NCBI GenBank assembly: GCA_040261535.1
Contig: JBDQNU010000008.1
Coordinates: forward strand, 8,322-72,321
DNA: 64,000 nt
Reading direction: 5' to 3'
Source: Poseidonia sp.
GTDB taxonomy: Archaea > Thermoplasmatota > Poseidoniia > Poseidoniales > Poseidoniaceae
Part shown: one piece after another, positions 1-64,000 of the stretch
Layout: every line of letters begins with the position of its first letter
Position numbering within the stretch: the first letter of the stretch is position 1
Notes under the pieces: generated by a model
Told to the model about the DNA's origin: nothing
The model's database searches: none
Seen by the model: the letters and a program-made list of their open reading frames with translations, nothing else
Translations under genes and position numbers: made by a program

Positions 1-123
1 ATCGGTGGACGCATGGGCCGGTCATACGGTGACATCCCCGGAGTTCGCTACAAAGTCATTCAAGTCAACGGCGTCTCGCTTGACGAGATGGTCCGAGGCC
101 GCAAGGAGAAACCTGTCCGCTGA
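1..123 (+). CDS. rps12: 30S ribosomal protein S12 (uS12), C-terminal fragment; 5' end lies outside the window
   Basis: Frame 1 from base 1 reads [40 protein letters not shown], then TGA at 121-123. This is the conserved C-terminus of archaeal-type S12, in the canonical S12-S7-EF2 order. Confidence 0.85.
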
Positions 124-130
124 GGTGTAC

Positions 131-745
131 ATGATGAGCGACGAAGAATCCACTGTTGTTGAAGTCAAGCCCATTGCTGGGATCGGTACCAAGGTTTTCG
201 GAAAGTGGGATGCTTCCGAAGTCACCTGCCGTGATCCCGGACTTGCCCCCTACATCAACCTGACAACGGTCGGTGTGCCCCATACCGGTGGCCGACACGC
301 CAATGCATGGTTTGGAAAGTCCAAGCTCTCTGTGGTTGAGCGCTACATCAACAAACTCATGCGAACCGGTGCTTATACCGGTAAGAAAATGGGCGCTATG
401 AAGGCTTTCGAAGGCGCTTTGGACCACATTGCTGAGCGCTCGGGAAACAACCCTCTCCAAGTCTTTGTCGACGCCATCTGTTCGGCTGCTCCGATGGAAG
501 AAATTACCCGGATCAAGTTCGGTGCCGTCTCCCAGCCAAAGGCCGTTGACTCCTCGCCTTCTCGCCGCCTTGATGTCGCTCTCGCCAATCTAGCAAAAGG
601 CGCTCAGCAAGGAACGCACAAGTCCAAGCGCACCTTGCAGAGTTGCATCATCAACGAACTGACGAAGGCCAGCGAGGGTGACGTCACGTCCTACGCCGTG
701 AGCAAGAAGGAAGAACTTGAGCGCATCGCAGCCTCGGCTCGATGA
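131..745 (+). CDS. rps7: 30S ribosomal protein S7 (uS7)
   Basis: ORF 5..745 trimmed to ATG 131, which lies 8 nt after the S12 stop. The 204-aa product has segments typical of archaeal S7 (PHTGGRHANAWFGKSK, KFGAVSQPKAVDSSPSRRLDVAL, YAVSKKEELERIA). Synteny also fits. Confidence 0.9.
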   Translation: MMSDEESTVVEVKPIAGIGTKVFGKWDASEVTCRDPGLAPYINLTTVGVPHTGGRHANAWFGKSKLSVVERYINKLMRTGAYTGKKMGAMKAFEGALDHIAERSGNNPLQVFVDAICSAAPMEEITRIKFGAVSQPKAVDSSPSRRLDVALANLAKGAQQGTHKSKRTLQSCIINELTKASEGDVTSYAVSKKEELERIAASAR

Positions 746-959
746 AGCATCAGGCCTCGTTTTCTCGACGAAAGGCTTGCCTCGAATTCGTTGCACGTAG
801 CGCTTGCGGTTAGCGCCTGCGTGTTCACAGAGCCGTGAGCCATTTCTGAACGGCTGAGAGGGCCCAGTTCGCCTCCAGCGGAGCCTCTCGCGCATCTCTC
901 CAACGCGGCACTTAAGAACCCGGTTCAGGTGGGCAGAAACAACCGAACCGGTGGTATCC

Positions 960-3167
960 ATGGGACGTAAAGAAGACAACATCAAGAAGGCCACAGAAGT
1001 CATGCACATCCTTCCTCAAATCAGGAACTTGTGTATCGCCGCTCACATTGACCACGGAAAGACCACCCTCTCGGACAACCTCATCGCCGGTGCGGGCATG
1101 ATGTCCAACGAACTTGCAGGAGCCGCCCGTGTCCTTGACTTTGACGAGCAAGAATCCGCTCGTGGAATCACCATCAACGCAGCATCGGCCTCGATGGTCC
1201 ACGCCGTCGAAGGCACGGATTTCCTCATCAATCTCATCGATACGCCAGGTCACGTCGACTTTGGCGGTGACGTGACCCGTGCCATGCGTGCCGTTGACGG
1301 GTGTTTCATTCTTGCTTGCGCTGTTGAAGGACCCATGCCGCAAACCGAGACGGTGGTTCGCCAAGCCTTGAAGGAGAAGGTGAAGCCCGTTTTGTTCATC
1401 AACAAGGTGGACCGCCTCATCAACGAGTTGCAAGTAACTCCCGAAGACATGATGGCCCGGTTTACCGAGACCATCAAAAAGGTCAACAAACTCATCAAGC
1501 AATTCGCTCCTGAGAACAAAAAGAAAGATTGGCAAGTGTCCGTCCAAGACGGAACGGTGGCCTTCGGTTCAGCCTACCACAACTGGGGGATTACGGTCCC
1601 TTACATGGCGAAATCGGGGATTTCCTTCAAGGAAATTTTCGAGTACTGCAACAACGAGGATCAAAAGACGCTTGCTCAGAAAGCACCCGTTCACGAAGTC
1701 CTTCTCGACATGGCCGTGACCAAGCTCCCCGGCCCCACCGAGGCTCAAAAGTACCGCATTCCCAACATTTGGACCGGGGACCTCGATTCCGAAATTGGCC
1801 AAGCCATGATGAATTGCGACCCCAATGCCGAACTCGCCATGATGGTCACGAAGATTTGGATGGACCCGCATGCTGGAGAGGTCGCTGTCGGCCGAGTGTA
1901 CTCGGGTGCCATCAACCAAGGTGAATCGGTGTACGCCATTGGCGCCGCCAAATCCGAGCGTGTTCAGCAAGTTGCCATGATGGTCGGCGGTGACCGAATC
2001 ACTGTCCCGAAGGTGGTTGCTGGAAACATCGCTGCCGTCACCGGTATTCGTTCTGCCGCAGCCGGTGTGACGTTGTCCAGGGACAAGGACTTCACGCCGT
2101 TTGAGGCGATTCGCCACTACTCCGACCCGGTTGTTACCGTTGCTGTTGAACCCAAGAGCATGAAAGACCTCCCCAAGTTCATTGACGCCCTTCGCTCTCT
2201 CGCCAAGGCCGACGCTTCGCTGCAAGTTACCACCAACCAAGAAACGGGTGAGGCTCTGCTCGCAGGCATGGGTGAACTCCACTTGGAAATCACCGTCTAC
2301 CGTATTGAAGAAGAGCAGAACATCAAGGTCAAAGTGAGCCCGCCCATTGTGGTCTATCGAGAAGGAATCCAAGGGTCCAACCGTGGAAACGCCTTCGAAG
2401 GGAAATCTCCAAACCGCCACAACCGATTCTTCTTCGAGATCGAAGCCCTCCCGGTCGAGGTCGTTGATGCCTTGCGGGCTGGCGAACTCGGCGACGGACC
2501 TGTTCGCAACAGCGACTCGAAGGAAGTTGGAAACAAGTTTGGCGAATACGGCATGGACAAGGATGTCATGAGGAAAATCTACGCCATCAACGGTACCAAT
2601 GTTCTTGTCAACGATACCAAGGGTATCCAGAACCTTCACGAAACCCGTGAACTCATCATCGAGGCGTTCAAAGAAGTCTGTGTCAAAGGCCCAATCGCCG
2701 ACGAGCCCGTCCAAGGAATGTTTGTTCGTCTTGTCGATGCGAAGTTGCACGAAGACGCCATTCACCGCGGACCTGCCCAGACCATCCCCGCCGTTCGTAA
2801 CGGCATCAAAGGGGCCATGATGCGGGCTCGCACCGTCCTGCTTGAACCCATGCAGAAGGCCTTCATTTCCGTACCCAACGACTGGCTCGGTCAAGTGACG
2901 CGTGAGGTGACGACCCGTCGTGGCATCATCGAAGACATGCCCTCTGAAGGCAACGTGACCACCGTGGTTGGTGTCATCCCGATCGCCGAGACCTTTGGTT
3001 TCTCCAACGACATTCGAGCAGCCTCTCAAGGTCGTGCCGTTTGGAACACGGAAAACCTTGGATTTGAGATTCTTCCACCGCAACTTTTCGACAAGGTTGT
3101 CGGAGAAATCCGCCAGCGCAAGGGCCTCAAGCCTGAGCCCAACCCCGAATCCTACTACGCCGATTGA
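960..3167 (+). CDS. fusA: translation elongation factor 2 (aEF-2)
   Basis: GTPase motifs AHIDHGKTT, DTPGHVDF and NKVDR are present, with a diphthamide-loop-like HRGPAQ. Length is about 735 aa. ATG 960 is preferred over the in-frame GTG 951. Confidence 0.95.
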   Translation: MGRKEDNIKKATEVMHILPQIRNLCIAAHIDHGKTTLSDNLIAGAGMMSNELAGAARVLDFDEQESARGITINAASASMVHAVEGTDFLINLIDTPGHVDFGGDVTRAMRAVDGCFILACAVEGPMPQTETVVRQALKEKVKPVLFINKVDRLINELQVTPEDMMARFTETIKKVNKLIKQFAPENKKKDWQVSVQDGTVAFGSAYHNWGITVPYMAKSGISFKEIFEYCNNEDQKTLAQKAPVHEVLLDMAVTKLPGPTEAQKYRIPNIWTGDLDSEIGQAMMNCDPNAELAMMVTKIWMDPHAGEVAVGRVYSGAINQGESVYAIGAAKSERVQQVAMMVGGDRITVPKVVAGNIAAVTGIRSAAAGVTLSRDKDFTPFEAIRHYSDPVVTVAVEPKSMKDLPKFIDALRSLAKADASLQVTTNQETGEALLAGMGELHLEITVYRIEEEQNIKVKVSPPIVVYREGIQGSNRGNAFEGKSPNRHNRFFFEIEALPVEVVDALRAGELGDGPVRNSDSKEVGNKFGEYGMDKDVMRKIYAINGTNVLVNDTKGIQNLHETRELIIEAFKEVCVKGPIADEPVQGMFVRLVDAKLHEDAIHRGPAQTIPAVRNGIKGAMMRARTVLLEPMQKAFISVPNDWLGQVTREVTTRRGIIEDMPSEGNVTTVVGVIPIAETFGFSNDIRAASQGRAVWNTENLGFEILPPQLFDKVVGEIRQRKGLKPEPNPESYYAD

Positions 3168-3177
3168 GGTCTCCAAC

Positions 3178-3639
3178 ATGGTGGCGAAGGCGGTTGGCCT
3201 TCATGTCAATCCGCAAGGTGGTGTGCCCAAGTACCCTGTTGATTATCTCGTCGTGCAGGTGAACGGTTGTGCCGGTGATAAACAACGTGACACGCGCCAC
3301 CATGGCGGACCGGACCGAGCCGTTTGCCTTCTTCTGACTTCGGTGATGGAACAGCTTCAAGCCGACGGCCATCCCATTGAGGCAGGCTCGACCGGAGAGA
3401 ACCTCCTCATCGACGGACTCCCGCCGGAATCTTTGCACGTTGGTCGGCGTTTACGCATCGGGGACGTTGTTTTGGAACTCACCAGCGACGCACCGCCTTG
3501 CAAAACCATTGTTTCATCGTTTGAAAACGGCATGTTTCGAGCGTTAAGTCACAAGCAGATCCCCGGACAAACTCGGTGGTACGCACGGGTTCTGGTTGAA
3601 GGGACCGTTCGCTTGGACGACGCTGTGCACCTTCAGTGA
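3178..3639 (+). CDS. MOSC domain-containing protein
   Basis: ORF 2968..3639 trimmed to ATG 3178, just after the EF-2 stop. The 153-aa product has MOSC-like elements (HGGPDRAVCLL, GENLLIDGL, PCKTI). Confidence 0.6.
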   Translation: MVAKAVGLHVNPQGGVPKYPVDYLVVQVNGCAGDKQRDTRHHGGPDRAVCLLLTSVMEQLQADGHPIEAGSTGENLLIDGLPPESLHVGRRLRIGDVVLELTSDAPPCKTIVSSFENGMFRALSHKQIPGQTRWYARVLVEGTVRLDDAVHLQ

Positions 3640-5384
3640 AGTCTTGCGAGTTGGAAGTCGGTCAACTCCCGCAGGGCAACCAAAGCAGGCCCGTCGTCGA
3701 TTCGGTCAAGACATGCATGCGCTTGCGTGTGGAAGGCCTCCGCCATTTCCCGAGCGTATTTGACGGAACCCAATTCCTGAAGGGCTTGCAGGCCGTCGCT
3801 CAGGGCTTCTTGTCCAACCGCCTCGCCTTTTCCAAGGACGGCCAGAAGCCGGTCTTTGACCGGTCCTTCGGGCTGACGAAGAGCGTGAATGACCATCAGT
3901 GTGCGTTTTCCTTGAGCAATGTCGGAGCCTGCAGGCTTGCCCAAGGTTTCCGAATCCGAGAGAACATCGATGATATCGTCCATCAGTTGGAAGCAGAGGC
4001 CGACGGCTTTCCCCCAATCGGCCATCAATTGGACGGTTTCCTCATCAGCGCCCGAAATACGGGCTCCGATTTCAGCACAAATCAAGAACATGACCGCGGT
4101 TTTTCCTTCGATCATTTCCAAGTATTCATCTTCGGATACGCCAATCCGGTCTTCAAATTCAATGTCCAATTGCTGGCCTTCGCTCACTCGTCGGACCATC
4201 CATGCGATGCGGTTCACCAGCGGTGCGACATCGGTTGGCTCAAGATTCTCCGCCTGGACGAGCCGTTCAAAGGCAATCGCGAGCATGGCGTCACCCGCAT
4301 TGATCGCCGTGGGCATGCCGTATTCCACGTGAACGGCGTTTCTTCCACGCCGAACTTCGTCGTCGTCCATGATGTCATCGTGGACCAGCGTGAAATTATG
4401 AACGGTTTCAATGGCCGCTCCAATGTCGAGAAGACCTGAATGGGCTTCACCAACAGCCTTTGCAATGAGCCAAGGTAGCGTGGCCCGCATGCGTTTACCA
4501 CCGCCCTCGATGAGGTGCATCATGGCGTTGCCCAACCGTTCATGGCGCGACGCCCGTAAGCTTGATTCAATCCTCGCTTCAATGAGCGGCTTGACCTCCA
4601 TGATGGAGGTGAGCAAATCAGCCCCTTCAGCGCCGGGGAGCATGTGGCTGATGTCGCCCATGTCGTGGATTTTGTCATCGGCCAGTTCGGCAAGTTTGGT
4701 GGAATCGGCGTGATGACGCCACCAATCTTTGGTCATGATGCGGGCTGCGATGGAACGGAACCACGGGGCTACGGCGTTTTCGGGTTGGCGTTCTTCAATG
4801 AGCATGGCTTCCAGTGCTTCGTGGTCAACCCACATCACCTCCGCCACCTCGTTTGGATTGGGGTTCAATTCAACATCGGCCGTCATGACCATGATGTGAT
4901 CGATTTCTCGTTCAATCCATTCGGCATTCATCCGGGATGCATACCGCATTTTGGTCATGAAGGTCATGTCGTCTTCGGAGACTTGGGAGGGAGGAATTCC
5001 CAGTTCTTGTTCCAATTTTCGAACGGCGGCCCGCTTCACGCCCATGGCATTTTCCTCGTCCAATTCGGCCTCTGCGTGGAGCGGATGGGAGCAGCATGCA
5101 TTGGCCCAAACACCGGGGAACGTGACTTTGTCCATCGAGCGACGTTGCAACAACATTTCGCCTTTTGAGTTGAACAACAGCAAACTGAACGCACGATGGA
5201 ATGCACCGGGCCCTCGGTGCGCTTCCAATTTCGACAGCGATCCAAGAACCTCATCCCGTTCATTCACCTGAATGACCGCTTCGGCCATGAGTGCAACCTG
5301 GGCTTCATCCTGGCTTACGAGCGACGAGCGCTCGGCATCGGACAATTCAACACGCGGAACATCCTCAATGCTGTATCCCGCCAT
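3633..5384 (-). CDS. fusion protein: type-1 isopentenyl-diphosphate delta-isomerase (Nudix) plus geranylgeranyl/polyprenyl diphosphate synthase
   Basis: The N-terminal ~230 aa carry IDI-1 signatures (WANACCSHPL, EWIEREIDHIMV). The C-terminal ~340 aa carry trans-prenyltransferase motifs: first Asp-rich LVHDDIMDDDEVRRGR, second Asp-rich FQLMDDIIDV, and GKPAGSDIAQGKRT. It is one uninterrupted 583-aa ORF. Confidence 0.85.
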   Translation of the reverse strand: MAGYSIEDVPRVELSDAERSSLVSQDEAQVALMAEAVIQVNERDEVLGSLSKLEAHRGPGAFHRAFSLLLFNSKGEMLLQRRSMDKVTFPGVWANACCSHPLHAEAELDEENAMGVKRAAVRKLEQELGIPPSQVSEDDMTFMTKMRYASRMNAEWIEREIDHIMVMTADVELNPNPNEVAEVMWVDHEALEAMLIEERQPENAVAPWFRSIAARIMTKDWWRHHADSTKLAELADDKIHDMGDISHMLPGAEGADLLTSIMEVKPLIEARIESSLRASRHERLGNAMMHLIEGGGKRMRATLPWLIAKAVGEAHSGLLDIGAAIETVHNFTLVHDDIMDDDEVRRGRNAVHVEYGMPTAINAGDAMLAIAFERLVQAENLEPTDVAPLVNRIAWMVRRVSEGQQLDIEFEDRIGVSEDEYLEMIEGKTAVMFLICAEIGARISGADEETVQLMADWGKAVGLCFQLMDDIIDVLSDSETLGKPAGSDIAQGKRTLMVIHALRQPEGPVKDRLLAVLGKGEAVGQEALSDGLQALQELGSVKYAREMAEAFHTQAHACLDRIDDGPALVALRELTDFQLARLH

Positions 5385-5438
5385 TGTTTCACCGACCGGA
5401 CGTGGTCGCGGAGGATAAATGAAGAGTTCTCCTTCATT

Positions 5439-6248
5439 TCATGCTACCAATGTCGTGCCTCGGACCGGATGTCCAAGACAAGCACCAGCAACCCGCTCCT
5501 CGGTCTCACCGCTTACCAAGACGACTTGCACACCGTGATCGAGCACGCGGAATCCTCGTTCAACCTTCAACCCGATGCCGCCGGTAACGTCGATTTCTGA
5601 AGCATGGTCGCCTTCGAAGACTTGTTTTTTGTTCAGGGTTTTCAAGAGGTTTTGTTCCTTATCCGGTTGAGGGGGCTCCGCCAAAACGCCATCAACTCCG
5701 CCCATTGCGAAGACGAGGCGTTTCACTCGTGGTAATTCTATGGCGAGCCGAACGACCAGGTCGTCCCCGGAGAGAATACCAAACTCCGAGTCGCCATCGC
5801 ACTCAACAACATCCCCGTACGTCACGAGAACGATCCCCGGAGGGGCACCCTCGAACAACGAGAGATCACCGTCAAAATTGGGTCCCGTGTTGCGTGCCCA
5901 TTGATGGGGTGGAAGCGTCACGGCACTGATGTCTCGCTTGGTGAGGGCCTTCATCACGTGCTCGTTGAGGTCGAGCATATCTTGGCGCACTTCTTCGACG
6001 GCTTCGTCTTGGGTCAGTTCGCCTTCGATGCCCTGAGCATCGACACGCCCCTCCGCAAGGCGGTATTGTTTTGCTTTCAGATGGCCGAACGAACCTGCCC
6101 CGTGAACGAGGATCACGTCCATTTCATTGTCCAAGCACGCCTCGAGTTGTTCAGCAAGGTTGTCAAGAACGTCGGTACGGACCGTCTTCAACGCTGCCTT
6201 GTCGGTGATGAGGCCACCGCCCCACTTGATGACGACGCGTTCCCGCAT
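5439..6248 (-). CDS. ipk: isopentenyl phosphate kinase (amino-acid-kinase fold)
   Basis: ORF 5439..6365 trimmed to the Met giving MRERVVIKWGGGLITDK. The HGAGSFGH motif and an ILSGDD segment are present. Length is 269 aa. It sits next to the IDI-GGPPS gene. Confidence 0.8.
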   Translation of the reverse strand: MRERVVIKWGGGLITDKAALKTVRTDVLDNLAEQLEACLDNEMDVILVHGAGSFGHLKAKQYRLAEGRVDAQGIEGELTQDEAVEEVRQDMLDLNEHVMKALTKRDISAVTLPPHQWARNTGPNFDGDLSLFEGAPPGIVLVTYGDVVECDGDSEFGILSGDDLVVRLAIELPRVKRLVFAMGGVDGVLAEPPQPDKEQNLLKTLNKKQVFEGDHASEIDVTGGIGLKVERGFRVLDHGVQVVLVSGETEERVAGACLGHPVRGTTLVA

Positions 6249-6333
6249 GACCTTGCGAAGGAATCGGGCATGATGAGGATGCCGTTTTTTTGTGGAGCAA
6301 GGATTCATGAGGCATCGTGGTTCAGCGAGATGC

Positions 6334-6669
6334 ATGAGCGAAGAGCCAACCGTAGACGCTTTCATGCGTCATTTGCAAGTTTGCCTTGAAGAGGCACGAA
6401 CCATTGCAGACGGGAAAGAGCGACAGGAACGTTGCTGGCAGTTGGAATCCGCGCTTCAAGAAGCCATCATTTACAAAAATCGAATCGAGGAACTGCAACG
6501 TCATGGTCTCGATCCCGTTCGGCTTGTGGAGGCAGACGGTGTCAATACACCTGCGCCGGCTCCGAAAAAAGTAGAGGCTCTCATGTCCGGTCATGCCCAT
6601 TGCGGAACCTGCAGGGCTGTTTTGGAGCCCGATTTGGCGTTCTGCCCCGCTTGCGGTGCAGAAAAGTAA
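6334..6669 (+). CDS. hypothetical protein with C-terminal zinc ribbon
   Basis: The ORF ends HCGTCRAVLEPDLAFCPACGAEK (CxxC-x11-CxxC). A coiled-coil-like segment lies in the middle. The start (ATG 6334 versus 6292) is uncertain. No family recognised. Confidence 0.45.
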   Translation: MSEEPTVDAFMRHLQVCLEEARTIADGKERQERCWQLESALQEAIIYKNRIEELQRHGLDPVRLVEADGVNTPAPAPKKVEALMSGHAHCGTCRAVLEPDLAFCPACGAEK

Positions 6670-6675
6670 GGGGCT

Positions 6676-7374
6676 TCACTCTTCTTCTTCACGAATCCAC
6701 TCCTCGATGACCTCGAGGATGAGTGGGTCTTCAGCATCGACTTGGTAGAGGTACTCTCCGGGGACTTCGTCGGTCAAGAAAACCGTCGTTCCAGCGCGAT
6801 AAATGGTGTGGCCGTCGGCGATGGCCCGAACGGTGTCGACTTCCAGAATAGCCGGGCGGTCAATACGAACGTGGCCGGCTTCCATGGCGTTTTGGATTGA
6901 ACGGGAAAGATGGACGTTCTTTCGGTCGCCCGAAGTGATGCCGTATTCGAGCATGGTGGGAACCTCCTCCGGTTCACACGGATAGAACAGGGCTTCGGGA
7001 ATGTCGTCCGTGGGCAAATCGAGGTCCAACTCAATGGAATGCCCGTAGGTTGCACGAATCATGCCGTTTTCAACCTGGTATCGTCCTTTCTCATCGGCAT
7101 TCGCAATTGCCTCGAAGTGCCATCCGCGCAGCCAGTGGTAGTGGCGGCGTTGGTTGCCGATAGCCTCCGAGAGTTCACGGGTGTTGACCCAGCCGTTGAT
7201 GTCCATGTCAACGTTGAATTTCTCTGGGGCGTGGCGCAGAACCAAGGCCAGCATACGACCAAGCGAGTTAGCTTCACGGTCGCTCATGATGAATTTCCCT
7301 TCATCGTTGCAAACCGCACAGTTGGTTCCTGAAAAGTGTCCATGGCTTCGGCATTGGCGTAGCATGTTGTCCAT
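6676..7374 (-). CDS. kptA: RNA 2'-phosphotransferase (Tpt1/KptA family)
   Basis: LGRMLALVLRHAPEKFNVDMDINGWV, RYQVENGMIRATYGHS, NVHLS and TIYRAG segments match the Tpt1/KptA HxS and HLS architecture. There is an extra Cys/His-rich N-terminus (CRSHGHFSGTNCAVC). Confidence 0.8.
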   Translation of the reverse strand: MDNMLRQCRSHGHFSGTNCAVCNDEGKFIMSDREANSLGRMLALVLRHAPEKFNVDMDINGWVNTRELSEAIGNQRRHYHWLRGWHFEAIANADEKGRYQVENGMIRATYGHSIELDLDLPTDDIPEALFYPCEPEEVPTMLEYGITSGDRKNVHLSRSIQNAMEAGHVRIDRPAILEVDTVRAIADGHTIYRAGTTVFLTDEVPGEYLYQVDAEDPLILEVIEEWIREEEE

Positions 7375-7481
7375 GCGGGCGAGGCCTGTTCAAGAACCCT
7401 GCGGGTTGGAAGTCCGTTGAACATGATGAGCGTGGTCTTCTTCGCCGTGGGTATGAAATGCTGCCGATGGTTGCGTTGGTC

Positions 7482-8654
7482 ATGGTGGATGTTGCCGTTG
7501 TCGGCGCAGGTCAAACACGGTACGGTAACCACGACTTGGGCCTGAAGGGGATGTGGGCGGAAGCCGCACGAAGTGCCTTTGCCAGCGTTGACGGCGACTT
7601 CGATGCGAAGATGGTCGACGAGGCATACATCGGCAGTTTGGCTTTCGGCGGTGCCCAACTCGGCAACACTGCGGCCCTGTTGACAGAACATTCTGACATG
7701 GAGGGTCTCCCCGTTCGAAGAGTCGAAAATGCCTGCGCGTCTTCGGGTTTTGCATTTCGGGATGCGTGGATGGCGATCAAAAGCGGTCAGGCCGATGTCG
7801 TGGTCGCCGGTGGTATCGAAAAAATGAATGATCTGACTCCTGAGAGGAGGCGGTATTGGCTGGGCGTTTCCGGAGACACGGAATGGGAGCGACTTGCTGG
7901 GCTCACGTTTCCGGGTACATATGCCCTCATGGCCCGTCGTTATTTCCATGAATTTGACGCAACCCACGACGATTTGGTCCATGTGAGCGTCAAAAACCAT
8001 CTTCACGGTTCGCTCAACCCACTCGCCCACATCCAAAAGGAGGTGGCGTTTGAAAAAGCGGCTTCTGGCTTCATGGTTGCTGACCCGCTCACGCTCTACG
8101 ATTGTTGTCCAACATCGGACGGAGCCTCATGCGTTGTCTTGGCTGCAGACCATGTCGCAAAGCGGATGACGGACACACCCGTTTGGGTTCGGGGGTCCGG
8201 TGCTGCCTCCGACCATCTGGCTCTTCACGACCGTCCATCCATCACCCAACTCAAAGCCACCCAAACGGCAGGACGAAAAGCCTACGAAATGGCGAACTTG
8301 ACACCCCGAGACATTGATCTTGCCGAAGTTCATGACTGCTTTACCATCGCTGAAGTTCTCGCAACCGAAGACCTCGGATTCGCTCAACGAGGAGAAGGAG
8401 GGCGCTTCGCTCGCGAAGGCCAAGGCATCATCAATCAAGGAAGCGTGGCGGTGAACGCCAGCGGGGGGCTCAAGTCCAAAGGCCATCCACTCGGAGCAAC
8501 CGGAACCGGCCAAGTGGTTGAGGTTTTCAAACAACTGCGAGGCCAAGTGGAATCTCAACGACAGGTGAAAGGTGCTGAAGTCGGATTGACCCACAACGTT
8601 GGGGGCTCGGGTGCCACGTGTGCCGTCCATGTGTTCGGGAGGGATCGGACATGA
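7482..8654 (+). CDS. acetyl-CoA C-acetyltransferase (archaeal thiolase, SCP-x-like)
   Basis: VAVVGAGQTRYG, the active-site Cys context VENACASSG, GHPLGATG and NVGGSG are all present. Start trimmed to MVDVAVVG. It lies in the mevalonate context. Confidence 0.85.
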   Translation: MVDVAVVGAGQTRYGNHDLGLKGMWAEAARSAFASVDGDFDAKMVDEAYIGSLAFGGAQLGNTAALLTEHSDMEGLPVRRVENACASSGFAFRDAWMAIKSGQADVVVAGGIEKMNDLTPERRRYWLGVSGDTEWERLAGLTFPGTYALMARRYFHEFDATHDDLVHVSVKNHLHGSLNPLAHIQKEVAFEKAASGFMVADPLTLYDCCPTSDGASCVVLAADHVAKRMTDTPVWVRGSGAASDHLALHDRPSITQLKATQTAGRKAYEMANLTPRDIDLAEVHDCFTIAEVLATEDLGFAQRGEGGRFAREGQGIINQGSVAVNASGGLKSKGHPLGATGTGQVVEVFKQLRGQVESQRQVKGAEVGLTHNVGGSGATCAVHVFGRDRT

Positions 8655-9481
8655 CCGCAGAGGTTTGGATGGGCTATCTCGTGGACCATTGTCCGGATTT
8701 TACGGTGGTTCAATCTCCCTTTGTCCTTGGCGATGAACGCGTCTTTGGTGCTGATAGCGACGCCACCACCCTCTCGATTGCTGCGGTTCTTCATCGACTT
8801 CAACACGAGAACGTTGCCTCGGTGGCCGTGCCCGAAGGGATTGATGCAGATGCCCTATCCACGGCTTGCAACATTCAAGTTTGGGACAAAGAATCCGAGA
8901 GCGAACCGGATTGGGATTTGTTGTTGAGCGAAGAAGCCATTCTCGTTCTTGCACGGCCGGGTGCGGAGGTTGAGATTTCCGTCATGGATGTCGCCGTTGA
9001 GGTGGACCAAGCGTTCCACGAAGCCATCGTTGCTGCTTGGGAGATGGAGTTGAACGTGCTCCATGTCAGTCAGGGCGCTTACGTATCCCAAGCCCAATAT
9101 GTTGAAGCCGCCAGCCCGAGGCTATCGCTTTCGGGACAAATGGGGCGCAACGGAGCCGTTTGGCCTCCACGATATTCAGCCAACACGAGTCAGAAGGAAA
9201 ACGGCGTTCACCGCTTAACGCCCAGTGGACGTGTTCTCTCGTGGACCACGCTTTCTGCCGCAGGTGCACCATCTGAATTTTCGCTACGAGCGCCGTTGCT
9301 TGGCGGTGTCAGCACCGTCTTGCTCGAACTCGTCGATGGACCAAACGGGGTGTTTTTGGTCGTTGACGATGAAGAACCTGAACTCTCCATGGATGCTCCC
9401 ATGGAATTGGTCGTTCGACGGATTTACGCTCAAGAGGGATTCATCCGCTACGGCTTGAAGGCCCGAGCCATGCCGGCCTGA
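8651..9481 (+). CDS. DUF35/OB-fold-like protein with a Cys-less zinc-ribbon remnant and an unassigned ~160-aa N-terminal domain
   Basis: The ATG overlaps the thiolase stop (ATGA at 8651-8654). The C-terminal GRVLSWTTL...VSTVLLELVDGPNGVFLVVDD...MELVVRRIY...YGLKA looks like the DUF35 OB fold. The preceding GQMGRNGAVWPPRYSANTS resembles the DUF35 ribbon (C..CG..fPPR..C..C) with all Cys replaced. Confidence 0.5.
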   Translation: MTAEVWMGYLVDHCPDFTVVQSPFVLGDERVFGADSDATTLSIAAVLHRLQHENVASVAVPEGIDADALSTACNIQVWDKESESEPDWDLLLSEEAILVLARPGAEVEISVMDVAVEVDQAFHEAIVAAWEMELNVLHVSQGAYVSQAQYVEAASPRLSLSGQMGRNGAVWPPRYSANTSQKENGVHRLTPSGRVLSWTTLSAAGAPSEFSLRAPLLGGVSTVLLELVDGPNGVFLVVDDEEPELSMDAPMELVVRRIYAQEGFIRYGLKARAMPA

Positions 9482-9518
9482 CAAAGGATTCATACAACGC
9501 AAAGTCTACCGCAAAAGC

Positions 9519-10535
9519 ATGGCGGGATTTGGCGGTATGCGCAAAGGTCGTGAAGAGGCCAAAGACAACCTCGGTTATACCGAAGGCGGGGATTGTCCTC
9601 GTTGCGGTGGAAGTTCACAAGATTCGACGATGGCGGGATACCTTCAATGCGGCTCGTGCGGACACGAGTGGGCCGATCCCAATCATGTTGAACAGAAGAA
9701 GCGGCCTGCGCCACCAACCCATCAACGGGATGCCGAGCTCATTGAACAATTCAAACAAGAGATGGCCTCGGGAGAATTGGCGAATGTTCTCGGTGTGAAC
9801 AAGAACCTCTCCGGCGAACAGGAACAATCGCTCAAGCGGTTGGAGGAGAAGTGGATGAGCGGTATGCAGGGCCATTACAACGCTGCTGCAGAAGAACGCA
9901 AACCGCTTATGATCAGTTTTGACGACGACGACAACATCGTTTCCACGGAAGTCGCTGCCATCACCATTGTTTCAAACGGTTTTGACGGTGGCGAAGAAAT
10001 CCGGTTGGAGTACCCCGGGCTGGGTACGGAGTTTTACGCCTACAACGAGCGCAGCCCTACCGGTTGGAAGCGTGGACCAAACGCCGAGACGACCGCTAGG
10101 TCCATCACGAACGTCATCAACCGGTCGTCCAAACTGGTTTATGCAACCTTGGAAGGGGTACGAATCTCCTTCGAGTTGCGTGATGAGAACCTCAATGCGT
10201 CGTCGTTTGTCATCTTCGTCGATGACCCTGGTGGGACCGATATCGTTGCAGAAAAGGGTGGCGTCGTGTTGGATCACCGTGATTTCTCGACCATACAGGA
10301 TTACAGGACCGTCGTTGAGATGGTTCTCGAAGACGGCATTATTTCACCAAGTGAGGATCAACTCCTCTGGGCCATGCGGCAACAATTGAACATCGATGAT
10401 GCCTATCACATTCAGGTGGTCATGCAACTTTGTGGTGAAAACACCCTCAAAGAATGCACCTCATGCGGTGGTATGGCTGAGTTGTATCCCGAACACGCTG
10501 CATGGTACTGTCATCCCTGCGATTCGTGGTGCTGA
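9519..10535 (+). CDS. hypothetical protein with N- and C-terminal zinc ribbons
   Basis: The N-terminus has CPRCGG-x15-CGSCGH and the C-terminus has CTSCGG-x13-CHPCDSWC. About 230 aa of unrecognised sequence lie between them. It is 128 nt upstream of the actin-like gene on the same strand. Confidence 0.6.
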   Translation: MAGFGGMRKGREEAKDNLGYTEGGDCPRCGGSSQDSTMAGYLQCGSCGHEWADPNHVEQKKRPAPPTHQRDAELIEQFKQEMASGELANVLGVNKNLSGEQEQSLKRLEEKWMSGMQGHYNAAAEERKPLMISFDDDDNIVSTEVAAITIVSNGFDGGEEIRLEYPGLGTEFYAYNERSPTGWKRGPNAETTARSITNVINRSSKLVYATLEGVRISFELRDENLNASSFVIFVDDPGGTDIVAEKGGVVLDHRDFSTIQDYRTVVEMVLEDGIISPSEDQLLWAMRQQLNIDDAYHIQVVMQLCGENTLKECTSCGGMAELYPEHAAWYCHPCDSWC

Positions 10536-10663
10536 TTCCAGCGTCGTAAAGCGTTCTATAGGGAGGCGGATGGCCATCGGTCTCATGCTTCTGAGTTCAT
10601 CGGCCGTATTTCGTTTGGGGACTCTTCATAAACTCAAGTGATGTCCCAAACTACGGTGAGCCT

Positions 10664-11689
10664 ATGGCGAAAGATGTGTTGTATATCGGAATTGACTTGG
10701 GAACCTTCCGTTCAGTGATGGTTTCTTCTGACAGCCACGAAGTGGAAGAATTGACCGTGATTGGAACGCCCAAGGACCCCATCGCACGGAACTTTTTGAA
10801 GCGCGATGTTCTCTTTGGGAACGAGGCGCTCAAAAACCGACTTGCTCTCAACCTTTTCCGGCCCTTGGAGCTCGGTGTCATCAAGGACACGCCAGAAGAC
10901 CGTGAATTCATTGCTCACTTCATCACCCATCTCATCGGTCTATCCGATCCTGAAGACTACGACCGCGTGGTCGCTGTTATCGGTGCGCCTGCCGAAGCAA
11001 GCCACGTTGACAAAACCGCCATCTTTGATGCAGCAGCGGGCTCTGTGAACTCCGCTATGATCATCTCCGAACCGTTTGCCGTCGCTTACGCTCTCGACAT
11101 GATCAACCATACGCTGGTCATTGACATCGGTGCAGGAACGACTGACCTTTGCCGCGTTTACGGTACCATCCCAGGACCCGGTGACCAAATGCACACCGGT
11201 CACGCCGGTGACTACGTCGACAACCAACTCATCAAAGAAATCCAATCCAAGTACAACGGCGCACAAATCACCAAGGACATGGCTCGACGCTGGAAGGAAG
11301 CCTACTCGTTCGTATCGACGGCAACTCCCGATGAACCTGTTCTCGTGGACTTTTCCATAGAAGGAAAGGCCATGACGCTCGACATCACGGATTGCATGCA
11401 GCGTGCATGTGAATCCATCGTCGACCCCATTGTGGAGAACGTCAAGAAACTCATTGCTGGTTCCAACCCCGAATACCACGATGAGTTCCGCAAGAACATG
11501 GTTCTCGCTGGTGGCGGTTCTTCCATCAAGGGCCTCGGTGCCCTCATCGAGCGCCGTCTCTCGGACATGGGCGACGTCAACGTTCACGTTGTCGACGATC
11601 CTGTTCGCTTGGGCGCCATGGGCGGTCTTCGCCTCGCCATGGAAGTTCCCGAAGAGATGTGGAAGAACCTCACTCTCGCTTCCCGTTGA
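10664..11689 (+). CDS. actin-like ATPase (MreB/MamK/Ta0583-like)
   Basis: Actin-fold motifs are present: phosphate-1 IGIDLGTFRS, connect SEPFAVAYAL, phosphate-2 LVIDIGAGTTDL, adenosine LAGGGSSIKGL. Length is 341 aa. Confidence 0.8.
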   Translation: MAKDVLYIGIDLGTFRSVMVSSDSHEVEELTVIGTPKDPIARNFLKRDVLFGNEALKNRLALNLFRPLELGVIKDTPEDREFIAHFITHLIGLSDPEDYDRVVAVIGAPAEASHVDKTAIFDAAAGSVNSAMIISEPFAVAYALDMINHTLVIDIGAGTTDLCRVYGTIPGPGDQMHTGHAGDYVDNQLIKEIQSKYNGAQITKDMARRWKEAYSFVSTATPDEPVLVDFSIEGKAMTLDITDCMQRACESIVDPIVENVKKLIAGSNPEYHDEFRKNMVLAGGGSSIKGLGALIERRLSDMGDVNVHVVDDPVRLGAMGGLRLAMEVPEEMWKNLTLASR

Positions 11690-11783
11690 TTTCAACGGTT
11701 GCTTCCTCGTCAGCCCCGGGAATTCAACCCGCTTGCTCGGCCAGCATGAGAGATGATTCTAGCCGTTAGCGGACACAAACCGT

Positions 11784-11810
11784 AGGTGGAAGCCTCTCCA
11801 CCTGCTTTTT
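11784..11810 (+). terminator. hairpin plus T5 tract downstream of the actin-like gene
   Basis: aggtgga-agcctc-tccacct forms a 7-bp stem and is followed by gcttttt. It lies 95 nt after the stop in a convergent intergenic region. Confidence 0.4.
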
Positions 11811-11828
11811 GACCCGTCAAGCTTGATT

Positions 11829-12488
11829 TCAAGCGTTTCCGGCTTTTTCAACTTCGGCCCAGTCTCGCATAAAGCCCTCAAGGCCCTTGTCGGTGAGGGG
11901 GTGGCTCATGAGTTGACGGAAGGTCTTTGCAGGCATGGTTGCCGTGTGAGCGCCGAGTTGGATGCACTGCAAGACATGCGTGGGGTGTCGTATAGATGCT
12001 GCGAGCACCTTGGTGTCTAAGTTGTAATTTGCCCACGTGTTCATGATTTCGGCAATGAGTTCCATGCCGTCGTGTCCGGTGTCGTCGATGCGTCCGATGA
12101 ACGGGGAGACATAGGTGGCGCCTGCCTTCGCAGCCATGAGGGCTTGGGAGGCGGAAAAGATGAGCGTGACGTTGGTGTCAATGCCCTCTTCGGTGAGAAT
12201 CTTCGTGGCGGCCAAGCCTTCGGGCGTGCACGGGATCTTGATAATTACGTTTTCCGGCAGGTCAGCTTTGAGTGCACGACCTTGTTCCACCATTCCGGCC
12301 GTATCCATGGCCGTTACTTCAGCGGAAATCGGGCCTGAGCAAATGCCGGCGATTTCTCGGACGACTTCTTTGAAATCGCGCCCCGATTTTTTGATCAGCG
12401 AGGGGTTGGTTGTCACGCCGTCGAGGATTCCCCATGCGGCGATTTCTCGAATTTCATCCACGTCTGCAGTATCAAGGAAGAACTCCAT
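11829..12488 (-). CDS. tal: transaldolase / fructose-6-phosphate aldolase family (short type)
   Basis: [28 protein letters not shown] and YVSPFIGR are present. Length is 219 aa after trimming to the Met at 12488. It lies downstream of the split tkt. Confidence 0.85.
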
Positions 12489-12547
12489 GGTCCTCGTTCC
12501 TACAAGGGATTCTATGAACTCTCCCCTGCGATCTGAACCACCGATTT

Positions 12548-13483
12548 TCACTTGCGTGTGATGGCTCGCTTGGCTGCTTCGGCGATGTATGGTGCCGAAA
12601 TTTCCATGACTTCCAGCATTTCATCGGATTGTCCCGACTCTCCGAATCGGTCTTTGACGCCAACGCGCTCAAGCGGTGCGTAGGTGTTAGCGGTGAGATG
12701 TTCCGCTACGGCCCCGCCTAAGCCCCCGATGACGCTGTGGTCTTCGGCCGTCACCAAGGCACCGCACGTTGAGACAAGATTGTCAATCAACTGGCCGTCC
12801 AGTGGCTTGAGGGTGTGCATGTCGACCACGCTGGCTTGGATGCCTTCCCCTTCGAGGGCTTCAGCGGCCTTGAGGGCTTCCGAGACCATCACACCGCAAG
12901 CGACGATGGCTACATCGCTTCCTTCTTTGAGCACGATTCCCTTCCCGATTTTGATTTCGTTTTCGCGTCCCTCGTAGAGAACGGGGGTTTTGTTACGAGC
13001 TGTTCTCATGTACGAAGGTGAAGATTCGCCAGCGAGTTGAATCGTGAGTTCCTTGGTCGAAACGACGTCGCTTGGATGCATGACGATGACGTTTGGAAGG
13101 GTCCGGAAAATCGCTAGATCTTCGATAGATTGCGCCGAAGACCCGTCCGTGCCCGTATGCGTACCGCCGTGGCTTCCACAAACGTGGACGGCAAGATTTG
13201 GTCGTGCAACACCATTTCTCATTTGTTCAAAGGCACGTTCGGTAAAAATCGCGAAGGTGCTTGCAAAGGGAATGTATCCCGAGGCTGCAAGGCCTGCACC
13301 AACCAGCAACATGTTTTGCTCGCCGATACCGCAGGAAACGGTCCTTTCCGGGTGGGCCTTTCGAAAGTGGAGTGATTTCGTGGATTTTCCAAGGTCGGCT
13401 TCGAGAACGACGACTTTCGGGTTGTTGGCCAGTTCGAGGAGAGCATCGCCGTACCCGTCTCGGGTCGCTGCCATCTTGGTCAT
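12548..13483 (-). CDS. tkt: transketolase, C-terminal (pyrimidine-binding) subunit
   Basis: [19 protein letters not shown] and [16 protein letters not shown] are present. The start overlaps the stop of the N-terminal subunit (ATGA). Confidence 0.9.
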
Positions 13484-14304
13484 GCACTCACCTCGCCAAG
13501 TTCTTGCATGGCCAATGCGTATTGCTCGTCGTTCGGCGCTGCACCGTGGAAGGCGGGGTTGTCCGCCATGAACGAAACCCCATGACCTTTCACGGTGTGG
13601 GCAATCAAAATCGAAGGGCCATCGTTCGTTGAGGAGAGGAACTGCATTCCATCCATGATCTCCTCCATGTTGTGGCCGTCAATTTCCTTCACGTTCCAAC
13701 CAAACGCCTTCCATTTTGCTGGAATGTCAAACATGCGCATTTGGGCTTCACAAAAGTCGTCGTTTTGGATTCGGTTCCGGTCCAAAATGACATTGAGGTT
13801 TCCGAGTTCGTGGTGTGCTGCCGCCATGGCCGCTTCCCAAACGCTGCCCTCTTGGATTTCTCCGTCACCGAGCATAACATAGACTTGGCGTTCACTTTGT
13901 TCAAGACGTCCAGCGATGGCGGAACCCAATCCAAAGGACAGTCCCATGCCGAGCGATCCTGCTGAAAAATCGACACCGGGACACCATTTCATGTCGACGT
14001 GACCTTGACAAACGCCGCCGAGGACTCGATAGGACGACAAGTCTTCTTCGGATATGAATCCCATTTCGGCGAGAATGGCGTACATGCCCGGGGAAGCATG
14101 CCCTTTCGAGAGGATGAAGCGGTCTCGGTCTTCCCAACGGGGTTCCGATGGGCGAACGCGGAGGGTCGTTTTGTAGAGGGCAACGAGCAAATCGATTTCA
14201 GATAGGGAGCCCCCGGGATGGCCGGCTTGTGCCCGATGCACCATGTTCACGATGTGGACGCGACAACGTCGAGCAAGTTCTCGTAATTCATCTGCACTCG
14301 CCAT
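13480..14304 (-). CDS. tkt: transketolase, N-terminal (TPP-binding) subunit
   Basis: AGHPGGSLS, ILSKGHA and the GDGEIQEGSVWEA TPP-binding motif are present. Confidence 0.9.
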   Translation of the reverse strand: MASADELRELARRCRVHIVNMVHRAQAGHPGGSLSEIDLLVALYKTTLRVRPSEPRWEDRDRFILSKGHASPGMYAILAEMGFISEEDLSSYRVLGGVCQGHVDMKWCPGVDFSAGSLGMGLSFGLGSAIAGRLEQSERQVYVMLGDGEIQEGSVWEAAMAAAHHELGNLNVILDRNRIQNDDFCEAQMRMFDIPAKWKAFGWNVKEIDGHNMEEIMDGMQFLSSTNDGPSILIAHTVKGHGVSFMADNPAFHGAAPNDEQYALAMQELGEVSA

Positions 14305-14379
14305 TGGACCACTTGTCCCCGTGCTTCCGTGGATGGCCTTTGATGGTTGTGCCTGTGGTCGTTCGCCCTCCTCGATGCA

Positions 14380-16425
14380 TCAGCGTCGTTTTGGCTGCAA
14401 GGCATCGATGAGGTTCCGCACTGCGTCGGCCGTCACCATCACGGCATCACCTGCCAGGGTGCCGCCTTTGGGCAACGCCCTTGAGGCGAGCCAGATAAAG
14501 ACGGCAACAAACCAAGCAAAGAAAGCAAGCGAGAAGACATTGTTGAGGGTTACAATGCCAAATATCTCCGGAAGGTCAATTTTTGCGACGATCAAAACGG
14601 CGATGAGGACGCCCATGATCGACTCGCCGGCGATGAATCCGGCGCCGATGAGGACGCCTCTACTCTCCACTTCCTTCGCAGCTTCAAGAGCACGGGGTGA
14701 AGGTTCAGCCCTCAATACCCCGTCAACCCGAAGATGAGCGCTTCTCAAAAGCACATGCGAGATGATGCCACCGGCCATGATGGGGACGGAGAGGCCGAGT
14801 GGGAGGTAGATTCCAATGGCAACGCTCATCACCGGCATGTTGAGGCGAATCAGAGCCACAGCGATAGCAGCACCGAGGACGACCATTTGGATGTTGAGGT
14901 CGCCTCCAAAAGCGCCTTGGACGATGGCGCCAATCAATTCAGCCTGTGGAGCAAAGAGGGCCTTGGAACACGTAGGATCTCCGGGGAGTGGGTTCATTTG
15001 ACACGCTGTTTGTGAAATCCGGAAGGCATCGTGGAGCAGGGACAAGACGGGTCCAATCACCACGGCCCCGGTGAGGACCCCAATGATTTCCGCCGTCTGC
15101 TGCCGTTTTGGGGTCGCTCCAAGCATGTGGCCGGTTTTCAGGTCTTGCATAACATCGCCAGCGATGGCAGCACTTGAAGCGACGATAGCAGCGATCAGCA
15201 AGGTGGCGTACATCAAGTCTTGACGAGCCATCCCCAACATCAGGTCGCCAACGATATAGACCAAGCCGACGGTGAAGAGTAGGGTTGCGATGGTCATACC
15301 GGACACCGGTGAATTGGAGGAGCCGACAACCCCGGCGATGTATCCTGCAACCGCTGCGAAAAAGAAGGCGACAAAAGCGAGGAAGAGAGCGCCAGCAAGG
15401 GCGAGGACAAAGGATTCGGTTGCCCACCAATAGAAGAAGAACGTGAGGACGACCAACGCCGCACAGACCATGAACACGATGTTCATCGAAATGTCTTGCT
15501 CGGTTCGTGGGAGTGCAGCCTCGCTCTCTTCACTTTTTACGAAGGCCTTTGACAGACCGGTAATGATCGTTTTCCTCATCGACCAAAGGGTGTAGACGCC
15601 TCCGACCACCATGGCTCCCACGCCGACATACCGGATTTGCGTTGACCAAATGCTGTAAAATCCATCAACGAGAGAATCGGTTGCAGGCCAGCCATAGATG
15701 AGGCCGTACATGGGCACGAGAAGCCCAAACCCAAGCACACCACCAAAGAAGATGAACGATGCGATACGAATCCCTACGATGTAGCCGACGGAGAGGAGGG
15801 CGATGGAAAGATCCATTCCCGCATAGAGTCGGGTTGAAACAAACGAGAAGGCGCCTTCTACGGTGTGGTGCGTGACTTCAAAGCCCTTGACCATCAGACC
15901 GTACACGCCTCCAATAGCAAGTGCATAGAGAATGGCGAGTGCGCCTTCGCCCCCTTCTTCTCCGGCGACCAGGACCTCTCGGCAGGCGACGCCTTCGGGA
16001 TACGGGAGCGCTTCTTCTACGATGAAGAGACGACGCAGTGCGATGGTGAACATGGTGCCGAGCAACCCACCGAGGGTGGCGATGATCAGCGTCTCCATCC
16101 ACTGGATGCTCGTCCAAAGGCTCATGACCAGCAGGGCGGGAACCGTGAAAATCACGCCAGCAGCGAGGGATTCACCAGCAGAAGCCATGGTTTGAACGGC
16201 GTTGTTCTCGAGGATGGAGACGTCTTTGAACATCGAACGAAGAATGATCATCGACATGACCGCTGCCGGAATGCTGGCTGAAACCGTCATGCCCGCATAG
16301 AGTCCAAGGTAGGCATTTGCTGCCGTCATCAAAACGCCAAGGACGATTCCTACCCCGATGACTCGGCCCGTCAGTTCGAGCGGTGATTCATCCGCAGGGA
16401 TGTAAGGCTGGTGCGCACCGCTCAT
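14380..16425 (-). CDS. OPT-family oligopeptide transporter
   Basis: A 681-aa polytopic membrane protein. The N-terminus LTGRVIGVGIVLGVLMTAANAYLGLYAGMTVSASIPAAV and the later DLKTGHMLGATP are typical of the OPT superfamily. Confidence 0.85.
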   Translation of the reverse strand: MSGAHQPYIPADESPLELTGRVIGVGIVLGVLMTAANAYLGLYAGMTVSASIPAAVMSMIILRSMFKDVSILENNAVQTMASAGESLAAGVIFTVPALLVMSLWTSIQWMETLIIATLGGLLGTMFTIALRRLFIVEEALPYPEGVACREVLVAGEEGGEGALAILYALAIGGVYGLMVKGFEVTHHTVEGAFSFVSTRLYAGMDLSIALLSVGYIVGIRIASFIFFGGVLGFGLLVPMYGLIYGWPATDSLVDGFYSIWSTQIRYVGVGAMVVGGVYTLWSMRKTIITGLSKAFVKSEESEAALPRTEQDISMNIVFMVCAALVVLTFFFYWWATESFVLALAGALFLAFVAFFFAAVAGYIAGVVGSSNSPVSGMTIATLLFTVGLVYIVGDLMLGMARQDLMYATLLIAAIVASSAAIAGDVMQDLKTGHMLGATPKRQQTAEIIGVLTGAVVIGPVLSLLHDAFRISQTACQMNPLPGDPTCSKALFAPQAELIGAIVQGAFGGDLNIQMVVLGAAIAVALIRLNMPVMSVAIGIYLPLGLSVPIMAGGIISHVLLRSAHLRVDGVLRAEPSPRALEAAKEVESRGVLIGAGFIAGESIMGVLIAVLIVAKIDLPEIFGIVTLNNVFSLAFFAWFVAVFIWLASRALPKGGTLAGDAVMVTADAVRNLIDALQPKRR

Positions 16426-16578
16426 GTCCGGGCCAAGTCGAAGAAGTAGGTATAGCCTGCGATTATCGCCTCATGAAAATATAGAGTCTTTGGTGGGTGT
16501 CCCATCCTTCCATATAATAGAGGGGCCGAGCGAGGAGAAAGTGGTTTTGGTGCATGCCATGGCCGCAGGTGAGCGTTT

Positions 16579-19467
16579 ATGACGACGGAATGGCACAACC
16601 TTTCTCCGGAAGACAGCATCGTTCAGCAAGACAGTTCCATGGAAGGAATATCCATGCAGGAAGTCCTCGCTCGAACGCAACGGTACGGCTTGAACAAACT
16701 CGCTGAACCGGAGAAAACGCCAGCGTTTCTGCGGTTTATATCCCAATACAACGACCCGTTAAATTACCTCCTTATCGGGGCGGCTTTGGTGGCTTTGGCC
16801 ATCCACCCTGATCAGCCCGGAGATGCGATTTTCATATTTATCGTGCTCACCGCCAATGCGTTTTTTGGTTTCTGGCAAGAAGGACAAGCGGAGCAAGCAA
16901 TGGATTCCTTGAAACAAATGTCCGTCTCAACATGCGTGGTCATTCGCGGAACGTTCGAAAGCGAAATTGCAACTTCTGAATTGGTTCCAGGCGATATCGT
17001 TTGTTTGGAGCAAGGCCTTAATGTCCCAGCAGACGTACGCATGATTCGCTCACTGCAGTGCAAAATCGACGAATCAGCACTGACCGGCGAGTCCCTTACG
17101 GTTCGCAAAACGATTGAGTCCTTGCCTCCGGAAACGGTCCTTGCGGAACGAACCAACATGGCGTACATGGGCACGACCGTATCGTCCGGTCGAGGTTTAG
17201 GTTTGGTGATCGGCACAGGAATGAACACGGAATTGGGAAAAATCGCTCAAAATCTTGCCGAAAGCACCACGCCGAAAACTCCGCTTGAACTGAAACTTGA
17301 GAGCCTCGGTCGTTTTCTGGGTTTCATCGCCCTTGTCGTCGCCGTTCTGTTGGTCAGTCTGAACTTGATCGTTTCTTACGGTCGGCCCGGTGTTGACCTC
17401 AAGGAGGTCGCCGTGCAGCAATTCATTGTCGCCATCGCTATCTTTGTCGCGATTGTACCCGAAGGCCTTCCGATCATCTTGGTCATCACGCTCTCCCTTG
17501 GAATGCGCAACATGGCCCGTCACAAAGCCATCATCCGTCGCATGAAAGCGGTTGAAACGCTCGGCTCAACCACCGTTATCTGCTCCGACAAAACGGGAAC
17601 ACTGACGAAGAACCAGATGACGGTTCGCCAAATTTTCACCCTCGACGAAGACTTTGGCGTCTCAGGCGAGGGCTTCAAACCCGATGGAAATTTGGTTCGT
17701 CACGGCGTCGAACTCTCTGATGACGATCTTCAAGCCCACCAGTCCGATATGGGTTTTCGCTTGCTCAGTGCTTGTTTGTCACTCTGCCACAATTCAACCA
17801 TTGCCAAAACAGATGGGCTCTGGCAAGCCATCGGTGACCCCACGGATTCGGCCTGCGCCGTTGCTGGTTGGAAAATCAACGGAGATGTGAAGAAATTCGC
17901 GCATCGCCACCCGAGGATCAATGAATTCTTTTTCGATTCAAACCGGAAACGCATGAGCGTTCTCCATGAATACCAAGGAAACCGTTGGGTGTTCTCCAAG
18001 GGCAGCGTAGAAGGCTACGATGAGTTGATGACCTCGAAAATCGTCAACAACGAAGTGGTGCCCTTGACCGATGACGACCGTGCCTCGATTCGGCAAATGA
18101 ACCAATCCATGGGCGGGAAAGCCATGCGTGTCATCGGTTTGTTTGCTCGTCCTTTCGGTAAAGACGAAGATACGAACGACGTGAAAACGGTTGAATCGAA
18201 TTTGGCTTTCCTTGGGTTGATCGGCATCATGGACCCGCCTCGCCCTGAAGTGAAAGACGCGATTGCAACCTGTCAACGAGCCGGCATCAAGGTGAAAATG
18301 ATCACCGGTGACCAGCAAATGACGGCTGCCGCTATCGGCAAAGAATTGGATATTGAATCCGGCACACTGGGTGCACTCGACGGGCAAAGCCTTACCGACA
18401 TGTCGGACGAAGAGCTGGTCAATGTATCGGCCAACGTTTCAATTTACGCTCGCGTAACCCCGGACCAAAAAATGCGCATTGTTTCATCGCTTCAAGAGCA
18501 AGGCGAAATCGTTGCCATGACCGGTGACGGTGTGAACGATGCACCTGCACTTTCAGGCGCAAACATTGGTATCGCCATGGGCATATCCGGTACGGACGTT
18601 GCGAAAGACGCTGCTGACATGGTTTTGCAGGATGATAATTTTGCAAACATTGTTCATGCCGTGGAGGAAGGTCGCAAAATCTACCAGAACATTCGCAATT
18701 TTGTTCGCTACCAGGTCTCTACCAACGTGGCCGCCGTCTTGCTCCTGATCTTGGCCACCATTCTTTTCGGGCCCGAATCCATCCCGTTAACAGCAACCCA
18801 GATTCTTGTGATCAACATCTTGATGGACGGCCCTCCAGCGGTTGCGTTGGGGGTTGAAAAGAAACACGGGAACGTCATGAACCGACCGCCGAGACCGGTT
18901 GACGAAAATCTACCAAACGGAAGAGACATCTCCTTGATTTTCTACCTCGGCATCGTCATGGTCACGGGCACCCTCGCCATCTTTTACCTCGCTGGCGGAG
19001 GTTTGGCAGAATGCGAGATTCTGCCGACAGAAACCGCTACCACCGCCTTTGATGTCGCTGCCTGCAACGCAGGGGATGTTGAGGAATTGAACAAATGGCA
19101 GGTTTACGCGGACGGTCATTTTGCTCATGCGCAAACGATGACCTTCTCGGTGTTCATCGTCTTCCAATTGTTCAACGTTCTCAATTGCCGATCAAACGAC
19201 CAATCCGTTTTCGAGTTGGGTTTGTTTTCAAACCGAGCCATTAACCTCGCCTTGCTGATTTCAGGTGGCTTGTTGTTCTTCTTCGTCCAACTGGCGGATG
19301 CTTCCATCCCGCTTGTTGGTATTCAGGTGGGCAACTTGCTCTCGACGACCACCCTTTCTTCTAGCGATTGGACCGTCGTGGTGCTCGTCGCCTCCGCCGT
19401 CTTCATCATCGAGGAATTTCGAAAACTGCTCGTAAAATCGAAATTTTTTGCCGTTCGAACCTCATGA
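16579..19467 (+). CDS. cation-transporting P-type ATPase, type IIA-like (probably Ca2+)
   Basis: TGES, VPEGLP, CSDKTGTLT, MITGD and TGDGVNDAPAL motifs are present. Length is 962 aa. Confidence 0.85.
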   Translation: MTTEWHNLSPEDSIVQQDSSMEGISMQEVLARTQRYGLNKLAEPEKTPAFLRFISQYNDPLNYLLIGAALVALAIHPDQPGDAIFIFIVLTANAFFGFWQEGQAEQAMDSLKQMSVSTCVVIRGTFESEIATSELVPGDIVCLEQGLNVPADVRMIRSLQCKIDESALTGESLTVRKTIESLPPETVLAERTNMAYMGTTVSSGRGLGLVIGTGMNTELGKIAQNLAESTTPKTPLELKLESLGRFLGFIALVVAVLLVSLNLIVSYGRPGVDLKEVAVQQFIVAIAIFVAIVPEGLPIILVITLSLGMRNMARHKAIIRRMKAVETLGSTTVICSDKTGTLTKNQMTVRQIFTLDEDFGVSGEGFKPDGNLVRHGVELSDDDLQAHQSDMGFRLLSACLSLCHNSTIAKTDGLWQAIGDPTDSACAVAGWKINGDVKKFAHRHPRINEFFFDSNRKRMSVLHEYQGNRWVFSKGSVEGYDELMTSKIVNNEVVPLTDDDRASIRQMNQSMGGKAMRVIGLFARPFGKDEDTNDVKTVESNLAFLGLIGIMDPPRPEVKDAIATCQRAGIKVKMITGDQQMTAAAIGKELDIESGTLGALDGQSLTDMSDEELVNVSANVSIYARVTPDQKMRIVSSLQEQGEIVAMTGDGVNDAPALSGANIGIAMGISGTDVAKDAADMVLQDDNFANIVHAVEEGRKIYQNIRNFVRYQVSTNVAAVLLLILATILFGPESIPLTATQILVINILMDGPPAVALGVEKKHGNVMNRPPRPVDENLPNGRDISLIFYLGIVMVTGTLAIFYLAGGGLAECEILPTETATTAFDVAACNAGDVEELNKWQVYADGHFAHAQTMTFSVFIVFQLFNVLNCRSNDQSVFELGLFSNRAINLALLISGGLLFFFVQLADASIPLVGIQVGNLLSTTTLSSSDWTVVVLVASAVFIIEEFRKLLVKSKFFAVRTS

Positions 19468-19512
19468 TGGTTCTAAGCACATCTTCATGAACACCGGCTT
19501 GCTCAGAAAGCC

Positions 19513-20721
19513 ATGGAAGCCTTGAGGGTGCCTCAACCGCTCGCAGGGGAATCCCCTGAGTGGTTGTCAAACCTTGATGCCCTCCTGGAGAGACAGGGTG
19601 GCTGGTCAACGGCGTTGCATGGCATCATCACCAAACTCAAATTCAACACTCCCCTTACGGTTGAGGATGGTCTGACACTTTACCACCATCCGAACCTCTC
19701 CGAGGTTGGTGCCCTCGCCAATGCGGTTCGCACAGCGCGATTCGGACGGCAAGCCTTCTTCAATTCAAACGTGCACATCAATCAGACCAACGTGTGTGTG
19801 CTGGCGTGCCGATTTTGCGCTTTTCGTCGTGGGCCAAAGGCCAAGGATGCGTACGCAATGAGCGTGACTGAATATGTAGAGGACCTGGGGAAATATGCCC
19901 ACGCCGTGGATGAAGTGCATTCCGTGGGCGGACTTCACCCGGAGTGGGATGTTTCTCACTACGAACAGATGTTTCGTGAAACCCGTTCCGCCTATCCTCA
20001 TGTATCGATCAAAGCCCTCACGGCGGTTGAGATCAAACATCTTGGCCAACGCTCCCAAATCACCACCAAAACCGTTCTCCAGCGGCTAAAAGATGCAGGC
20101 CTCACATCGTTGCCTGGTGGAGGAGCAGAAATCCTCGATGACGATGTGCGAGCGATCATCTGCAACGGGAAGGAAAGCTCGGAAGAATACCTTCGCATTC
20201 ATCAAGAAGCCCACGAGGTTGGTCTGCCGTCGAACTGCACGATGCTCTTTGGGACCGTTGAAACGCTTGAACAGCGTCTTCAGCACATGATTTCGCTTCG
20301 GGAACTTCAAGCAAAAACGTCTGGATTCCAATGCTTTGTGCCCTACCCTTTCCTGCCCGATCACACCCGTCTCCCCGAAGCCCAACTCGCATCCGGGACC
20401 GAAATCCTGCGAACGATCGCCGTTTCTCGTCTTCTCCTCAACAACATTCCCCACATCAAAGCCTACCGAATGAACATCGGCGATCACGTTGCGGAACTCG
20501 CCCTACAATACGGAGCGGATGATATCGACGGCACCGTGCAAAAAGAGTCGATCATGCATCTTGCCGGTTCTACTGCACCGCTCGACCATGACCGTTCCCG
20601 TCTTGCACGCCTCATCCGTGATGCAGGTTGTGAACCTGTGCAACGGAACACCGTTTACTCAACCTTCACGCCTTACACGGCACCTGAACCAACCCACCGC
20701 CGCCTTCGGATGGCACAATGA
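19513..20721 (+). CDS. radical SAM enzyme of the futalosine pathway (MqnC/MqnE family; the two cannot be distinguished by eye)
   Basis: The NQTNVCVLACRFCAF Cys cluster is present, with CofH/MqnC/MqnE-like length and layout. It lies directly upstream of mqnA and mqnD. Confidence 0.75.
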   Translation: MEALRVPQPLAGESPEWLSNLDALLERQGGWSTALHGIITKLKFNTPLTVEDGLTLYHHPNLSEVGALANAVRTARFGRQAFFNSNVHINQTNVCVLACRFCAFRRGPKAKDAYAMSVTEYVEDLGKYAHAVDEVHSVGGLHPEWDVSHYEQMFRETRSAYPHVSIKALTAVEIKHLGQRSQITTKTVLQRLKDAGLTSLPGGGAEILDDDVRAIICNGKESSEEYLRIHQEAHEVGLPSNCTMLFGTVETLEQRLQHMISLRELQAKTSGFQCFVPYPFLPDHTRLPEAQLASGTEILRTIAVSRLLLNNIPHIKAYRMNIGDHVAELALQYGADDIDGTVQKESIMHLAGSTAPLDHDRSRLARLIRDAGCEPVQRNTVYSTFTPYTAPEPTHRRLRMAQ

Positions 20722-20730
20722 GGTGGTACG

Positions 20731-21531
20731 ATGGAACAACCCACTTGGCTCTCGACCATCGGACGGGTGGCGTTCATCAACTGCGACCCCCTTTTCCACG
20801 GGTTGTCCCCCCGGTGGAATGTCCTTGCAGCTCCACCGTCTTGGTTGACCGGGCACGTGCTGCGAAAGGATTGCATTCTGGCGCCCATTCCCGCCGCTGA
20901 TTACGCAAAACATGCCGATGAACTCCTGTTGTTGCCGGACATCGGCATCGGAAGTCAAGGTGAGGTCGGGAGCGTCCTTTTGTTTGGAGCCATTTCCCTC
21001 GATGCGATGAAAACGATTGCTTTACCCTCCGATTCAGCAACGTCCGTGGCCTTGTTGAAGCACCTCGTTTCAAAACGCGAAATGGACATGAATTACGTTG
21101 ATACGGGTCCCGATTACGAGGCCATGATGTCCCTTGCTGACGGCGCTCTCTTGATCGGCGACCGAGCATTGGAAGCAGCGAGGGAGTTTCCTGAAATGGT
21201 CCAATTGGACCTCGGAAAGGCCTGGATGGAACTGGAGGGTCTGCCGATGATTTTCGGTGTCTTCGTCGCTCGCAGAGATACCCCTGTTGAGGCCCTCCAA
21301 CAGGCCCATCTTGCCTTGGTTGAGAATTTGGCTGCGTTTGAGAACGGTGGTCAACGACGAGAGGAGGTTATCGCCGGGTCAATGGAAAAATCCGGTCTTG
21401 CTTACGAACGTCTCAACCAATACTACGGCGAGGTATTCAATCGGCTTGACGACCATCATTTGGAAGGATTGTTTCGGTTTCTTTCGGAAGCCTGTAAGAT
21501 GGGGACATCCCCAGAGTTTGCACCGATTTGA
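20731..21531 (+). CDS. mqnA: chorismate dehydratase MqnA-like (periplasmic-binding-protein fold)
   Basis: IGRVAFINCDPLFHGL...IPAADY...ALLIGDRAL matches my recollection of the MqnA (DUF178) pattern. The operon context is mqnC/E and mqnD. Confidence 0.7.
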   Translation: MEQPTWLSTIGRVAFINCDPLFHGLSPRWNVLAAPPSWLTGHVLRKDCILAPIPAADYAKHADELLLLPDIGIGSQGEVGSVLLFGAISLDAMKTIALPSDSATSVALLKHLVSKREMDMNYVDTGPDYEAMMSLADGALLIGDRALEAAREFPEMVQLDLGKAWMELEGLPMIFGVFVARRDTPVEALQQAHLALVENLAAFENGGQRREEVIAGSMEKSGLAYERLNQYYGEVFNRLDDHHLEGLFRFLSEACKMGTSPEFAPI

Positions 21532-21590
21532 CCGGGCTTGTTTCAATTTTACAACGGTTGGTTCTTGAAGGGGCTGCGTTTGGAAGAGGC

Positions 21591-22469
21591 ATGGTGGTTG
21601 AACTCCCTCTTGACCTGGAAGGCAACAAAATCGTACGAATTGGCCACAGTCCCGACCCGGATGACGCGTTCATGTTTCACGCCATGACCACCGGCGCCTT
21701 CCCGACGCCCGGGTACACCTTCGTTCACGAACTGCAAGATATCGAAACCCTCAATCATCGAGCGATGAATCAGGATCTCGAGGTTTCTGCTGTTTCCATT
21801 CACGCCTATCCGGACATCGCCGAACATTACGCATTGATGAACTGCGGAGCTTCAATGGGCGAGGGCTACGGCCCCATGGTGGTGTGCAAGCAAGGGGTCA
21901 CTGAGGCCGAGGCAAAGGCGGGTGTCATCGCTGTCCCGGGCTTGAAAACCAGCGCCTACCTCGGACTCCGGTTGGCGTGGGGAGACGTTAACGTGGCCGT
22001 TGTCCCCTTTGACGAAATCATCCCACGAATCCTCGACGGAACCTACATGAGCGGACTCATCATTCACGAAGGTCAACTCACCTATGTGGACCACGACTTG
22101 GATGTTCTGGTCGATCTCGGAAAGTGGTGGAACGGCAGAACAGAAAATTGGCCGATGCCACTTGGTGGAAACGTGGTTCGCCGGGATTTGGGTGAGGACG
22201 TAATGCAGGACATCACCAAATACACCAAAATGAGCATCGAATATGCTCTCAAATCCCCCGACGAAGCACTCGAGTTCGCCAAAGCCTGGGGAAGGGGTAT
22301 TGATGATGAAACCAATCAAGCCTTTGTCAGCATGTACGTCAACGACCGGACCATTGACTACCGAGATGAAGGGCGGAAATCCATCCAGCTCTTCATCAAG
22401 GAAGGCCAACAGATTGGCCTCATCCGAGAGGATTTTGACACGGATTCCATGGTCTTCATTGGCGCTTGA
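21591..22469 (+). CDS. mqnD: 1,4-dihydroxy-6-naphthoate synthase MqnD
   Basis: IGHSPDPDDAFMFHAM, LQDIETLN and VSAVSIHAY are signatures. The start was trimmed from 21528 to the Met at 21591, and either is possible. Confidence 0.8.
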   Translation: MVVELPLDLEGNKIVRIGHSPDPDDAFMFHAMTTGAFPTPGYTFVHELQDIETLNHRAMNQDLEVSAVSIHAYPDIAEHYALMNCGASMGEGYGPMVVCKQGVTEAEAKAGVIAVPGLKTSAYLGLRLAWGDVNVAVVPFDEIIPRILDGTYMSGLIIHEGQLTYVDHDLDVLVDLGKWWNGRTENWPMPLGGNVVRRDLGEDVMQDITKYTKMSIEYALKSPDEALEFAKAWGRGIDDETNQAFVSMYVNDRTIDYRDEGRKSIQLFIKEGQQIGLIREDFDTDSMVFIGA

Positions 22470-22478
22470 GGGATTTTC

Positions 22479-22967
22479 GTGGACGGTGACTCACCTCGCC
22501 CCCAAGTCAGTCAATACGGGTCGGTTGACCCGGCCCCTCCTGAACAAAGCGGCGAACTCCAGTCTTGGACCGGAACCCTGTGCGATGAACAACAACCGAT
22601 GTTCCAACGCATGCGCGCCGTGTTTGCATTACGCAATCACAGCAGCGATGAAGCCTGTCTTGCCCTTTGCAAGGGCTTTAACAGCGAGAGCGCCCTGCTT
22701 CGCCATGAAATTGCCTATGTTCTTGGTCAAATGCAAAACCCGGTTGCCCTTCCAACGTTGATTCAACGCCTCGAGGACGAACACGAACACGTCATGGTGC
22801 GCCATGAAGCGGCCGAGGCGATGGGTGCCATCGGTGATCGTTCGGTGATTCCTGTTCTCCAACGTTTCACCTCCGACTCCCTCCCCGAGGTTGCAGAATC
22901 GTGCGTTGTTGCACTCGATCTGCTGGCTTGGGTGCAGCGAGCGGAATTTGCTGAAACCGAGTGGTAA
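22479..22967 (+). CDS. HEAT-repeat protein resembling one lobe (half) of deoxyhypusine hydroxylase
   Basis: There are two His-Glu HEAT motifs, ALLRHEIAYVLGQMQ and VMVRHEAAEAMGAIG, plus MFQRMRAVFALRN and an N-terminal YGSVDPAPP. GTG start lies 9 nt after the mqnD stop. Length is 162 aa. Confidence 0.6.
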   Translation: MDGDSPRPQVSQYGSVDPAPPEQSGELQSWTGTLCDEQQPMFQRMRAVFALRNHSSDEACLALCKGFNSESALLRHEIAYVLGQMQNPVALPTLIQRLEDEHEHVMVRHEAAEAMGAIGDRSVIPVLQRFTSDSLPEVAESCVVALDLLAWVQRAEFAETEW

Positions 22968-23014
22968 GCGACCTCAAGTTCAAAGACTAGGATGGATTGC
23001 CAAGAGATGGAAGG

Positions 23015-23230
23015 ATGTCCATGCCTCACGACCACATTCAACTTGCCCAAGCTCCAAACGGCGAACTTGGCCCACGCTGCCACAATTGCGGCGTGAGATT
23101 GACGTTTGGCAACGCCATGGTCGTTGACAAGTACTACATGTGCTGGGAGCACTATGTTGAAGCGACCGGAGCTGACACCTCCACCGAAGTCGCTCAAGCC
23201 GACGAACGCTTCTGGATGAAGCAGGAATAG
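23015..23230 (+). CDS. hypothetical small protein with a putative zinc finger
   Basis: The 71-aa product contains CHNCG-x19-CWEH. It ends 53 nt upstream of priS on the same strand. An alternative TTG start is at 22997. Confidence 0.35.
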   Translation: MSMPHDHIQLAQAPNGELGPRCHNCGVRLTFGNAMVVDKYYMCWEHYVEATGADTSTEVAQADERFWMKQE

Positions 23231-23283
23231 AACGGTCGCCTTCAAGAACCCTCAACCATCAGTTACGGTCGGGGACGACGGCC

Positions 23284-24480
23284 GTGAGTGGATGGGCGAA
23301 GGTAGCGCACCGGTTTGGCCAATATTATCGGCACGCCTCGTTGTGGTCACCCCCTCGCATTCGAACGCGAGAATGGATGTTCATCCCGTTTGGTGGCGCT
23401 CCTCCTCTCCGACACAAGTCGTTTTCTGATGTTGGGCAGGTACAGCGCTTTCTTTCTGAAAGGGCCATGCACTCGTGTTTCTACTCAACGGCATATTGGC
23501 GGCGTCCGCATGAGTTGAAAATGGCTGATAAACTCTGGCAGGGAGCCGATTTGATTTTTGATTTGGACGGCGACCACCTCCCCGGCGTGACGGACAAAGA
23601 TTTCCCTGGTATGCTTGAGGTCATTCAGGACCAAGCATGGACGCTTTGGAACGATTTCTTGGAGCCCGAGTTCGGCTTTCAAGAAAAGCACCTCCAGGTG
23701 ACGTTTTCTGGACATCGAGGATTCCATTTACATTACCGAGACCCGCGCCTGTTTCACTTGGATTCGGAGGCCCGCAGAGAACTGGTATCGCACATTCGTG
23801 GCGAAGGCGTTGATGTGCAAGGCGGTTTGGCCCGGTACCACGATGCTGATGCACGAGGTTGGACCGAGCGCATTCGGAACGGCATGGACGACATGATCGT
23901 CACATTGCGCAACATTCACCGAGGTACCGAAGACGGACACGGTCAACTGGCACGTCTCGAATCGGCGCTTCAATCCCTCCAAGACCGCGAAGGCGTCACT
24001 TCACAACGCTCGGCGTCCGCCATCAAACGTCTTGCAGAATTGACCGACCACGATGGGCGAATACAACGCCTGAAAGACGGGCGTTTTGATGTCCTCGGGA
24101 ACTACCAAGGCTTGTTTCTGAACCTCTTGAAGGCGGATGCTTCGGTCGTTCTCGGCAATGCAGGGGAAACCGATGAAGTGGTCACCATCGATGTCCGCCG
24201 TCAAATCCGGTGGCCAACGTCCCTCCACGGCAAATCGGGTATGCGCGTGAGTGAATTCCCCCTCGCAAGACTCGACCCCGATGGAGGCCAAGCCTACAAT
24301 CCGCTGCAGGAGGCCTTCGTCCTCGGTATGGACGACGCACACGAGATGGAATGGACGGTCGATGATGCGATTGCACAATTTGGAGAACACCGGCTTGAGA
24401 GCCAAAAAGGAGAGCGATTTTCCATCCATGAATCCGGTGCAACCTTCCTCGTTCTGAAGGGATGGGCGGCCTTCGTCTGA
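23284..24480 (+). CDS. priS: DNA primase small (catalytic) subunit PriS
   Basis: REWMFIPFGG...RHKSF, FYSTAYW, GADLIFDLDGDH and SGHRGFHL are AEP primase motifs. Apparent GTG start. Confidence 0.85.
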   Translation: MSGWAKVAHRFGQYYRHASLWSPPRIRTREWMFIPFGGAPPLRHKSFSDVGQVQRFLSERAMHSCFYSTAYWRRPHELKMADKLWQGADLIFDLDGDHLPGVTDKDFPGMLEVIQDQAWTLWNDFLEPEFGFQEKHLQVTFSGHRGFHLHYRDPRLFHLDSEARRELVSHIRGEGVDVQGGLARYHDADARGWTERIRNGMDDMIVTLRNIHRGTEDGHGQLARLESALQSLQDREGVTSQRSASAIKRLAELTDHDGRIQRLKDGRFDVLGNYQGLFLNLLKADASVVLGNAGETDEVVTIDVRRQIRWPTSLHGKSGMRVSEFPLARLDPDGGQAYNPLQEAFVLGMDDAHEMEWTVDDAIAQFGEHRLESQKGERFSIHESGATFLVLKGWAAFV

Positions 24481-24495
24481 GGCCGTCCGCAGTGC

Positions 24496-24525
24496 ATGCA
24501 ATACCCTTTCCATCAATTGCATTTT
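24496..24525 (+). terminator. hairpin plus T-run after priS
   Basis: atgcaat-(13 nt)-attgcat is followed by ttt. It begins 16 nt after the priS stop. Confidence 0.3.
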
Positions 24526-24575
24526 GAGGTAAGGTTCAAGGGTGGTTTCTTCCCCCTTGGGACGAGGTGAGGGTC

Positions 24576-25571
24576 ATGGGTCTGCGACGAGGGAAGAAAA
24601 GCAAGGCCGCAGACACCCCTCTCCCGATGCCGAATCTACCCCCTCCCGGGGACCTACCGGCACCTCTCCCACTTCCGCCAGGTGGTGCCCTTCCTCCATT
24701 GCCCGGTGCTCTGCCCGCTCCCGTTCCTGCCCCAGTTCCTGCACCGCTGCCAGCACCCGTTGAGGCCAATCCTCTCCCTCCCGCACCGCTTCCAGAGGCC
24801 CCCGTGCCCGTTAACGACCCAAACACCACGCTCTCCGGGCTGGCTGAAGAGAAAGGGTACAACGAACTCTGGGCCAAACGCTCCGAAAAACCGTTGCAAC
24901 AAATCTACGGACACATCGACCGAATCAGCAACAAGGAAGCCGGCTCGTTGTTGGACCGGTATGCAGACCGCTTTGGACACTCGCTTGACCGAGAGATCAT
25001 CGTTATGCGGAAAGCAGCGGTTGAAGAAAAAGTTGCTGAGATACGTGATGCCCCGACGGTTGAACTCATTGAGGATGAACCTGGCGAAGGCATAACGGAA
25101 CTTGAGCGGGTTGAAAATGAACTCCGTGCACTCAAACCGCTTTACCAGGAGGCCAAAGCTCTCGGCGACAAAGAGACGCTCGCCGAACTCACCCCGGCTC
25201 TCCAAACCCTCATGGCTCAACGGAAGGCGCTGAAGTCTCAGGGCGAAAGCGGTCCCGCCGAGCCAACAACGGCCGTTGCTGCTTCGGACGAAGATGACAT
25301 GTTCGTTCAGTTCGTCGCCATCGTTGATGATTTGCTGGGTGAGCATCTGCCCGAAGAGATCGTCAATGCATTCGTCGCTAGCCCTGAATTTGACACCTAC
25401 AGAGAGGTGCTCGCAAACCCAGCTGGTGTTGACGAATCTACTCGTTCGACCTTTTGCAACATGGTCGATGACCAACTTGGAAACATGTTCCCTGAATCCA
25501 TTGAGGCGTTTATCGCTTCACCTGAATTTGAGATTTATCGCCAAGTAGGCGAGCAGTACAAGGATGCGTGA
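24576..25571 (+). CDS. hypothetical protein: Pro-rich N-terminus, coiled-coil centre, duplicated C-terminal SPEF motif
   Basis: The N-terminus is MGLRRGKKSK followed by about 80 aa of (L/V)P(A/P) repeats. The C-terminus has two copies of VDDxLGxxxPExIxAFxASPEFxxYRxV. No family recognised. Confidence 0.6.
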   Translation: MGLRRGKKSKAADTPLPMPNLPPPGDLPAPLPLPPGGALPPLPGALPAPVPAPVPAPLPAPVEANPLPPAPLPEAPVPVNDPNTTLSGLAEEKGYNELWAKRSEKPLQQIYGHIDRISNKEAGSLLDRYADRFGHSLDREIIVMRKAAVEEKVAEIRDAPTVELIEDEPGEGITELERVENELRALKPLYQEAKALGDKETLAELTPALQTLMAQRKALKSQGESGPAEPTTAVAASDEDDMFVQFVAIVDDLLGEHLPEEIVNAFVASPEFDTYREVLANPAGVDESTRSTFCNMVDDQLGNMFPESIEAFIASPEFEIYRQVGEQYKDA

Positions 25572-25576
25572 AAACC

Positions 25577-26395
25577 ATGGGACTACTTGACAAAGCCGGT
25601 ACCACCACCGAAGAAAAAAAGAAACCCGCACCAAAGGCGGTGGCTGTCGCTGCTAAACCAGCAGAACCAGCAAAGGCGAAACCCGTGAAGGTGGCCAAAG
25701 CCGCAAAAGCGACCAAAGCGAAGGCGCCGAAAGCCCGGCCAATGGGTCTTGCCGACGACTATGAACTCGCTTCAAACATGAACCGGCGTATTTCTTGGCT
25801 TGTCAATTTTGCAATCAACTTCGGCGTCTTGTTCGCAGCCCTCTTCATCGCGGCCTCTGACACGGGCATCATCACCACGATTCTCTTTGGCGCTAGCTTT
25901 GCGATCATCATCCTCAACGCCATCTTCATCCCGATGAAGTTTAGCCGAAATCTCGGACAATTTGTTTCGCGGACCAAATTTATTCGAGGAGACGGGTCAA
26001 ACCCCCTCTTTTTGCACGGCATCATGGCCAACACTTCTGGATTGTTGGCTCTTATCGGTTTGATTTTCGTCGGCACCGAATTCCAAAACTTGTCTGAAAA
26101 ACAGACCTCTTCCATCGTTTTCTTTTCGATGGGCACCGTTTTCATCATCGTTTGGTTCATCGATCGGTTTCTGCGAAACGGTAGCGAAATGGGTCAAGGC
26201 ATGTACGATTTGATGTTCCGAGCCTACCTCGTCAAATACATCCCGCCTGAGGATGAGAAGGCGACGGGAATTTGGGCACGTCTCGAGAACATGGGTAATT
26301 TCGGCGACCAAATGATGAAGCGTCAAGAAGAGCGAAAAGCCAAGAAGGAACAAGCCAAGGCCGAAAAGGAAGAAACAACGCCTCAAGAAGACTGA
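25577..26395 (+). CDS. hypothetical membrane protein with a Lys/Ala/Pro-rich N-terminal tail and a Lys/Glu-rich C-terminal tail
   Basis: The N-terminus is MGLLDKAG followed by KKKPAPKAVAVAAKPAEPAKAKPVKVAKAAKATKAKAPKA. About 4 hydrophobic helices follow, then a charged tail. It abuts the previous gene (an alternative GTG 25568 overlaps that gene's stop). Confidence 0.6.
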   Translation: MGLLDKAGTTTEEKKKPAPKAVAVAAKPAEPAKAKPVKVAKAAKATKAKAPKARPMGLADDYELASNMNRRISWLVNFAINFGVLFAALFIAASDTGIITTILFGASFAIIILNAIFIPMKFSRNLGQFVSRTKFIRGDGSNPLFLHGIMANTSGLLALIGLIFVGTEFQNLSEKQTSSIVFFSMGTVFIIVWFIDRFLRNGSEMGQGMYDLMFRAYLVKYIPPEDEKATGIWARLENMGNFGDQMMKRQEERKAKKEQAKAEKEETTPQED

Positions 26396-26411
26396 GCCCA
26401 ACCAATCCCCC

Positions 26412-27422
26412 GTGGTCATTGAGTTGTTGGCGTTTTTGAGGAGACACAACCACATATTACCTGTCCTCGTAGCCTTCGCAGGCATTCTTCTCACAATGTT
26501 TGCCTGGCGCATTTCGCCCAACCTGTCAATCATTGTCGCCGCAGGCGCCCTCTATGCGGTTTACATGGAAGTCATGACACAATGGGCCTTCCGTGCACCG
26601 ATGGCACGAAAACCGAAACTCATTGAAGAGGAATGGAATCCATTGGCCTACGATGTCGCAGGCATTCAGATGTTCACCAATCATGCAGTCGGTGAGCAAG
26701 GTCGCCCGACCGTTTGGATTTGTCACGGGTGGACCTCCGGCTCTCAGCGCATGGTGGGAAGAGCGGAGTCTTTTCGAGCAAAGGGTTGGAACGTGGTCAT
26801 GGTTGATCTTCCCAGTCACGGGGGTTCGCAACGCTTGAGAAAATGGACCGCTGAGGAATCAACAACGTTGGTCATCGGCTCCATAAATCGGCTCGCAGAT
26901 GAATTTCCATCGTTGTTCGAAGGACCCGTCTATTATTACGGGCACTCCATGGGCGCTTTCATCGGTCTTCGAATCAGCAAGCGGCGAGATGAAGTGGCCT
27001 TCGGAGAAAAGCTGGCCGGATGGGTGTTTGAATCTCCGATGACGGGTTATACAGAAATTTTCGAGGAAACGTGTCGTCTGCTCCGCGTACCTCGCTTCCT
27101 TCGCCCCGTATTGCTTCGCAAAACCATCCGCCACGTGAACGCTATCAACCAACGGCCTCAACCGCTGTACCAACTCCTCGAAGCCGATATGCCCCTTTGG
27201 GGGATGCCTCGGGAACCGCTTCTCTTGGTTCAGGCACAACCCGACGAGCGTTTGGGGAATGCTCACCACCAGCGACTTGAAAGCACCATGCAAGAGGCTG
27301 GAGTAGAGCATTTGCTCTCGGCTTACTATCTCGAATCTTTGAGACATTCCGGCGCTGCCGTACACGATGAGCGAGACCGATTGGTCTCACAATGGATTGA
27401 CGTTCACTCGTCTTCTGAGTGA
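26412..27422 (+). CDS. alpha/beta-hydrolase fold protein, membrane-anchored
   Basis: There are two N-terminal hydrophobic helices, HGWTS, the nucleophile elbow GHSMGA, and a late His. Confidence 0.7.
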   Translation: MVIELLAFLRRHNHILPVLVAFAGILLTMFAWRISPNLSIIVAAGALYAVYMEVMTQWAFRAPMARKPKLIEEEWNPLAYDVAGIQMFTNHAVGEQGRPTVWICHGWTSGSQRMVGRAESFRAKGWNVVMVDLPSHGGSQRLRKWTAEESTTLVIGSINRLADEFPSLFEGPVYYYGHSMGAFIGLRISKRRDEVAFGEKLAGWVFESPMTGYTEIFEETCRLLRVPRFLRPVLLRKTIRHVNAINQRPQPLYQLLEADMPLWGMPREPLLLVQAQPDERLGNAHHQRLESTMQEAGVEHLLSAYYLESLRHSGAAVHDERDRLVSQWIDVHSSSE

Positions 27423-28489
27423 GCAGCTTGCTCCCGAGCAAGTTCTCGCATGTCTTCAACTTCGTCGAGTTCATCAACGATTTCTTTTCCAAGCAGGGTT
27501 TCCATGATGTCCTCCATGGTCAAAATACCCGAGGTTCCACCAAACTCGTCTTTGACAAGAGCAAATTGCTGGCGGTTCGTTAACAAGACGTCCAGTGCGT
27601 CCTCGATGGTGGACCCTAACTCAAGCGTAAGAATGGGCTTCATCAGGCTCTTGAGAGTGGTGTCCCATTCATCACGACTTGCGGCCATCAGAATCTCGGA
27701 GCGAATCACCAGGCCCTGAACATTATCGATGTTTTCTTCGTAGACTGGAATCCGTGAGAATCGAAGGATGGTGTTTTCGTCAAGAATTTCTTTGATGGTA
27801 GAACTCATGTCAAATGCACTGAGGACGACGCGCGGTGTCATTTCGTCTTCAACCATAATTTCCCGCAAGCGAAGAAGGTTGTGAATGACGGTTTCCTCGT
27901 TTGTCTCGAGGGCGCCTCCAATTTCTCCCAAATCAGCCATTGCGGCGACATCATCACGGGTAACCACAGAATGGCTGGAGGAAGGCAAGATGGACTTCAG
28001 AAGTTGGATGGGGCCGATCAGAACAAACAGCAATTTGGTCATCCATGTCAGAACGTAGGCCGAGGGCGTGGATAATCTCTTCCAGTAGGCTGCACCCAAC
28101 GTTTTGGGAATGATCTCCGACAAAAAGAGGACGGCAAGCGTAAGCACCGCCGAGGCAAACGTCAAAACTTCAACGCCCCATATTTGCTGTACTTGCGAAC
28201 CAACGCCGGCAGCTCCCATGGTGTGAGCGACTGTGTTGAGCGTCAAGATGGCCGTCAAGGGCCGTACAGAATCGTCATCTTTGAGGTGCTCCCACATTTG
28301 AGCGGTCCTCTTGCCTTCATTTTTGAGGATGTTAACATGGGTTTGTGGGGTGGAGAGCACGACGGCCTCGAGAATTGAACAGAGGAACGAAACACCGAGT
28401 GCTAACGTGATGTAGAAAATCAGGAGACGAATGTCGCCCTCGCCTGTTGCCTGTGCAGTTGTAACTGCGCTAAATGCGTCGATGAGCAT
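27404..28489 (-). CDS. CNNM/DUF21 transmembrane domain plus CBS-pair protein (CorB/HlyC-like divalent-cation transporter)
   Basis: The DUF21 N-terminus has SFLCSILEAVVLS...EIIPKTLG. Then come MTPRVVLSAF...RIPVY and FALVKDEFGGTSGILTMEDI, which are CBS motifs. Confidence 0.8.
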   Translation of the reverse strand: MLIDAFSAVTTAQATGEGDIRLLIFYITLALGVSFLCSILEAVVLSTPQTHVNILKNEGKRTAQMWEHLKDDDSVRPLTAILTLNTVAHTMGAAGVGSQVQQIWGVEVLTFASAVLTLAVLFLSEIIPKTLGAAYWKRLSTPSAYVLTWMTKLLFVLIGPIQLLKSILPSSSHSVVTRDDVAAMADLGEIGGALETNEETVIHNLLRLREIMVEDEMTPRVVLSAFDMSSTIKEILDENTILRFSRIPVYEENIDNVQGLVIRSEILMAASRDEWDTTLKSLMKPILTLELGSTIEDALDVLLTNRQQFALVKDEFGGTSGILTMEDIMETLLGKEIVDELDEVEDMRELAREQAAHSEDE

Positions 28490-28646
28490 GGCTTGTCCAA
28501 GACCCCTGTCCGATTGGGAGTATACCTCTCCACGAGAGATGGGTTCTTCAAAATGACGCCTCTTTCACTCAACAGCATCGGTGTTGAACTCGTGGGGGGT
28601 GAACCTCAAGAAGCGGGTGCAACTCCCCGTTCTTAGGGGGGTTGGA

Positions 28647-30899
28647 ATGACGGGCGAACACGTGTTGATTTGTGTCGCTTGGCCCTATGCGAACGGCCCC
28701 CTCCATCTGGGCCACGTGGCTGGATGTTACCTTCCCCCCGATATTCAATTTCGGTTTGAACGCGCTCTTGGTAATCGGGTCCTGATGGTGTCGGGGTCCG
28801 ATGAACACGGTACGCCGATCACGGTGACCGCAGAACAGGAGGGTGTCGATCCCCAAGAGGTCGTTGACCGATTTCACGCCATCAACGCCAAGGCATTGGA
28901 CGACCTTGGTTGCGCTTGGTCCACCCACACGGACACAAGAGGTGTTGAATTCGGTGGCGCCCTCTTCAACCGGACGAGCGACCCTGAACACAAACGAATC
29001 GTTCAGGAGAACTTTGTCGCACTGGAAAAAGCCGGGCTGTTTGAACGGAAAGCCACCGAACAATATTTCGAACTGGATGGAGAGGGCGGGGGGCGTTTTC
29101 TACCCGATAGGTACGTGGAAGGCTCGTGTCCCGTCTGTGAAACCGATGGTGCTCGGGGAGACCAATGCGATGCCTGTGGAGCCACGTATGAGGCCGTGGA
29201 ATTGCGGAATCCAATTTCCAAAATGAGACCCGATGCCAAGGTCGAGATTCGCGAGACTGAGCACCTCTTCTATCGCCTCGACCTCTTTCAAGATGCGCTT
29301 GAGGGTCATGCAAACGACCGCCATGCCGTATGGAAATCAAACGTGCGAGCCATGACCAAACAATGGCTTGACATGGGCCTGCGTCCGCGTGCCGTTACCC
29401 GTGATTTGGAGTGGGGAATTTCCGTCCCCCTCCAAGGTGAAGCGTGGGATGGCAAGTGCGTATACGTCTGGTTCGAAGCGGTGCAAGGATACTACACGTG
29501 TGCACAAATTTGGGCGTCCCGCTTTGCTCAAGTCCATCCCGATGGAGACGAAGCATGGAAGCGGTGGTGGACGCTCGATGAAGACGGACATGCTCCTCGA
29601 CATTTGTATTTCTTGGGCAAGGACAACATTCCGTTCCACACGGTGATCTGGCCCGCTCTTATTCTGGGACTCAATCATGCGAAAAACGGGAAGACCTTCG
29701 CCGATCCAATCGGCCTTCCTGGGCCGATGGATTACGCACTCGCCACGAACGTCCCCGCCATGGAATACTTGATGCTCGCAGGAGGACAGTTTTCGAAATC
29801 AAGAAAACACGCTGTTTGGCTACCTTCGTTTTTGGAACGGTACGACCCCGATACGCTGCGTTACTACCTTTCCATCAACATGCCTGAGCAACACGACACG
29901 GACTTCAATTGGCCCGACTTTGTCGAGAAAGTCAACAGTGAATTGATTGCAGCCTACGGTAACTTCGTCCATAGGGTTCTCACGCTCGGCGAGCGGCTCC
30001 CCCTACTGGAAAACGCATCCCCCTTCACCCCATACGACGGACATGCCTGCATTCACGAGCATCAGCATCATTTGGAGGCCGCACTTGATGAGATTACGGA
30101 TTCCCTAAAGCGTCACCGATTCAAGGAGGCTCTCCGCGGGATCATGAACGTCGCTCAATACGGGAACCAGACCCTGCAAGCGGCAGCACCGTGGAAACAC
30201 CTCAAAGAGCCACAAGACGGACACGAAGAAAGTCTAGCCAACTTGGCCTTTTGTTGGCGCATCGCACGTTTCCTTGCCATCACGACGCACCCCTTCATGC
30301 CTCTGAGCGCTCAGCGGCTCTGGAACAGTCTGGGGTTGGAAGGTCAAGTTGAGGACGTTCTTTGGGGCGAGGCCGTGAACTGGGATGCCCCTCTCGGCTG
30401 GTCAAGCCAGCGACCGGAACCTCTGTTCAAACGCCTGGACCTTGAGGAAATTCTTGAGGTAGAGCAGGGATTGGTTGAGGAAACGGTCGAAGAAACGCCC
30501 ACGATTCATGGTGTAAAGGGCGGTAAAAAGACAGGAGGAAAAAAAATGAGCAACGAAGACGAAGGCATCCAGTATGTGGATTTTGAGACATTTATGAAAG
30601 TAAACCTACGTGTAGGCCGCATCCTTCGCGTGGAAGACCATCCCAATGCAGACAAACTCTATGTCGTTAAACTGGACGACGGAAGTGGAACCGAGCGAAC
30701 CATTTGTGCCGGCCTGAAGGCCTATTACGCTGCATCAGACATGGAAGGGAAGCTTGTCGTGTTTGTTGAAAACCTTGCACCTCGCCCCTTACGGGGCGTG
30801 ACCTCGGAAGGCATGATGCTCGCTGCTGACGACGGCTCCGGTACAGTTCGCCTCATCACCGTTGACGGGGAAATGCCAACCGGTTCAACGGTTCGGTGA
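28647..30899 (+). CDS. metG: methionine--tRNA ligase with C-terminal tRNA-binding (EMAP/Trbp111-like) domain
   Basis: WPYANGPLHLGHVAG (HIGH), a CPVC...CDAC knuckle, QFSKSRKH (KMSKS) and the C-terminal KLYVVKLDDGSG...ICAGL are present. Start trimmed to ATG 28647. Confidence 0.9.
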   Translation: MTGEHVLICVAWPYANGPLHLGHVAGCYLPPDIQFRFERALGNRVLMVSGSDEHGTPITVTAEQEGVDPQEVVDRFHAINAKALDDLGCAWSTHTDTRGVEFGGALFNRTSDPEHKRIVQENFVALEKAGLFERKATEQYFELDGEGGGRFLPDRYVEGSCPVCETDGARGDQCDACGATYEAVELRNPISKMRPDAKVEIRETEHLFYRLDLFQDALEGHANDRHAVWKSNVRAMTKQWLDMGLRPRAVTRDLEWGISVPLQGEAWDGKCVYVWFEAVQGYYTCAQIWASRFAQVHPDGDEAWKRWWTLDEDGHAPRHLYFLGKDNIPFHTVIWPALILGLNHAKNGKTFADPIGLPGPMDYALATNVPAMEYLMLAGGQFSKSRKHAVWLPSFLERYDPDTLRYYLSINMPEQHDTDFNWPDFVEKVNSELIAAYGNFVHRVLTLGERLPLLENASPFTPYDGHACIHEHQHHLEAALDEITDSLKRHRFKEALRGIMNVAQYGNQTLQAAAPWKHLKEPQDGHEESLANLAFCWRIARFLAITTHPFMPLSAQRLWNSLGLEGQVEDVLWGEAVNWDAPLGWSSQRPEPLFKRLDLEEILEVEQGLVEETVEETPTIHGVKGGKKTGGKKMSNEDEGIQYVDFETFMKVNLRVGRILRVEDHPNADKLYVVKLDDGSGTERTICAGLKAYYAASDMEGKLVVFVENLAPRPLRGVTSEGMMLAADDGSGTVRLITVDGEMPTGSTVR

Positions 30900-30901
30900 G
30901 G

Positions 30902-31531
30902 TCATTCCTCGAGACGGTCCCGCACGGCTTGCATGATTTCTCGTGAAATCACCTTCACTTCGTTCTTCAGCGTCAACAAGTCTGACCTGAGTTCACTCCC
31001 CAATTCTTTGGGAAGGGAGCCGAGGTTGATTTCGACATTGAAAACGGCGCCTTTTGCTGCAGCGCTGGCGAGGAGACCGGCCACTCCGACATCGGAGACA
31101 GCGTTGCCGTTTCCTCGTTTTGCGAGTTCAGGGAGGTGTTTCATCAACGCCAACGCCGACCGTGCGGTTTCGTAGGGAATTTCCGCAGCCACCAAAGTGG
31201 CTTTCCGAATGGCATCTCGGCGTTCTGTTTTTTCTGCATCGGTGGACTTCGGCAGTTTGAAACTGCCCATAACGCCGTCAAAGGCATCGCTGTCGGCTTG
31301 CGCCAATTCACCAGCTCTGTTCAAGAGTGGAATGGCTACCGTTTGGGCCGCTTCAGCAACGGCCCACCCGTCGGCCCATTTTTCGTTTCCAAGGGTCAAA
31401 TCGCAGACCATAACCGTCAGGGATGCGGCTTGTCCGAGCGCAACGGCAGCAGCGGTTCCTCCACCTGGTGTGGGCGAGGAGGAGGCCAACGCTGATTGGA
31501 AGTCACGCAATGTCATGTCCATCCAATTCAA
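30902..31531 (-). CDS. formimidoyltetrahydrofolate cyclodeaminase
   Basis: FQSALASSSPTPGGGTAAAVALGQAASL is the typical FTCD C-domain N-terminus. Length is about 209 aa. The start overlaps the stop of the formimidoyltransferase gene. Confidence 0.85.
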   Translation of the reverse strand: MNWMDMTLRDFQSALASSSPTPGGGTAAAVALGQAASLTVMVCDLTLGNEKWADGWAVAEAAQTVAIPLLNRAGELAQADSDAFDGVMGSFKLPKSTDAEKTERRDAIRKATLVAAEIPYETARSALALMKHLPELAKRGNGNAVSDVGVAGLLASAAAKGAVFNVEINLGSLPKELGSELRSDLLTLKNEVKVISREIMQAVRDRLEE

Positions 31532-32574
31532 TTGCCCACCTCCGATTCAATGGCCCATTCAATAATATGTTCACGCGGTGAAAACCGGTGATGAGCGTTC
31601 AGACCAAGTCCGATGACAGCTGCATTAACGAGCGCCTCGTCGTTTTCCGCTTGAGGTTCAAAGAATCGCCCTGCCTCAAGCATGGCTTGGAGTGGCACCA
31701 ATCCAACGATTTCGCTCCCGCACAAGGCAACGCCATGATCGCCGGCGATGCTTTCGCATGTTTTGAAGGCAAGATGAAGGGGGCAAGCATCCACATCGAG
31801 CAGATTCATGGATACTTGAGATATGCCCAATTCCTCAAGAGGGACGCCCATGCCTTGGACGTTTGGCAGCATGCCCTTTGCTCGGATTTTTTCCCCGTTT
31901 TCACTTTTCAAGAGGCGGCCGCTGCTGCGAACCAATGACCCCACCATCTTGGCGACCGTCGCATCACGCTCCTCAACGTTGACGTTGTAGGCAACAAGAA
32001 TCGGTCGTGCTCCGACGGTAATGGCTCCCGAACGCCTTGTCGCTTCGTTCCATTTCTGGCCCCCAGCATCGGGGAATCGTGTCGATGAACCATGTACGGT
32101 TTCTCCTCCCGACAACCTTGCCTCCAAACCTTCGTACTCCCCTTTCCGCAAGGTCGAGAGCAATGTTCGCTCATCGCCCGCCGCAGCCTTGCCGTAAAGG
32201 AACAAGGGGATGTCATGGAGGGCAGCAATCCTGTCTGCCGTTTGTCTGGCGAGGTCTGCACACGCATCGAGACCAATGCCACGAAGAGGTACAAACGGGC
32301 ACACATCAACAGCTCCCATTCGTGGATGTTCACCGGTGTGTTGGGACATGTCGATAAGGTCAATGCTTGCGTTGATGAGCGCCACGGCTCCTTCCACTAC
32401 AGCATCGGGGGCGCCAGCAAACGTGATGACCGTTCGATGGTAATCGTGGTCGGGTTCAACTCCTAAAACCGTGCAACCCGGTACAGCGCGGACCGCATCG
32501 ACGATTTGCTCAATCTTGTCGAGGTCCCGACCCTCCGAGATGTTTGGGACGCATTCAACCAGGGGGGAATTCAT
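31528..32574 (-). CDS. glutamate formimidoyltransferase
   Basis: LVECVPNISEGRD, DYHRTVITF and HPRMGAVDVCPFVPL are signatures of the FTCD N-terminal domain. Confidence 0.85.
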   Translation of the reverse strand: MNSPLVECVPNISEGRDLDKIEQIVDAVRAVPGCTVLGVEPDHDYHRTVITFAGAPDAVVEGAVALINASIDLIDMSQHTGEHPRMGAVDVCPFVPLRGIGLDACADLARQTADRIAALHDIPLFLYGKAAAGDERTLLSTLRKGEYEGLEARLSGGETVHGSSTRFPDAGGQKWNEATRRSGAITVGARPILVAYNVNVEERDATVAKMVGSLVRSSGRLLKSENGEKIRAKGMLPNVQGMGVPLEELGISQVSMNLLDVDACPLHLAFKTCESIAGDHGVALCGSEIVGLVPLQAMLEAGRFFEPQAENDEALVNAAVIGLGLNAHHRFSPREHIIEWAIESEVGN

Positions 32575-32619
32575 GGTTCGCGTCTCGTGAATCGGTCTTT
32601 CAATGTTCGTTGATTGAGT

Positions 32620-33852
32620 TCACGAGTAAAGAGCCTCGGGGGACCTCATGGTGGAACCTTGACTTCGCTTCTTGTCCAACCGCGCTACGGCGTCCATCAA
32701 ATCGGATTGACGAACCGAGGAGCGTCCGTCCCGAATAGCGATCATTCCCGCTTCAACACAGGTCGCCTTCAACTCAGCACCGGAATAGCCGTTTGTGCGC
32801 TCAACAACCCGTGCAATGCTAACTTTTGTGGTGTTCATTGCTCCGAGATGGACGCTAAGAATCGCTTTTCTCGAAGATTCATCGGGAATTGGGATTTCAA
32901 TGACTCGATCAAACCGGCCCGGGCGAAGGAGCGCATCGTCGAGAATGTCCGGGCGGTTCGTGGCCGCAATAATTTTCACATCGTGAAGGGCATCAAATCC
33001 ATCAAGTTCAGCTAGAAGTTGCATGAGTGTACGCTGAACCTCTCGATCCCCACTGGTTGATCCGTCTAGGCGTTTAGCCCCAATAGCGTCAATTTCATCC
33101 AAGAAAATGACACTTGGTGCTTTTTCTTTGGCGAGCGAAAACAACTCTCGAACCATGCGCCCGCCTTCACCGATGTATTTCTGAGCCAACTCACTTCCAA
33201 CCATTCGAATAAACGTCGCCTCGGTGTGGTTTGCAACGGCCTTTGCGAGCAGGGTTTTTCCGCAGCCCGGAGGCCCAACCAAAAGAACACCTTTTGGAGG
33301 TACGATGCCGACTTTTTCGAACAATTCGGGTTTAACGAGGGGGAGTTCTATCGCCTCACGAACCGATTCAACTTGGTCGTCAAGGCCGGCGACGTCATCG
33401 TAGGTGATGGTGGGTTTTTCGACCATTTCGGCGCCGCTTACCATCGGGTCCCATGCCTCGTGGAGAACTTCGATCACGGATAGGCTGTCTTGGTTAAGCG
33501 CTACACGCGTACCGGGTTTGAGCAGTTCCGGTTCAAGACGTTGGTTTAACGAGACCTGGAAAACCGTTCCGTTTGAAGAACGAACGATGGCCCGCTCGTG
33601 GTCGAGGATGTCTTGAATGTGCCCGATGATCAGCGGGGGCATCTTGAGCAGGTTGACGTTCTCTTCCAAGCGGTCTATTTTTTTCCTTAACTGGCGAACA
33701 TCGGCTTCAAGCGTGTTTCGTTCGTTGATGAGTTGTTGCGATTCATCCCGAAGTGCAGCGTAGGATTCTTCGAGTTGGCGCAGGTCTTCCTCTGCCGTGT
33801 TGGGCATGGCGGATTCGTTTCGTTCAACATCTGTACCCATGTGTATCAACAT
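32620..33852 (-). CDS. pan: proteasome-activating nucleotidase (PAN, AAA+ ATPase)
   Basis: It has an N-terminal coiled coil and an OB segment (IVRSSNGTVFQV), Walker A GPPGCGKT, Walker B IFLDEID, and a C-terminal HbYX-like LYS. Confidence 0.9.
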   Translation of the reverse strand: MLIHMGTDVERNESAMPNTAEEDLRQLEESYAALRDESQQLINERNTLEADVRQLRKKIDRLEENVNLLKMPPLIIGHIQDILDHERAIVRSSNGTVFQVSLNQRLEPELLKPGTRVALNQDSLSVIEVLHEAWDPMVSGAEMVEKPTITYDDVAGLDDQVESVREAIELPLVKPELFEKVGIVPPKGVLLVGPPGCGKTLLAKAVANHTEATFIRMVGSELAQKYIGEGGRMVRELFSLAKEKAPSVIFLDEIDAIGAKRLDGSTSGDREVQRTLMQLLAELDGFDALHDVKIIAATNRPDILDDALLRPGRFDRVIEIPIPDESSRKAILSVHLGAMNTTKVSIARVVERTNGYSGAELKATCVEAGMIAIRDGRSSVRQSDLMDAVARLDKKRSQGSTMRSPEALYS

Positions 33853-33947
33853 GAATGCCGAGTCAACAGTCCTTAAAGGCTCCTTGGGCAGTTTCCATAC
33901 AACTGGAAATGGAAGAGTTGAAAGGGCGTCGCGAGGGGTAGGTCTTC

Positions 33948-34427
33948 ATGGGCGAATGTGAACTGTGCGGTGCGGTCAAGGTCAGCGTTCGTCAGGTTCG
34001 GACGGGAAAAACCGAAGTTCTCGCATGTTCAAGATGTACAGAGAAACTCAACCTCGGACCGAAAGGCGAAGCTCCTGGCCTCCAGCAATCTCGCCACCGC
34101 ACCGGAGGAGGGGCACCTCGGAAGCGAAACGATCTTATGGCCCGGGGGCAAAAGGAACTCGCTCCTGATTTTCACAAGCGCATCGCCCGAGGACGAAACG
34201 CTCGAGGTTTGTCGCAGGTCCAACTTGCAAAGGAAATGGCAGAAACCGTCAACGTCATCAAAAGTGCGGAGTCGGGGAAGCGACCAACGGATGCTGTTAT
34301 CAAGAAATTTGAGTCTGCGTTGGGCATTGAGTTGATGGTTGAACGGGAAGCGGAAGAGACCCGTTTTGTCAATTCAGGGAATTCACGCGGCATGACTTTT
34401 GGAGATTATTTCAACAACATGGGGTGA
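33948..34427 (+). CDS. mbf1: archaeal multiprotein-bridging factor 1 (zinc ribbon plus HTH)
   Basis: CELCG...CSRC forms an N-terminal ribbon. The HTH_3-like segment is IARGRNARGLSQVQLAKEMAETVNVIKSAESGKR. Confidence 0.8.
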   Translation: MGECELCGAVKVSVRQVRTGKTEVLACSRCTEKLNLGPKGEAPGLQQSRHRTGGGAPRKRNDLMARGQKELAPDFHKRIARGRNARGLSQVQLAKEMAETVNVIKSAESGKRPTDAVIKKFESALGIELMVEREAEETRFVNSGNSRGMTFGDYFNNMG

Positions 34428-34986
34428 ACTTCTGAAGGTTCCCGTCCATGCATTGTGGCTTGCACAGGACGACCCCCGGAAAAACACGGCGGTTCTCGCC
34501 AGCAAGCGGGGAAACCTGAAGCTGCACAAATCGGTGCGCACGCTCCCAAAAAAGGGCATAATCCTCGAACCGCTTTGCGGCAAGGTGTTTGGTCCGGAAG
34601 ACCACGAACTTTTGCTCAATCAACGAGGCTCACTGGTGGGGTTGGATTGCAGTTGGGCCCACATTGAAGCCTCGGTTGAGGCCGTGATGAAGCAAACACG
34701 CCTTCAAGCGCGAACGCTGCCCCTTCTTCTCGCTGCCAATCCTGTCAATTGGGGAAAACCCAGCCGATTAACAACGGCGGAAGCCCTTGCAACCGTCCTC
34801 TCGTTGATCGGTGAAGATGACCAGGCCCGGGATGTCTTGGGAGCGTTTCGTTGGGGGGAACGGTTTTTCGAATTGAACAGGGAACCGTTGGAGGCCTATG
34901 CCGGTGCAAAAAACAGCCAAGAACTCGTCGACTTGCAGTTTGAATTCTTTGATGTCCACCTTGATGATGAGGGGGAACCTGCATGA
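34399..34986 (+). CDS. tsr3: 16S rRNA aminocarboxypropyltransferase Tsr3 (DUF367)
   Basis: QDDPRKNTA, GLDCSW and LLAANPVNWGKPSRLTTAEALA are present. An ATG start at 34399 would overlap mbf1 by 29 nt, so the true start is uncertain. Confidence 0.75.
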   Translation: MEIISTTWGELLKVPVHALWLAQDDPRKNTAVLASKRGNLKLHKSVRTLPKKGIILEPLCGKVFGPEDHELLLNQRGSLVGLDCSWAHIEASVEAVMKQTRLQARTLPLLLAANPVNWGKPSRLTTAEALATVLSLIGEDDQARDVLGAFRWGERFFELNREPLEAYAGAKNSQELVDLQFEFFDVHLDDEGEPA

Positions 34987-35786
34987 ACGATGGTGGTGCC
35001 CATCGTCATGCCGTTCAGCGTTGGAACGGGTCTCGATTTAAATTGGACGAAGATTACCTCGCTGATGAAAGCGTGGTTCAATTGGCGCTCAACGGATCCG
35101 TTGTGGCGACGGTTTTGGCTACGAATGCAGATTTGGAAGCACTAGCCATCGGGCATTTTGCATGCGAGCACGGCTGTGCAGAAGCGCTCCGTCATGCCCC
35201 TGTCCATCGTAACACATCGCAAGGCGTCCACAGAGTTGAAGTCACGGCCGACAAGGCATTCAACGTCGCAGAAAGGCAGGGATTGGTCACCACGTCTTGC
35301 GGTGCTTGTACGGCAGACGACCAATCTGCATTGGTGCAGGTGGCCGGACGAGTTGATGAACCGTTGAATTCAATTGATCTCGCAGAACTTCTTGACGCAC
35401 TGCCTCTCCTGAATCAAAATCAACCGCTCTTCGCAAAAACAGGAGGTGTGCATGCTGCAGGTTTGCTGTATTCGTTGGAACCGGGCGATTTGTTGGTAAG
35501 GGAGGACATTGGACGTCACAATGCCGTTGACAAGGTGGTTGGAGCCCATCTCATGTCAGGGTTGGCACAGCGACCCATAGCGCTCACGCTTTCGGGACGT
35601 TGCGGTTGGGACATCGTTGCGAAAGCCGCACGAATGAACATCCCTGTCATCGCATCAATCGGTGCCGCCTCTTCGCTTGCAGCCGAAACGGCAAGAGCAT
35701 GCGGCATAACGCTGGTCACCTTTGGCCGAGAAGGAAAAGGGACCGTAATTGGCGCCGTTCAAGGCCGCTTTCAGGGGAAGGATTGA
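34983..35786 (+). CDS. fdhD: formate dehydrogenase accessory sulfurtransferase FdhD
   Basis: TSCGACT, GGVHAAGL and DIGRHNAVDK motifs are present. ATGA overlap with tsr3. Confidence 0.85.
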   Translation: MNDGGAHRHAVQRWNGSRFKLDEDYLADESVVQLALNGSVVATVLATNADLEALAIGHFACEHGCAEALRHAPVHRNTSQGVHRVEVTADKAFNVAERQGLVTTSCGACTADDQSALVQVAGRVDEPLNSIDLAELLDALPLLNQNQPLFAKTGGVHAAGLLYSLEPGDLLVREDIGRHNAVDKVVGAHLMSGLAQRPIALTLSGRCGWDIVAKAARMNIPVIASIGAASSLAAETARACGITLVTFGREGKGTVIGAVQGRFQGKD

Positions 35787-35821
35787 GAAGGGCAGGCACG
35801 AGCCGTGAACGAGGCGATGCC

Positions 35822-38116
35822 ATGCGACCAGCACCAAGCGCACGGACGCCACCCGACAATCACAAACTTCGGCTGAAAAAAGCCAAATCTCAGGCCGCTG
35901 GTCTTCCCGCTGTCCTTTCCTCAAGTCTTCACGGCATCAGCAAGATGGGCATTTCTAAGACCGTCAAAACCTTGAGCATGGTCAATCAAAAGGACGGTTT
36001 TGATTGCCCTGGTTGCGCTTGGCCCGACCCGGAACACAGAACGAGCTTCGAGTTCTGCGAAAACGGTGCAAAAGCCGTCGCTGACGAAGCGATGAAAGCC
36101 AAGGTTACACCAGAATTTTTCAGCGGCAACAGCGTTGGTGATTTGGCGAGGCTAAGTGACTACGAACTCAACCGACTGGGGCGCCTCTCTCATCCAGTTT
36201 ATCTGGCCGAGGGTGCGAGCCACTACGCCATGATCTCGTGGGAGGATGCTTTTTCAAAAATCGCTGCAAAATTGAACGCTTCCAAACCCGATCGTTCGGT
36301 ATTCTATACCTCTGGGAGAACAAGCAACGAGGCTGCGTTCCTCTACCAAGCCTTTGTGAGGTCACACGGCACCAACAATCTTCCCGATTGTTCAAACATG
36401 TGTCACGAATCCAGCGGCAAGGGTCTCGGGCAAACCATCGGTATTGGCAAAGGAACCGTTACGTTGGACGACTTCAATCATGCTGATGTCATTCTCGTGA
36501 TCGGTCAAAACCCCGGGACAAACCATCCGCGGATGCTTACGGCTTTGCGGGATGCCAAACGAAACGGAGCGAAAATCATCCATGTCAACCCGCTTCCCGA
36601 GGCCGGACTTGCCAAATTCAAACATCCTCAAGACTACATGAAACTGGACTTTGATGCAACGACCCTTGCAGATGTTCATCTCCAAGTTCGAATCGGCTCC
36701 GATGCTGCGCTCATGAAGGGCCTGATCAAAACCCAGTTGGAACACGACGCCGTTGATACCGACTTTATTGAAACCAAAACATCCCACTATGCCTCAATGG
36801 TAGAAGCCGCAGACAACGTGCCATGGGAGCGCATATCTCAAGACACTGGACTGGGGAGGGCGACCATTGAACACGCCGGAACAATGCTTGCAAATTCAAA
36901 AGCAACCATCGCTTGTTGGGCCATGGGACTTACCCAACATCGAAACGGTGTCGCCGTTATTCAAGAAGTCGTCAACTTGTTGTTGATGAACGGGCACGTC
37001 GGACGAAGAGGGGCTGGTTTTTGCCCGGTTCGCGGGCATTCAAACGTTCAGGGCGACCGAACCGTAGGCATTTGGGAAGCACCATCAAAGGCCTTTCTTG
37101 ATGACCTTGAGGCAGGCCTTGGCATCCCCATGCCTCAAGACCATGGCTACGACGTCGTCAACGCGATACAAGCCATGGCTGACGGGGCAGTGGATGTCTT
37201 TTTTTGCATGGGAGGAAACTTCCTCTCCGCAACGCCAGATACCGATTTCACGGCGAAGGCCATCTCAAACGTTGAGTTGACGGTTCAAGTATCGACGAAA
37301 CTGAACAGATCTCATTTGGTCACGGGAAACGAGGCTCTTATCTTGCCGTGCTTAGGCCGCACGGAGTTGGATGTCCAAGCAACTGGTGAACAATTTGTGA
37401 CGGTCGAAAACTCGATGGGCATCGTTCATCGTTCCCGAGGAAAATTGAAACCCGCCTCCCCCCATTTGCGAAGCGAACCTTGGATTGTTGCCTCCCTTGC
37501 AGAAGCCACGCTCCAGCAATCACCCCTGAAGTGGATGGACCTTGCTTCCGATTACGACGCCATCCGGGAGTTGATGCAAGCATCCTTAGCGGGCTTTGAA
37601 GACTACAACGAAAGGGTTCGAGGCGAAGTTGGCTTTGCCCTCCCCAATCCACCTCGGGATGAACAACGCTTCGCTACGCTCGACGGAAAAGCCAATTTTA
37701 CCGCCCACGCTCTTCCAAACATCGACGTCCCACCAAAACACTACGTGATGATGACGTTGCGAAGCCACGACCAGTACAACACCACCATCTACGGTTTGCA
37801 TGACCGATACAGAGGGATTCACGGTCACCGACGTGTATTGCTCATGAACGCCGAAGACATGGTAGAACGTGGATGGAAAGCGCATCAATCCGTCGATATC
37901 ACCAGTCATTTCAACGGCGAGACCCGATTTGCCGAAACTTGGAAACTCGTCCCTTATGACATCCCGAGGGGGAATCTAGCAAGCTATTTCCCCGAAGCGA
38001 ATGCGCTTGTTCCGCTCCATTCAACCGCCGATGTCTCGAACACACCAACCTCAAAATGGATCGTCTGCACCTTAACCGCCTCCGGGTCTGCGCATGACTT
38101 GGGGGAAGAGGAATGA
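35822..38116 (+). CDS. molybdopterin oxidoreductase, YdeP/FdhF-like alpha subunit
   Basis: GFDCPGCAWPDP, SGRTSNEAAFLYQ and NMCHESSG are typical of the YdeP-type group. ORF 35600..38116 was trimmed to ATG 35822, after the fdhD stop. Confidence 0.8.
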   Translation: MRPAPSARTPPDNHKLRLKKAKSQAAGLPAVLSSSLHGISKMGISKTVKTLSMVNQKDGFDCPGCAWPDPEHRTSFEFCENGAKAVADEAMKAKVTPEFFSGNSVGDLARLSDYELNRLGRLSHPVYLAEGASHYAMISWEDAFSKIAAKLNASKPDRSVFYTSGRTSNEAAFLYQAFVRSHGTNNLPDCSNMCHESSGKGLGQTIGIGKGTVTLDDFNHADVILVIGQNPGTNHPRMLTALRDAKRNGAKIIHVNPLPEAGLAKFKHPQDYMKLDFDATTLADVHLQVRIGSDAALMKGLIKTQLEHDAVDTDFIETKTSHYASMVEAADNVPWERISQDTGLGRATIEHAGTMLANSKATIACWAMGLTQHRNGVAVIQEVVNLLLMNGHVGRRGAGFCPVRGHSNVQGDRTVGIWEAPSKAFLDDLEAGLGIPMPQDHGYDVVNAIQAMADGAVDVFFCMGGNFLSATPDTDFTAKAISNVELTVQVSTKLNRSHLVTGNEALILPCLGRTELDVQATGEQFVTVENSMGIVHRSRGKLKPASPHLRSEPWIVASLAEATLQQSPLKWMDLASDYDAIRELMQASLAGFEDYNERVRGEVGFALPNPPRDEQRFATLDGKANFTAHALPNIDVPPKHYVMMTLRSHDQYNTTIYGLHDRYRGIHGHRRVLLMNAEDMVERGWKAHQSVDITSHFNGETRFAETWKLVPYDIPRGNLASYFPEANALVPLHSTADVSNTPTSKWIVCTLTASGSAHDLGEEE

Positions 38117-39363
38117 GTTCTCGTGGATACGTTCAACTTGTCCGTGAGAATCGGGACTTTCGGAAATTATGGATTGCCGCCGTCATCTCCATGATGGGAG
38201 AATGGTTCAACACCATCGCTCTGTTCTTCCTCATCTTGGAATACACCGGCAGCGAATTTCTTCTCGGCTTGCTGTTCACGGTGCGAATGGCCGGTTTTGC
38301 CCTCCTTCAACCCGTCATCGGATTGATGGCCGACCGATTAAACCGGAAGGGGCTCATGATATGGTCGAACTTGGCTCAAGCCGTTCTTGCGTTGTGTTTC
38401 TTATTGGTCAACGACAGCAGCGATATTGTTTGGATGATCGGTCTTTCAGGCCTCATGATGGTTCTTCACGGCGTTTACATGACGGCTGAGCGAGCCGCTT
38501 TGCCCAACGTTGTTGACCCGGATGATCTTTCGACGGCGAACGCTCTTGATGCAGCCTCCTGGTCCACCGCCTTGTGCATTGGGGCCATGCTCGGGGGAGT
38601 CGTGGTGTCGATATGGGGCACCGACGCAGCCTTCATCATCGATTCAGTCACCTTTCTTATCGGAACGATTTTCTTGGTGACCCTCAAACTCCCTCAGACC
38701 ATTGACCCCTCGTTGAAAGGACCTTGGATTTCAACGGCGGTGGGCAACATTCGAAACGGTTGGATGAGAATTCGAAGTCAACCTCCGTTGTTCCGTATCG
38801 TGTTTGCCAAAGCCTCGTGGAACGTCGCCGGTGGAGGATTGGCAGGCGTCTACTTGGTCCTCCTGGGGGCAAACGTAGAAGGGTTCGGAGCAGCATTTGG
38901 TTTTGGCCTCTTTTTCTTTGCACGAGGCGTGGGCACCGGTTTGGGACCCGTCATTGCACGGTCGCTGTTCACAAACGAAGACCACTGGCCCGGCTTGGTT
39001 GGAAAACTCATTGTGGTTTCAGGCATGTTCTACTTGATCGTCGGTGCCACATTGGACATTTCCCTATGGCTCACCGTTCTCCTCGTCATCCTCGCACACA
39101 GTGCCAGCGGTGCGAATTGGGTTCTCTCGACCATCATGATGCAACGTTGGGTTGAGGATGAGGTTCGTGGCCGAGTGTTTTCAGCAGATATGCTCATTTT
39201 GTCGGTTGCGTTCTCATGCTCGACCAGTGCAGCGGGCTACCTGATGGAAAACACAGCGTTGACCATACAACAAGGAATGCTCATCTTTTCGTCCATCATG
39301 GTGGTATCCGGCATCGGATTTTCAGCTTGGAAACCAAGCAACGAGCCTTTACTCGACGGATAA
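38113..39363 (+). CDS. MFS transporter
   Basis: A 416-aa protein with about 12 hydrophobic segments. The motif-A-like GLMADRLNRKG is present. ATGA overlap with the upstream gene. Confidence 0.75.
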   Translation: MSSRGYVQLVRENRDFRKLWIAAVISMMGEWFNTIALFFLILEYTGSEFLLGLLFTVRMAGFALLQPVIGLMADRLNRKGLMIWSNLAQAVLALCFLLVNDSSDIVWMIGLSGLMMVLHGVYMTAERAALPNVVDPDDLSTANALDAASWSTALCIGAMLGGVVVSIWGTDAAFIIDSVTFLIGTIFLVTLKLPQTIDPSLKGPWISTAVGNIRNGWMRIRSQPPLFRIVFAKASWNVAGGGLAGVYLVLLGANVEGFGAAFGFGLFFFARGVGTGLGPVIARSLFTNEDHWPGLVGKLIVVSGMFYLIVGATLDISLWLTVLLVILAHSASGANWVLSTIMMQRWVEDEVRGRVFSADMLILSVAFSCSTSAAGYLMENTALTIQQGMLIFSSIMVVSGIGFSAWKPSNEPLLDG

Positions 39364-41220
39364 ACAGCGTTCATGCGTGCATGCCGGGGGCGTGAAGTAC
39401 CTGCGGTCCGCGGGTTCAAAGACATCAAGTTGGAGGGTTGAACCCTGGCCTTCTTGGATAAACACGACCGTTGACGTGCTGGCAGGCAAGTAGTCCTCTC
39501 CTGTCGACGCAAGGCTGAGGCGGAGGGTGTGATCGGCAGCAACTTCTGCATCCATGGCAAAGAATTCCATTTTGGCGGTGATCGTCTCGGCAACCGGCAA
39601 CCAGGTCTGTACTTCATCTCCACCTTCGTGGTAGCGCAGATCCATGATGGCGTGGGCGAGGTGGATGCAATTGTTTTGTTCGTCACAATCTTCGAGCAAC
39701 GCATAGAGTTGGCCGCCTACGGAGGCCGTGGTCACCTCAACGTGGAGTCGAGGCAATCCGCTGATGTGCAACGACGTCTGGAGAGGTTCCGTTTCATAGA
39801 CCGGCCCGGATGAGGCATCAGGCAACACCGTTGTTGAGCCGTCGACAAGGGAGAGGTTACCTCCTAAGTCAAACAGGAGTTCGGTTGTGTCCGAAGGAGG
39901 ATACCGGTCTTCAATTCTCCAAGAACCCTGATTTGATTGAATTTCGATCCATTGACCCGGTTGGGGGCCGATGCCCTTGAGGTAATAGTCAAACCATTCA
40001 AGCATGTCTTGCATCCAGTCGAAGCGTATCATTTCAGGAAATGCCTCACCGCCTCGGCCACCGAGGTCTGAACGGTCGTCAAGTTGGACGGGGCGGTCGG
40101 GGTAATCGTGATCCCATTGGCCGAACAAACCTCGTGCCTCAATCCCTGCATCAATCAGTTTGTTGATGGTTGGGATGGCCATGTGCGGGTCAACATTCCA
40201 ATCGTGCATGCCTTGAATTAAGTAGACACTTCCCTTGTAATTTTCAAGAACTCTGTCAAGGAAATACCGTTCAGCCCAATAGTCGCCTGCGGCTTCGCCC
40301 CCCCAAGCCCATGCACCGACGCCGGTTCCCGGGCCGATGATGTAATCCGGGCAGAGGTTCTGGTAGTCCTCTTCGTCGCCGTCAATACCGTACGAGCCGT
40401 AGACGCCGTTGTGCATGATGGGTGCTCTGGCTTCCGAGGAACCGTTTTTCCACATGAGTTCCTTGACGCCGATAAGTCCGGAAATCGGAACGATGGTTTT
40501 CAGATAATCGTGTTCCGAACCGAACATAGCAGCTTGCCACGGTGTGCTTCCATCGTATGATTTTCCAATGAGCGCCACCGCACCGCTCGACCACGACTGT
40601 TCCGCCAACCAACGAACGGCTGCATCGTTGCCAAGTTGCTCAGCCGTCCCCATCAAATCCATGCAATGGTTTGATCGCCCGGTGCCTGAAACCGATATCT
40701 GGGCAAAGGCATACCCGTGGGGCAGGATCTGGTCAATGAACATTTGACCGAGCCAGCTACCGGGAACTTCGATGGTCGGCGTCTGAACACTTGGTTCTTG
40801 GAAATACGGTCCACTTTCTGCTATCACGGGTACCTTCACGCCCTCCGGGACGTTTGGGCGCCAAACAGCGAGGCTGATGAGGCCGTTGGGGGCTGCCCCG
40901 CCCTCCTCGATTGGGAGAGTATATTCAACAAAATGATGGGTCGAATTCCATTCGTTTTCCGTGGGCAGGATTTCGTATGGACCAACTTCCAGTGCAACGC
41001 CAAACTCCCCATCGGTTTTGTAAGGCAACGTGGAGCGTTCCCAAACGGGAACGCGTACGTCCGATGATTCATCATCGTCCACCAACAGGTCAACGAGTGC
41101 CTCGCCAAAAACGGCAGACAAGAAGAGGAAGACGAGGGAAACGGCCATTGTGGCGCCCAACACGATGTTGAATTCCCGGGCGGTGTGGTGTTGGGAATCC
41201 ACAAATTGTCCATCATCCAT
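39349..41220 (-). CDS. Xaa-Pro dipeptidyl-peptidase-like serine hydrolase (S15 / CocE-NonD family), N-terminally membrane-anchored
   Basis: One N-terminal TM helix is present, with the nucleophile context GKSYDG, the later GMHDWNV, and a long C-terminal beta-type domain. Confidence 0.7.
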   Translation of the reverse strand: MDDGQFVDSQHHTAREFNIVLGATMAVSLVFLFLSAVFGEALVDLLVDDDESSDVRVPVWERSTLPYKTDGEFGVALEVGPYEILPTENEWNSTHHFVEYTLPIEEGGAAPNGLISLAVWRPNVPEGVKVPVIAESGPYFQEPSVQTPTIEVPGSWLGQMFIDQILPHGYAFAQISVSGTGRSNHCMDLMGTAEQLGNDAAVRWLAEQSWSSGAVALIGKSYDGSTPWQAAMFGSEHDYLKTIVPISGLIGVKELMWKNGSSEARAPIMHNGVYGSYGIDGDEEDYQNLCPDYIIGPGTGVGAWAWGGEAAGDYWAERYFLDRVLENYKGSVYLIQGMHDWNVDPHMAIPTINKLIDAGIEARGLFGQWDHDYPDRPVQLDDRSDLGGRGGEAFPEMIRFDWMQDMLEWFDYYLKGIGPQPGQWIEIQSNQGSWRIEDRYPPSDTTELLFDLGGNLSLVDGSTTVLPDASSGPVYETEPLQTSLHISGLPRLHVEVTTASVGGQLYALLEDCDEQNNCIHLAHAIMDLRYHEGGDEVQTWLPVAETITAKMEFFAMDAEVAADHTLRLSLASTGEDYLPASTSTVVFIQEGQGSTLQLDVFEPADRRYFTPPACTHERCLSVE

Positions 41221-41336
41221 GGCACACGCCTCCAGCGTTTATGGGTCGCATGGGATGTTCTTGAGCCTATGCACGAACGGTCCTTGAGCAAATGAAGAGA
41301 ACAAGCCTCAAAGACATCCAACCATGACCTTTCAAC

Positions 41337-43370
41337 ATGGAGGACCTCGTTGCGCTCTTGCGCCAGGATATTCGCGAAGGCATGCCCGAAGTCCTGCCTC
41401 CTCCCCAACCATTGGACGAGACGGTGGACCATGCGCCAAGTCGAAGGCAGATTCTCACTCCAAGCGAAAAGAAACTCTCCTTGATGAATGCCCTGCGCTA
41501 CATTCCTGAACAATTCCATGAAACCCTCCTTCCCGAATTTTTGGAGGAGTTGAACACCTTCGGAAGGGTCCTCATGCGTCGGTTCCGACCCACTTCATTA
41601 CCGATGCGCGCTTATCCCCTTGAAGCGTATCCTGCGAAATCCAAACAAGCTGCAGCCATTATGTTGATGATCCAAAACAACCTCGATCCTGCCGTTGCAC
41701 AATTTCCCCACGAACTCATCACCTACGGTGGAAACGGCTCTGTTTTCCAAAACTGGGTCCAATACCGACTGACGATGAAATACCTCTCCGAGATGACCGA
41801 CGAACAAACCTTGGTGATGTATTCGGGCCACCCGATGGGGCTCTTTCCGTCCAACAAAGATGCACCTCGTGTGGTGGTCACGAACGGGATGGTGATCCCC
41901 AATTCTTCCAAGCCCGAGGATTACGAGCGCATGAACGCCCTCGGCGTTACCCAATACGGGCAGATGACGGCAGGTTCGTACATGTACATCGGTCCACAAG
42001 GCATCGTTCACGGAACCACAATCACCTTGCTCAACGCAGCGCGCTTGCATCTTGACCTTCCCGAAGGCGATGACTTAGCGGGCGTCACGTTTGTGACGAG
42101 CGGCTTGGGAGGCATGTCCGGTGCTCAGGCCAAAGCCGCAACGATTGCCGGGGCAGCATGCATCATTGCAGAGTCAAATGCACACGCGGCACACAAACGC
42201 CACGAACAAGGTTGGTTGACAGATGTAACGGATGACGTGGATGCTGCCATCGACATGATGTTGAACGCATCTCGCGAGGGCGATGCTATTTCCATTGGCT
42301 TCATCGGAAACATCGTGGATCTTTGGGAACGCTTGGTGCATCGTGACGTCAAGGTTGACCTCGGTAGCGACCAAACCAGCCTCCACAATCCGTATCAGGG
42401 TGGCTATTTTCCAGTTGGGAGAACCTACGACGAGTGTGTCGCCATGATGTCATCGGACCCTGAAACCTTCAAATCTGAAATTCAGTCCACCCTCCGACGC
42501 CATGCGGAAGCGGTCAACTTCATGGTTGCGAAAGGAATGTACTTTTGGGATTACGGTAACGCATTCTTGCTCGAAGCCTCTCGTGCAGGTGCCGATGTTG
42601 TGAACCACGATGGAAGCTTCCGCTACCCCTCGTATGTTGAGGATATTATGGGCCCGATCTGCTTTGACTACGGATTTGGCCCGTACCGTTGGGTCTGCAC
42701 AAGCGGCAAACCTGAGGACCTCACCCGCACGGATGCCATTGCAGCTGAGGTTCTGAAGCGCATGCTCGCCAAGGCAACTCCGGACGTGAAGCAGCAAATT
42801 CGTGACAATCTGCAATGGATTGAACGGGCTGGAGACAACAACTTGGTCGTCGGCAGCCAAGCGAGAATCCTGTACGCCGATGATGTCGGAAGGCGAGAGA
42901 TTGCGCTTGCCATGAACCGGGCGATTGCACGTGGGGAGATTGGGCCCGTGGTGTTGGGGCGTGACCATCACGATGTATCGGGTACCGACAGCCCCTACAG
43001 GGAAACAGCGAATATCCGAGACGGTTCAATGTTCACAGCGGATATGGCCGTGCAGAACGTCATTGGTGATGCGTTTCGCGGGGCCACATGGGTCAGCCTC
43101 CACAACGGTGGAGGTGTCGGATGGGGTGAAGTCATCAACGGTGGATTCGGCATGCTGCTTGACGGGAGTGATGAAGCCGAGCAACGTTTGCAGAGCATGC
43201 TTCATTGGGACGTCAACAACGGCGTTGCCCGAAGAGCATGGGCTCGTAATTCCGGGGCTCGTTCAGCAAGTATTCGGGCCATGGAACTTGAAACGAACCT
43301 GAAAATCACCTTGCCCCATATCGTTGAGGAAAGTCTGTTGCAACATTATTTTGGAGGTGGCCAACCATGA
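41337..43370 (+). CDS. hutU: urocanate hydratase (long, ~677-aa form)
   Basis: ALRYIP, ITYGGNGSVFQNW, SGLGGMSGAQ and GRDHHD are present. ATGA overlap with hutH. Confidence 0.9.
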   Translation: MEDLVALLRQDIREGMPEVLPPPQPLDETVDHAPSRRQILTPSEKKLSLMNALRYIPEQFHETLLPEFLEELNTFGRVLMRRFRPTSLPMRAYPLEAYPAKSKQAAAIMLMIQNNLDPAVAQFPHELITYGGNGSVFQNWVQYRLTMKYLSEMTDEQTLVMYSGHPMGLFPSNKDAPRVVVTNGMVIPNSSKPEDYERMNALGVTQYGQMTAGSYMYIGPQGIVHGTTITLLNAARLHLDLPEGDDLAGVTFVTSGLGGMSGAQAKAATIAGAACIIAESNAHAAHKRHEQGWLTDVTDDVDAAIDMMLNASREGDAISIGFIGNIVDLWERLVHRDVKVDLGSDQTSLHNPYQGGYFPVGRTYDECVAMMSSDPETFKSEIQSTLRRHAEAVNFMVAKGMYFWDYGNAFLLEASRAGADVVNHDGSFRYPSYVEDIMGPICFDYGFGPYRWVCTSGKPEDLTRTDAIAAEVLKRMLAKATPDVKQQIRDNLQWIERAGDNNLVVGSQARILYADDVGRREIALAMNRAIARGEIGPVVLGRDHHDVSGTDSPYRETANIRDGSMFTADMAVQNVIGDAFRGATWVSLHNGGGVGWGEVINGGFGMLLDGSDEAEQRLQSMLHWDVNNGVARRAWARNSGARSASIRAMELETNLKITLPHIVEESLLQHYFGGGQP

Positions 43371-44917
43371 CTGAATCCGTGGTCGTCCTCGACGGCACGA
43401 CGCTTTCGCTCCCGGAGGTCTTGTCTGTTGCCGATGGAAAAGCGACCGTGACGGTATCCGAAAGTGCTTGGGCCGGCATCAACGCTGCGCGAGCCGTGGT
43501 TGACCGTATTGTTACTTCTGGAGAAACGGTTTACGGCATCAACACCGGGTTTGGCGCCCTCGTACGCGAACGAATATCGCCTGAAGATCTTGCTCAACTC
43601 CAAGTCAATCTCATCCGTTCCCACGCCACGGCCCTCGGAGAGCCAATGGATGCACGTTCGGTCCGAGCGATGATGGTCGTCCGTTTGAATTCCCTGTGCA
43701 AAGGGCACTCTGGAATATCGCCCGTATGCATTCAACAACTCGCGGCCTTCCTCAATCAGAACATTCACCCATTCATTCCAAGAATCGGTAGCTTGGGTGC
43801 AAGCGGGGATTTGGCCCCGTTGTCCCACCTCGCCCTAGCCTTGATGGGCGAGGGGTACATTTTGTCCGATGGAGGGAGGGTTCCGACGCGAGAAGTGTTG
43901 CTCCAAAAAGGATTGATTCCAGTTGAATTCACGGCAAAAGACGGGCTTTCCCTCATCAATGGCACCAGTCAGATGACGGCGTTTGCAACACTCGCCCAAC
44001 AACAATTGGCCAACGTGTTGGTGTTCGCGGACCTCATCTTATCGGCCTCCATGGACGCACGAATGTGCAGTCTCACCCCTTCCGACCCGCTCATCCATCA
44101 GGCTCGCCCACACCCTGGCCAAGTCTTGGTTGCTGAACGGTTACGGGCCATTCTCCACGGCTCTGAAATTCTAACCGGGCATGCAGATTGCGACCGAGTC
44201 CAAGATCCGTACTCGTTCCGTTGTGCACCTCAAGTCCACGGGGCGGTGTACGAAGCCTACCAGCGGCTCACCGAGATGCTCAACATCGAATTGAACAGCG
44301 CAACGGACAATCCGCTTATCTTCCCCAATCCGACCAATCCAGGTCCACATGAAGTCAAATCGCAGGGCAATTTCCACGGTGAAATCGTGGCGTTGGCCTG
44401 TGACGGCATGAGCCTGGCCATGTTTGAGTTGGGCTCAATCTCGGAACGCAGGATCGATCAAATGTTGGACGCCTCGAGAAGCGAATTGCCGGCCTTCCTT
44501 GCCTTGAACAGCGGTCTCGAATCGGGTTTGATGATCGTCCAGTACGTAGCCGGTGCCGCTCTCGCTGAACTCCACGGGCAAGCCAGTCCCCGTTCGGCAT
44601 TCTCGACATCAACCTCCGCAGGCCAAGAAGACCACGTGAGCATGGGGGCAACGGCAGCGTGGAACTTGCTTTCGGGCGTCAGAAGGCTGGCCGAAGTGCT
44701 CGCATGCGAACTCTTAGTTGCCTGCGAGGCGTTGGAGCATGCCTCTTTCCCCTCGTCCCCTCATATCGAAGGGTTGCGACGTCTCGTCCGAACCGTGGCA
44801 CCTGCTCTCCATGGCGACCGTTCGACATCGGATGAGCTGATGAAACTCGCTGAAGAATTGCTTGCAGGTCGGTGGCTCTCTCGGTTGGAAGCGGAGCATG
44901 GGCGTCTACCGCGTTGA
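43367..44917 (+). CDS. hutH: histidine ammonia-lyase
   Basis: YGINTGFG, the MIO-forming GSLGASGDLAPLSH, NGTSQM and FHGE motifs are present. Confidence 0.9.
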   Translation: MTESVVVLDGTTLSLPEVLSVADGKATVTVSESAWAGINAARAVVDRIVTSGETVYGINTGFGALVRERISPEDLAQLQVNLIRSHATALGEPMDARSVRAMMVVRLNSLCKGHSGISPVCIQQLAAFLNQNIHPFIPRIGSLGASGDLAPLSHLALALMGEGYILSDGGRVPTREVLLQKGLIPVEFTAKDGLSLINGTSQMTAFATLAQQQLANVLVFADLILSASMDARMCSLTPSDPLIHQARPHPGQVLVAERLRAILHGSEILTGHADCDRVQDPYSFRCAPQVHGAVYEAYQRLTEMLNIELNSATDNPLIFPNPTNPGPHEVKSQGNFHGEIVALACDGMSLAMFELGSISERRIDQMLDASRSELPAFLALNSGLESGLMIVQYVAGAALAELHGQASPRSAFSTSTSAGQEDHVSMGATAAWNLLSGVRRLAEVLACELLVACEALEHASFPSSPHIEGLRRLVRTVAPALHGDRSTSDELMKLAEELLAGRWLSRLEAEHGRLPR

Positions 44918-45805
44918 TATTGCGTGCTCCACGAATTCTTTCGTCGCTTCGAGGTCAATCAAGTTCATCAGCCTGTATCCGTGGAGTTCGCGTTCCGTGA
45001 CCGTAAAGGAGGATTCGTGTGCTTCAAGACGCCGCAAGACATCGATTGCACCGGTAATTCGCTGTTCGGTCTGAGCATACAATGCATGCGCTCTATCCAA
45101 GTCCTCGAAGGCGAGTGCAGGCTCAAGTTCACTCAAATCGAAGCCCATGCGCTTCCACTGAAGCATCCGTTTTTGCAACAGGCTTACCGAGAACCCCTTC
45201 CGAGGGAGCGAGACGAGATGAACAACGGTTGGAGGATGGGGCTCGGGCGAGGCGATTTCATCAGAGGTTGTGGCATCCATCGTTGATGGTTCCTCTTCAC
45301 CATCACTTGCTGGCGTAGCCTCAGGCGCCTCCTTGTCCAATACTCCGTTTTGATCAGGTTGCTTGGTGTTCGGCAAAAGCGGCGCTAGCGTGCGAATTCG
45401 TGCCCACAATCGATGCTCAAAAGCAAGGGGTTCAACCGGGAAAACAACGGCAAAACCAATCCTTCTTGAAAAGGAATCCAGCCGCTGCAATGCATCGAGA
45501 ACGTTCCGTTCGCCGCTGTTTTGAAGCATCCATTGGAGTGCATCGATCACGACGATGTCGCCTTCAAGAGGCGAATGGCGATGGAGATGGGCAAGCACTT
45601 CAGCGGCATCGGGACGTACGGCAGTTTCCTCTTCCTGCTCAGAAATCCACCACAATCCTCCTCGGTTGGTCGAGACATGTCGAAGCAGTTGGCGCATCGG
45701 CAGGCGACTGTAACAATGCAGCGAACCGTCTTGACCGTCTTGAGATTCTATGGCGGGATACACGATGTTCGGGTCCACTGAATCAACCGTGAACAACCCC
45801 CGCAT
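44906..45805 (-). CDS. DUF835-like domain protein with acidic linker and unassigned C-terminal helical domain
   Basis: The N-terminal half (CYSRLPMRQL...LWWIS...AVRPD...VVIDALQWML...VLDALQRLDS...AVVFPVEP) fits my recollection of the archaeal DUF835 pattern. The 3' end overlaps hutH by 12 nt, convergently. Confidence 0.5.
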   Translation of the reverse strand: MRGLFTVDSVDPNIVYPAIESQDGQDGSLHCYSRLPMRQLLRHVSTNRGGLWWISEQEEETAVRPDAAEVLAHLHRHSPLEGDIVVIDALQWMLQNSGERNVLDALQRLDSFSRRIGFAVVFPVEPLAFEHRLWARIRTLAPLLPNTKQPDQNGVLDKEAPEATPASDGEEEPSTMDATTSDEIASPEPHPPTVVHLVSLPRKGFSVSLLQKRMLQWKRMGFDLSELEPALAFEDLDRAHALYAQTEQRITGAIDVLRRLEAHESSFTVTERELHGYRLMNLIDLEATKEFVEHAISTR

Positions 45806-45881
45806 CCCGTCTCCCCGTTCATTGGTGAACCATGGCGACCTATGGAATTACTCCTCAAGAACAGGCGATAATCCATCAAGC

Positions 45882-45889
45882 ATTATATT
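45882..45889 (+). promoter_or_regulatory. TATA-like box upstream of the EF-hand protein gene
   Basis: attatatt is centred about 35 nt upstream of ATG 45921, which would give a very short leader. Assigned by position only. Confidence 0.3.
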
Positions 45890-45920
45890 GTCCGTCGTCC
45901 TGCAAGTTAACGGTGGAAGC

Positions 45921-47750
45921 ATGGCAGACGACGAAAACGAAAACGTGCCCATGGCAGAGTGCGGTGCATGTCGGACGGTAATTCCCCTCGATTCTGCCGA
46001 GTGTCCCGAGTGTAAAACCAAATTTTCCGGCGTCTCTGACGAGGCTCTGGGGGAGTGCGGTGCTTGTCAAAAACTCGTCCCCCTTGATTCAACGCGATGT
46101 CCCGAATGCGGTGTCGTCTTTGTTGCTGACGACGTCGTGGACATTCTGCGGACATGGATTCACACCACCGGCGTTAACATTCGTAAATTGTTCGAAAAAT
46201 TCGATGAAAACGGCGATGGGACCATTGATTCAGAGGAATTGCGCAAGGGCCTTCTTGGATTGAATCTCGCCGACTTACCTCCCTCGCAAGTTGACCGATT
46301 GGTTGCCGAAATCGATGCAGACGGCAACGGCGTCATCGATCTCAACGAATTTGACTCAATTTTAATGGGGGATTCTGAGGCAGAGCACGAGCCGGAACAT
46401 GATGACGAGGGGGCCGAAGATTCAACCGTCCAGGAGGTGGAAGATAGCTCCGACGATGATATTGGAGAAGAGGATCACGTATCCGATGAATCCGAAGATG
46501 TCGCCGAAGACGAAGAAGACGAATCACGCGAGGAAGAGGCGTTGGCTGCTGAAAGTGACGAAGAAGATGCATCCTCAGAGGATGATGACGTTGATTCGGA
46601 GGTTGAAGAGCAGGATGCCGAGACGGATGACTCCCCAATGGACGACGCCGATGAAGTCGAGGAAGACGAGGTTGCGCCCGTACACCCGCTCCAGGCGCTT
46701 GCTGACATGATGGACGAACATGAGATTTCAGCGCAACGGATGTTCAACGAACTTGATGCAGACGGAAACGGCTTGATTTCGCTCAGCGAGCTCGAGAGTT
46801 CTCTCGTGGAAAAATACGGTGACGTGTTGGCAATAGAGAATCTTCAGGAACTTTTGGAAGGCGTTGACTCCGATGGCGATGGTATGATCGATATCACCGA
46901 ATTCATTGAATCCATGGAGAATCTCGACGATCATGAAGAGGTTGTCAAAGAAGAGAAGCCGCCGAAACAATTCCCCACTGTCTGGCAGAAACGCATGATG
47001 TCCAAGACTTGGAACGACAACGTGTGGCCTATTGTGCACGTGGGCTTTGGAATTCTCATCGTATTGGTTTTGGTCAACGCCCTCGTTGGACCGGTTGACG
47101 GTTCTGGAGGGAGGGTCGTCTTCCAAGAGATGGAAAGTCCCATAAGGCCTACACCGGAAAATTTCGTTGATGGAAAAACCCTTTACCCCTGCGATAATGA
47201 ATATCAAGACGGTGGTTGCAAAAACTCACTCACTCCCCTTGCTGGTGAAAACGGAGCATCATCGATGCCGAAGGGCTTCTACTGGGACGGAATTTTGTTC
47301 CTTCTGCTATCCGTTGCAGGATTGTGTGCCTCGTTATTTGTACACCTCGTGAAGGCGCCTGGCTGGCGTGAGCGGGTCAAAGCCATGAAGGAAGTTGCTG
47401 ACGATAAAGCAGATGCTGCTGACAGCGACGATGGGCACGATTCAGACGATGAAGACAACGGCGCGGACGAGGATGAAGACCTTGGTGAGACGGAAGAGGA
47501 AGTCGACGACGATGGTGAAGAATACAACGAAGGCGACGTGGAAGAAAACGGTGACGATGAAGAAGTTGATGAATCTCAAGGCGAAGGAGACAGCATCGAT
47601 ATCGGCTCCCATGTAGGGTTGGTCCTTGAAGATGAAGAGGTCTACGGAACCATCCTTGAGTTTGACGACGAAGAAGGAACGGTCACCATTGAAGAGGACG
47701 GAACCGGAGATCTCGTAACGGGATACCAGGAAGACATGTTCATTGAGTGA
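45921..47750 (+). CDS. membrane protein with two zinc ribbons, four EF-hands, poly-acidic linkers, two TM helices and an acidic C-terminal tail
   Basis: The ribbons are CGACRTVIPLDSAECPEC and CGACQKLVPLDSTRCPEC. The canonical 12-residue EF loops are DENGDGTIDSEE, DADGNGVIDLNE, DADGNGLISLSE and DSDGDGMIDITE. The TM helices are VWPIVHVGFGILIVLVLVNALVG and ILFLLLSVAGLCASLFVHLV. Start trimmed to ATG 45921, outside the divergent gene. Confidence 0.75.
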   Translation: MADDENENVPMAECGACRTVIPLDSAECPECKTKFSGVSDEALGECGACQKLVPLDSTRCPECGVVFVADDVVDILRTWIHTTGVNIRKLFEKFDENGDGTIDSEELRKGLLGLNLADLPPSQVDRLVAEIDADGNGVIDLNEFDSILMGDSEAEHEPEHDDEGAEDSTVQEVEDSSDDDIGEEDHVSDESEDVAEDEEDESREEEALAAESDEEDASSEDDDVDSEVEEQDAETDDSPMDDADEVEEDEVAPVHPLQALADMMDEHEISAQRMFNELDADGNGLISLSELESSLVEKYGDVLAIENLQELLEGVDSDGDGMIDITEFIESMENLDDHEEVVKEEKPPKQFPTVWQKRMMSKTWNDNVWPIVHVGFGILIVLVLVNALVGPVDGSGGRVVFQEMESPIRPTPENFVDGKTLYPCDNEYQDGGCKNSLTPLAGENGASSMPKGFYWDGILFLLLSVAGLCASLFVHLVKAPGWRERVKAMKEVADDKADAADSDDGHDSDDEDNGADEDEDLGETEEEVDDDGEEYNEGDVEENGDDEEVDESQGEGDSIDIGSHVGLVLEDEEVYGTILEFDDEEGTVTIEEDGTGDLVTGYQEDMFIE

Positions 47751-47754
47751 GTCC

Positions 47755-48120
47755 ATGACCGAGGCTGACCCGATTCAACGCTTCTCCGGCATCGCCACCT
47801 GCCCCGTGTGCGGTTGCCTTGACAGGAAAGGTGTTTATCGCTGTCCGGAATGCGGTACGTTCCATTCAGGGGCAATTTTGGATGAACGAGAGGCGCCCCC
47901 GCCTGCACCCGTAGAGGTGGAACCCGATGCTCCAATCGACCCGAGTATCTACTCGTTAGGCCCAAACGCCGCCATCCCGGAGGAGACGTTTGACGAATCG
48001 GATCATGTTCGGTCGTGGGATGGGGGCAGCACCGATTTTTCGTTTGATGAAGAGGATGAGCCCCCGGTTCACAAAGAGGAACCTGCCATGCCTGAACCCG
48101 AAACCGGCAATGAAGGTTAA
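47755..48120 (+). CDS. hypothetical acidic protein with N-terminal zinc ribbon
   Basis: CPVCGC-x9-CPECG is followed by a Pro/Glu/Asp-rich tail. It begins 5 nt after the stop of the EF-hand gene. Confidence 0.5.
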   Translation: MTEADPIQRFSGIATCPVCGCLDRKGVYRCPECGTFHSGAILDEREAPPPAPVEVEPDAPIDPSIYSLGPNAAIPEETFDESDHVRSWDGGSTDFSFDEEDEPPVHKEEPAMPEPETGNEG

Positions 48121-48198
48121 TTATCTTGAATTGGAATAGCAATTATTTGAATCACTATTCTCGAAAAATAATCCGCGACTTCAGCACAAGTGAAACAC

Positions 48199-48275
48199 TG
48201 GTGGGCTCGGAGAGAATCGAACTCTCGATCTTTGCCATGTCAAGGCAACGTCATAAACCCCTAGACCACGAGCCC
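48199..48275 (-). tRNA. tRNA-Val (anticodon GAC), CCA encoded
   Basis: The reverse complement reads GGGCTCGTGGTCTAGGGGTTTATGACGTTGCCTTGACATGGCAAAGATCGAGAGTTCGATTCTCTCCGAGCCCACCA. Hand folding gives a 7-bp acceptor stem (GGGCTCG/CGAGCCC), a 5-bp anticodon stem (TTGCC/GGCAA) with loop TTGACAT, and a T arm GAGAG-TTCGATT-CTCTC. Confidence 0.9.
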
Positions 48276-48302
48276 CTAGGTGATTCGTCCACCGGACCTC
48301 TG

Positions 48303-48309
48303 TATTAAA
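48303..48309 (-). promoter_or_regulatory. TATA box (TTTAATA) for tRNA-Val
   Basis: On the minus strand TTTAATA lies 28-34 nt upstream of the tRNA 5' end. This is the expected archaeal spacing. Confidence 0.4.
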
Positions 48310-48335
48310 CGGATTCGGTGGAGGATTTGGAAATT

Positions 48336-48485
48336 TCATCCAATGATTTTCGAGATCTTACCGGTGCATCCAGCTTGGGAGCAGAATCCGCCCATGCGCG
48401 TCCTACCGTTGGCCATGGTAAATTGTTGACCATCGCGAATAGGACCGTACGTTTTGCACTTCATGCAATAACCTTCGACCGCCAT
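48336..48485 (-). CDS. small zinc-ribbon protein (DUF5679-like), 49 aa; below the ORF-track size cut-off
   Basis: My own translation of the minus strand gives MAVEGYCMKCKTYGPIRDGQQFTMANGRTRMGGFCSQAGCTGKISKIIG*. The CxxC...NGR...G.C..GC pattern matches my recollection of DUF5679. An in-frame alternative ATG is at 48494. Confidence 0.55.
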   Translation of the reverse strand: MAVEGYCMKCKTYGPIRDGQQFTMANGRTRMGGFCSQAGCTGKISKIIG

Positions 48486-48694
48486 ATGCCTCATCCTTGC
48501 CAGAAGGTTCCCATTTTGAAGACTTCGGAAATCAATTCCTCAAGAGATGGTGTTTTCCTGCTCCAAGGAGGGGGTAGAAGAGGAAAATTGTCAAAAGTTT
48601 GCGCTTAGACTCATGAAATGTCGAGAAAAAGAGGGTGCTGCGAGCCATTTTCCATATTAGCCAAGGCCGGTGGACGCTCTCTTCACGAATCCGT

Positions 48695-48718
48695 GTCGCA
48701 TAACTCACATTATGCGAC
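48695..48718 (-). terminator. perfect 9-bp hairpin downstream of the ABM-like gene
   Basis: gtcgcataa-ctcaca-ttatgcgac lies 30 nt past the stop at 48748. No adjacent T-tract is present, so a terminator role is only a guess. Confidence 0.25.
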
Positions 48719-48747
48719 TCTACGGTGCACGGAAATTTGGCCATTTA

Positions 48748-49068
48748 CTAGACTTGTCCAATTTTCTCAGAAAAATCGCCAACGTCGAACATACCAACAA
48801 GCGGAGGGCCTAGCAAAAACCGTTCAATGCCACCATCAACTTCGTCAAGCTCCTGGCGAATCTTCTCCGATATGGTTTTCCAATCTTGGGCCGTGGCGTA
48901 CACCGATTGAACGAGGATCATCGTGTCGTTGTCGAGTGCCGTCCCCATCCAAGCGGCGATGCATCCGTTTTGTCGACGTTTGAATTCTTGCCGTGCAAGG
49001 ACAAGTCGGCGGAGCTTTGCACTGCTGCCGTCTTTCGCGGAACACACCACCGTCTCAATCACGTTCAT
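48748..49068 (-). CDS. ABM/Dabb-fold-like small protein (putative monooxygenase-like)
   Basis: The 106-aa product has a pattern (MNVIETVV...ILVQSVYATAQDWKTI) reminiscent of antibiotic-biosynthesis-monooxygenase domains. It lies downstream of hutI on the same strand. Confidence 0.4.
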   Translation of the reverse strand: MNVIETVVCSAKDGSSAKLRRLVLARQEFKRRQNGCIAAWMGTALDNDTMILVQSVYATAQDWKTISEKIRQELDEVDGGIERFLLGPPLVGMFDVGDFSEKIGQV

Positions 49069-49137
49069 GAATATCACTTATTTGTTTTTGAACCGAAACA
49101 CCTTATTCTAATTTTTTCAAAAGATAAAAGTTGTAGT

Positions 49138-50385
49138 TCAATGGGCGATGAATTGGCCGTTCAAGACCGTCGCTGAAAAGGGACTCCCGGTTGGCCTCAA
49201 ACAAACGGACTCCCAATGCTCCGTTTGAAGAATGTTGAGATTCGCAACCGCTCCTTCTTTGATTTGCCCGTGAACCAAACCCGTTGGATGTGGACTTGTT
49301 TTAGCAGCATTGACCGTGACCGCTCGAAGGGCATCAAGCGGATGAACGCCGCACCGTTGAACCATAAGAGACATCATGAAGGGCAGGCTCAACGTCTGGC
49401 AGTTTGGGTTGAAATCGGTTGCCAGCGTAAAGGGTACGTTTTCGCTCTGAATCTCGTTCATGTTGGGCCATTGGTCGCCCATTCCGTAGGGTGTCCCCGG
49501 TAGAAAGCCGGTCATGACGCCCCGGTCCCTCATGGTACGCCTCACCTCAAGCGGCGTGCAGTACGCGTGATCTGCCGACTCAACGCCTAGATCAGCTGCG
49601 AGGGCTCCGCCACCTCCGTCTTTGAACTCATCAACATGCATTCGTAAGGACATGCCCTGGTTCCGCGCCTCGGTTAAAATGCGCTCTGAAGACTCAACAT
49701 CAAACCAACCCGGTTCACAGAACACATCGGCGGACCGAGCAATGTTTTGTTCAACAACGGCGGGTAGTTGTTCAGACACCAGTTCGTCAACGTATCCAAC
49801 CATGGTTGCTCCAACGGGTACATCGTGAGCTCCCATCCACGTTGGGTCGATTGTTGGTACATGGGCAACGTCCCCGAGCGTTTTCATGACATCAAGCAGT
49901 CGAAGTTCGGTTTCAGTATCCAGTCCGTATCCACTCTTTGCCTCGACGTGGGTGGTCCCTGTTGACAATGCTTCACGAAGGCGAACATAACCGACCTGGA
50001 ACAAGGATTCGTTGCTCGATGCGCGTGTAGCCCGGACGGTGGACTGGATGCCTCCCCCGTTTCTGGCGATGTCGGCATAGGTCATGCCTTCCCGTCGCAA
50101 GCGAACTTCAGGTGATCGGTCGCCCGCCCACAAAAGATGGGTATGCGCGTCGATGAGGCCCGGTATGACGGCGGCTCCGCCAAGATCGTGTATTTTCAAC
50201 GTTGAGTCTGCATCGCTTTCGGCTCCACTGTATTCGTCAAGCAGGTCTGATGAATCTTGGATTGAAACAATCTGATTGCCTTCTATGATAATTCCCATTC
50301 CAACAGGATAAATCTGGTCTTCATAGAGTGGGGTTCGAGCATCAAAGTGGACAATAGGGCCAGCATTCAACAAGACCCGCCGCAC
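49138..50385 (-). CDS. hutI: imidazolonepropionase
   Basis: GLIDAHTHL, EAKSGYGL and DHAY motifs of the amidohydrolase HutI are present. ORF 49138..50673 was trimmed to GTG 50385 (MRRVLLNAGPIV...), giving 415 aa and removing the overlap with kae1. Confidence 0.85.
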   Translation of the reverse strand: MRRVLLNAGPIVHFDARTPLYEDQIYPVGMGIIIEGNQIVSIQDSSDLLDEYSGAESDADSTLKIHDLGGAAVIPGLIDAHTHLLWAGDRSPEVRLRREGMTYADIARNGGGIQSTVRATRASSNESLFQVGYVRLREALSTGTTHVEAKSGYGLDTETELRLLDVMKTLGDVAHVPTIDPTWMGAHDVPVGATMVGYVDELVSEQLPAVVEQNIARSADVFCEPGWFDVESSERILTEARNQGMSLRMHVDEFKDGGGGALAADLGVESADHAYCTPLEVRRTMRDRGVMTGFLPGTPYGMGDQWPNMNEIQSENVPFTLATDFNPNCQTLSLPFMMSLMVQRCGVHPLDALRAVTVNAAKTSPHPTGLVHGQIKEGAVANLNILQTEHWESVCLRPTGSPFSATVLNGQFIAH

Positions 50386-50436
50386 AACTACGGGTGTGAC
50401 AAGAGGGTTGAAGAACAATCGCTCGTACCCGCCACC

Positions 50437-51444
50437 ATGCCTCAGTGGACGCTTGGCATTGAAACAACTGCGCACACGCTCTCGTTTGGGCTGGTTGATG
50501 CCGATGGTACGCCTTATCCTGCCGCATCGGACACGCTCCGACCTGATGAAGGTGGAATTCATCCGAGGGAGGCAGCCGATCATCACAAAGACGTTGCATC
50601 CGAATTGTTTGCAAAGGTCCTGGATACGAACAATCTCACTCCATCCGATATCGGTGCAGTCGCTTATTCGCAAGGACCCGGACTTGGCCCTTGTTTGAGG
50701 GTTGGCGCTGCAATCGCACGCGGTCTAGCAACCAAGATGGACGTCCCCCTCATTGGTGTCAATCATTGCGTGGCCCACATTGAAATCGGACGCCAGCAAT
50801 GCGGATGCGACGACCCCATTCTCCTGTATGTCTCTGGAGGAAACACCCAAGTTATCGCTCGGTTGCAAGGCCGCTATCGCGTACTTGGGGAAACGCTGGA
50901 TATCGGCATCGGCAACATGCTTGATAAATTTGCACGGAATCAAGGCATTCCCTTCCCCGGAGGGCCCAAAATTGAGCAACTTGCGAATCAATACTTGGAA
51001 CGAACGCCTGAACCAAGCATGGAAGGATTGCAACTTCCGTACGCTGTTCGAGGAATGGATCTTGCTTTTTCTGGCTTGTTGACTGCAGCACAACGCCTCG
51101 TTGACAACGGAGCACCCTTGGACGCCGTGTGCTGGTCCCTTCAGGAGCATGCTTTTGCTTCCTGCGTGGAAGTCGCCGAGCGGGCGATGGCGCACACGGG
51201 GAAAGCCGAGCTGTTGCTTGGCGGCGGTGTTGCTTGCAACCAGCGGATTCGCACGATGTGTGAGGAAATGGCCACGGATAGAGAGGGAGCCTCGTTTGCC
51301 CCACCGCGGATGTATTGCATCGACAACGGATCGATGATCGCCCTCCTCGGGTACATTGAACTCAACCATCGAACCACGGAACTTCAGGGAAGCGCCATCG
51401 ACCAGTACCTTCGTACGGACCAGACGCCCATCGTGTGGTCTTGA
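50437..51444 (+). CDS. kae1: tRNA N6-adenosine threonylcarbamoyltransferase Kae1
   Basis: LGIETTAHT, GIHPREAADHH, GPGLGPCLRVG, VNHCVAHI and YVSGGNTQ are present. Start trimmed to ATG 50437. There is no fused Bud32 domain. Confidence 0.9.
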   Translation: MPQWTLGIETTAHTLSFGLVDADGTPYPAASDTLRPDEGGIHPREAADHHKDVASELFAKVLDTNNLTPSDIGAVAYSQGPGLGPCLRVGAAIARGLATKMDVPLIGVNHCVAHIEIGRQQCGCDDPILLYVSGGNTQVIARLQGRYRVLGETLDIGIGNMLDKFARNQGIPFPGGPKIEQLANQYLERTPEPSMEGLQLPYAVRGMDLAFSGLLTAAQRLVDNGAPLDAVCWSLQEHAFASCVEVAERAMAHTGKAELLLGGGVACNQRIRTMCEEMATDREGASFAPPRMYCIDNGSMIALLGYIELNHRTTELQGSAIDQYLRTDQTPIVWS

Positions 51445-51924
51445 TGTCATTCGAAGGCATACGGTTTTAACATGTCGTGGGTCCCTTAAGGGTAGGGGGT
51501 CTTACCAATCAACGGACGACGGCGCAGGGAAGAGTTCAATCCTTTTGCAAAGGATGCATCCCAGCAACACCGTCGACGACGTGATGAACGGGATCGTCAG
51601 GCGACTCGACGCGCACCCACACCCGTTGATGACACCCCCACTCAACCAAAAGACATCCAGGCAGATCTTGAGCGAAAACAGCGGGAAGCCATCGAAAAAC
51701 TTGAACAAAAGGGAGACGTCGTTGCACCGACCGTTGCTCCCGCACCCGTCCCACAACACCTTCCTGAAACACCGAAGGAAGAGGCACCTCGGACCTTCTC
51801 CAGAGAAGATCGACTTGCCGAACTTCGTCGCAAATCAGAAGCTCTCAAAAAGGCCGCACCAAGCCTACAAGCCGAACCCCCCGTTGAGGCCGAAGCGGTT
51901 GCTGAAACCGTTGAACCGGAAACC

Positions 51925-52341
51925 ATGGTCGACGATGATGAGGAAGCCGAAGACGATGATGCCGTCGTGGTCAAGGCTAAGAACAAGCGTGTGAAAAACG
52001 TGTTCAAGGAAATTGAAACGAAGGTGGAAAACAAGCAGGACCGCCGACGTGGTCGCCGTCGAATGGACAAAAAAGGCGGCGGCCGCCAGAAGCAACAGAA
52101 GAAGTTGAACCGCCAAAAATACCTGGAGTACAAATACGCGGCTAAGGCTGTCCTTGACCATCCAAGCGTCCCAGAGGAACATCGCTCGAACGTCCTTGGT
52201 CAAATTTGGGCCAAGGGTGAACGTCAAGGCGTCGACGATAGCTTAGAATTCATCGAACAAAAAGAAGCAGAACTCATTTTGCCTGCCGATGTGGCGGATG
52301 AATTGAGAAAACTCGTCAAACAAATGACAACCAGGAGATGA
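51925..52341 (+). CDS. hypothetical charged protein (minimal model; the frame stays open and coding-like for 143 codons upstream without a start codon)
   Basis: The first ATG in frame is at 51925. The stop overlaps the FKBP gene start (ATGA). See the corresponding finding. Confidence 0.45.
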   Translation: MVDDDEEAEDDDAVVVKAKNKRVKNVFKEIETKVENKQDRRRGRRRMDKKGGGRQKQQKKLNRQKYLEYKYAAKAVLDHPSVPEEHRSNVLGQIWAKGERQGVDDSLEFIEQKEAELILPADVADELRKLVKQMTTRR

Positions 52342-52823
52342 AGAACATGACCGATACTCTAGCAGAAAATACCGTAGCCAGCGTCCATTATACTGGAAAA
52401 CTTCCGGAAAGTGGTGAAATTTTTGATACCAGCGAGGGACGCGATCCCCTTACGTTCCTTGTTGGCCACAAACAAATGATTCCTGGATTTGAGGAGGAAA
52501 TGATGGGTGCTAAGGTTGGCGAACGCCGCACCTTTACCCTTGAACCAGAACGCGCCTACGGGCAGCGTATGGAAGATGCCGTCCAGCAGATCGAGCGAGC
52601 TCAATTCGGCGATATCGAACCAGAGGTCGGCATGATGTTGATGTCGGACATTGGTCCATTTACCATAACGGCCGTTGCCGATGACTTGGTAACCGTTGAC
52701 TTCAATCACAAACTCGCAGGTGAAACCCTTGAATTTTCGGTGGAAGTTGTCGAAGTTCGGGTGGCAACCGAGGAAGAATTGGCTCACGGTCACGCTCACG
52801 GCCCCGGTGGCCATCACCACTGA
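52338..52823 (+). CDS. FKBP-type peptidyl-prolyl cis-trans isomerase (SlyD-like, with insert-in-flap and His-rich tail)
   Basis: VHYTGKL..GEIFDTS, LVGHKQMIPGFEEEMMGAKVGE and DFNHKLAGETLEF are present, with a C-terminal HGHAHGPGGHHH. Confidence 0.85.
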   Translation: MKNMTDTLAENTVASVHYTGKLPESGEIFDTSEGRDPLTFLVGHKQMIPGFEEEMMGAKVGERRTFTLEPERAYGQRMEDAVQQIERAQFGDIEPEVGMMLMSDIGPFTITAVADDLVTVDFNHKLAGETLEFSVEVVEVRVATEEELAHGHAHGPGGHHH

Positions 52824-52867
52824 TTCGCGAAGCGAGTCTTGATGAAGTGCCTCGCCGTGAGGAAACC

Positions 52868-54448
52868 ATGGCGAACCAGCGTAAGCCGGACTGGAAAACG
52901 CTGAGCGGGATTGAACTTCCCCTTACCGCAACACCCGATTCGGTCAACGAACTTGCAGATGCAGGTCAACCTCCGTACACCCGTGGCATTCACGATACGA
53001 TGTACCGGTCTCGCCTCTGGACCATGAGGCAATACGCGGGATTTTCCAGTGCGGAAGCCACCAACGAACGATTCAAGTTGCTTCTGGACCGAGGCCAAAT
53101 GGGTCTCTCGGTCGCTTTTGACCTCCCGACCCAATTGGGCATGGATGCAGACGACGAACTCTCGTTCGGCGAGGTGGGGAAGGTCGGTGTTTCCATCTCT
53201 TCAGTGGAAGATATGAAACTCCTGTTCAACGGCATACCTTTGGGAGACGTGAGTACATCGATGACCATCAATGCCCCTGCCATGGTTCTCCTCGCCATGT
53301 ACATGGTCGCTGGAGAAGAACAGGGTGTGTCGTTGGACAAGCTCAAGGGGACGATTCAAAACGACATTCTCAAGGAATACATCGCTCGAGGGACGTACGT
53401 CTTCCCTCCAAAAGAAAGCATGCGTCTCATTACCGACATCTTCGATTTCTGTGCCAGAGAAGTGCCCAAGTGGAACACGATTTCAATCTCGGGATACCAC
53501 ATCCGTGAGGCAGGCTCAACCGCTGTTCAAGAACTCGCCTTTACGCTTGCAAACGCCTTGGCTTATGTTGATGCTGCGATCGCCACGGGTCAAGACATCG
53601 ATGCATTTGCGCCCCGTCTCTCGTTTTTCTTTAACTGCCACAACGACTTTTTTGAGGAGATTGCAAAATTTCGAGCCGCACGGACGTTGTGGCACGATTT
53701 GATGACCGAACGCTACCAACCTCAAAATCCAAAATCGAAGATGCTCCGGTTCCACACGCAAGTCGCAGGGGTCAGCCTCACTGCCCAACAACCGTTGAAC
53801 AACGTCGCCCGTGTCACGGTACAAGCGTTGGCTGCGGTTCTGGGTGGAACACAAAGTTTGCACACCAACTCGTACGACGAAGCCTTGGGGCTCCCCACGG
53901 AAACCTCTGCCACGGTTGCTCTTCGAACGCAACAAATCATCGCAGAAGAATCTGGTGTTGCAGATACTGTGGACCCGATGGCCGGCTCATGGCATGTTGA
54001 GCGCCTCACCCAAGAGATCTATGACCGGTCTCGCTCCATCATCGACACGATTGAATCCAAAGGAGGGGCCCTCAACGCCATTGAGGAAGGGTGGCAACAA
54101 CATGAAATCCATCTTTCAGCCTACGCCTACCTGAATGAAATCGAAAGAGGTGAGCGACGAATCGTTGGCCTCAATCACGGCGTCATGGAAGAAAACGAGA
54201 AAATTCCAATTCTGAAAACCGACGCCTCCTTGGGAGAGACCCAAGCCTCTCGATTGAGGGTGCTTCGAGAAACACGGGACAACATGCGGGTGGAGCGCGC
54301 ACTCCAATCCGTTCAAACGGCGGCTCAATCCGACGACAATCTGTTTCCGCATGTGCTAGAAGCGGTTCGTGCGAGAGCGACCCTTGGCGAGATCATGGCC
54401 GAATTGAAGTCGGTTTTTGGCACATACACCGCTCCCAGTGGATTTTGA
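52868..54448 (+). CDS. methylmalonyl-CoA mutase, large (catalytic, CoA-binding) subunit without B12-binding domain
   Basis: PPYTRGIH, TMRQYAGF, GLSVAFDLPTQ and ISGYHIREAG are present. Length is about 526 aa. Confidence 0.9.
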   Translation: MANQRKPDWKTLSGIELPLTATPDSVNELADAGQPPYTRGIHDTMYRSRLWTMRQYAGFSSAEATNERFKLLLDRGQMGLSVAFDLPTQLGMDADDELSFGEVGKVGVSISSVEDMKLLFNGIPLGDVSTSMTINAPAMVLLAMYMVAGEEQGVSLDKLKGTIQNDILKEYIARGTYVFPPKESMRLITDIFDFCAREVPKWNTISISGYHIREAGSTAVQELAFTLANALAYVDAAIATGQDIDAFAPRLSFFFNCHNDFFEEIAKFRAARTLWHDLMTERYQPQNPKSKMLRFHTQVAGVSLTAQQPLNNVARVTVQALAAVLGGTQSLHTNSYDEALGLPTETSATVALRTQQIIAEESGVADTVDPMAGSWHVERLTQEIYDRSRSIIDTIESKGGALNAIEEGWQQHEIHLSAYAYLNEIERGERRIVGLNHGVMEENEKIPILKTDASLGETQASRLRVLRETRDNMRVERALQSVQTAAQSDDNLFPHVLEAVRARATLGEIMAELKSVFGTYTAPSGF

Positions 54449-54451
54449 GGG

Positions 54452-54889
54452 ATGGCTATGGAATTTGGACCAATTTACATCGACCACATCGGCATTGCTA
54501 CGGATAACCTCGAAGCAGGCAGCCACTTTTGGAGATTGATTGGACTTGTCCAAGCACACGAGGACGAAACCGTGGAAGATCAAGGCGTGACAACACGATT
54601 TTTCGCCACATCACCCGGAGATGACGGTACGAAACCCAGCATGATTGAACTCTTGGAGCCGACACACGAAGACACGCCGGTGGGAAGGTTTCTCACAAAA
54701 CGTGGAAAAGGAATCCAACAACTCTGTTTCAGCGTTGGAGATCTCCAAGGCCTTCTGGACCATTTGGACGCGAACGGTATCCGGCTCATCAACCGAGAGC
54801 CGACGATAGGTGCGGGTGGAAAGCTGATTGCATTCGTTCACCCGGCTTCAACCGGGGGCGTACTGGTTGAATTGACGCAAAGAAAGTGA
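54452..54889 (+). CDS. mce: methylmalonyl-CoA epimerase (VOC/glyoxalase fold)
   Basis: IDHIGIAT, ELLEP, GKGIQQLCF and FVHPASTGGVLVEL are present. Confidence 0.85.
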   Translation: MAMEFGPIYIDHIGIATDNLEAGSHFWRLIGLVQAHEDETVEDQGVTTRFFATSPGDDGTKPSMIELLEPTHEDTPVGRFLTKRGKGIQQLCFSVGDLQGLLDHLDANGIRLINREPTIGAGGKLIAFVHPASTGGVLVELTQRK

Positions 54890-54898
54890 ACCCTCCAA

Positions 54899-55243
54899 AT
54901 GCGAATACCTATAATCGTCCTGCACAAATTAAGATCGATGCGAAGTTGTATTGACCAACTCTTGGCCCTCCCCCATATCGACGCACCTCGCTTGAAAGGT
55001 GAAGTGCATTACCTTGCAGGCCGTCTTGAGGAACTGCGTTCTCGACGTGCAATTTCAAACGAGGCGTTCTTGGACGCAGGTGCCATTCAGGGCGCTATTG
55101 AACTGGTTGCCAACATGATCGACATGGGCGTGCCACAATCTGAGATTCAGGACCATCTGAAGTCAACGCTTTCTCGTGCGAACCGAATTGAAACCAAACA
55201 TCCCGGTCTGAATTGGGCCGTTGAATCTGGACGTGCGAGTTGA
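54899..55243 (+). CDS. hypothetical protein
   Basis: A 114-aa, predicted helical protein. No family recognised. It lies immediately upstream of the ABC-2 transporter genes. Confidence 0.35.
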   Translation: MRIPIIVLHKLRSMRSCIDQLLALPHIDAPRLKGEVHYLAGRLEELRSRRAISNEAFLDAGAIQGAIELVANMIDMGVPQSEIQDHLKSTLSRANRIETKHPGLNWAVESGRAS

Positions 55244-55250
55244 AACTGGA

Positions 55251-56075
55251 ATGTCCGCGCCACTGCTCGTCGTCGACGAGGTTTCCAAATCCTTTGCAGA
55301 AGTTCACGCACTCCACGAAGTGAGCCTCACGATTCACCAAGGCGATATCGTGGGTTTGGTCGGCTCAAACGGTGCTGGGAAAACAACGCTTCTTCGCCTC
55401 CTTTCCGGCGTCTACCGGCCAAGTTCAGGCTCCGTCCATCTCGGTGATGGAAAGAGCATCTCCACAGCACGACACGCCATCGGCGTCGTCCCGGAAAACA
55501 CCGGACTCTATTCTCGCTTAACGGCCTGGGAAAACATCCGATACCACGCACGAATGCAAGGCATTGATGACGATGAAGCGTGGAAGAGAACGCTGTATTT
55601 CTCTCGGTACTTGGGAATGGAGGACAGTCTCCAGCGGCACACCAAGGGATTTTCGCGGGGCATGCGCCAAAAGACTGCCCTGCTCAGGGCGCTTGCCCAT
55701 GCCCCGAAGGTGTTGCTGCTTGACGAGCCCACCGCAGGCCTCGATGTGACGAGTGCCCGGACCGTTCGGGAATTGGTGAAGCAACTCGGGGAAGAAGGTG
55801 GAACCGTGATTTATTCAACGCACCAACTTGCTGAAGCCGAACGCGTTTGCAACCGGATCATCATCATCCATAACGGGGAGGTACGCGCAGACGGCACCCC
55901 TCAAGAACTCCTGAACATCACGGGTCAGCCCAACCTTGAGGAAGCTTACGTCGCCCTCACCAGCGATGTCGCGCGAGAACGAATGGAAGACAGCAAACCG
56001 CTCAAAGGCGTTGCGAAATGGTGGCGTTCCTTCTTCACGCCGAGATTGCCCAAGGGAGTGGACGAAGATGAGTGA
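55251..56075 (+). CDS. ABC transporter ATP-binding protein (ABC-2/NatA-like)
   Basis: Walker A GSNGAGKTT, Q-loop, signature FSRGMRQK and Walker B LLLDEP are present. Confidence 0.9.
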   Translation: MSAPLLVVDEVSKSFAEVHALHEVSLTIHQGDIVGLVGSNGAGKTTLLRLLSGVYRPSSGSVHLGDGKSISTARHAIGVVPENTGLYSRLTAWENIRYHARMQGIDDDEAWKRTLYFSRYLGMEDSLQRHTKGFSRGMRQKTALLRALAHAPKVLLLDEPTAGLDVTSARTVRELVKQLGEEGGTVIYSTHQLAEAERVCNRIIIIHNGEVRADGTPQELLNITGQPNLEEAYVALTSDVARERMEDSKPLKGVAKWWRSFFTPRLPKGVDEDE

Positions 56076-57285
56076 TCGTCTTCATCGCGTCCGTGTTATT
56101 GCGAAGAAAGAACTCGTTGAATTCGTGAGAGATTGGCGCACCATTGTTGCGATTCTGGTGATACCTCTGTTGATGTTCCCTGTGTTGTTCATTCTCTTCC
56201 CGTTGTTGCTGGCTTCGGAGGCAGCAGAACTGGATGCGTTGATGCTCGACGTTGTTGTGCAAAGCGAAAATGCGACCTCGGAGATGGGCTTGAATTTCAA
56301 CGATTCCAAGATGAACGTAACCTACGAACCGCTCCCTGTGATTGAAGAACTTTCAGCACCGGGGATTGATGATGCACGCTTGAGAAACGGTTCAATCGAC
56401 CTTTTGATTCGTCTGAGAGCAAATGGAAGCGTCACCGAATATGCCCTCATCTACATGTCCACCTCCGAGCAAAGTTTGGAAGCAAGAAGTCGTGCCCTCG
56501 CCACCTTGTCGCAATGGGAAGAAAACGAAACCATCCAGCGCATCACCGATGCAGGTCTCGACCCTGATGAGACGCTCGACCCGTTACGTTGGAACGGCGA
56601 TGTTGCCTCAAGCGATGTCGCAACGCAAGGTGAACAAGCAGGGATGGCGCTCTCGTTGTTCATCCCACTCGTCTTAGCGGTGTGGACGTTTTCATCGGCC
56701 ATCCAACCGTCCATTGACATGACGGCCGGGGAGCGTGAGCGCGGAACCCTCGAGGCTTTGCTTGCTTTACCTGCATCCCGGATGGAGTTGCTGATGGGCA
56801 AATGGCTTGCTGTAGCAACCATTACTGGAATCGGCGTGTTGCTTCAGGTTGCAGGCTTGTTGTTTGCGATTGGTTACCTCGCTTCATCAAATTTCATCTC
56901 TTTGCCCGAAATATCGCTCGCCGCCCTCGGACTTCTTGTACTTGCCGTGCTTCTTTTCGCCGTCATGGTCGTGGCGTTTGAATTGGCCTTGGCCATGCGG
57001 TCCCACAGCGTCAAGGAAGCGGGCTCGATCTTGGGGCCTGCCGTTTTGCTCATCCTTTTCCCGGCACTGTTCACCCAGGTGATCAACTTGGACGGCATCG
57101 AGACCTATTGGTTCGCCATTCCCGTCGTGAACGTTCTCCTCGCCATGCGGGAGTTGTTGATGAATCGTATCGTTGGCCTGCACATCATCACATGGTTGGC
57201 CTCATCACTCCTTTACGCGATAGGAGCAGCATGGTACGCCGCTCGTCAGTTTAAGCGAGAGGACATCGTCACGAGTCTCTCGTAG
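56068..57285 (+). CDS. ABC-2 type transporter permease (NatB-like, with a large extracytoplasmic loop)
   Basis: The start overlaps the ATPase stop. There is an N-terminal TM helix, a ~170-aa loop, then about 5 TM helices (ERERGTLEALLALP motif). Confidence 0.75.
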   Translation: MSDRLHRVRVIAKKELVEFVRDWRTIVAILVIPLLMFPVLFILFPLLLASEAAELDALMLDVVVQSENATSEMGLNFNDSKMNVTYEPLPVIEELSAPGIDDARLRNGSIDLLIRLRANGSVTEYALIYMSTSEQSLEARSRALATLSQWEENETIQRITDAGLDPDETLDPLRWNGDVASSDVATQGEQAGMALSLFIPLVLAVWTFSSAIQPSIDMTAGERERGTLEALLALPASRMELLMGKWLAVATITGIGVLLQVAGLLFAIGYLASSNFISLPEISLAALGLLVLAVLLFAVMVVAFELALAMRSHSVKEAGSILGPAVLLILFPALFTQVINLDGIETYWFAIPVVNVLLAMRELLMNRIVGLHIITWLASSLLYAIGAAWYAARQFKREDIVTSLS

Positions 57286-58840
57286 TGCTGAATGCAACAA
57301 TAGCTTCCCTGACGATACCGACGATGAGATCGATTTCTTCCGATGTGATGTTGAAGTGCGGTGTGAATCGAAGTGCGTTGACGCCACCGTGAATGACCCC
57401 TAAGCCTCGACGACGGCACCATGGCTCAACAGCCTCCATCCCAACGACCGGGAAGTGGTTGGGCTCAAGTTCTGCGCTGCACAAGAGGCCGGTCCCTTGG
57501 ACTTTCGTGATAACGTCAGGGAATTCAGATTGCAATCGAGTGAACTTTTCGACAAATTCGTTGCCGCGTTCCCGAATGTTTGCGCGAAGTTCTGGGGTGA
57601 TGGAATCGAGGACATTGACGGCGGTTTCCAAGGCCCTGGGATTCGTGGTCATCGTGTTTCCATAAATGCCAGTGACGTACAATTCTGCGGCCCGTCCGTT
57701 CATGCCGAGGACAGAGAGCGGGTATTGGCCTGCGTTCAACGCCTTTGACCAGGTTTCGAGGTCGGGCGCCTCAGCGGTTTGGAATCCCTCGTAATCGATC
57801 ACAGAAAGCGTACCTTGGCCCCGAATACCCGCTTGGATGGAATCAACGAGAAGCAGGCTACCGTGCTCCTTTGTCAATCGGCGTGCCTCGTCGTAAAAAG
57901 CCCGGTCCACGCATTGACCGGGATTGCCTTCGCCTTGAACCGGTTCAATCGCCATGAGTTCAATGAATACATTGTTGGCTTCTGCATGAGCGAAGGCTTC
58001 CTGAAGGGCCGCTACATCATTCGCTGGTACGAGAATGAGGTTGTTCCTGTTCTGAAAGCTCGCCAAGACTTTGTCGTATTTGCCTTTGCATGAATGGGAC
58101 ATTTGGGCCGGTCGGTCGGTTCTGCCGTGGAAGCCTTGCTCTACGGCCATGATTTTGATTTCTGCACCTGCGTAGCGGCCGCCGTCTTGCGTCATGTTCT
58201 TCGCATTGACGTCGGCAATTCGCATGCTCACCGTGACGGATTCCGAGCCGCTGTTCATGCAGATGAACTTCTCAAAAGGGCACGAGCCGCGGGTGTGGCC
58301 CAGTTCCGTTCTCAGGCGTTGTTCAAGCCTCTTCTGAGAAAACGAGGGCGTCATGACGTTGGCCATGACCCAATTTTTCGACATCGCATTGATGACCTCC
58401 CGAGGGCCGTGTCCGCCACCAAGCATGCCGTAACCGCCGTTATCATGGACAACGGCTCCGTGCGACGTGATGACCCATGGGCCTCGAGCAGCAAGAGCAA
58501 CGTAGGGATTGACCGTCGCAGGGTTGTAAAAATTCACGAAACCATCTTGCAAGTATTCAATCAAGGTCAATTCATTAGAGCCCTCGTACCTTGCGCCGAA
58601 CTCACGTTTGAACCAAGAAAACATGTGGTTGGCTTCGTCAATAGCCTCACCAAGCAACGGGTCAAGATCGCAGAACGTGTTGATTTCTTCATCGTTCAGG
58701 CCCGGGGTGGTGATCTGCCCCACATACGACCGAATCGTCTTGAGAACATCCAAGGGACCTGCAAGCGTGGGTTTCTGCATGGTAAAGAATTCACCGAGGA
58801 ATCCTTTGAAGGTTGGGTTTAGGAGGGTTTTATTTTCCAA
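57269..58840 (-). CDS. class-III (fold type I) PLP-dependent aminotransferase with a long N-terminal extension
   Basis: GSESV, GFHGRT, LLVDSIQAG (equivalent to DEVQTG) and SKALNAGQYP (the PLP-Lys context) are present. Substrate unknown. Confidence 0.75.
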   Translation of the reverse strand: MENKTLLNPTFKGFLGEFFTMQKPTLAGPLDVLKTIRSYVGQITTPGLNDEEINTFCDLDPLLGEAIDEANHMFSWFKREFGARYEGSNELTLIEYLQDGFVNFYNPATVNPYVALAARGPWVITSHGAVVHDNGGYGMLGGGHGPREVINAMSKNWVMANVMTPSFSQKRLEQRLRTELGHTRGSCPFEKFICMNSGSESVTVSMRIADVNAKNMTQDGGRYAGAEIKIMAVEQGFHGRTDRPAQMSHSCKGKYDKVLASFQNRNNLILVPANDVAALQEAFAHAEANNVFIELMAIEPVQGEGNPGQCVDRAFYDEARRLTKEHGSLLLVDSIQAGIRGQGTLSVIDYEGFQTAEAPDLETWSKALNAGQYPLSVLGMNGRAAELYVTGIYGNTMTTNPRALETAVNVLDSITPELRANIRERGNEFVEKFTRLQSEFPDVITKVQGTGLLCSAELEPNHFPVVGMEAVEPWCRRRGLGVIHGGVNALRFTPHFNITSEEIDLIVGIVREAIVAFSTTRDS

Positions 58841-58878
58841 GAATCGCTACTTTTGTATTCTTCTGGTAATCGCCTACG

Positions 58879-58888
58879 AATATATATA
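58879..58888. promoter_or_regulatory. strong TATA element in the divergent intergenic region (aminotransferase <-> RHH-folE operon)
   Basis: aatatatata is centred about 26 nt upstream of ATG 58910, which predicts a leaderless or near-leaderless mRNA for the preQ0 operon. It could also serve the minus-strand gene. Confidence 0.45.
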
Positions 58889-58909
58889 CTGGTTTTGGGA
58901 GGCCCACTC

Positions 58910-59080
58910 ATGCCCAAGGTCTCCCTTGACATGCCGGCTGAGTTGGTGGACGACCTCAAATTGCATGTTGGCGATGATGGTAAATTTGTGAGCTTGGCCG
59001 ATGCCATCCGTACGGCTTGCCGAAAATTGCTCGACCAACTGGACGCGATTGACGCCTTGCACGGGAGGAGATCATCATGA
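58910..59080 (+). CDS. ribbon-helix-helix (CopG/MetJ-like) protein
   Basis: The 56-aa MPKVSLDMPAELVDDLKLHV...FVSLADAIRTACRKLL fits the RHH strand-helix-helix pattern. The stop overlaps the folE start (ATGA). Confidence 0.6.
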   Translation: MPKVSLDMPAELVDDLKLHVGDDGKFVSLADAIRTACRKLLDQLDAIDALHGRRSS

Positions 59081-59655
59081 CGCCAACAAGAAACGATGCT
59101 GAACAAGCGGTGAGGACCCTTCTCAATTATCTCGAAGGTACCGAGAATGCCGACCGTGAGGGACTGGACAAGACCCCTGCAAGGGTCATTGATGCGTGGG
59201 ATGAAATTTTTGCAGGTTATGGCATGAACGCTGGAGACATCTTGGAAGCGACGTTCAACGCCGAAGGATACAACGGAATTGTTTTGCTGAGGGACATTGA
59301 GTTCACATCCACCTGTGAACACCACCTCCTCCCGTTCCGTGGCCGTGCCCATGTTGCCTACATCCCTGTTGAGCGCATCGTCGGCATCAGTAAACTCGCC
59401 CGTATTGTTGAGTTGCATGCGAGGAAATTGCAAAACCAAGAGAGAATCACGAAGGGCGTTGCTGACGATCTTGAACGTGAACTCCGTCCGCTGGGCGCTG
59501 CTGTCATCTTCGAAGCATCCCATGGTTGCATGCAGTGCCGAGGGGTGGCCAAGCAGCAAGCGGTCATGACCACTTCGGCGATGCGTGGGGTCTTCTTCGA
59601 TAAGCAAGAAGCCCGAGCGGAACTCATGCAACTCATCCAACAACCCCCCCTTTGA
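59077..59655 (+). CDS. folE: GTP cyclohydrolase I (FolE type IA)
   Basis: GLDKTPARV, STCEHHLLPF, ISKLARIV, QERIT and HGCMQCRGV are present. Confidence 0.9.
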   Translation: MTPTRNDAEQAVRTLLNYLEGTENADREGLDKTPARVIDAWDEIFAGYGMNAGDILEATFNAEGYNGIVLLRDIEFTSTCEHHLLPFRGRAHVAYIPVERIVGISKLARIVELHARKLQNQERITKGVADDLERELRPLGAAVIFEASHGCMQCRGVAKQQAVMTTSAMRGVFFDKQEARAELMQLIQQPPL

Positions 59656-59664
59656 GGTGCGAGG

Positions 59665-60324
59665 ATGACATACGGTGCTTGCGAACGGGCTGGAAATGCT
59701 CAGACGGATGACCCGGCTGACCTTGCAGCGGAATACAACATCGTCGAAATCTTCCATTCGGTTCAGGGTGAGGGTTTCCACAACGGGATCCCCCACGTGT
59801 TCATTCGTTTTGGCCGGTGCAATTTGCGCTGCGAATGGTGCGACACCAATTTTGATGAATACACGAGCATGAATGCCCTGGATATCTTGGGTGAGGTGAT
59901 GAAGTATCCAGCAAAGAGAATCATCTTTACCGGAGGAGAGCCGATGTTGAACGACCTTTGGCCCTTGTCGAGGTTGCTTAAGCGAAGAGGGTACCACCTG
60001 TCCATTGAGTCCAACGGCACGGTTGAGATTCCCGAGGGAATGTTGGATTGGATTTGCATTTCACCGAAGGACCAAGTCTACCCAAACGTGGCGGTCAAGC
60101 AACGAACAGGTGATGAACTCAAATGCGTCTATGTTGGTCAACCGCTTTCCCTGTACGACGAATTGGCTTCAGGATTCAAGCACCTGTTCCTGCAACCCTG
60201 CTACGATGAAGGTGCAAGTGTGGAAGACAACGGGCGATCCTTTGCCATGACCGAGGCCGTTGTGAAGGAAAACACGGACTGGCGGTTGTCCCTGCAAACG
60301 CACAAATGGATGGGCATTCTCTGA
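59665..60324 (+). CDS. queE: 7-carboxy-7-deazaguanine synthase (radical SAM)
   Basis: EIFHSVQGEG, FIRFGRCNLRCEWCDT and FTGGEP are present. Confidence 0.85.
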   Translation: MTYGACERAGNAQTDDPADLAAEYNIVEIFHSVQGEGFHNGIPHVFIRFGRCNLRCEWCDTNFDEYTSMNALDILGEVMKYPAKRIIFTGGEPMLNDLWPLSRLLKRRGYHLSIESNGTVEIPEGMLDWICISPKDQVYPNVAVKQRTGDELKCVYVGQPLSLYDELASGFKHLFLQPCYDEGASVEDNGRSFAMTEAVVKENTDWRLSLQTHKWMGIL

Positions 60325-60336
60325 GGTGAACCTTGC

Positions 60337-61491
60337 ATGAATCACGCAGTCATGGCTTTGAGTGGGGGAATGGATTCCTCATCCCTTCTGTTGCATCTCT
60401 TGCGAAAAGGAATCGCCGTAACGGCCGTCTCCTTCAATTATGGACAAAAGCACACCGTGGAATTGGAACGGGCTGCATCCCTTGTGGCTTACCTCCGAGA
60501 AAACGGGCATGCAATCAACCATCAAGAAGCCGATTTAAGGAGCGCCATGGCGTTGTTTCGAAGCGACCTGCTGCTCTCCGGAGGCGAGGTACCTCAAGGC
60601 CATTACGAGGAGGACAACATGAAAGCGACCGTCGTTCCGAACCGTAACGCCATTTTTTCCTCCCTGCTCTACGGCATTGCCCTTTCGCTCTCCGAGGAAA
60701 CCGATGGTTCCGTGAGCGTTGTCCTTGGCGTACATAGCGGAGATCACGCCATCTATCCAGATTGTCGACCAGAGTTCTATCGTGCCCTTGAGCATGCCTT
60801 CCAATTAGGGAATTGGGACAGCGAGCGTGTTGGATTTGAGCTCCCTTTTCTCTTGAAAGACAAGACATCAATCCTCAAAGATGCCTTGGAATCCGTGAAT
60901 CACCTCGGCCTGGATTTTGATGAGGTTTTTCGCAGAACCATCACCTCATACGACCCCGATGACGACGGTCGTAGTCACGGAAAAACGGGTTCTGATGTTG
61001 AGCGAATCTTGGCTTTTCACGCCATCGGAAAAACGGACCCCGTCGAGTACATCCAACCGTGGGAGGTTGTCCTGGAAGACGCTCTCACCATCGAACGTAA
61101 GCACAAGGACCAACACTACCGAGAAACCCTCACGCCTCTTCAATACCACGTCACGCGGGAAAGCGGGACCGAACGGGCGTTCACCGGGGATACATGGGAC
61201 GAAAAACGCACTGGAATGTACACCTGCATTTGTTGCAACACCTTGTTGTTCACCTCATCAATGAAATTCGATTCAGGGTGCGGATGGCCTTCGTTCCATA
61301 CTGAACACGAGGAAGCAAACATCGTGAGAATCGAGGATTTCACCCACGGCATGGTGCGAACAGAGGTCCGATGCAGCGTTTGCGATGCGCATCTCGGGCA
61401 TGTTTTCAACGACGGGCCGAAAGCCTACGGTGGCGAGCGATACTGCATCAATTCGGCTTCCATGACCTTTACCGTTGAGGGGGATGAATGA
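60337..61491 (+). CDS. queC: fusion: QueC-like 7-cyano-7-deazaguanine synthase (Zn-Cys cluster absent) plus methionine-R-sulfoxide reductase MsrB
   Basis: The N-terminus has the PP-loop ALSGGMDSS, NYGQKH, VPNRN and YPDCRPEF. The C-terminal ~135 aa have LTPLQYHVTRESGTERAF, CICC, GWPSF, CSVCDAHLGHVFNDGP and RYCINS. It is one continuous 384-aa ORF. Confidence 0.8.
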   Translation: MNHAVMALSGGMDSSSLLLHLLRKGIAVTAVSFNYGQKHTVELERAASLVAYLRENGHAINHQEADLRSAMALFRSDLLLSGGEVPQGHYEEDNMKATVVPNRNAIFSSLLYGIALSLSEETDGSVSVVLGVHSGDHAIYPDCRPEFYRALEHAFQLGNWDSERVGFELPFLLKDKTSILKDALESVNHLGLDFDEVFRRTITSYDPDDDGRSHGKTGSDVERILAFHAIGKTDPVEYIQPWEVVLEDALTIERKHKDQHYRETLTPLQYHVTRESGTERAFTGDTWDEKRTGMYTCICCNTLLFTSSMKFDSGCGWPSFHTEHEEANIVRIEDFTHGMVRTEVRCSVCDAHLGHVFNDGPKAYGGERYCINSASMTFTVEGDE

Positions 61492-61946
61492 TGACGACAA
61501 CCATACGAAGATACATCGAAACCGACACAGGTCACCGAGTTCCAAACCACAAGTCGAAATGCAGGCACTTGCACGGCCATCGGTACCGATTTGAAGCCGA
61601 AATTGAAGGTGATGTCGTCCAAACCAGTGGCGTATCTGATGAGGGAATGCTGATGGATTTTTCAGACATCAGTGCAATACTGACCGAACATGTGCACGAT
61701 GTGGTCGACCACGCCTTCGTCGTCTACGAAGGCGACAAAGAAGGTCGTGAAGCATGCAAAGCGATGGGCTCAGAACATCGGACCGTGGTGGTCCCGTTCA
61801 TCCCGACCGCTGAAAACCTCGCTAAGTGGGCATTTGAAGCGGTCCATCCCCACATCCAATCGGTCTATGGGAATCGATTGCAACTTGTTGCGATGCATTG
61901 CCGGGAAACGCCCAAATCGGTCGCCACATGGCGGCCTTCAACGTAA
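61488..61946 (+). CDS. queD: 6-carboxy-5,6,7,8-tetrahydropterin synthase (PTPS family)
   Basis: TGHRVPNHKSKCRHLHGHRY (CxxxHGH) is present. Length is 152 aa. ATGA overlap with queC. Confidence 0.85.
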   Translation: MMTTTIRRYIETDTGHRVPNHKSKCRHLHGHRYRFEAEIEGDVVQTSGVSDEGMLMDFSDISAILTEHVHDVVDHAFVVYEGDKEGREACKAMGSEHRTVVVPFIPTAENLAKWAFEAVHPHIQSVYGNRLQLVAMHCRETPKSVATWRPST

Positions 61947-62765
61947 ACGGCGACGATGTTCCTTCATCCAATGGGGGTCATTGTTGCTGAATTCAAGAGC
62001 CGAGGTGGCTTCGACAAATGCCCCGATGAGCCGGGTGGTTTCCTCATTGGAGGGTGTGCCCTTGAGGAGCGTCCGCTTGAGCGTGAGTTCAATGGATTCA
62101 AGCCGTTCATCCGGTCCACTCATGCTTGATGCAAATTGATGAATCGCCTGAAGAAGGGTTTGTCTGACGTTCGGTTCCAGGACTTGGGCAAGGGGCACGA
62201 TGTCGGGCATCGCGGGATCCGTACCTTGGCCTGCGAGAACCCTCGAGCGATGGGCTTCGTAGATCATGGCGTTCACCGCGTGTGAGAGGTTGGCGATGGG
62301 GTATCCTTCCCAAGTAGGTAACGTTACGAAGTAATCGCAGGAAGCGAGGTCCTCACGAGAGAGACCTTTTCCTTCTTCTCCAAAAACCAGAGCTACCTTT
62401 CCTCCAGCCCTTTCTTCTCGTTGAACCATGTCCCAAGGATACAAATAATGCCGGAACAGCGTTTTGTCACCCACCTCCCGTTTTCCTGAGGTCCCCACCA
62501 CGGCTCTGCAATCTGCAACGGCTTCGGCAAGGGTCGTGTGCACCTTTGCTTCATCCAGAACGTGCTGGGCATGTTTGGCCCGTGCTCGGGTTTCGTCTTC
62601 GTCAACCGAACATTTGGGGTTCACTAGACGCAAGTCGGCGTAGCCATAATTCAGCATGCTTCTGCAAATGGCGCCAAGATTACCCGGGTGAGAAACCCCC
62701 ACCAGAACGACGACAAATTCGACCTTGCCTTCCGGAAGGCCAAGGGGTAACCGATCGCCCATCAT
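61938..62765 (-). CDS. SpoU/TrmH-class RNA 2'-O-methyltransferase (TrmJ-like) with C-terminal extension
   Basis: VVLVGVSHPGNLGAICRSMLNYG, ALVFGEEGKGLS and ANLSHAVNAMIYE are SPOUT motifs. Confidence 0.75.
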   Translation of the reverse strand: MMGDRLPLGLPEGKVEFVVVLVGVSHPGNLGAICRSMLNYGYADLRLVNPKCSVDEDETRARAKHAQHVLDEAKVHTTLAEAVADCRAVVGTSGKREVGDKTLFRHYLYPWDMVQREERAGGKVALVFGEEGKGLSREDLASCDYFVTLPTWEGYPIANLSHAVNAMIYEAHRSRVLAGQGTDPAMPDIVPLAQVLEPNVRQTLLQAIHQFASSMSGPDERLESIELTLKRTLLKGTPSNEETTRLIGAFVEATSALEFSNNDPHWMKEHRRRLR

Positions 62766-63001
62766 TCATCCGCTCCCTCGCGATTCTCAAAGAAGGAGGC
62801 GATCCACCTGGGGTCACAGACCTGATAGATGAAGAAGAGATACCCGTCGTTTTCACGGTCCGGCATGACAATCGATCGTTTTCGCACGTTGTGCCGATTC
62901 CGTAGATGGAGAATCAACTGTTCAAGAATCTCCGTCTCGGCTGCGTGGACGCTGACGGGTTGACGATCCCAGTCAACCCAAAGCGACACTTGGAACACCA
63001 T
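62762..63001 (-). CDS. hypothetical small protein inside the ribosomal-protein operon (weak resemblance to archaeal LX/eL20)
   Basis: A 79-aa ORF whose ATG shares a base with the S17e stop and whose stop overlaps the methyltransferase start. LILHLRNRHNVRKRSIVM vaguely recalls the LX ...GS(R/K)H(K/R)VKRxxI segment. Confidence 0.4.
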   Translation of the reverse strand: MVFQVSLWVDWDRQPVSVHAAETEILEQLILHLRNRHNVRKRSIVMPDRENDGYLFFIYQVCDPRWIASFFENREGADE

Positions 63002-63195
63002 CAATCGGTTCGACGGCTCCGATAGCGGGTCACGTATCCTGCAATCCAATTTCGGAGTTTCTTGTTCGAACCCACATCGGTGAGTTGCTCAACCATGTGC
63101 TTGTTGTGATCGAAATCATCGGTGAATTTCTCACCGTGTTCCTCACAAAGGCGAATGGCTCGGATTTTGATAAAACTTGGACGAATATTTCCCAT
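63001..63195 (-). CDS. rps17e: 30S ribosomal protein S17e
   Basis: [13 protein letters not shown]...FTDDFDHNK...[14 protein letters not shown] matches conserved S17e. An alternative start MKEM is at 63204. Confidence 0.85.
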
Positions 63196-63200
63196 CTCTT

Positions 63201-63476
63201 TCACTCCTTCATCAATTTGACTTCAACAGGGAAGTCGGGTTCATCGTGGCGAATCACCATGAGGCGCACTTTGCGAGGAGGGTTTTCAATGCCTCGCTTC
63301 CAAATGAATTCGTTAACCTCGGGGTCAATGTAGAGTTCTTCATCCTCCTTGACTTTGAGGTGGCGGATGACTTGTTCGCGGATGATCTGCATGGCTCTTG
63401 GGGCCCGCTTGTAACGGGTGATGTTCCATGCGTTCCGGAGGGGGACAATAAGCTCGGATTCGTTGGGTCGTGCCAT
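63201..63476 (-). CDS. rpl31e: 50S ribosomal protein L31e
   Basis: LIVPLRNAW...[18 protein letters not shown]...[23 protein letters not shown] matches L31e. Confidence 0.9.
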
Positions 63477-63487
63477 GCTCCGTCACC

Positions 63488-63643
63488 TCATCGTTGCAAC
63501 TTGCTTCGTCGCCATTGGTGGCGCTTTGGGTGCGACACCGTGTTTCGGTCGGTTTTGAGCATGACCCAGACGGGGACACGCCGATTCTGCTTTCCTGCCT
63601 TCAAAAGGCGAATTTTCTTTGCTGCTGGCTTATTTTTTGACAT
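63488..63643 (-). CDS. rpl39e: 50S ribosomal protein L39e
   Basis: ORF 63488..63826 trimmed to [51 protein letters not shown] (51 aa), a classic L39e. Confidence 0.9.
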
Positions 63644-63656
63644 TTCGAGCACCTTC

Positions 63657-64000
63657 TCAGATTCTTCGGATTGACGCATTGCTGCGGCTCTTTGATTGTT
63701 GGCTGAGCATCGACTTGAGCGATGCATCGGATACGGGGGCGGAAAGGTCACCGGATTGACAAAGCGTGACGATGTTTTCTTTGATGGATTGAGCCCGTGA
63801 GGGATCCACCATGGCGATTCGAGCAAGTCTTGACCGCGCTTCAGGCGTCAAGAACTTTCGAAGCAACCCATCGAGGTTTGCAGCGTGGGCTGCTTGTTGT
63901 TGAGCGTGTTCTTCTGCAGCGAGTTGCGTTTGGGCCTGGTTCGCAAGTTGCTCTTGCATGGATTGAAGTCGCTGAGCACGGAGAATGGCCAATTCGTCTT
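63657..64000 (-). CDS. PDCD5/TFAR19-family dsDNA-binding protein; 5' end outside the window
   Basis: ..[17 protein letters not shown]...[41 protein letters not shown] matches the archaeal PDCD5-like family, which commonly precedes L39e-L31e. The frame is open to the window edge. Confidence 0.8.

Follow-up and report, generated by a model that had tools for sequence, protein, structure and literature searches.

A QueC–MsrB fusion protein without the QueC zinc cysteines in the preQ0 operon of Poseidoniales

Results

A single gene in the preQ0 operon of Poseidonia sp. encodes a QueC domain fused to an MsrB domain, and all four zinc-binding cysteines of the QueC family are gone from the QueC part. 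This Cys-free QueC::MsrB is a variant of known enzymes in the Poseidoniales, and both of its features are real and conserved. Poseidoniales are the marine Group II archaea, and preQ0 is a precursor in tRNA modification. The protein is probably a preQ0 synthase that is canonical except for its independence of zinc and that became fused to an ordinary thioredoxin-type MsrB, formerly its operon neighbour, with both activities being predicted.

The fusion gene and its operon

The window, that is the whole stretch of 64,000 nucleotides that was analysed, carries queC::msrB at 60337..61491 on the plus strand, to which all coordinates below refer. The ORF, with its bounds kept as first given, starts with ATG and encodes 384 aa. 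An earlier note on this DNA had placed the gene in a folE-queE-queC-queD preQ0 operon, and profile matches confirmed the flanking genes, the layout at the locus being folE-queE-queC::msrB-queD. The product of folE (59077..59655), GTP cyclohydrolase I of type IA, matched GTP_cyclohydroI (E 9e-64) and TIGR00063 (198.4, above the cutoff of 181.6). For queE (59665..60324), encoding the radical-SAM 7-carboxy-7-deazaguanine synthase, QueE models were the best in NCBIfam alongside Pfam Radical_SAM, with the top model, TIGR04508, at E 1.6e-37 and under its cutoff. The start of queD (61488..61946), encoding 6-carboxytetrahydropterin synthase, overlaps the stop of the fusion gene (ATGA); its product matched Pfam PTPS at E 7.5e-26 and TIGR03367 at 81.9, slightly below the cutoff of 89.25. 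The same gene order around queC, flanked by queE and queD and preceded by folE, was seen in 46 related Poseidoniales loci, as far as the contigs reach.

The operon probably begins with a conserved small ORF of 56 aa (58910..59080), the stop of which overlaps the start of folE. By tblastn, 43 Poseidoniales loci were found to carry it immediately 5' of folE, with 67–95% amino acid identity, and no Pfam family was matched even at E values up to 10. Judged by eye only, it has the look of a ribbon-helix-helix protein.

A tblastn search of the 64-kb window with the fusion protein, made for a second queC or msrB, returned the fusion gene itself alone. Among the largest ORFs in the window, six were scanned with Pfam and identified as EF-2, a P-type ATPase, MetRS, a molybdopterin oxidoreductase, an OPT transporter and urocanase; tgtA and arcS were absent from these six.

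Domain structure of the fusion protein

The motifs that the earlier note had pointed to in the sequence (ALSGGMDSS, VPNRN, YPDCRPEF, CICC, CSVC, GCGWPSF and RYCINS) were all found in the ORF. The QueC domain comprises aa 1–254 (60337..61098), delimited by the Pfam QueC match together with a C-terminal helix common to free-standing relatives. Pfam QueC (PF06508) was matched over aa 4–229 with E 4e-38 and 131.4 bits against a cutoff of 22, and the NCBIfam equivalog TIGR00364 was matched with a score of 126.9, short of its cutoff of 150.3. In an alignment of 89 sequences that included canonical zinc-type QueCs, S9, G10, G11, D13 and S14 of the ATP pyrophosphate-binding PP-loop SGGMDS (aa 9–14, 60361..60378) were invariant, as were Y140 and D142 of the YPDC motif (aa 140–143, 60754..60765). 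The latter two correspond to Y129 and D131 of Bacillus subtilis QueC (BsQueC), which contact the deazaguanine; the role of the PP-loop in the family has also been described (PMC13639016). The reading of the gene as the QueC of the preQ0 operon was upheld, and both the ATP motif and the contact residues for 7-carboxy-7-deazaguanine (CDG) are kept. The AlphaFold2 model of the fusion protein had a mean pLDDT of 89.9 and a pTM of 0.84. In Foldseek comparisons the target-normalised TM scores were 0.73–0.74 to BsQueC (3BL5), 0.69 to 2PG3 and 0.75 to Cap9.

The MsrB (SelR) domain spans aa 255–384 (61099..61488), as defined by Pfam SelR, TIGR00357 and MsrB structures. The match to Pfam SelR/MsrB (PF01641) covered aa 265–379 with E 2e-49 and 167 bits against a cutoff of 24.9, and the TIGR00357 score of 169.5 exceeded the cutoff of 113.05. 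The domain is 49–54% identical to the human MSRB3 and E. coli MsrB structures, with Foldseek TM scores of 0.66–0.76 to MsrB crystal structures. It contains a first zinc CxxC pair, C297/C300 in CICC (61225..61236), and a second, C346/C349 in CSVC (61372..61383), together with C315 in GCGWPSF (61279..61281), at the position that we take to be that of the resolving cysteine of MsrBs, and the catalytic C370 in RYCINS (61444..61446), a motif whose counterparts in the alignment are RYCINS in MSRB3 and RYCVNS in E. coli MsrB. All of these MsrB cysteines, as well as the QueC motifs, were invariant in 121 fusion sequences.

The junction between the domains lies at aa ~250–262 (nt ~61085–61122), inside the nucleotide range that the earlier note had given. 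DSSP applied to the AlphaFold2 model predicted a continuous helix over the junction at aa 242–264 (61060..61128). Two junction designs, roughly 12 residues apart, were observed among the fusions; in the short-junction relatives MsrB has lost part of its N-terminal helix, the remainder being joined to the QueC helix.

Loss of the QueC zinc site

The former zinc-knuckle segment, aa 201–227 (60937..61017), was located by alignment to canonical relatives and to 3BL5. Here the closest canonical relatives read TNTCYNPD.EGRSCGKCGSC.ERLEAF whereas the fusion protein reads TITSYDPDDDGRSHGKTGSDVERILAF. Transfer to the numbering of 3BL5 was made through the alignment of one canonical relative, P0162, and placed C186, C195, C198 and C201 of BsQueC opposite S204, H214, T217 and D220, which are the ligand columns because the cysteines of the canonical relatives align there. 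The position at which the note had reported the site as lost was thus right, and comparison with the B. subtilis structure did not recover the ligands. The fusion protein has no cysteine in aa 144–296, C143 of YPDC being the only one in the QueC part, and among the 121 aligned fusion proteins every column of aa 188–296 had zero cysteines. The segment has nonetheless kept its length and is strongly conserved across these 121 proteins. It was modelled by AlphaFold2 as part of the QueC domain with a pLDDT of 94–97, and a helix begins at residue 218. Forms in which Asp takes the place of the fourth cysteine (CCCD) also occur and suggest, as far as sequences can tell, a stepwise route to cysteine loss.

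Genome-wide sparing of zinc was considered as a cause of the loss and judged unlikely, since the operon keeps a type IA FolE and the MsrB domain its own Cys4 site. FolE of type IA is a zinc enzyme. Replacement of the four zinc cysteines by alanine in QatC severely reduced the anti-phage activity of that system (PMC13639016), and dispensability of the zinc site is therefore not a given.

Conservation of the fusion and distribution of Cys-free QueC

The claim of a QueC–MsrB fusion held up in a search of related genomes. The same architecture (PF06508 plus PF01641) was found in at least 120 independent protein clusters drawn from ENA, JGI, NCBI and Logan assemblies, at 71–97% identity, the named members of which were Poseidonia or Poseidoniales. 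In GTDB genomes, queC::msrB was fused in 25 independent Poseidoniales MAG loci. In a further 10 loci queC terminates at a stop codon and msrB follows as its own gene, mostly in another frame, and 7 had folE-queE-queC-queD with no msrB in the operon. Among the 42 classifiable Poseidoniales loci, 35 accordingly have msrB at the position between queC and queD, either fused or on its own, with both families represented, and QueC was Cys-free in all 42 regardless of form. In a neighbour-joining tree of QueC domains without support values the fused, separate and msrB-less forms interleave and the Pirellulaceae fall within the Poseidoniales; owing to the missing support values the tree was left out of the counting of fusion events.

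Free-standing Cys-free QueCs, whose taxonomy was taken from the GTDB genome scan, were observed in 17 Poseidoniales loci, in approximately 15 Planctomycetota loci and on one virus-like contig. They are 253–284 aa long and end at the equivalent of aa ~250–260 of the fusion protein. In marine Pirellulaceae the SHTD-type QueC stands by itself among bacterial genes, with no msrB within ~8 kb, and the virus-like contig carries an SSSD type. A second type of Cys-free QueC was found in a cultured Flavobacterium phage. Since unfused Cys-free QueC exists in Poseidoniales, Pirellulaceae and the virus-like contig, the sequences indicate that cysteine loss and fusion arose independently.

Discussion

Comparison with known systems

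Like the QueCs of B. subtilis (3BL5) and Pectobacterium (2PG3), with which it shares its fold at TM 0.69–0.74, the QueC domain has the PP-loop SxGxDS, the Y-P-D-C substrate motif, a conserved Arg after the knuckle and the folE-queE-queC-queD operon position. It differs from them in having S, H, T and D for the zinc cysteines, a longer C-terminal helix, an added MsrB and a TIGR00364 score below cutoff. The MsrB domain in turn shares both CxxC zinc pairs, GCGWPSF, RYCINS and its level of identity with the zinc-containing MsrBs of E. coli (6SYM) and human (MSRB3, 6QA0), differing in its attachment to the C-terminus of QueC.

Precedent for fusions of QueC domains in 7-deazaguanine pathways is provided by GAT-QueC of Crenarchaeota and by phage Gat-QueC. 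The partner in GAT-QueC is an N-terminal glutamine amidotransferase with an obvious chemical link, as nitrogen donor, whereas the partner here is a C-terminal sulfoxide reductase without one. MsrB is likewise a module of the multi-domain proteins MsrA-MsrB and Trx-MsrA-MsrB (PilB), structures of which were matched in the search, but the partners in those proteins belong to one repair pathway and QueC stands outside it. The QueC fold is also found in Cap9 of type IV CBASS (9NTO, TM 0.75) and in QatC of QatABCD, both of which work with partner proteins; QatC keeps and needs its Cys4 zinc site and has Thr/Thr in place of the Tyr/Asp deazaguanine contacts (PMC13639016). The fusion protein, unlike QatC, retains Y140 and D142. 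Its neighbours in the window are folE, queE, queD and a SpoU methylase, among which no partners of the Cap9 or QatC type (CD-NTase/TGT-like, QatA/B/D) were found. Going by titles and abstracts, no paper on QueC and MsrB in the library searched describes the fusion, and nothing relevant was found there on Poseidoniales and archaeosine.

Proposed origin and function

A bifunctional protein would have arisen by in-frame joining of two adjacent genes of the Poseidoniales preQ0 operon, the ancestral order of which would have been (small ORF)-folE-queE-queC-msrB-queD. This order of events, fusion as opposed to fission, is the one we infer. The QueC domain would utilize its PP-loop in order to activate CDG with ATP and convert it, by way of the amide, into preQ0, the nitrile from which archaeosine is made. 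It would do so without a structural Cys4 zinc site and is presumably metal-free. The knuckle has kept its length, with Ser, a variable residue, Ser/Thr and Asp now in the ligand positions; T217-G-S-D220, situated at the N-terminus of the next helix, probably caps this helix in place of binding a metal. The MsrB domain is predicted to be a thioredoxin-dependent methionine-R-sulfoxide reductase with Cys370 as the catalytic and Cys315 as the resolving residue, and with a Cys4 zinc site of its own. Unrelated to the fusion, the QueC zinc site would have been lost in the common ancestor of a clade whose present-day members belong to Poseidoniales, to marine Pirellulaceae and to certain marine viruses. 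The TIGR00364 score under the equivalog cutoff and the requirement of QatC for its Cys4 site (PMC13639016) count against this explanation.

The persistence of msrB has to be weighed as well. Its retention in most Poseidoniales operons, with more than one junction design, exceeds what would be expected of a wholly accidental neighbour, and the pTM of the model hints at a fixed arrangement of the domains that could mean real coupling, contrary to the explanation preferred here. MsrB might repair oxidised methionines of the preQ0 enzymes, e.g. M12 in SGGMDS or M95 of QueC, or the operon might be an oxidative- or light-stress module of archaea in the sunlit ocean, with the fusion fixing stoichiometry or proximity. 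The order-wide position of msrB between queC and queD, the two junction designs and, in the model, the continuous helix through the junction all favour such coupling, and replacement of an oxidation-sensitive Cys4 site would fit oxidative adaptation. We nevertheless regard coupling as unlikely, in view of the 7 Poseidoniales operons that lack msrB, the Pirellulaceae that carry the same QueC with no msrB nearby, the presence of the SGGMDS methionine in many zinc-type relatives (consensus of 89 sequences) and the lack of any link between the two enzymes in the papers of the library searched. The suggestion that the fusion is a Rosetta-stone hint gained partial and indirect support: because msrB also occurs unfused at the position between queC and queD, the two genes share a conserved neighbourhood that goes beyond the fusion, but a functional link did not emerge and some operons do without msrB. 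On the ground that msrB persists in an order-wide operon and is fused at two junctions, the MsrB domain could even act in 7-deazaguanine metabolism beyond mere co-transcription, for example with a nucleophilic cysteine on the preQ0 nitrile in the manner of QueF or QueF-like, or by keeping the pathway enzymes reduced; to this we assign a very low probability.

The remaining readings fare no better. A QueC-like domain with a new function, which stops at the amide or conjugates deazaguanine to protein as Cap9/QatC do while a canonical queC elsewhere serves the pathway, would fit the low equivalog score, the loss of a family-wide structural feature and the known non-biosynthetic roles of QueC-family proteins (PMC13639016). 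It is, however, highly unlikely given that queC, in each of the 40 Poseidoniales loci with a complete copy of it, lies between queE and queD (directly after queE in the 3 of these where queD went undetected), that no other gene of the operon could supply the QueC step and that a second queC is absent from the window; the kept Y140 and D142, Thr in QatC, and the lack of Cap9/QatC partner genes nearby point the same way. Both features do occur on one polypeptide, and the earlier note had considered the zinc module of MsrB as a structural stand-in for the missing site, which would make Cys-free QueC dependent on the fusion. This is contradicted by the free-standing Cys-free QueCs of Poseidoniales, Planctomycetota and the virus-like contig, and the former zinc segment is confidently modelled inside the QueC domain itself, leaving the substitution scarcely credible. 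An origin of the fusion in an assembly error or indel on this contig has a negligible probability, with nothing found in its favour, and is refuted by conservation across samples, with the same open frame in at least 120 protein clusters and in the 25 independent MAG loci.

Significance

The Cys4 zinc site has been treated as a fixed feature of the QueC family, and here is a large and strongly conserved natural clade without it, found in abundant archaea of the sea, in planctomycetes and in marine viruses, with a second type in a cultured phage. If the Cys-free QueCs are active, the zinc site is structural and replaceable, and these proteins are ready sequences for studying how it gets replaced, Ser/Thr/Asp capping being one candidate. 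Equally, msrB in the preQ0 operon is an order-wide and unexplained association in an archaeal group that ranks among the most abundant in surface waters of the ocean. The findings also carry a warning for annotation, as the fusion is named simply 'MsrB' at NCBI and goes unrecognised by the QueC equivalog model. Elsewhere in the window, a side remark that a DUF35-like ORF (8651..9481) has lost its zinc-ribbon cysteines was consistent with the sequence, which has no CxxC pairs and gave a weak OB-fold match alone.

The queC::msrB fusion and its conservation

The ORF at 60337..61491 (+) opens with an ATG and specifies a 384-aa protein, in which a QueC domain (aa 4-229, Pfam, E 4e-38) is followed by a SelR/MsrB domain (aa 265-379, Pfam, E 2e-49). 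The MsrB part exceeded the NCBIfam equivalog-domain cutoff (169.5 vs 113) and the QueC part lay under its equivalog cutoff (126.9 vs 150.3). PDB sequence searches returned human MSRB3 and E. coli MsrB at 49-54% identity to the C-terminal domain, with RYCINS, GCGWPSF and both CxxC pairs all aligned, and Foldseek with the structural model retrieved MsrB crystal structures at TM 0.66-0.76; every MsrB membership test run on this domain was passed. The gene is preceded by folE (59077..59655, +) and queE (59665..60324, +) and followed by queD (61488..61946, +), all closely packed or overlapping on one strand. The ORF check and the Pfam, NCBIfam and PDB searches on the protein, together with Pfam and NCBIfam assignments of its neighbours, confirm the observation of an earlier note that a QueC-MsrB fusion sits in a folE-queE-queC-queD setting, and the interpretation offered there is partly supported.

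The same fusion, which the note had proposed to look for in relatives, recurs among 5.8 billion proteins: at least 120 clusters share 71-97% identity with the query, and each has both PF06508 and PF01641. The clusters come from four independent data sources, which rules out an assembly or indel artefact, and those with a name belong to Poseidonia or Poseidoniales (marine Group II archaea). A 121-sequence alignment of the fusions shows no variation in any MsrB cysteine, in the QueC PP-loop or in YPDC, and C143 is the only cysteine conserved within the QueC half. The AlphaFold2 model, which has a high pTM, predicts one uninterrupted helix (aa 242-264) that spans the junction.

Loss of the QueC zinc site

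Relatives were collected by HMMER with aa 1-250 against 1.84 billion representatives and aligned to the query. The closest zinc-type ones read TNTCYNPD.EGRSCGKCGSC.ERLEAF where the query reads TITSYDPDDDGRSHGKTGSDVERILAF over an equal length, which assigns the ligand columns to S204, H214, T217 and D220. These correspond, via the canonical relative P0162, to C186, C195, C198 and C201 of B. subtilis QueC (BsQueC, 3BL5), so the reported loss of all QueC zinc cysteines holds. H214 is unconserved (S, D, A, N or Q among relatives), and therefore no alternative metal site has been kept. In the AlphaFold2 model (mean pLDDT 89.9, pTM 0.84) the former zinc segment reaches pLDDT 94-97 and a helix begins at residue 218, thus placing T217-G-S-D220 at the position of an N-terminal helix cap; this suggests that the metal has been replaced by hydrogen bonding.

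Three homologues (P0186, P0204 and P0267) have only the fourth ligand changed, from Cys to Asp (CGSDIERLEAF), and are possible intermediates toward the cysteine-free state. Many homologues of 390-730 aa are interrupted by inteins, for which there are three conserved sites. One lies between H137 and A138 in query numbering (HSGDH|C...HN|CIYPDC; P0123, P0124, P0151, P0161, P0186), another immediately before the first zinc Cys (P0258) and the third immediately before the fourth (P0139). P0123 is itself a cysteine-free QueC with SSSD at the ligand columns.

The evidence says that the domain is still a QueC. All 16 columns invariant across an 89-sequence alignment with many zinc-type QueCs are retained, among them S9, G10, G11, D13 and S14 of the PP-loop, R103, N104, Y140, D142, K176 and R223. 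Y140 and D142 are the counterparts of BsQueC Y129 and D131, positions that in the structure of Cap9 make contact with the deazaguanine moiety (PMC13639016). Foldseek matched the query model to BsQueC at TM 0.73 and to Cap9 at TM 0.75. The fusion gene fills the QueC slot directly after queE in the window, as queC does in 46/46 related Poseidoniales loci as far as contigs reach, and no second queC was found inside the 64 kb. Of the QueC tests run, the protein failed two, the zinc site and the strict equivalog score, and passed all the others. The query does not resemble the Cap9/QatC defence branch, in which QatC has Thr in place of the contacting Tyr and Asp (PMC13639016). QatC keeps its zinc site, and changing the four Cys to Ala severely reduced QatABCD anti-phage activity (PMC13639016), which makes a natural zinc-free QueC lineage worth noting.

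Cysteine-free QueC with and without MsrB

GTDB species genomes were scanned, yielding 80 loci, followed by tblastn and ORF extraction. Three operon forms occur in Poseidoniales, with cysteine-free QueC in every one. Form A, the fusion, was found at 25 loci, and at one more it is interrupted by a stop codon; it has two junction designs: a long one (...IERKHKD..YRE.LT.LQYHVT; proteins of 375-386 aa) and a short one (...ALKAQLRHYVMKENGTE; 358-368 aa) whose MsrB N-terminal helix lacks about 12 residues, the latter including loci named Thalassarchaeum or Thalassarchaeaceae. In form B (10 loci) a stop codon closes queC after 253-262 aa, and msrB follows as a separate gene, at most of these loci in a different reading frame, ahead of queD. 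Form C (7 loci) is folE-queE-queC-queD without msrB; msrB thus lies between queC and queD in 35/42 classifiable loci. The interrupted fusion (L020 8001-9080) has a single in-frame stop (HYE*EQMK), located in its QueC part, and is intact otherwise; either the stop is a sequencing error or the gene has recently become a pseudogene. Locus L016, labelled Phycisphaerae MAG MED703, shows the complete operon and synteny of the archaea, and its contig is therefore probably mis-binned.

Outside archaea, free-standing cysteine-free QueC was found in about 15 marine Pirellulaceae/Planctomycetota MAGs (L041-L053, L058, L060) at 53-61% identity to archaeal QueC, mostly with SHTD at the ligand columns and in a few with SSTD or SDTD. 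These sequences fall within Poseidoniales in an NJ tree without support values, which suggests inter-domain transfer. At the one planctomycete locus inspected (L046 7983-8792) the neighbours are bacterial and no que genes were found nearby; by eye from translations they are ComM-like, WYL-regulator-like and RlmKL-like. An SSSD-type QueC lies on a virus-like Logan contig (SRR31655989_3204; L081 3258-4040) with genes for GTP cyclohydrolase I, dUTPase, an AAA protein, a split DnaE polymerase, RNA ligase and DNA ligase. A second cysteine-free type, SDSS (TSYKP...SDYKSASSVERVEAF), is annotated as 7-cyano-7-deazaguanine synthase in the cultured Baltic Sea Flavobacterium phage vB_FspM_immuto_3-5A (MW353176; L082 2917-3798).

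Explanations for the fusion

The MsrB zinc module had been put forward as a substitute for the lost QueC site. This was not borne out, as cysteine-free QueC is unfused in forms B and C, Pirellulaceae and the virus-like contig, and a second cysteine-free type occurs in the phage; a QueC without these cysteines therefore cannot owe its viability to the module. That cysteine loss is independent of fusion is the chief point on which the first reading has to be corrected. The protein is probably a zinc-independent, otherwise canonical preQ0 synthase joined to an ordinary MsrB of the thioredoxin type, which would already have been its downstream operon neighbour, most simply through loss of the stop codon and short spacer. 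We infer both activities from conservation.

The presence of msrB in the preQ0 operon is a real genomic association without a known biochemical rationale, and titles and abstracts of the literature searched do not address it. A functional link between MsrB and QueC, in which MsrB would repair methionines of the pathway itself or both would belong to one stress regulon, is possible but rather improbable and is weakened by the operons without msrB and by the Pirellulaceae QueC genes. Far less credible is direct action of an MsrB cysteine in deazaguanine chemistry, given that characterised MsrBs share about 50% identity with the domain. The finding of a fused, cysteine-free QueC is solid and without description in the literature searched; its most probable mechanism is ordinary.

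Other genes of the window

The DUF35-like ORF (8618-9481, +) downstream of a thiolase (7458-8654) has one weak, sub-threshold match, to the OB-fold domain OB_ChsH2_C (E 7e-4), and has no CxxC pairs at the expected zinc-ribbon position (…GQMGRNGAVWPPRYSANTSQ…), in agreement with the earlier remark that these cysteines are lost. Around the preQ0 operon (window 55221-63476, L001-L040) the conserved Poseidoniales order is ABC transporter, small ORF, folE, queE, queC(-msrB) and queD, followed by a convergent SpoU-type methyltransferase and ribosomal protein L31e. Only 10 of the related Poseidoniales loci have the class-III aminotransferase of 57269-58840 (-) beside the operon. The small ORF (58910-59080, +; 56 aa, MPKVSLDMPAELVDDLKLHV...), whose stop overlaps the folE start, matches no Pfam family and recurs immediately ahead of folE in 43 Poseidoniales loci, where its identity of 67-95% exceeds that of most of the operon. 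By eye it looks like a ribbon-helix-helix protein and may be the operon's regulator.
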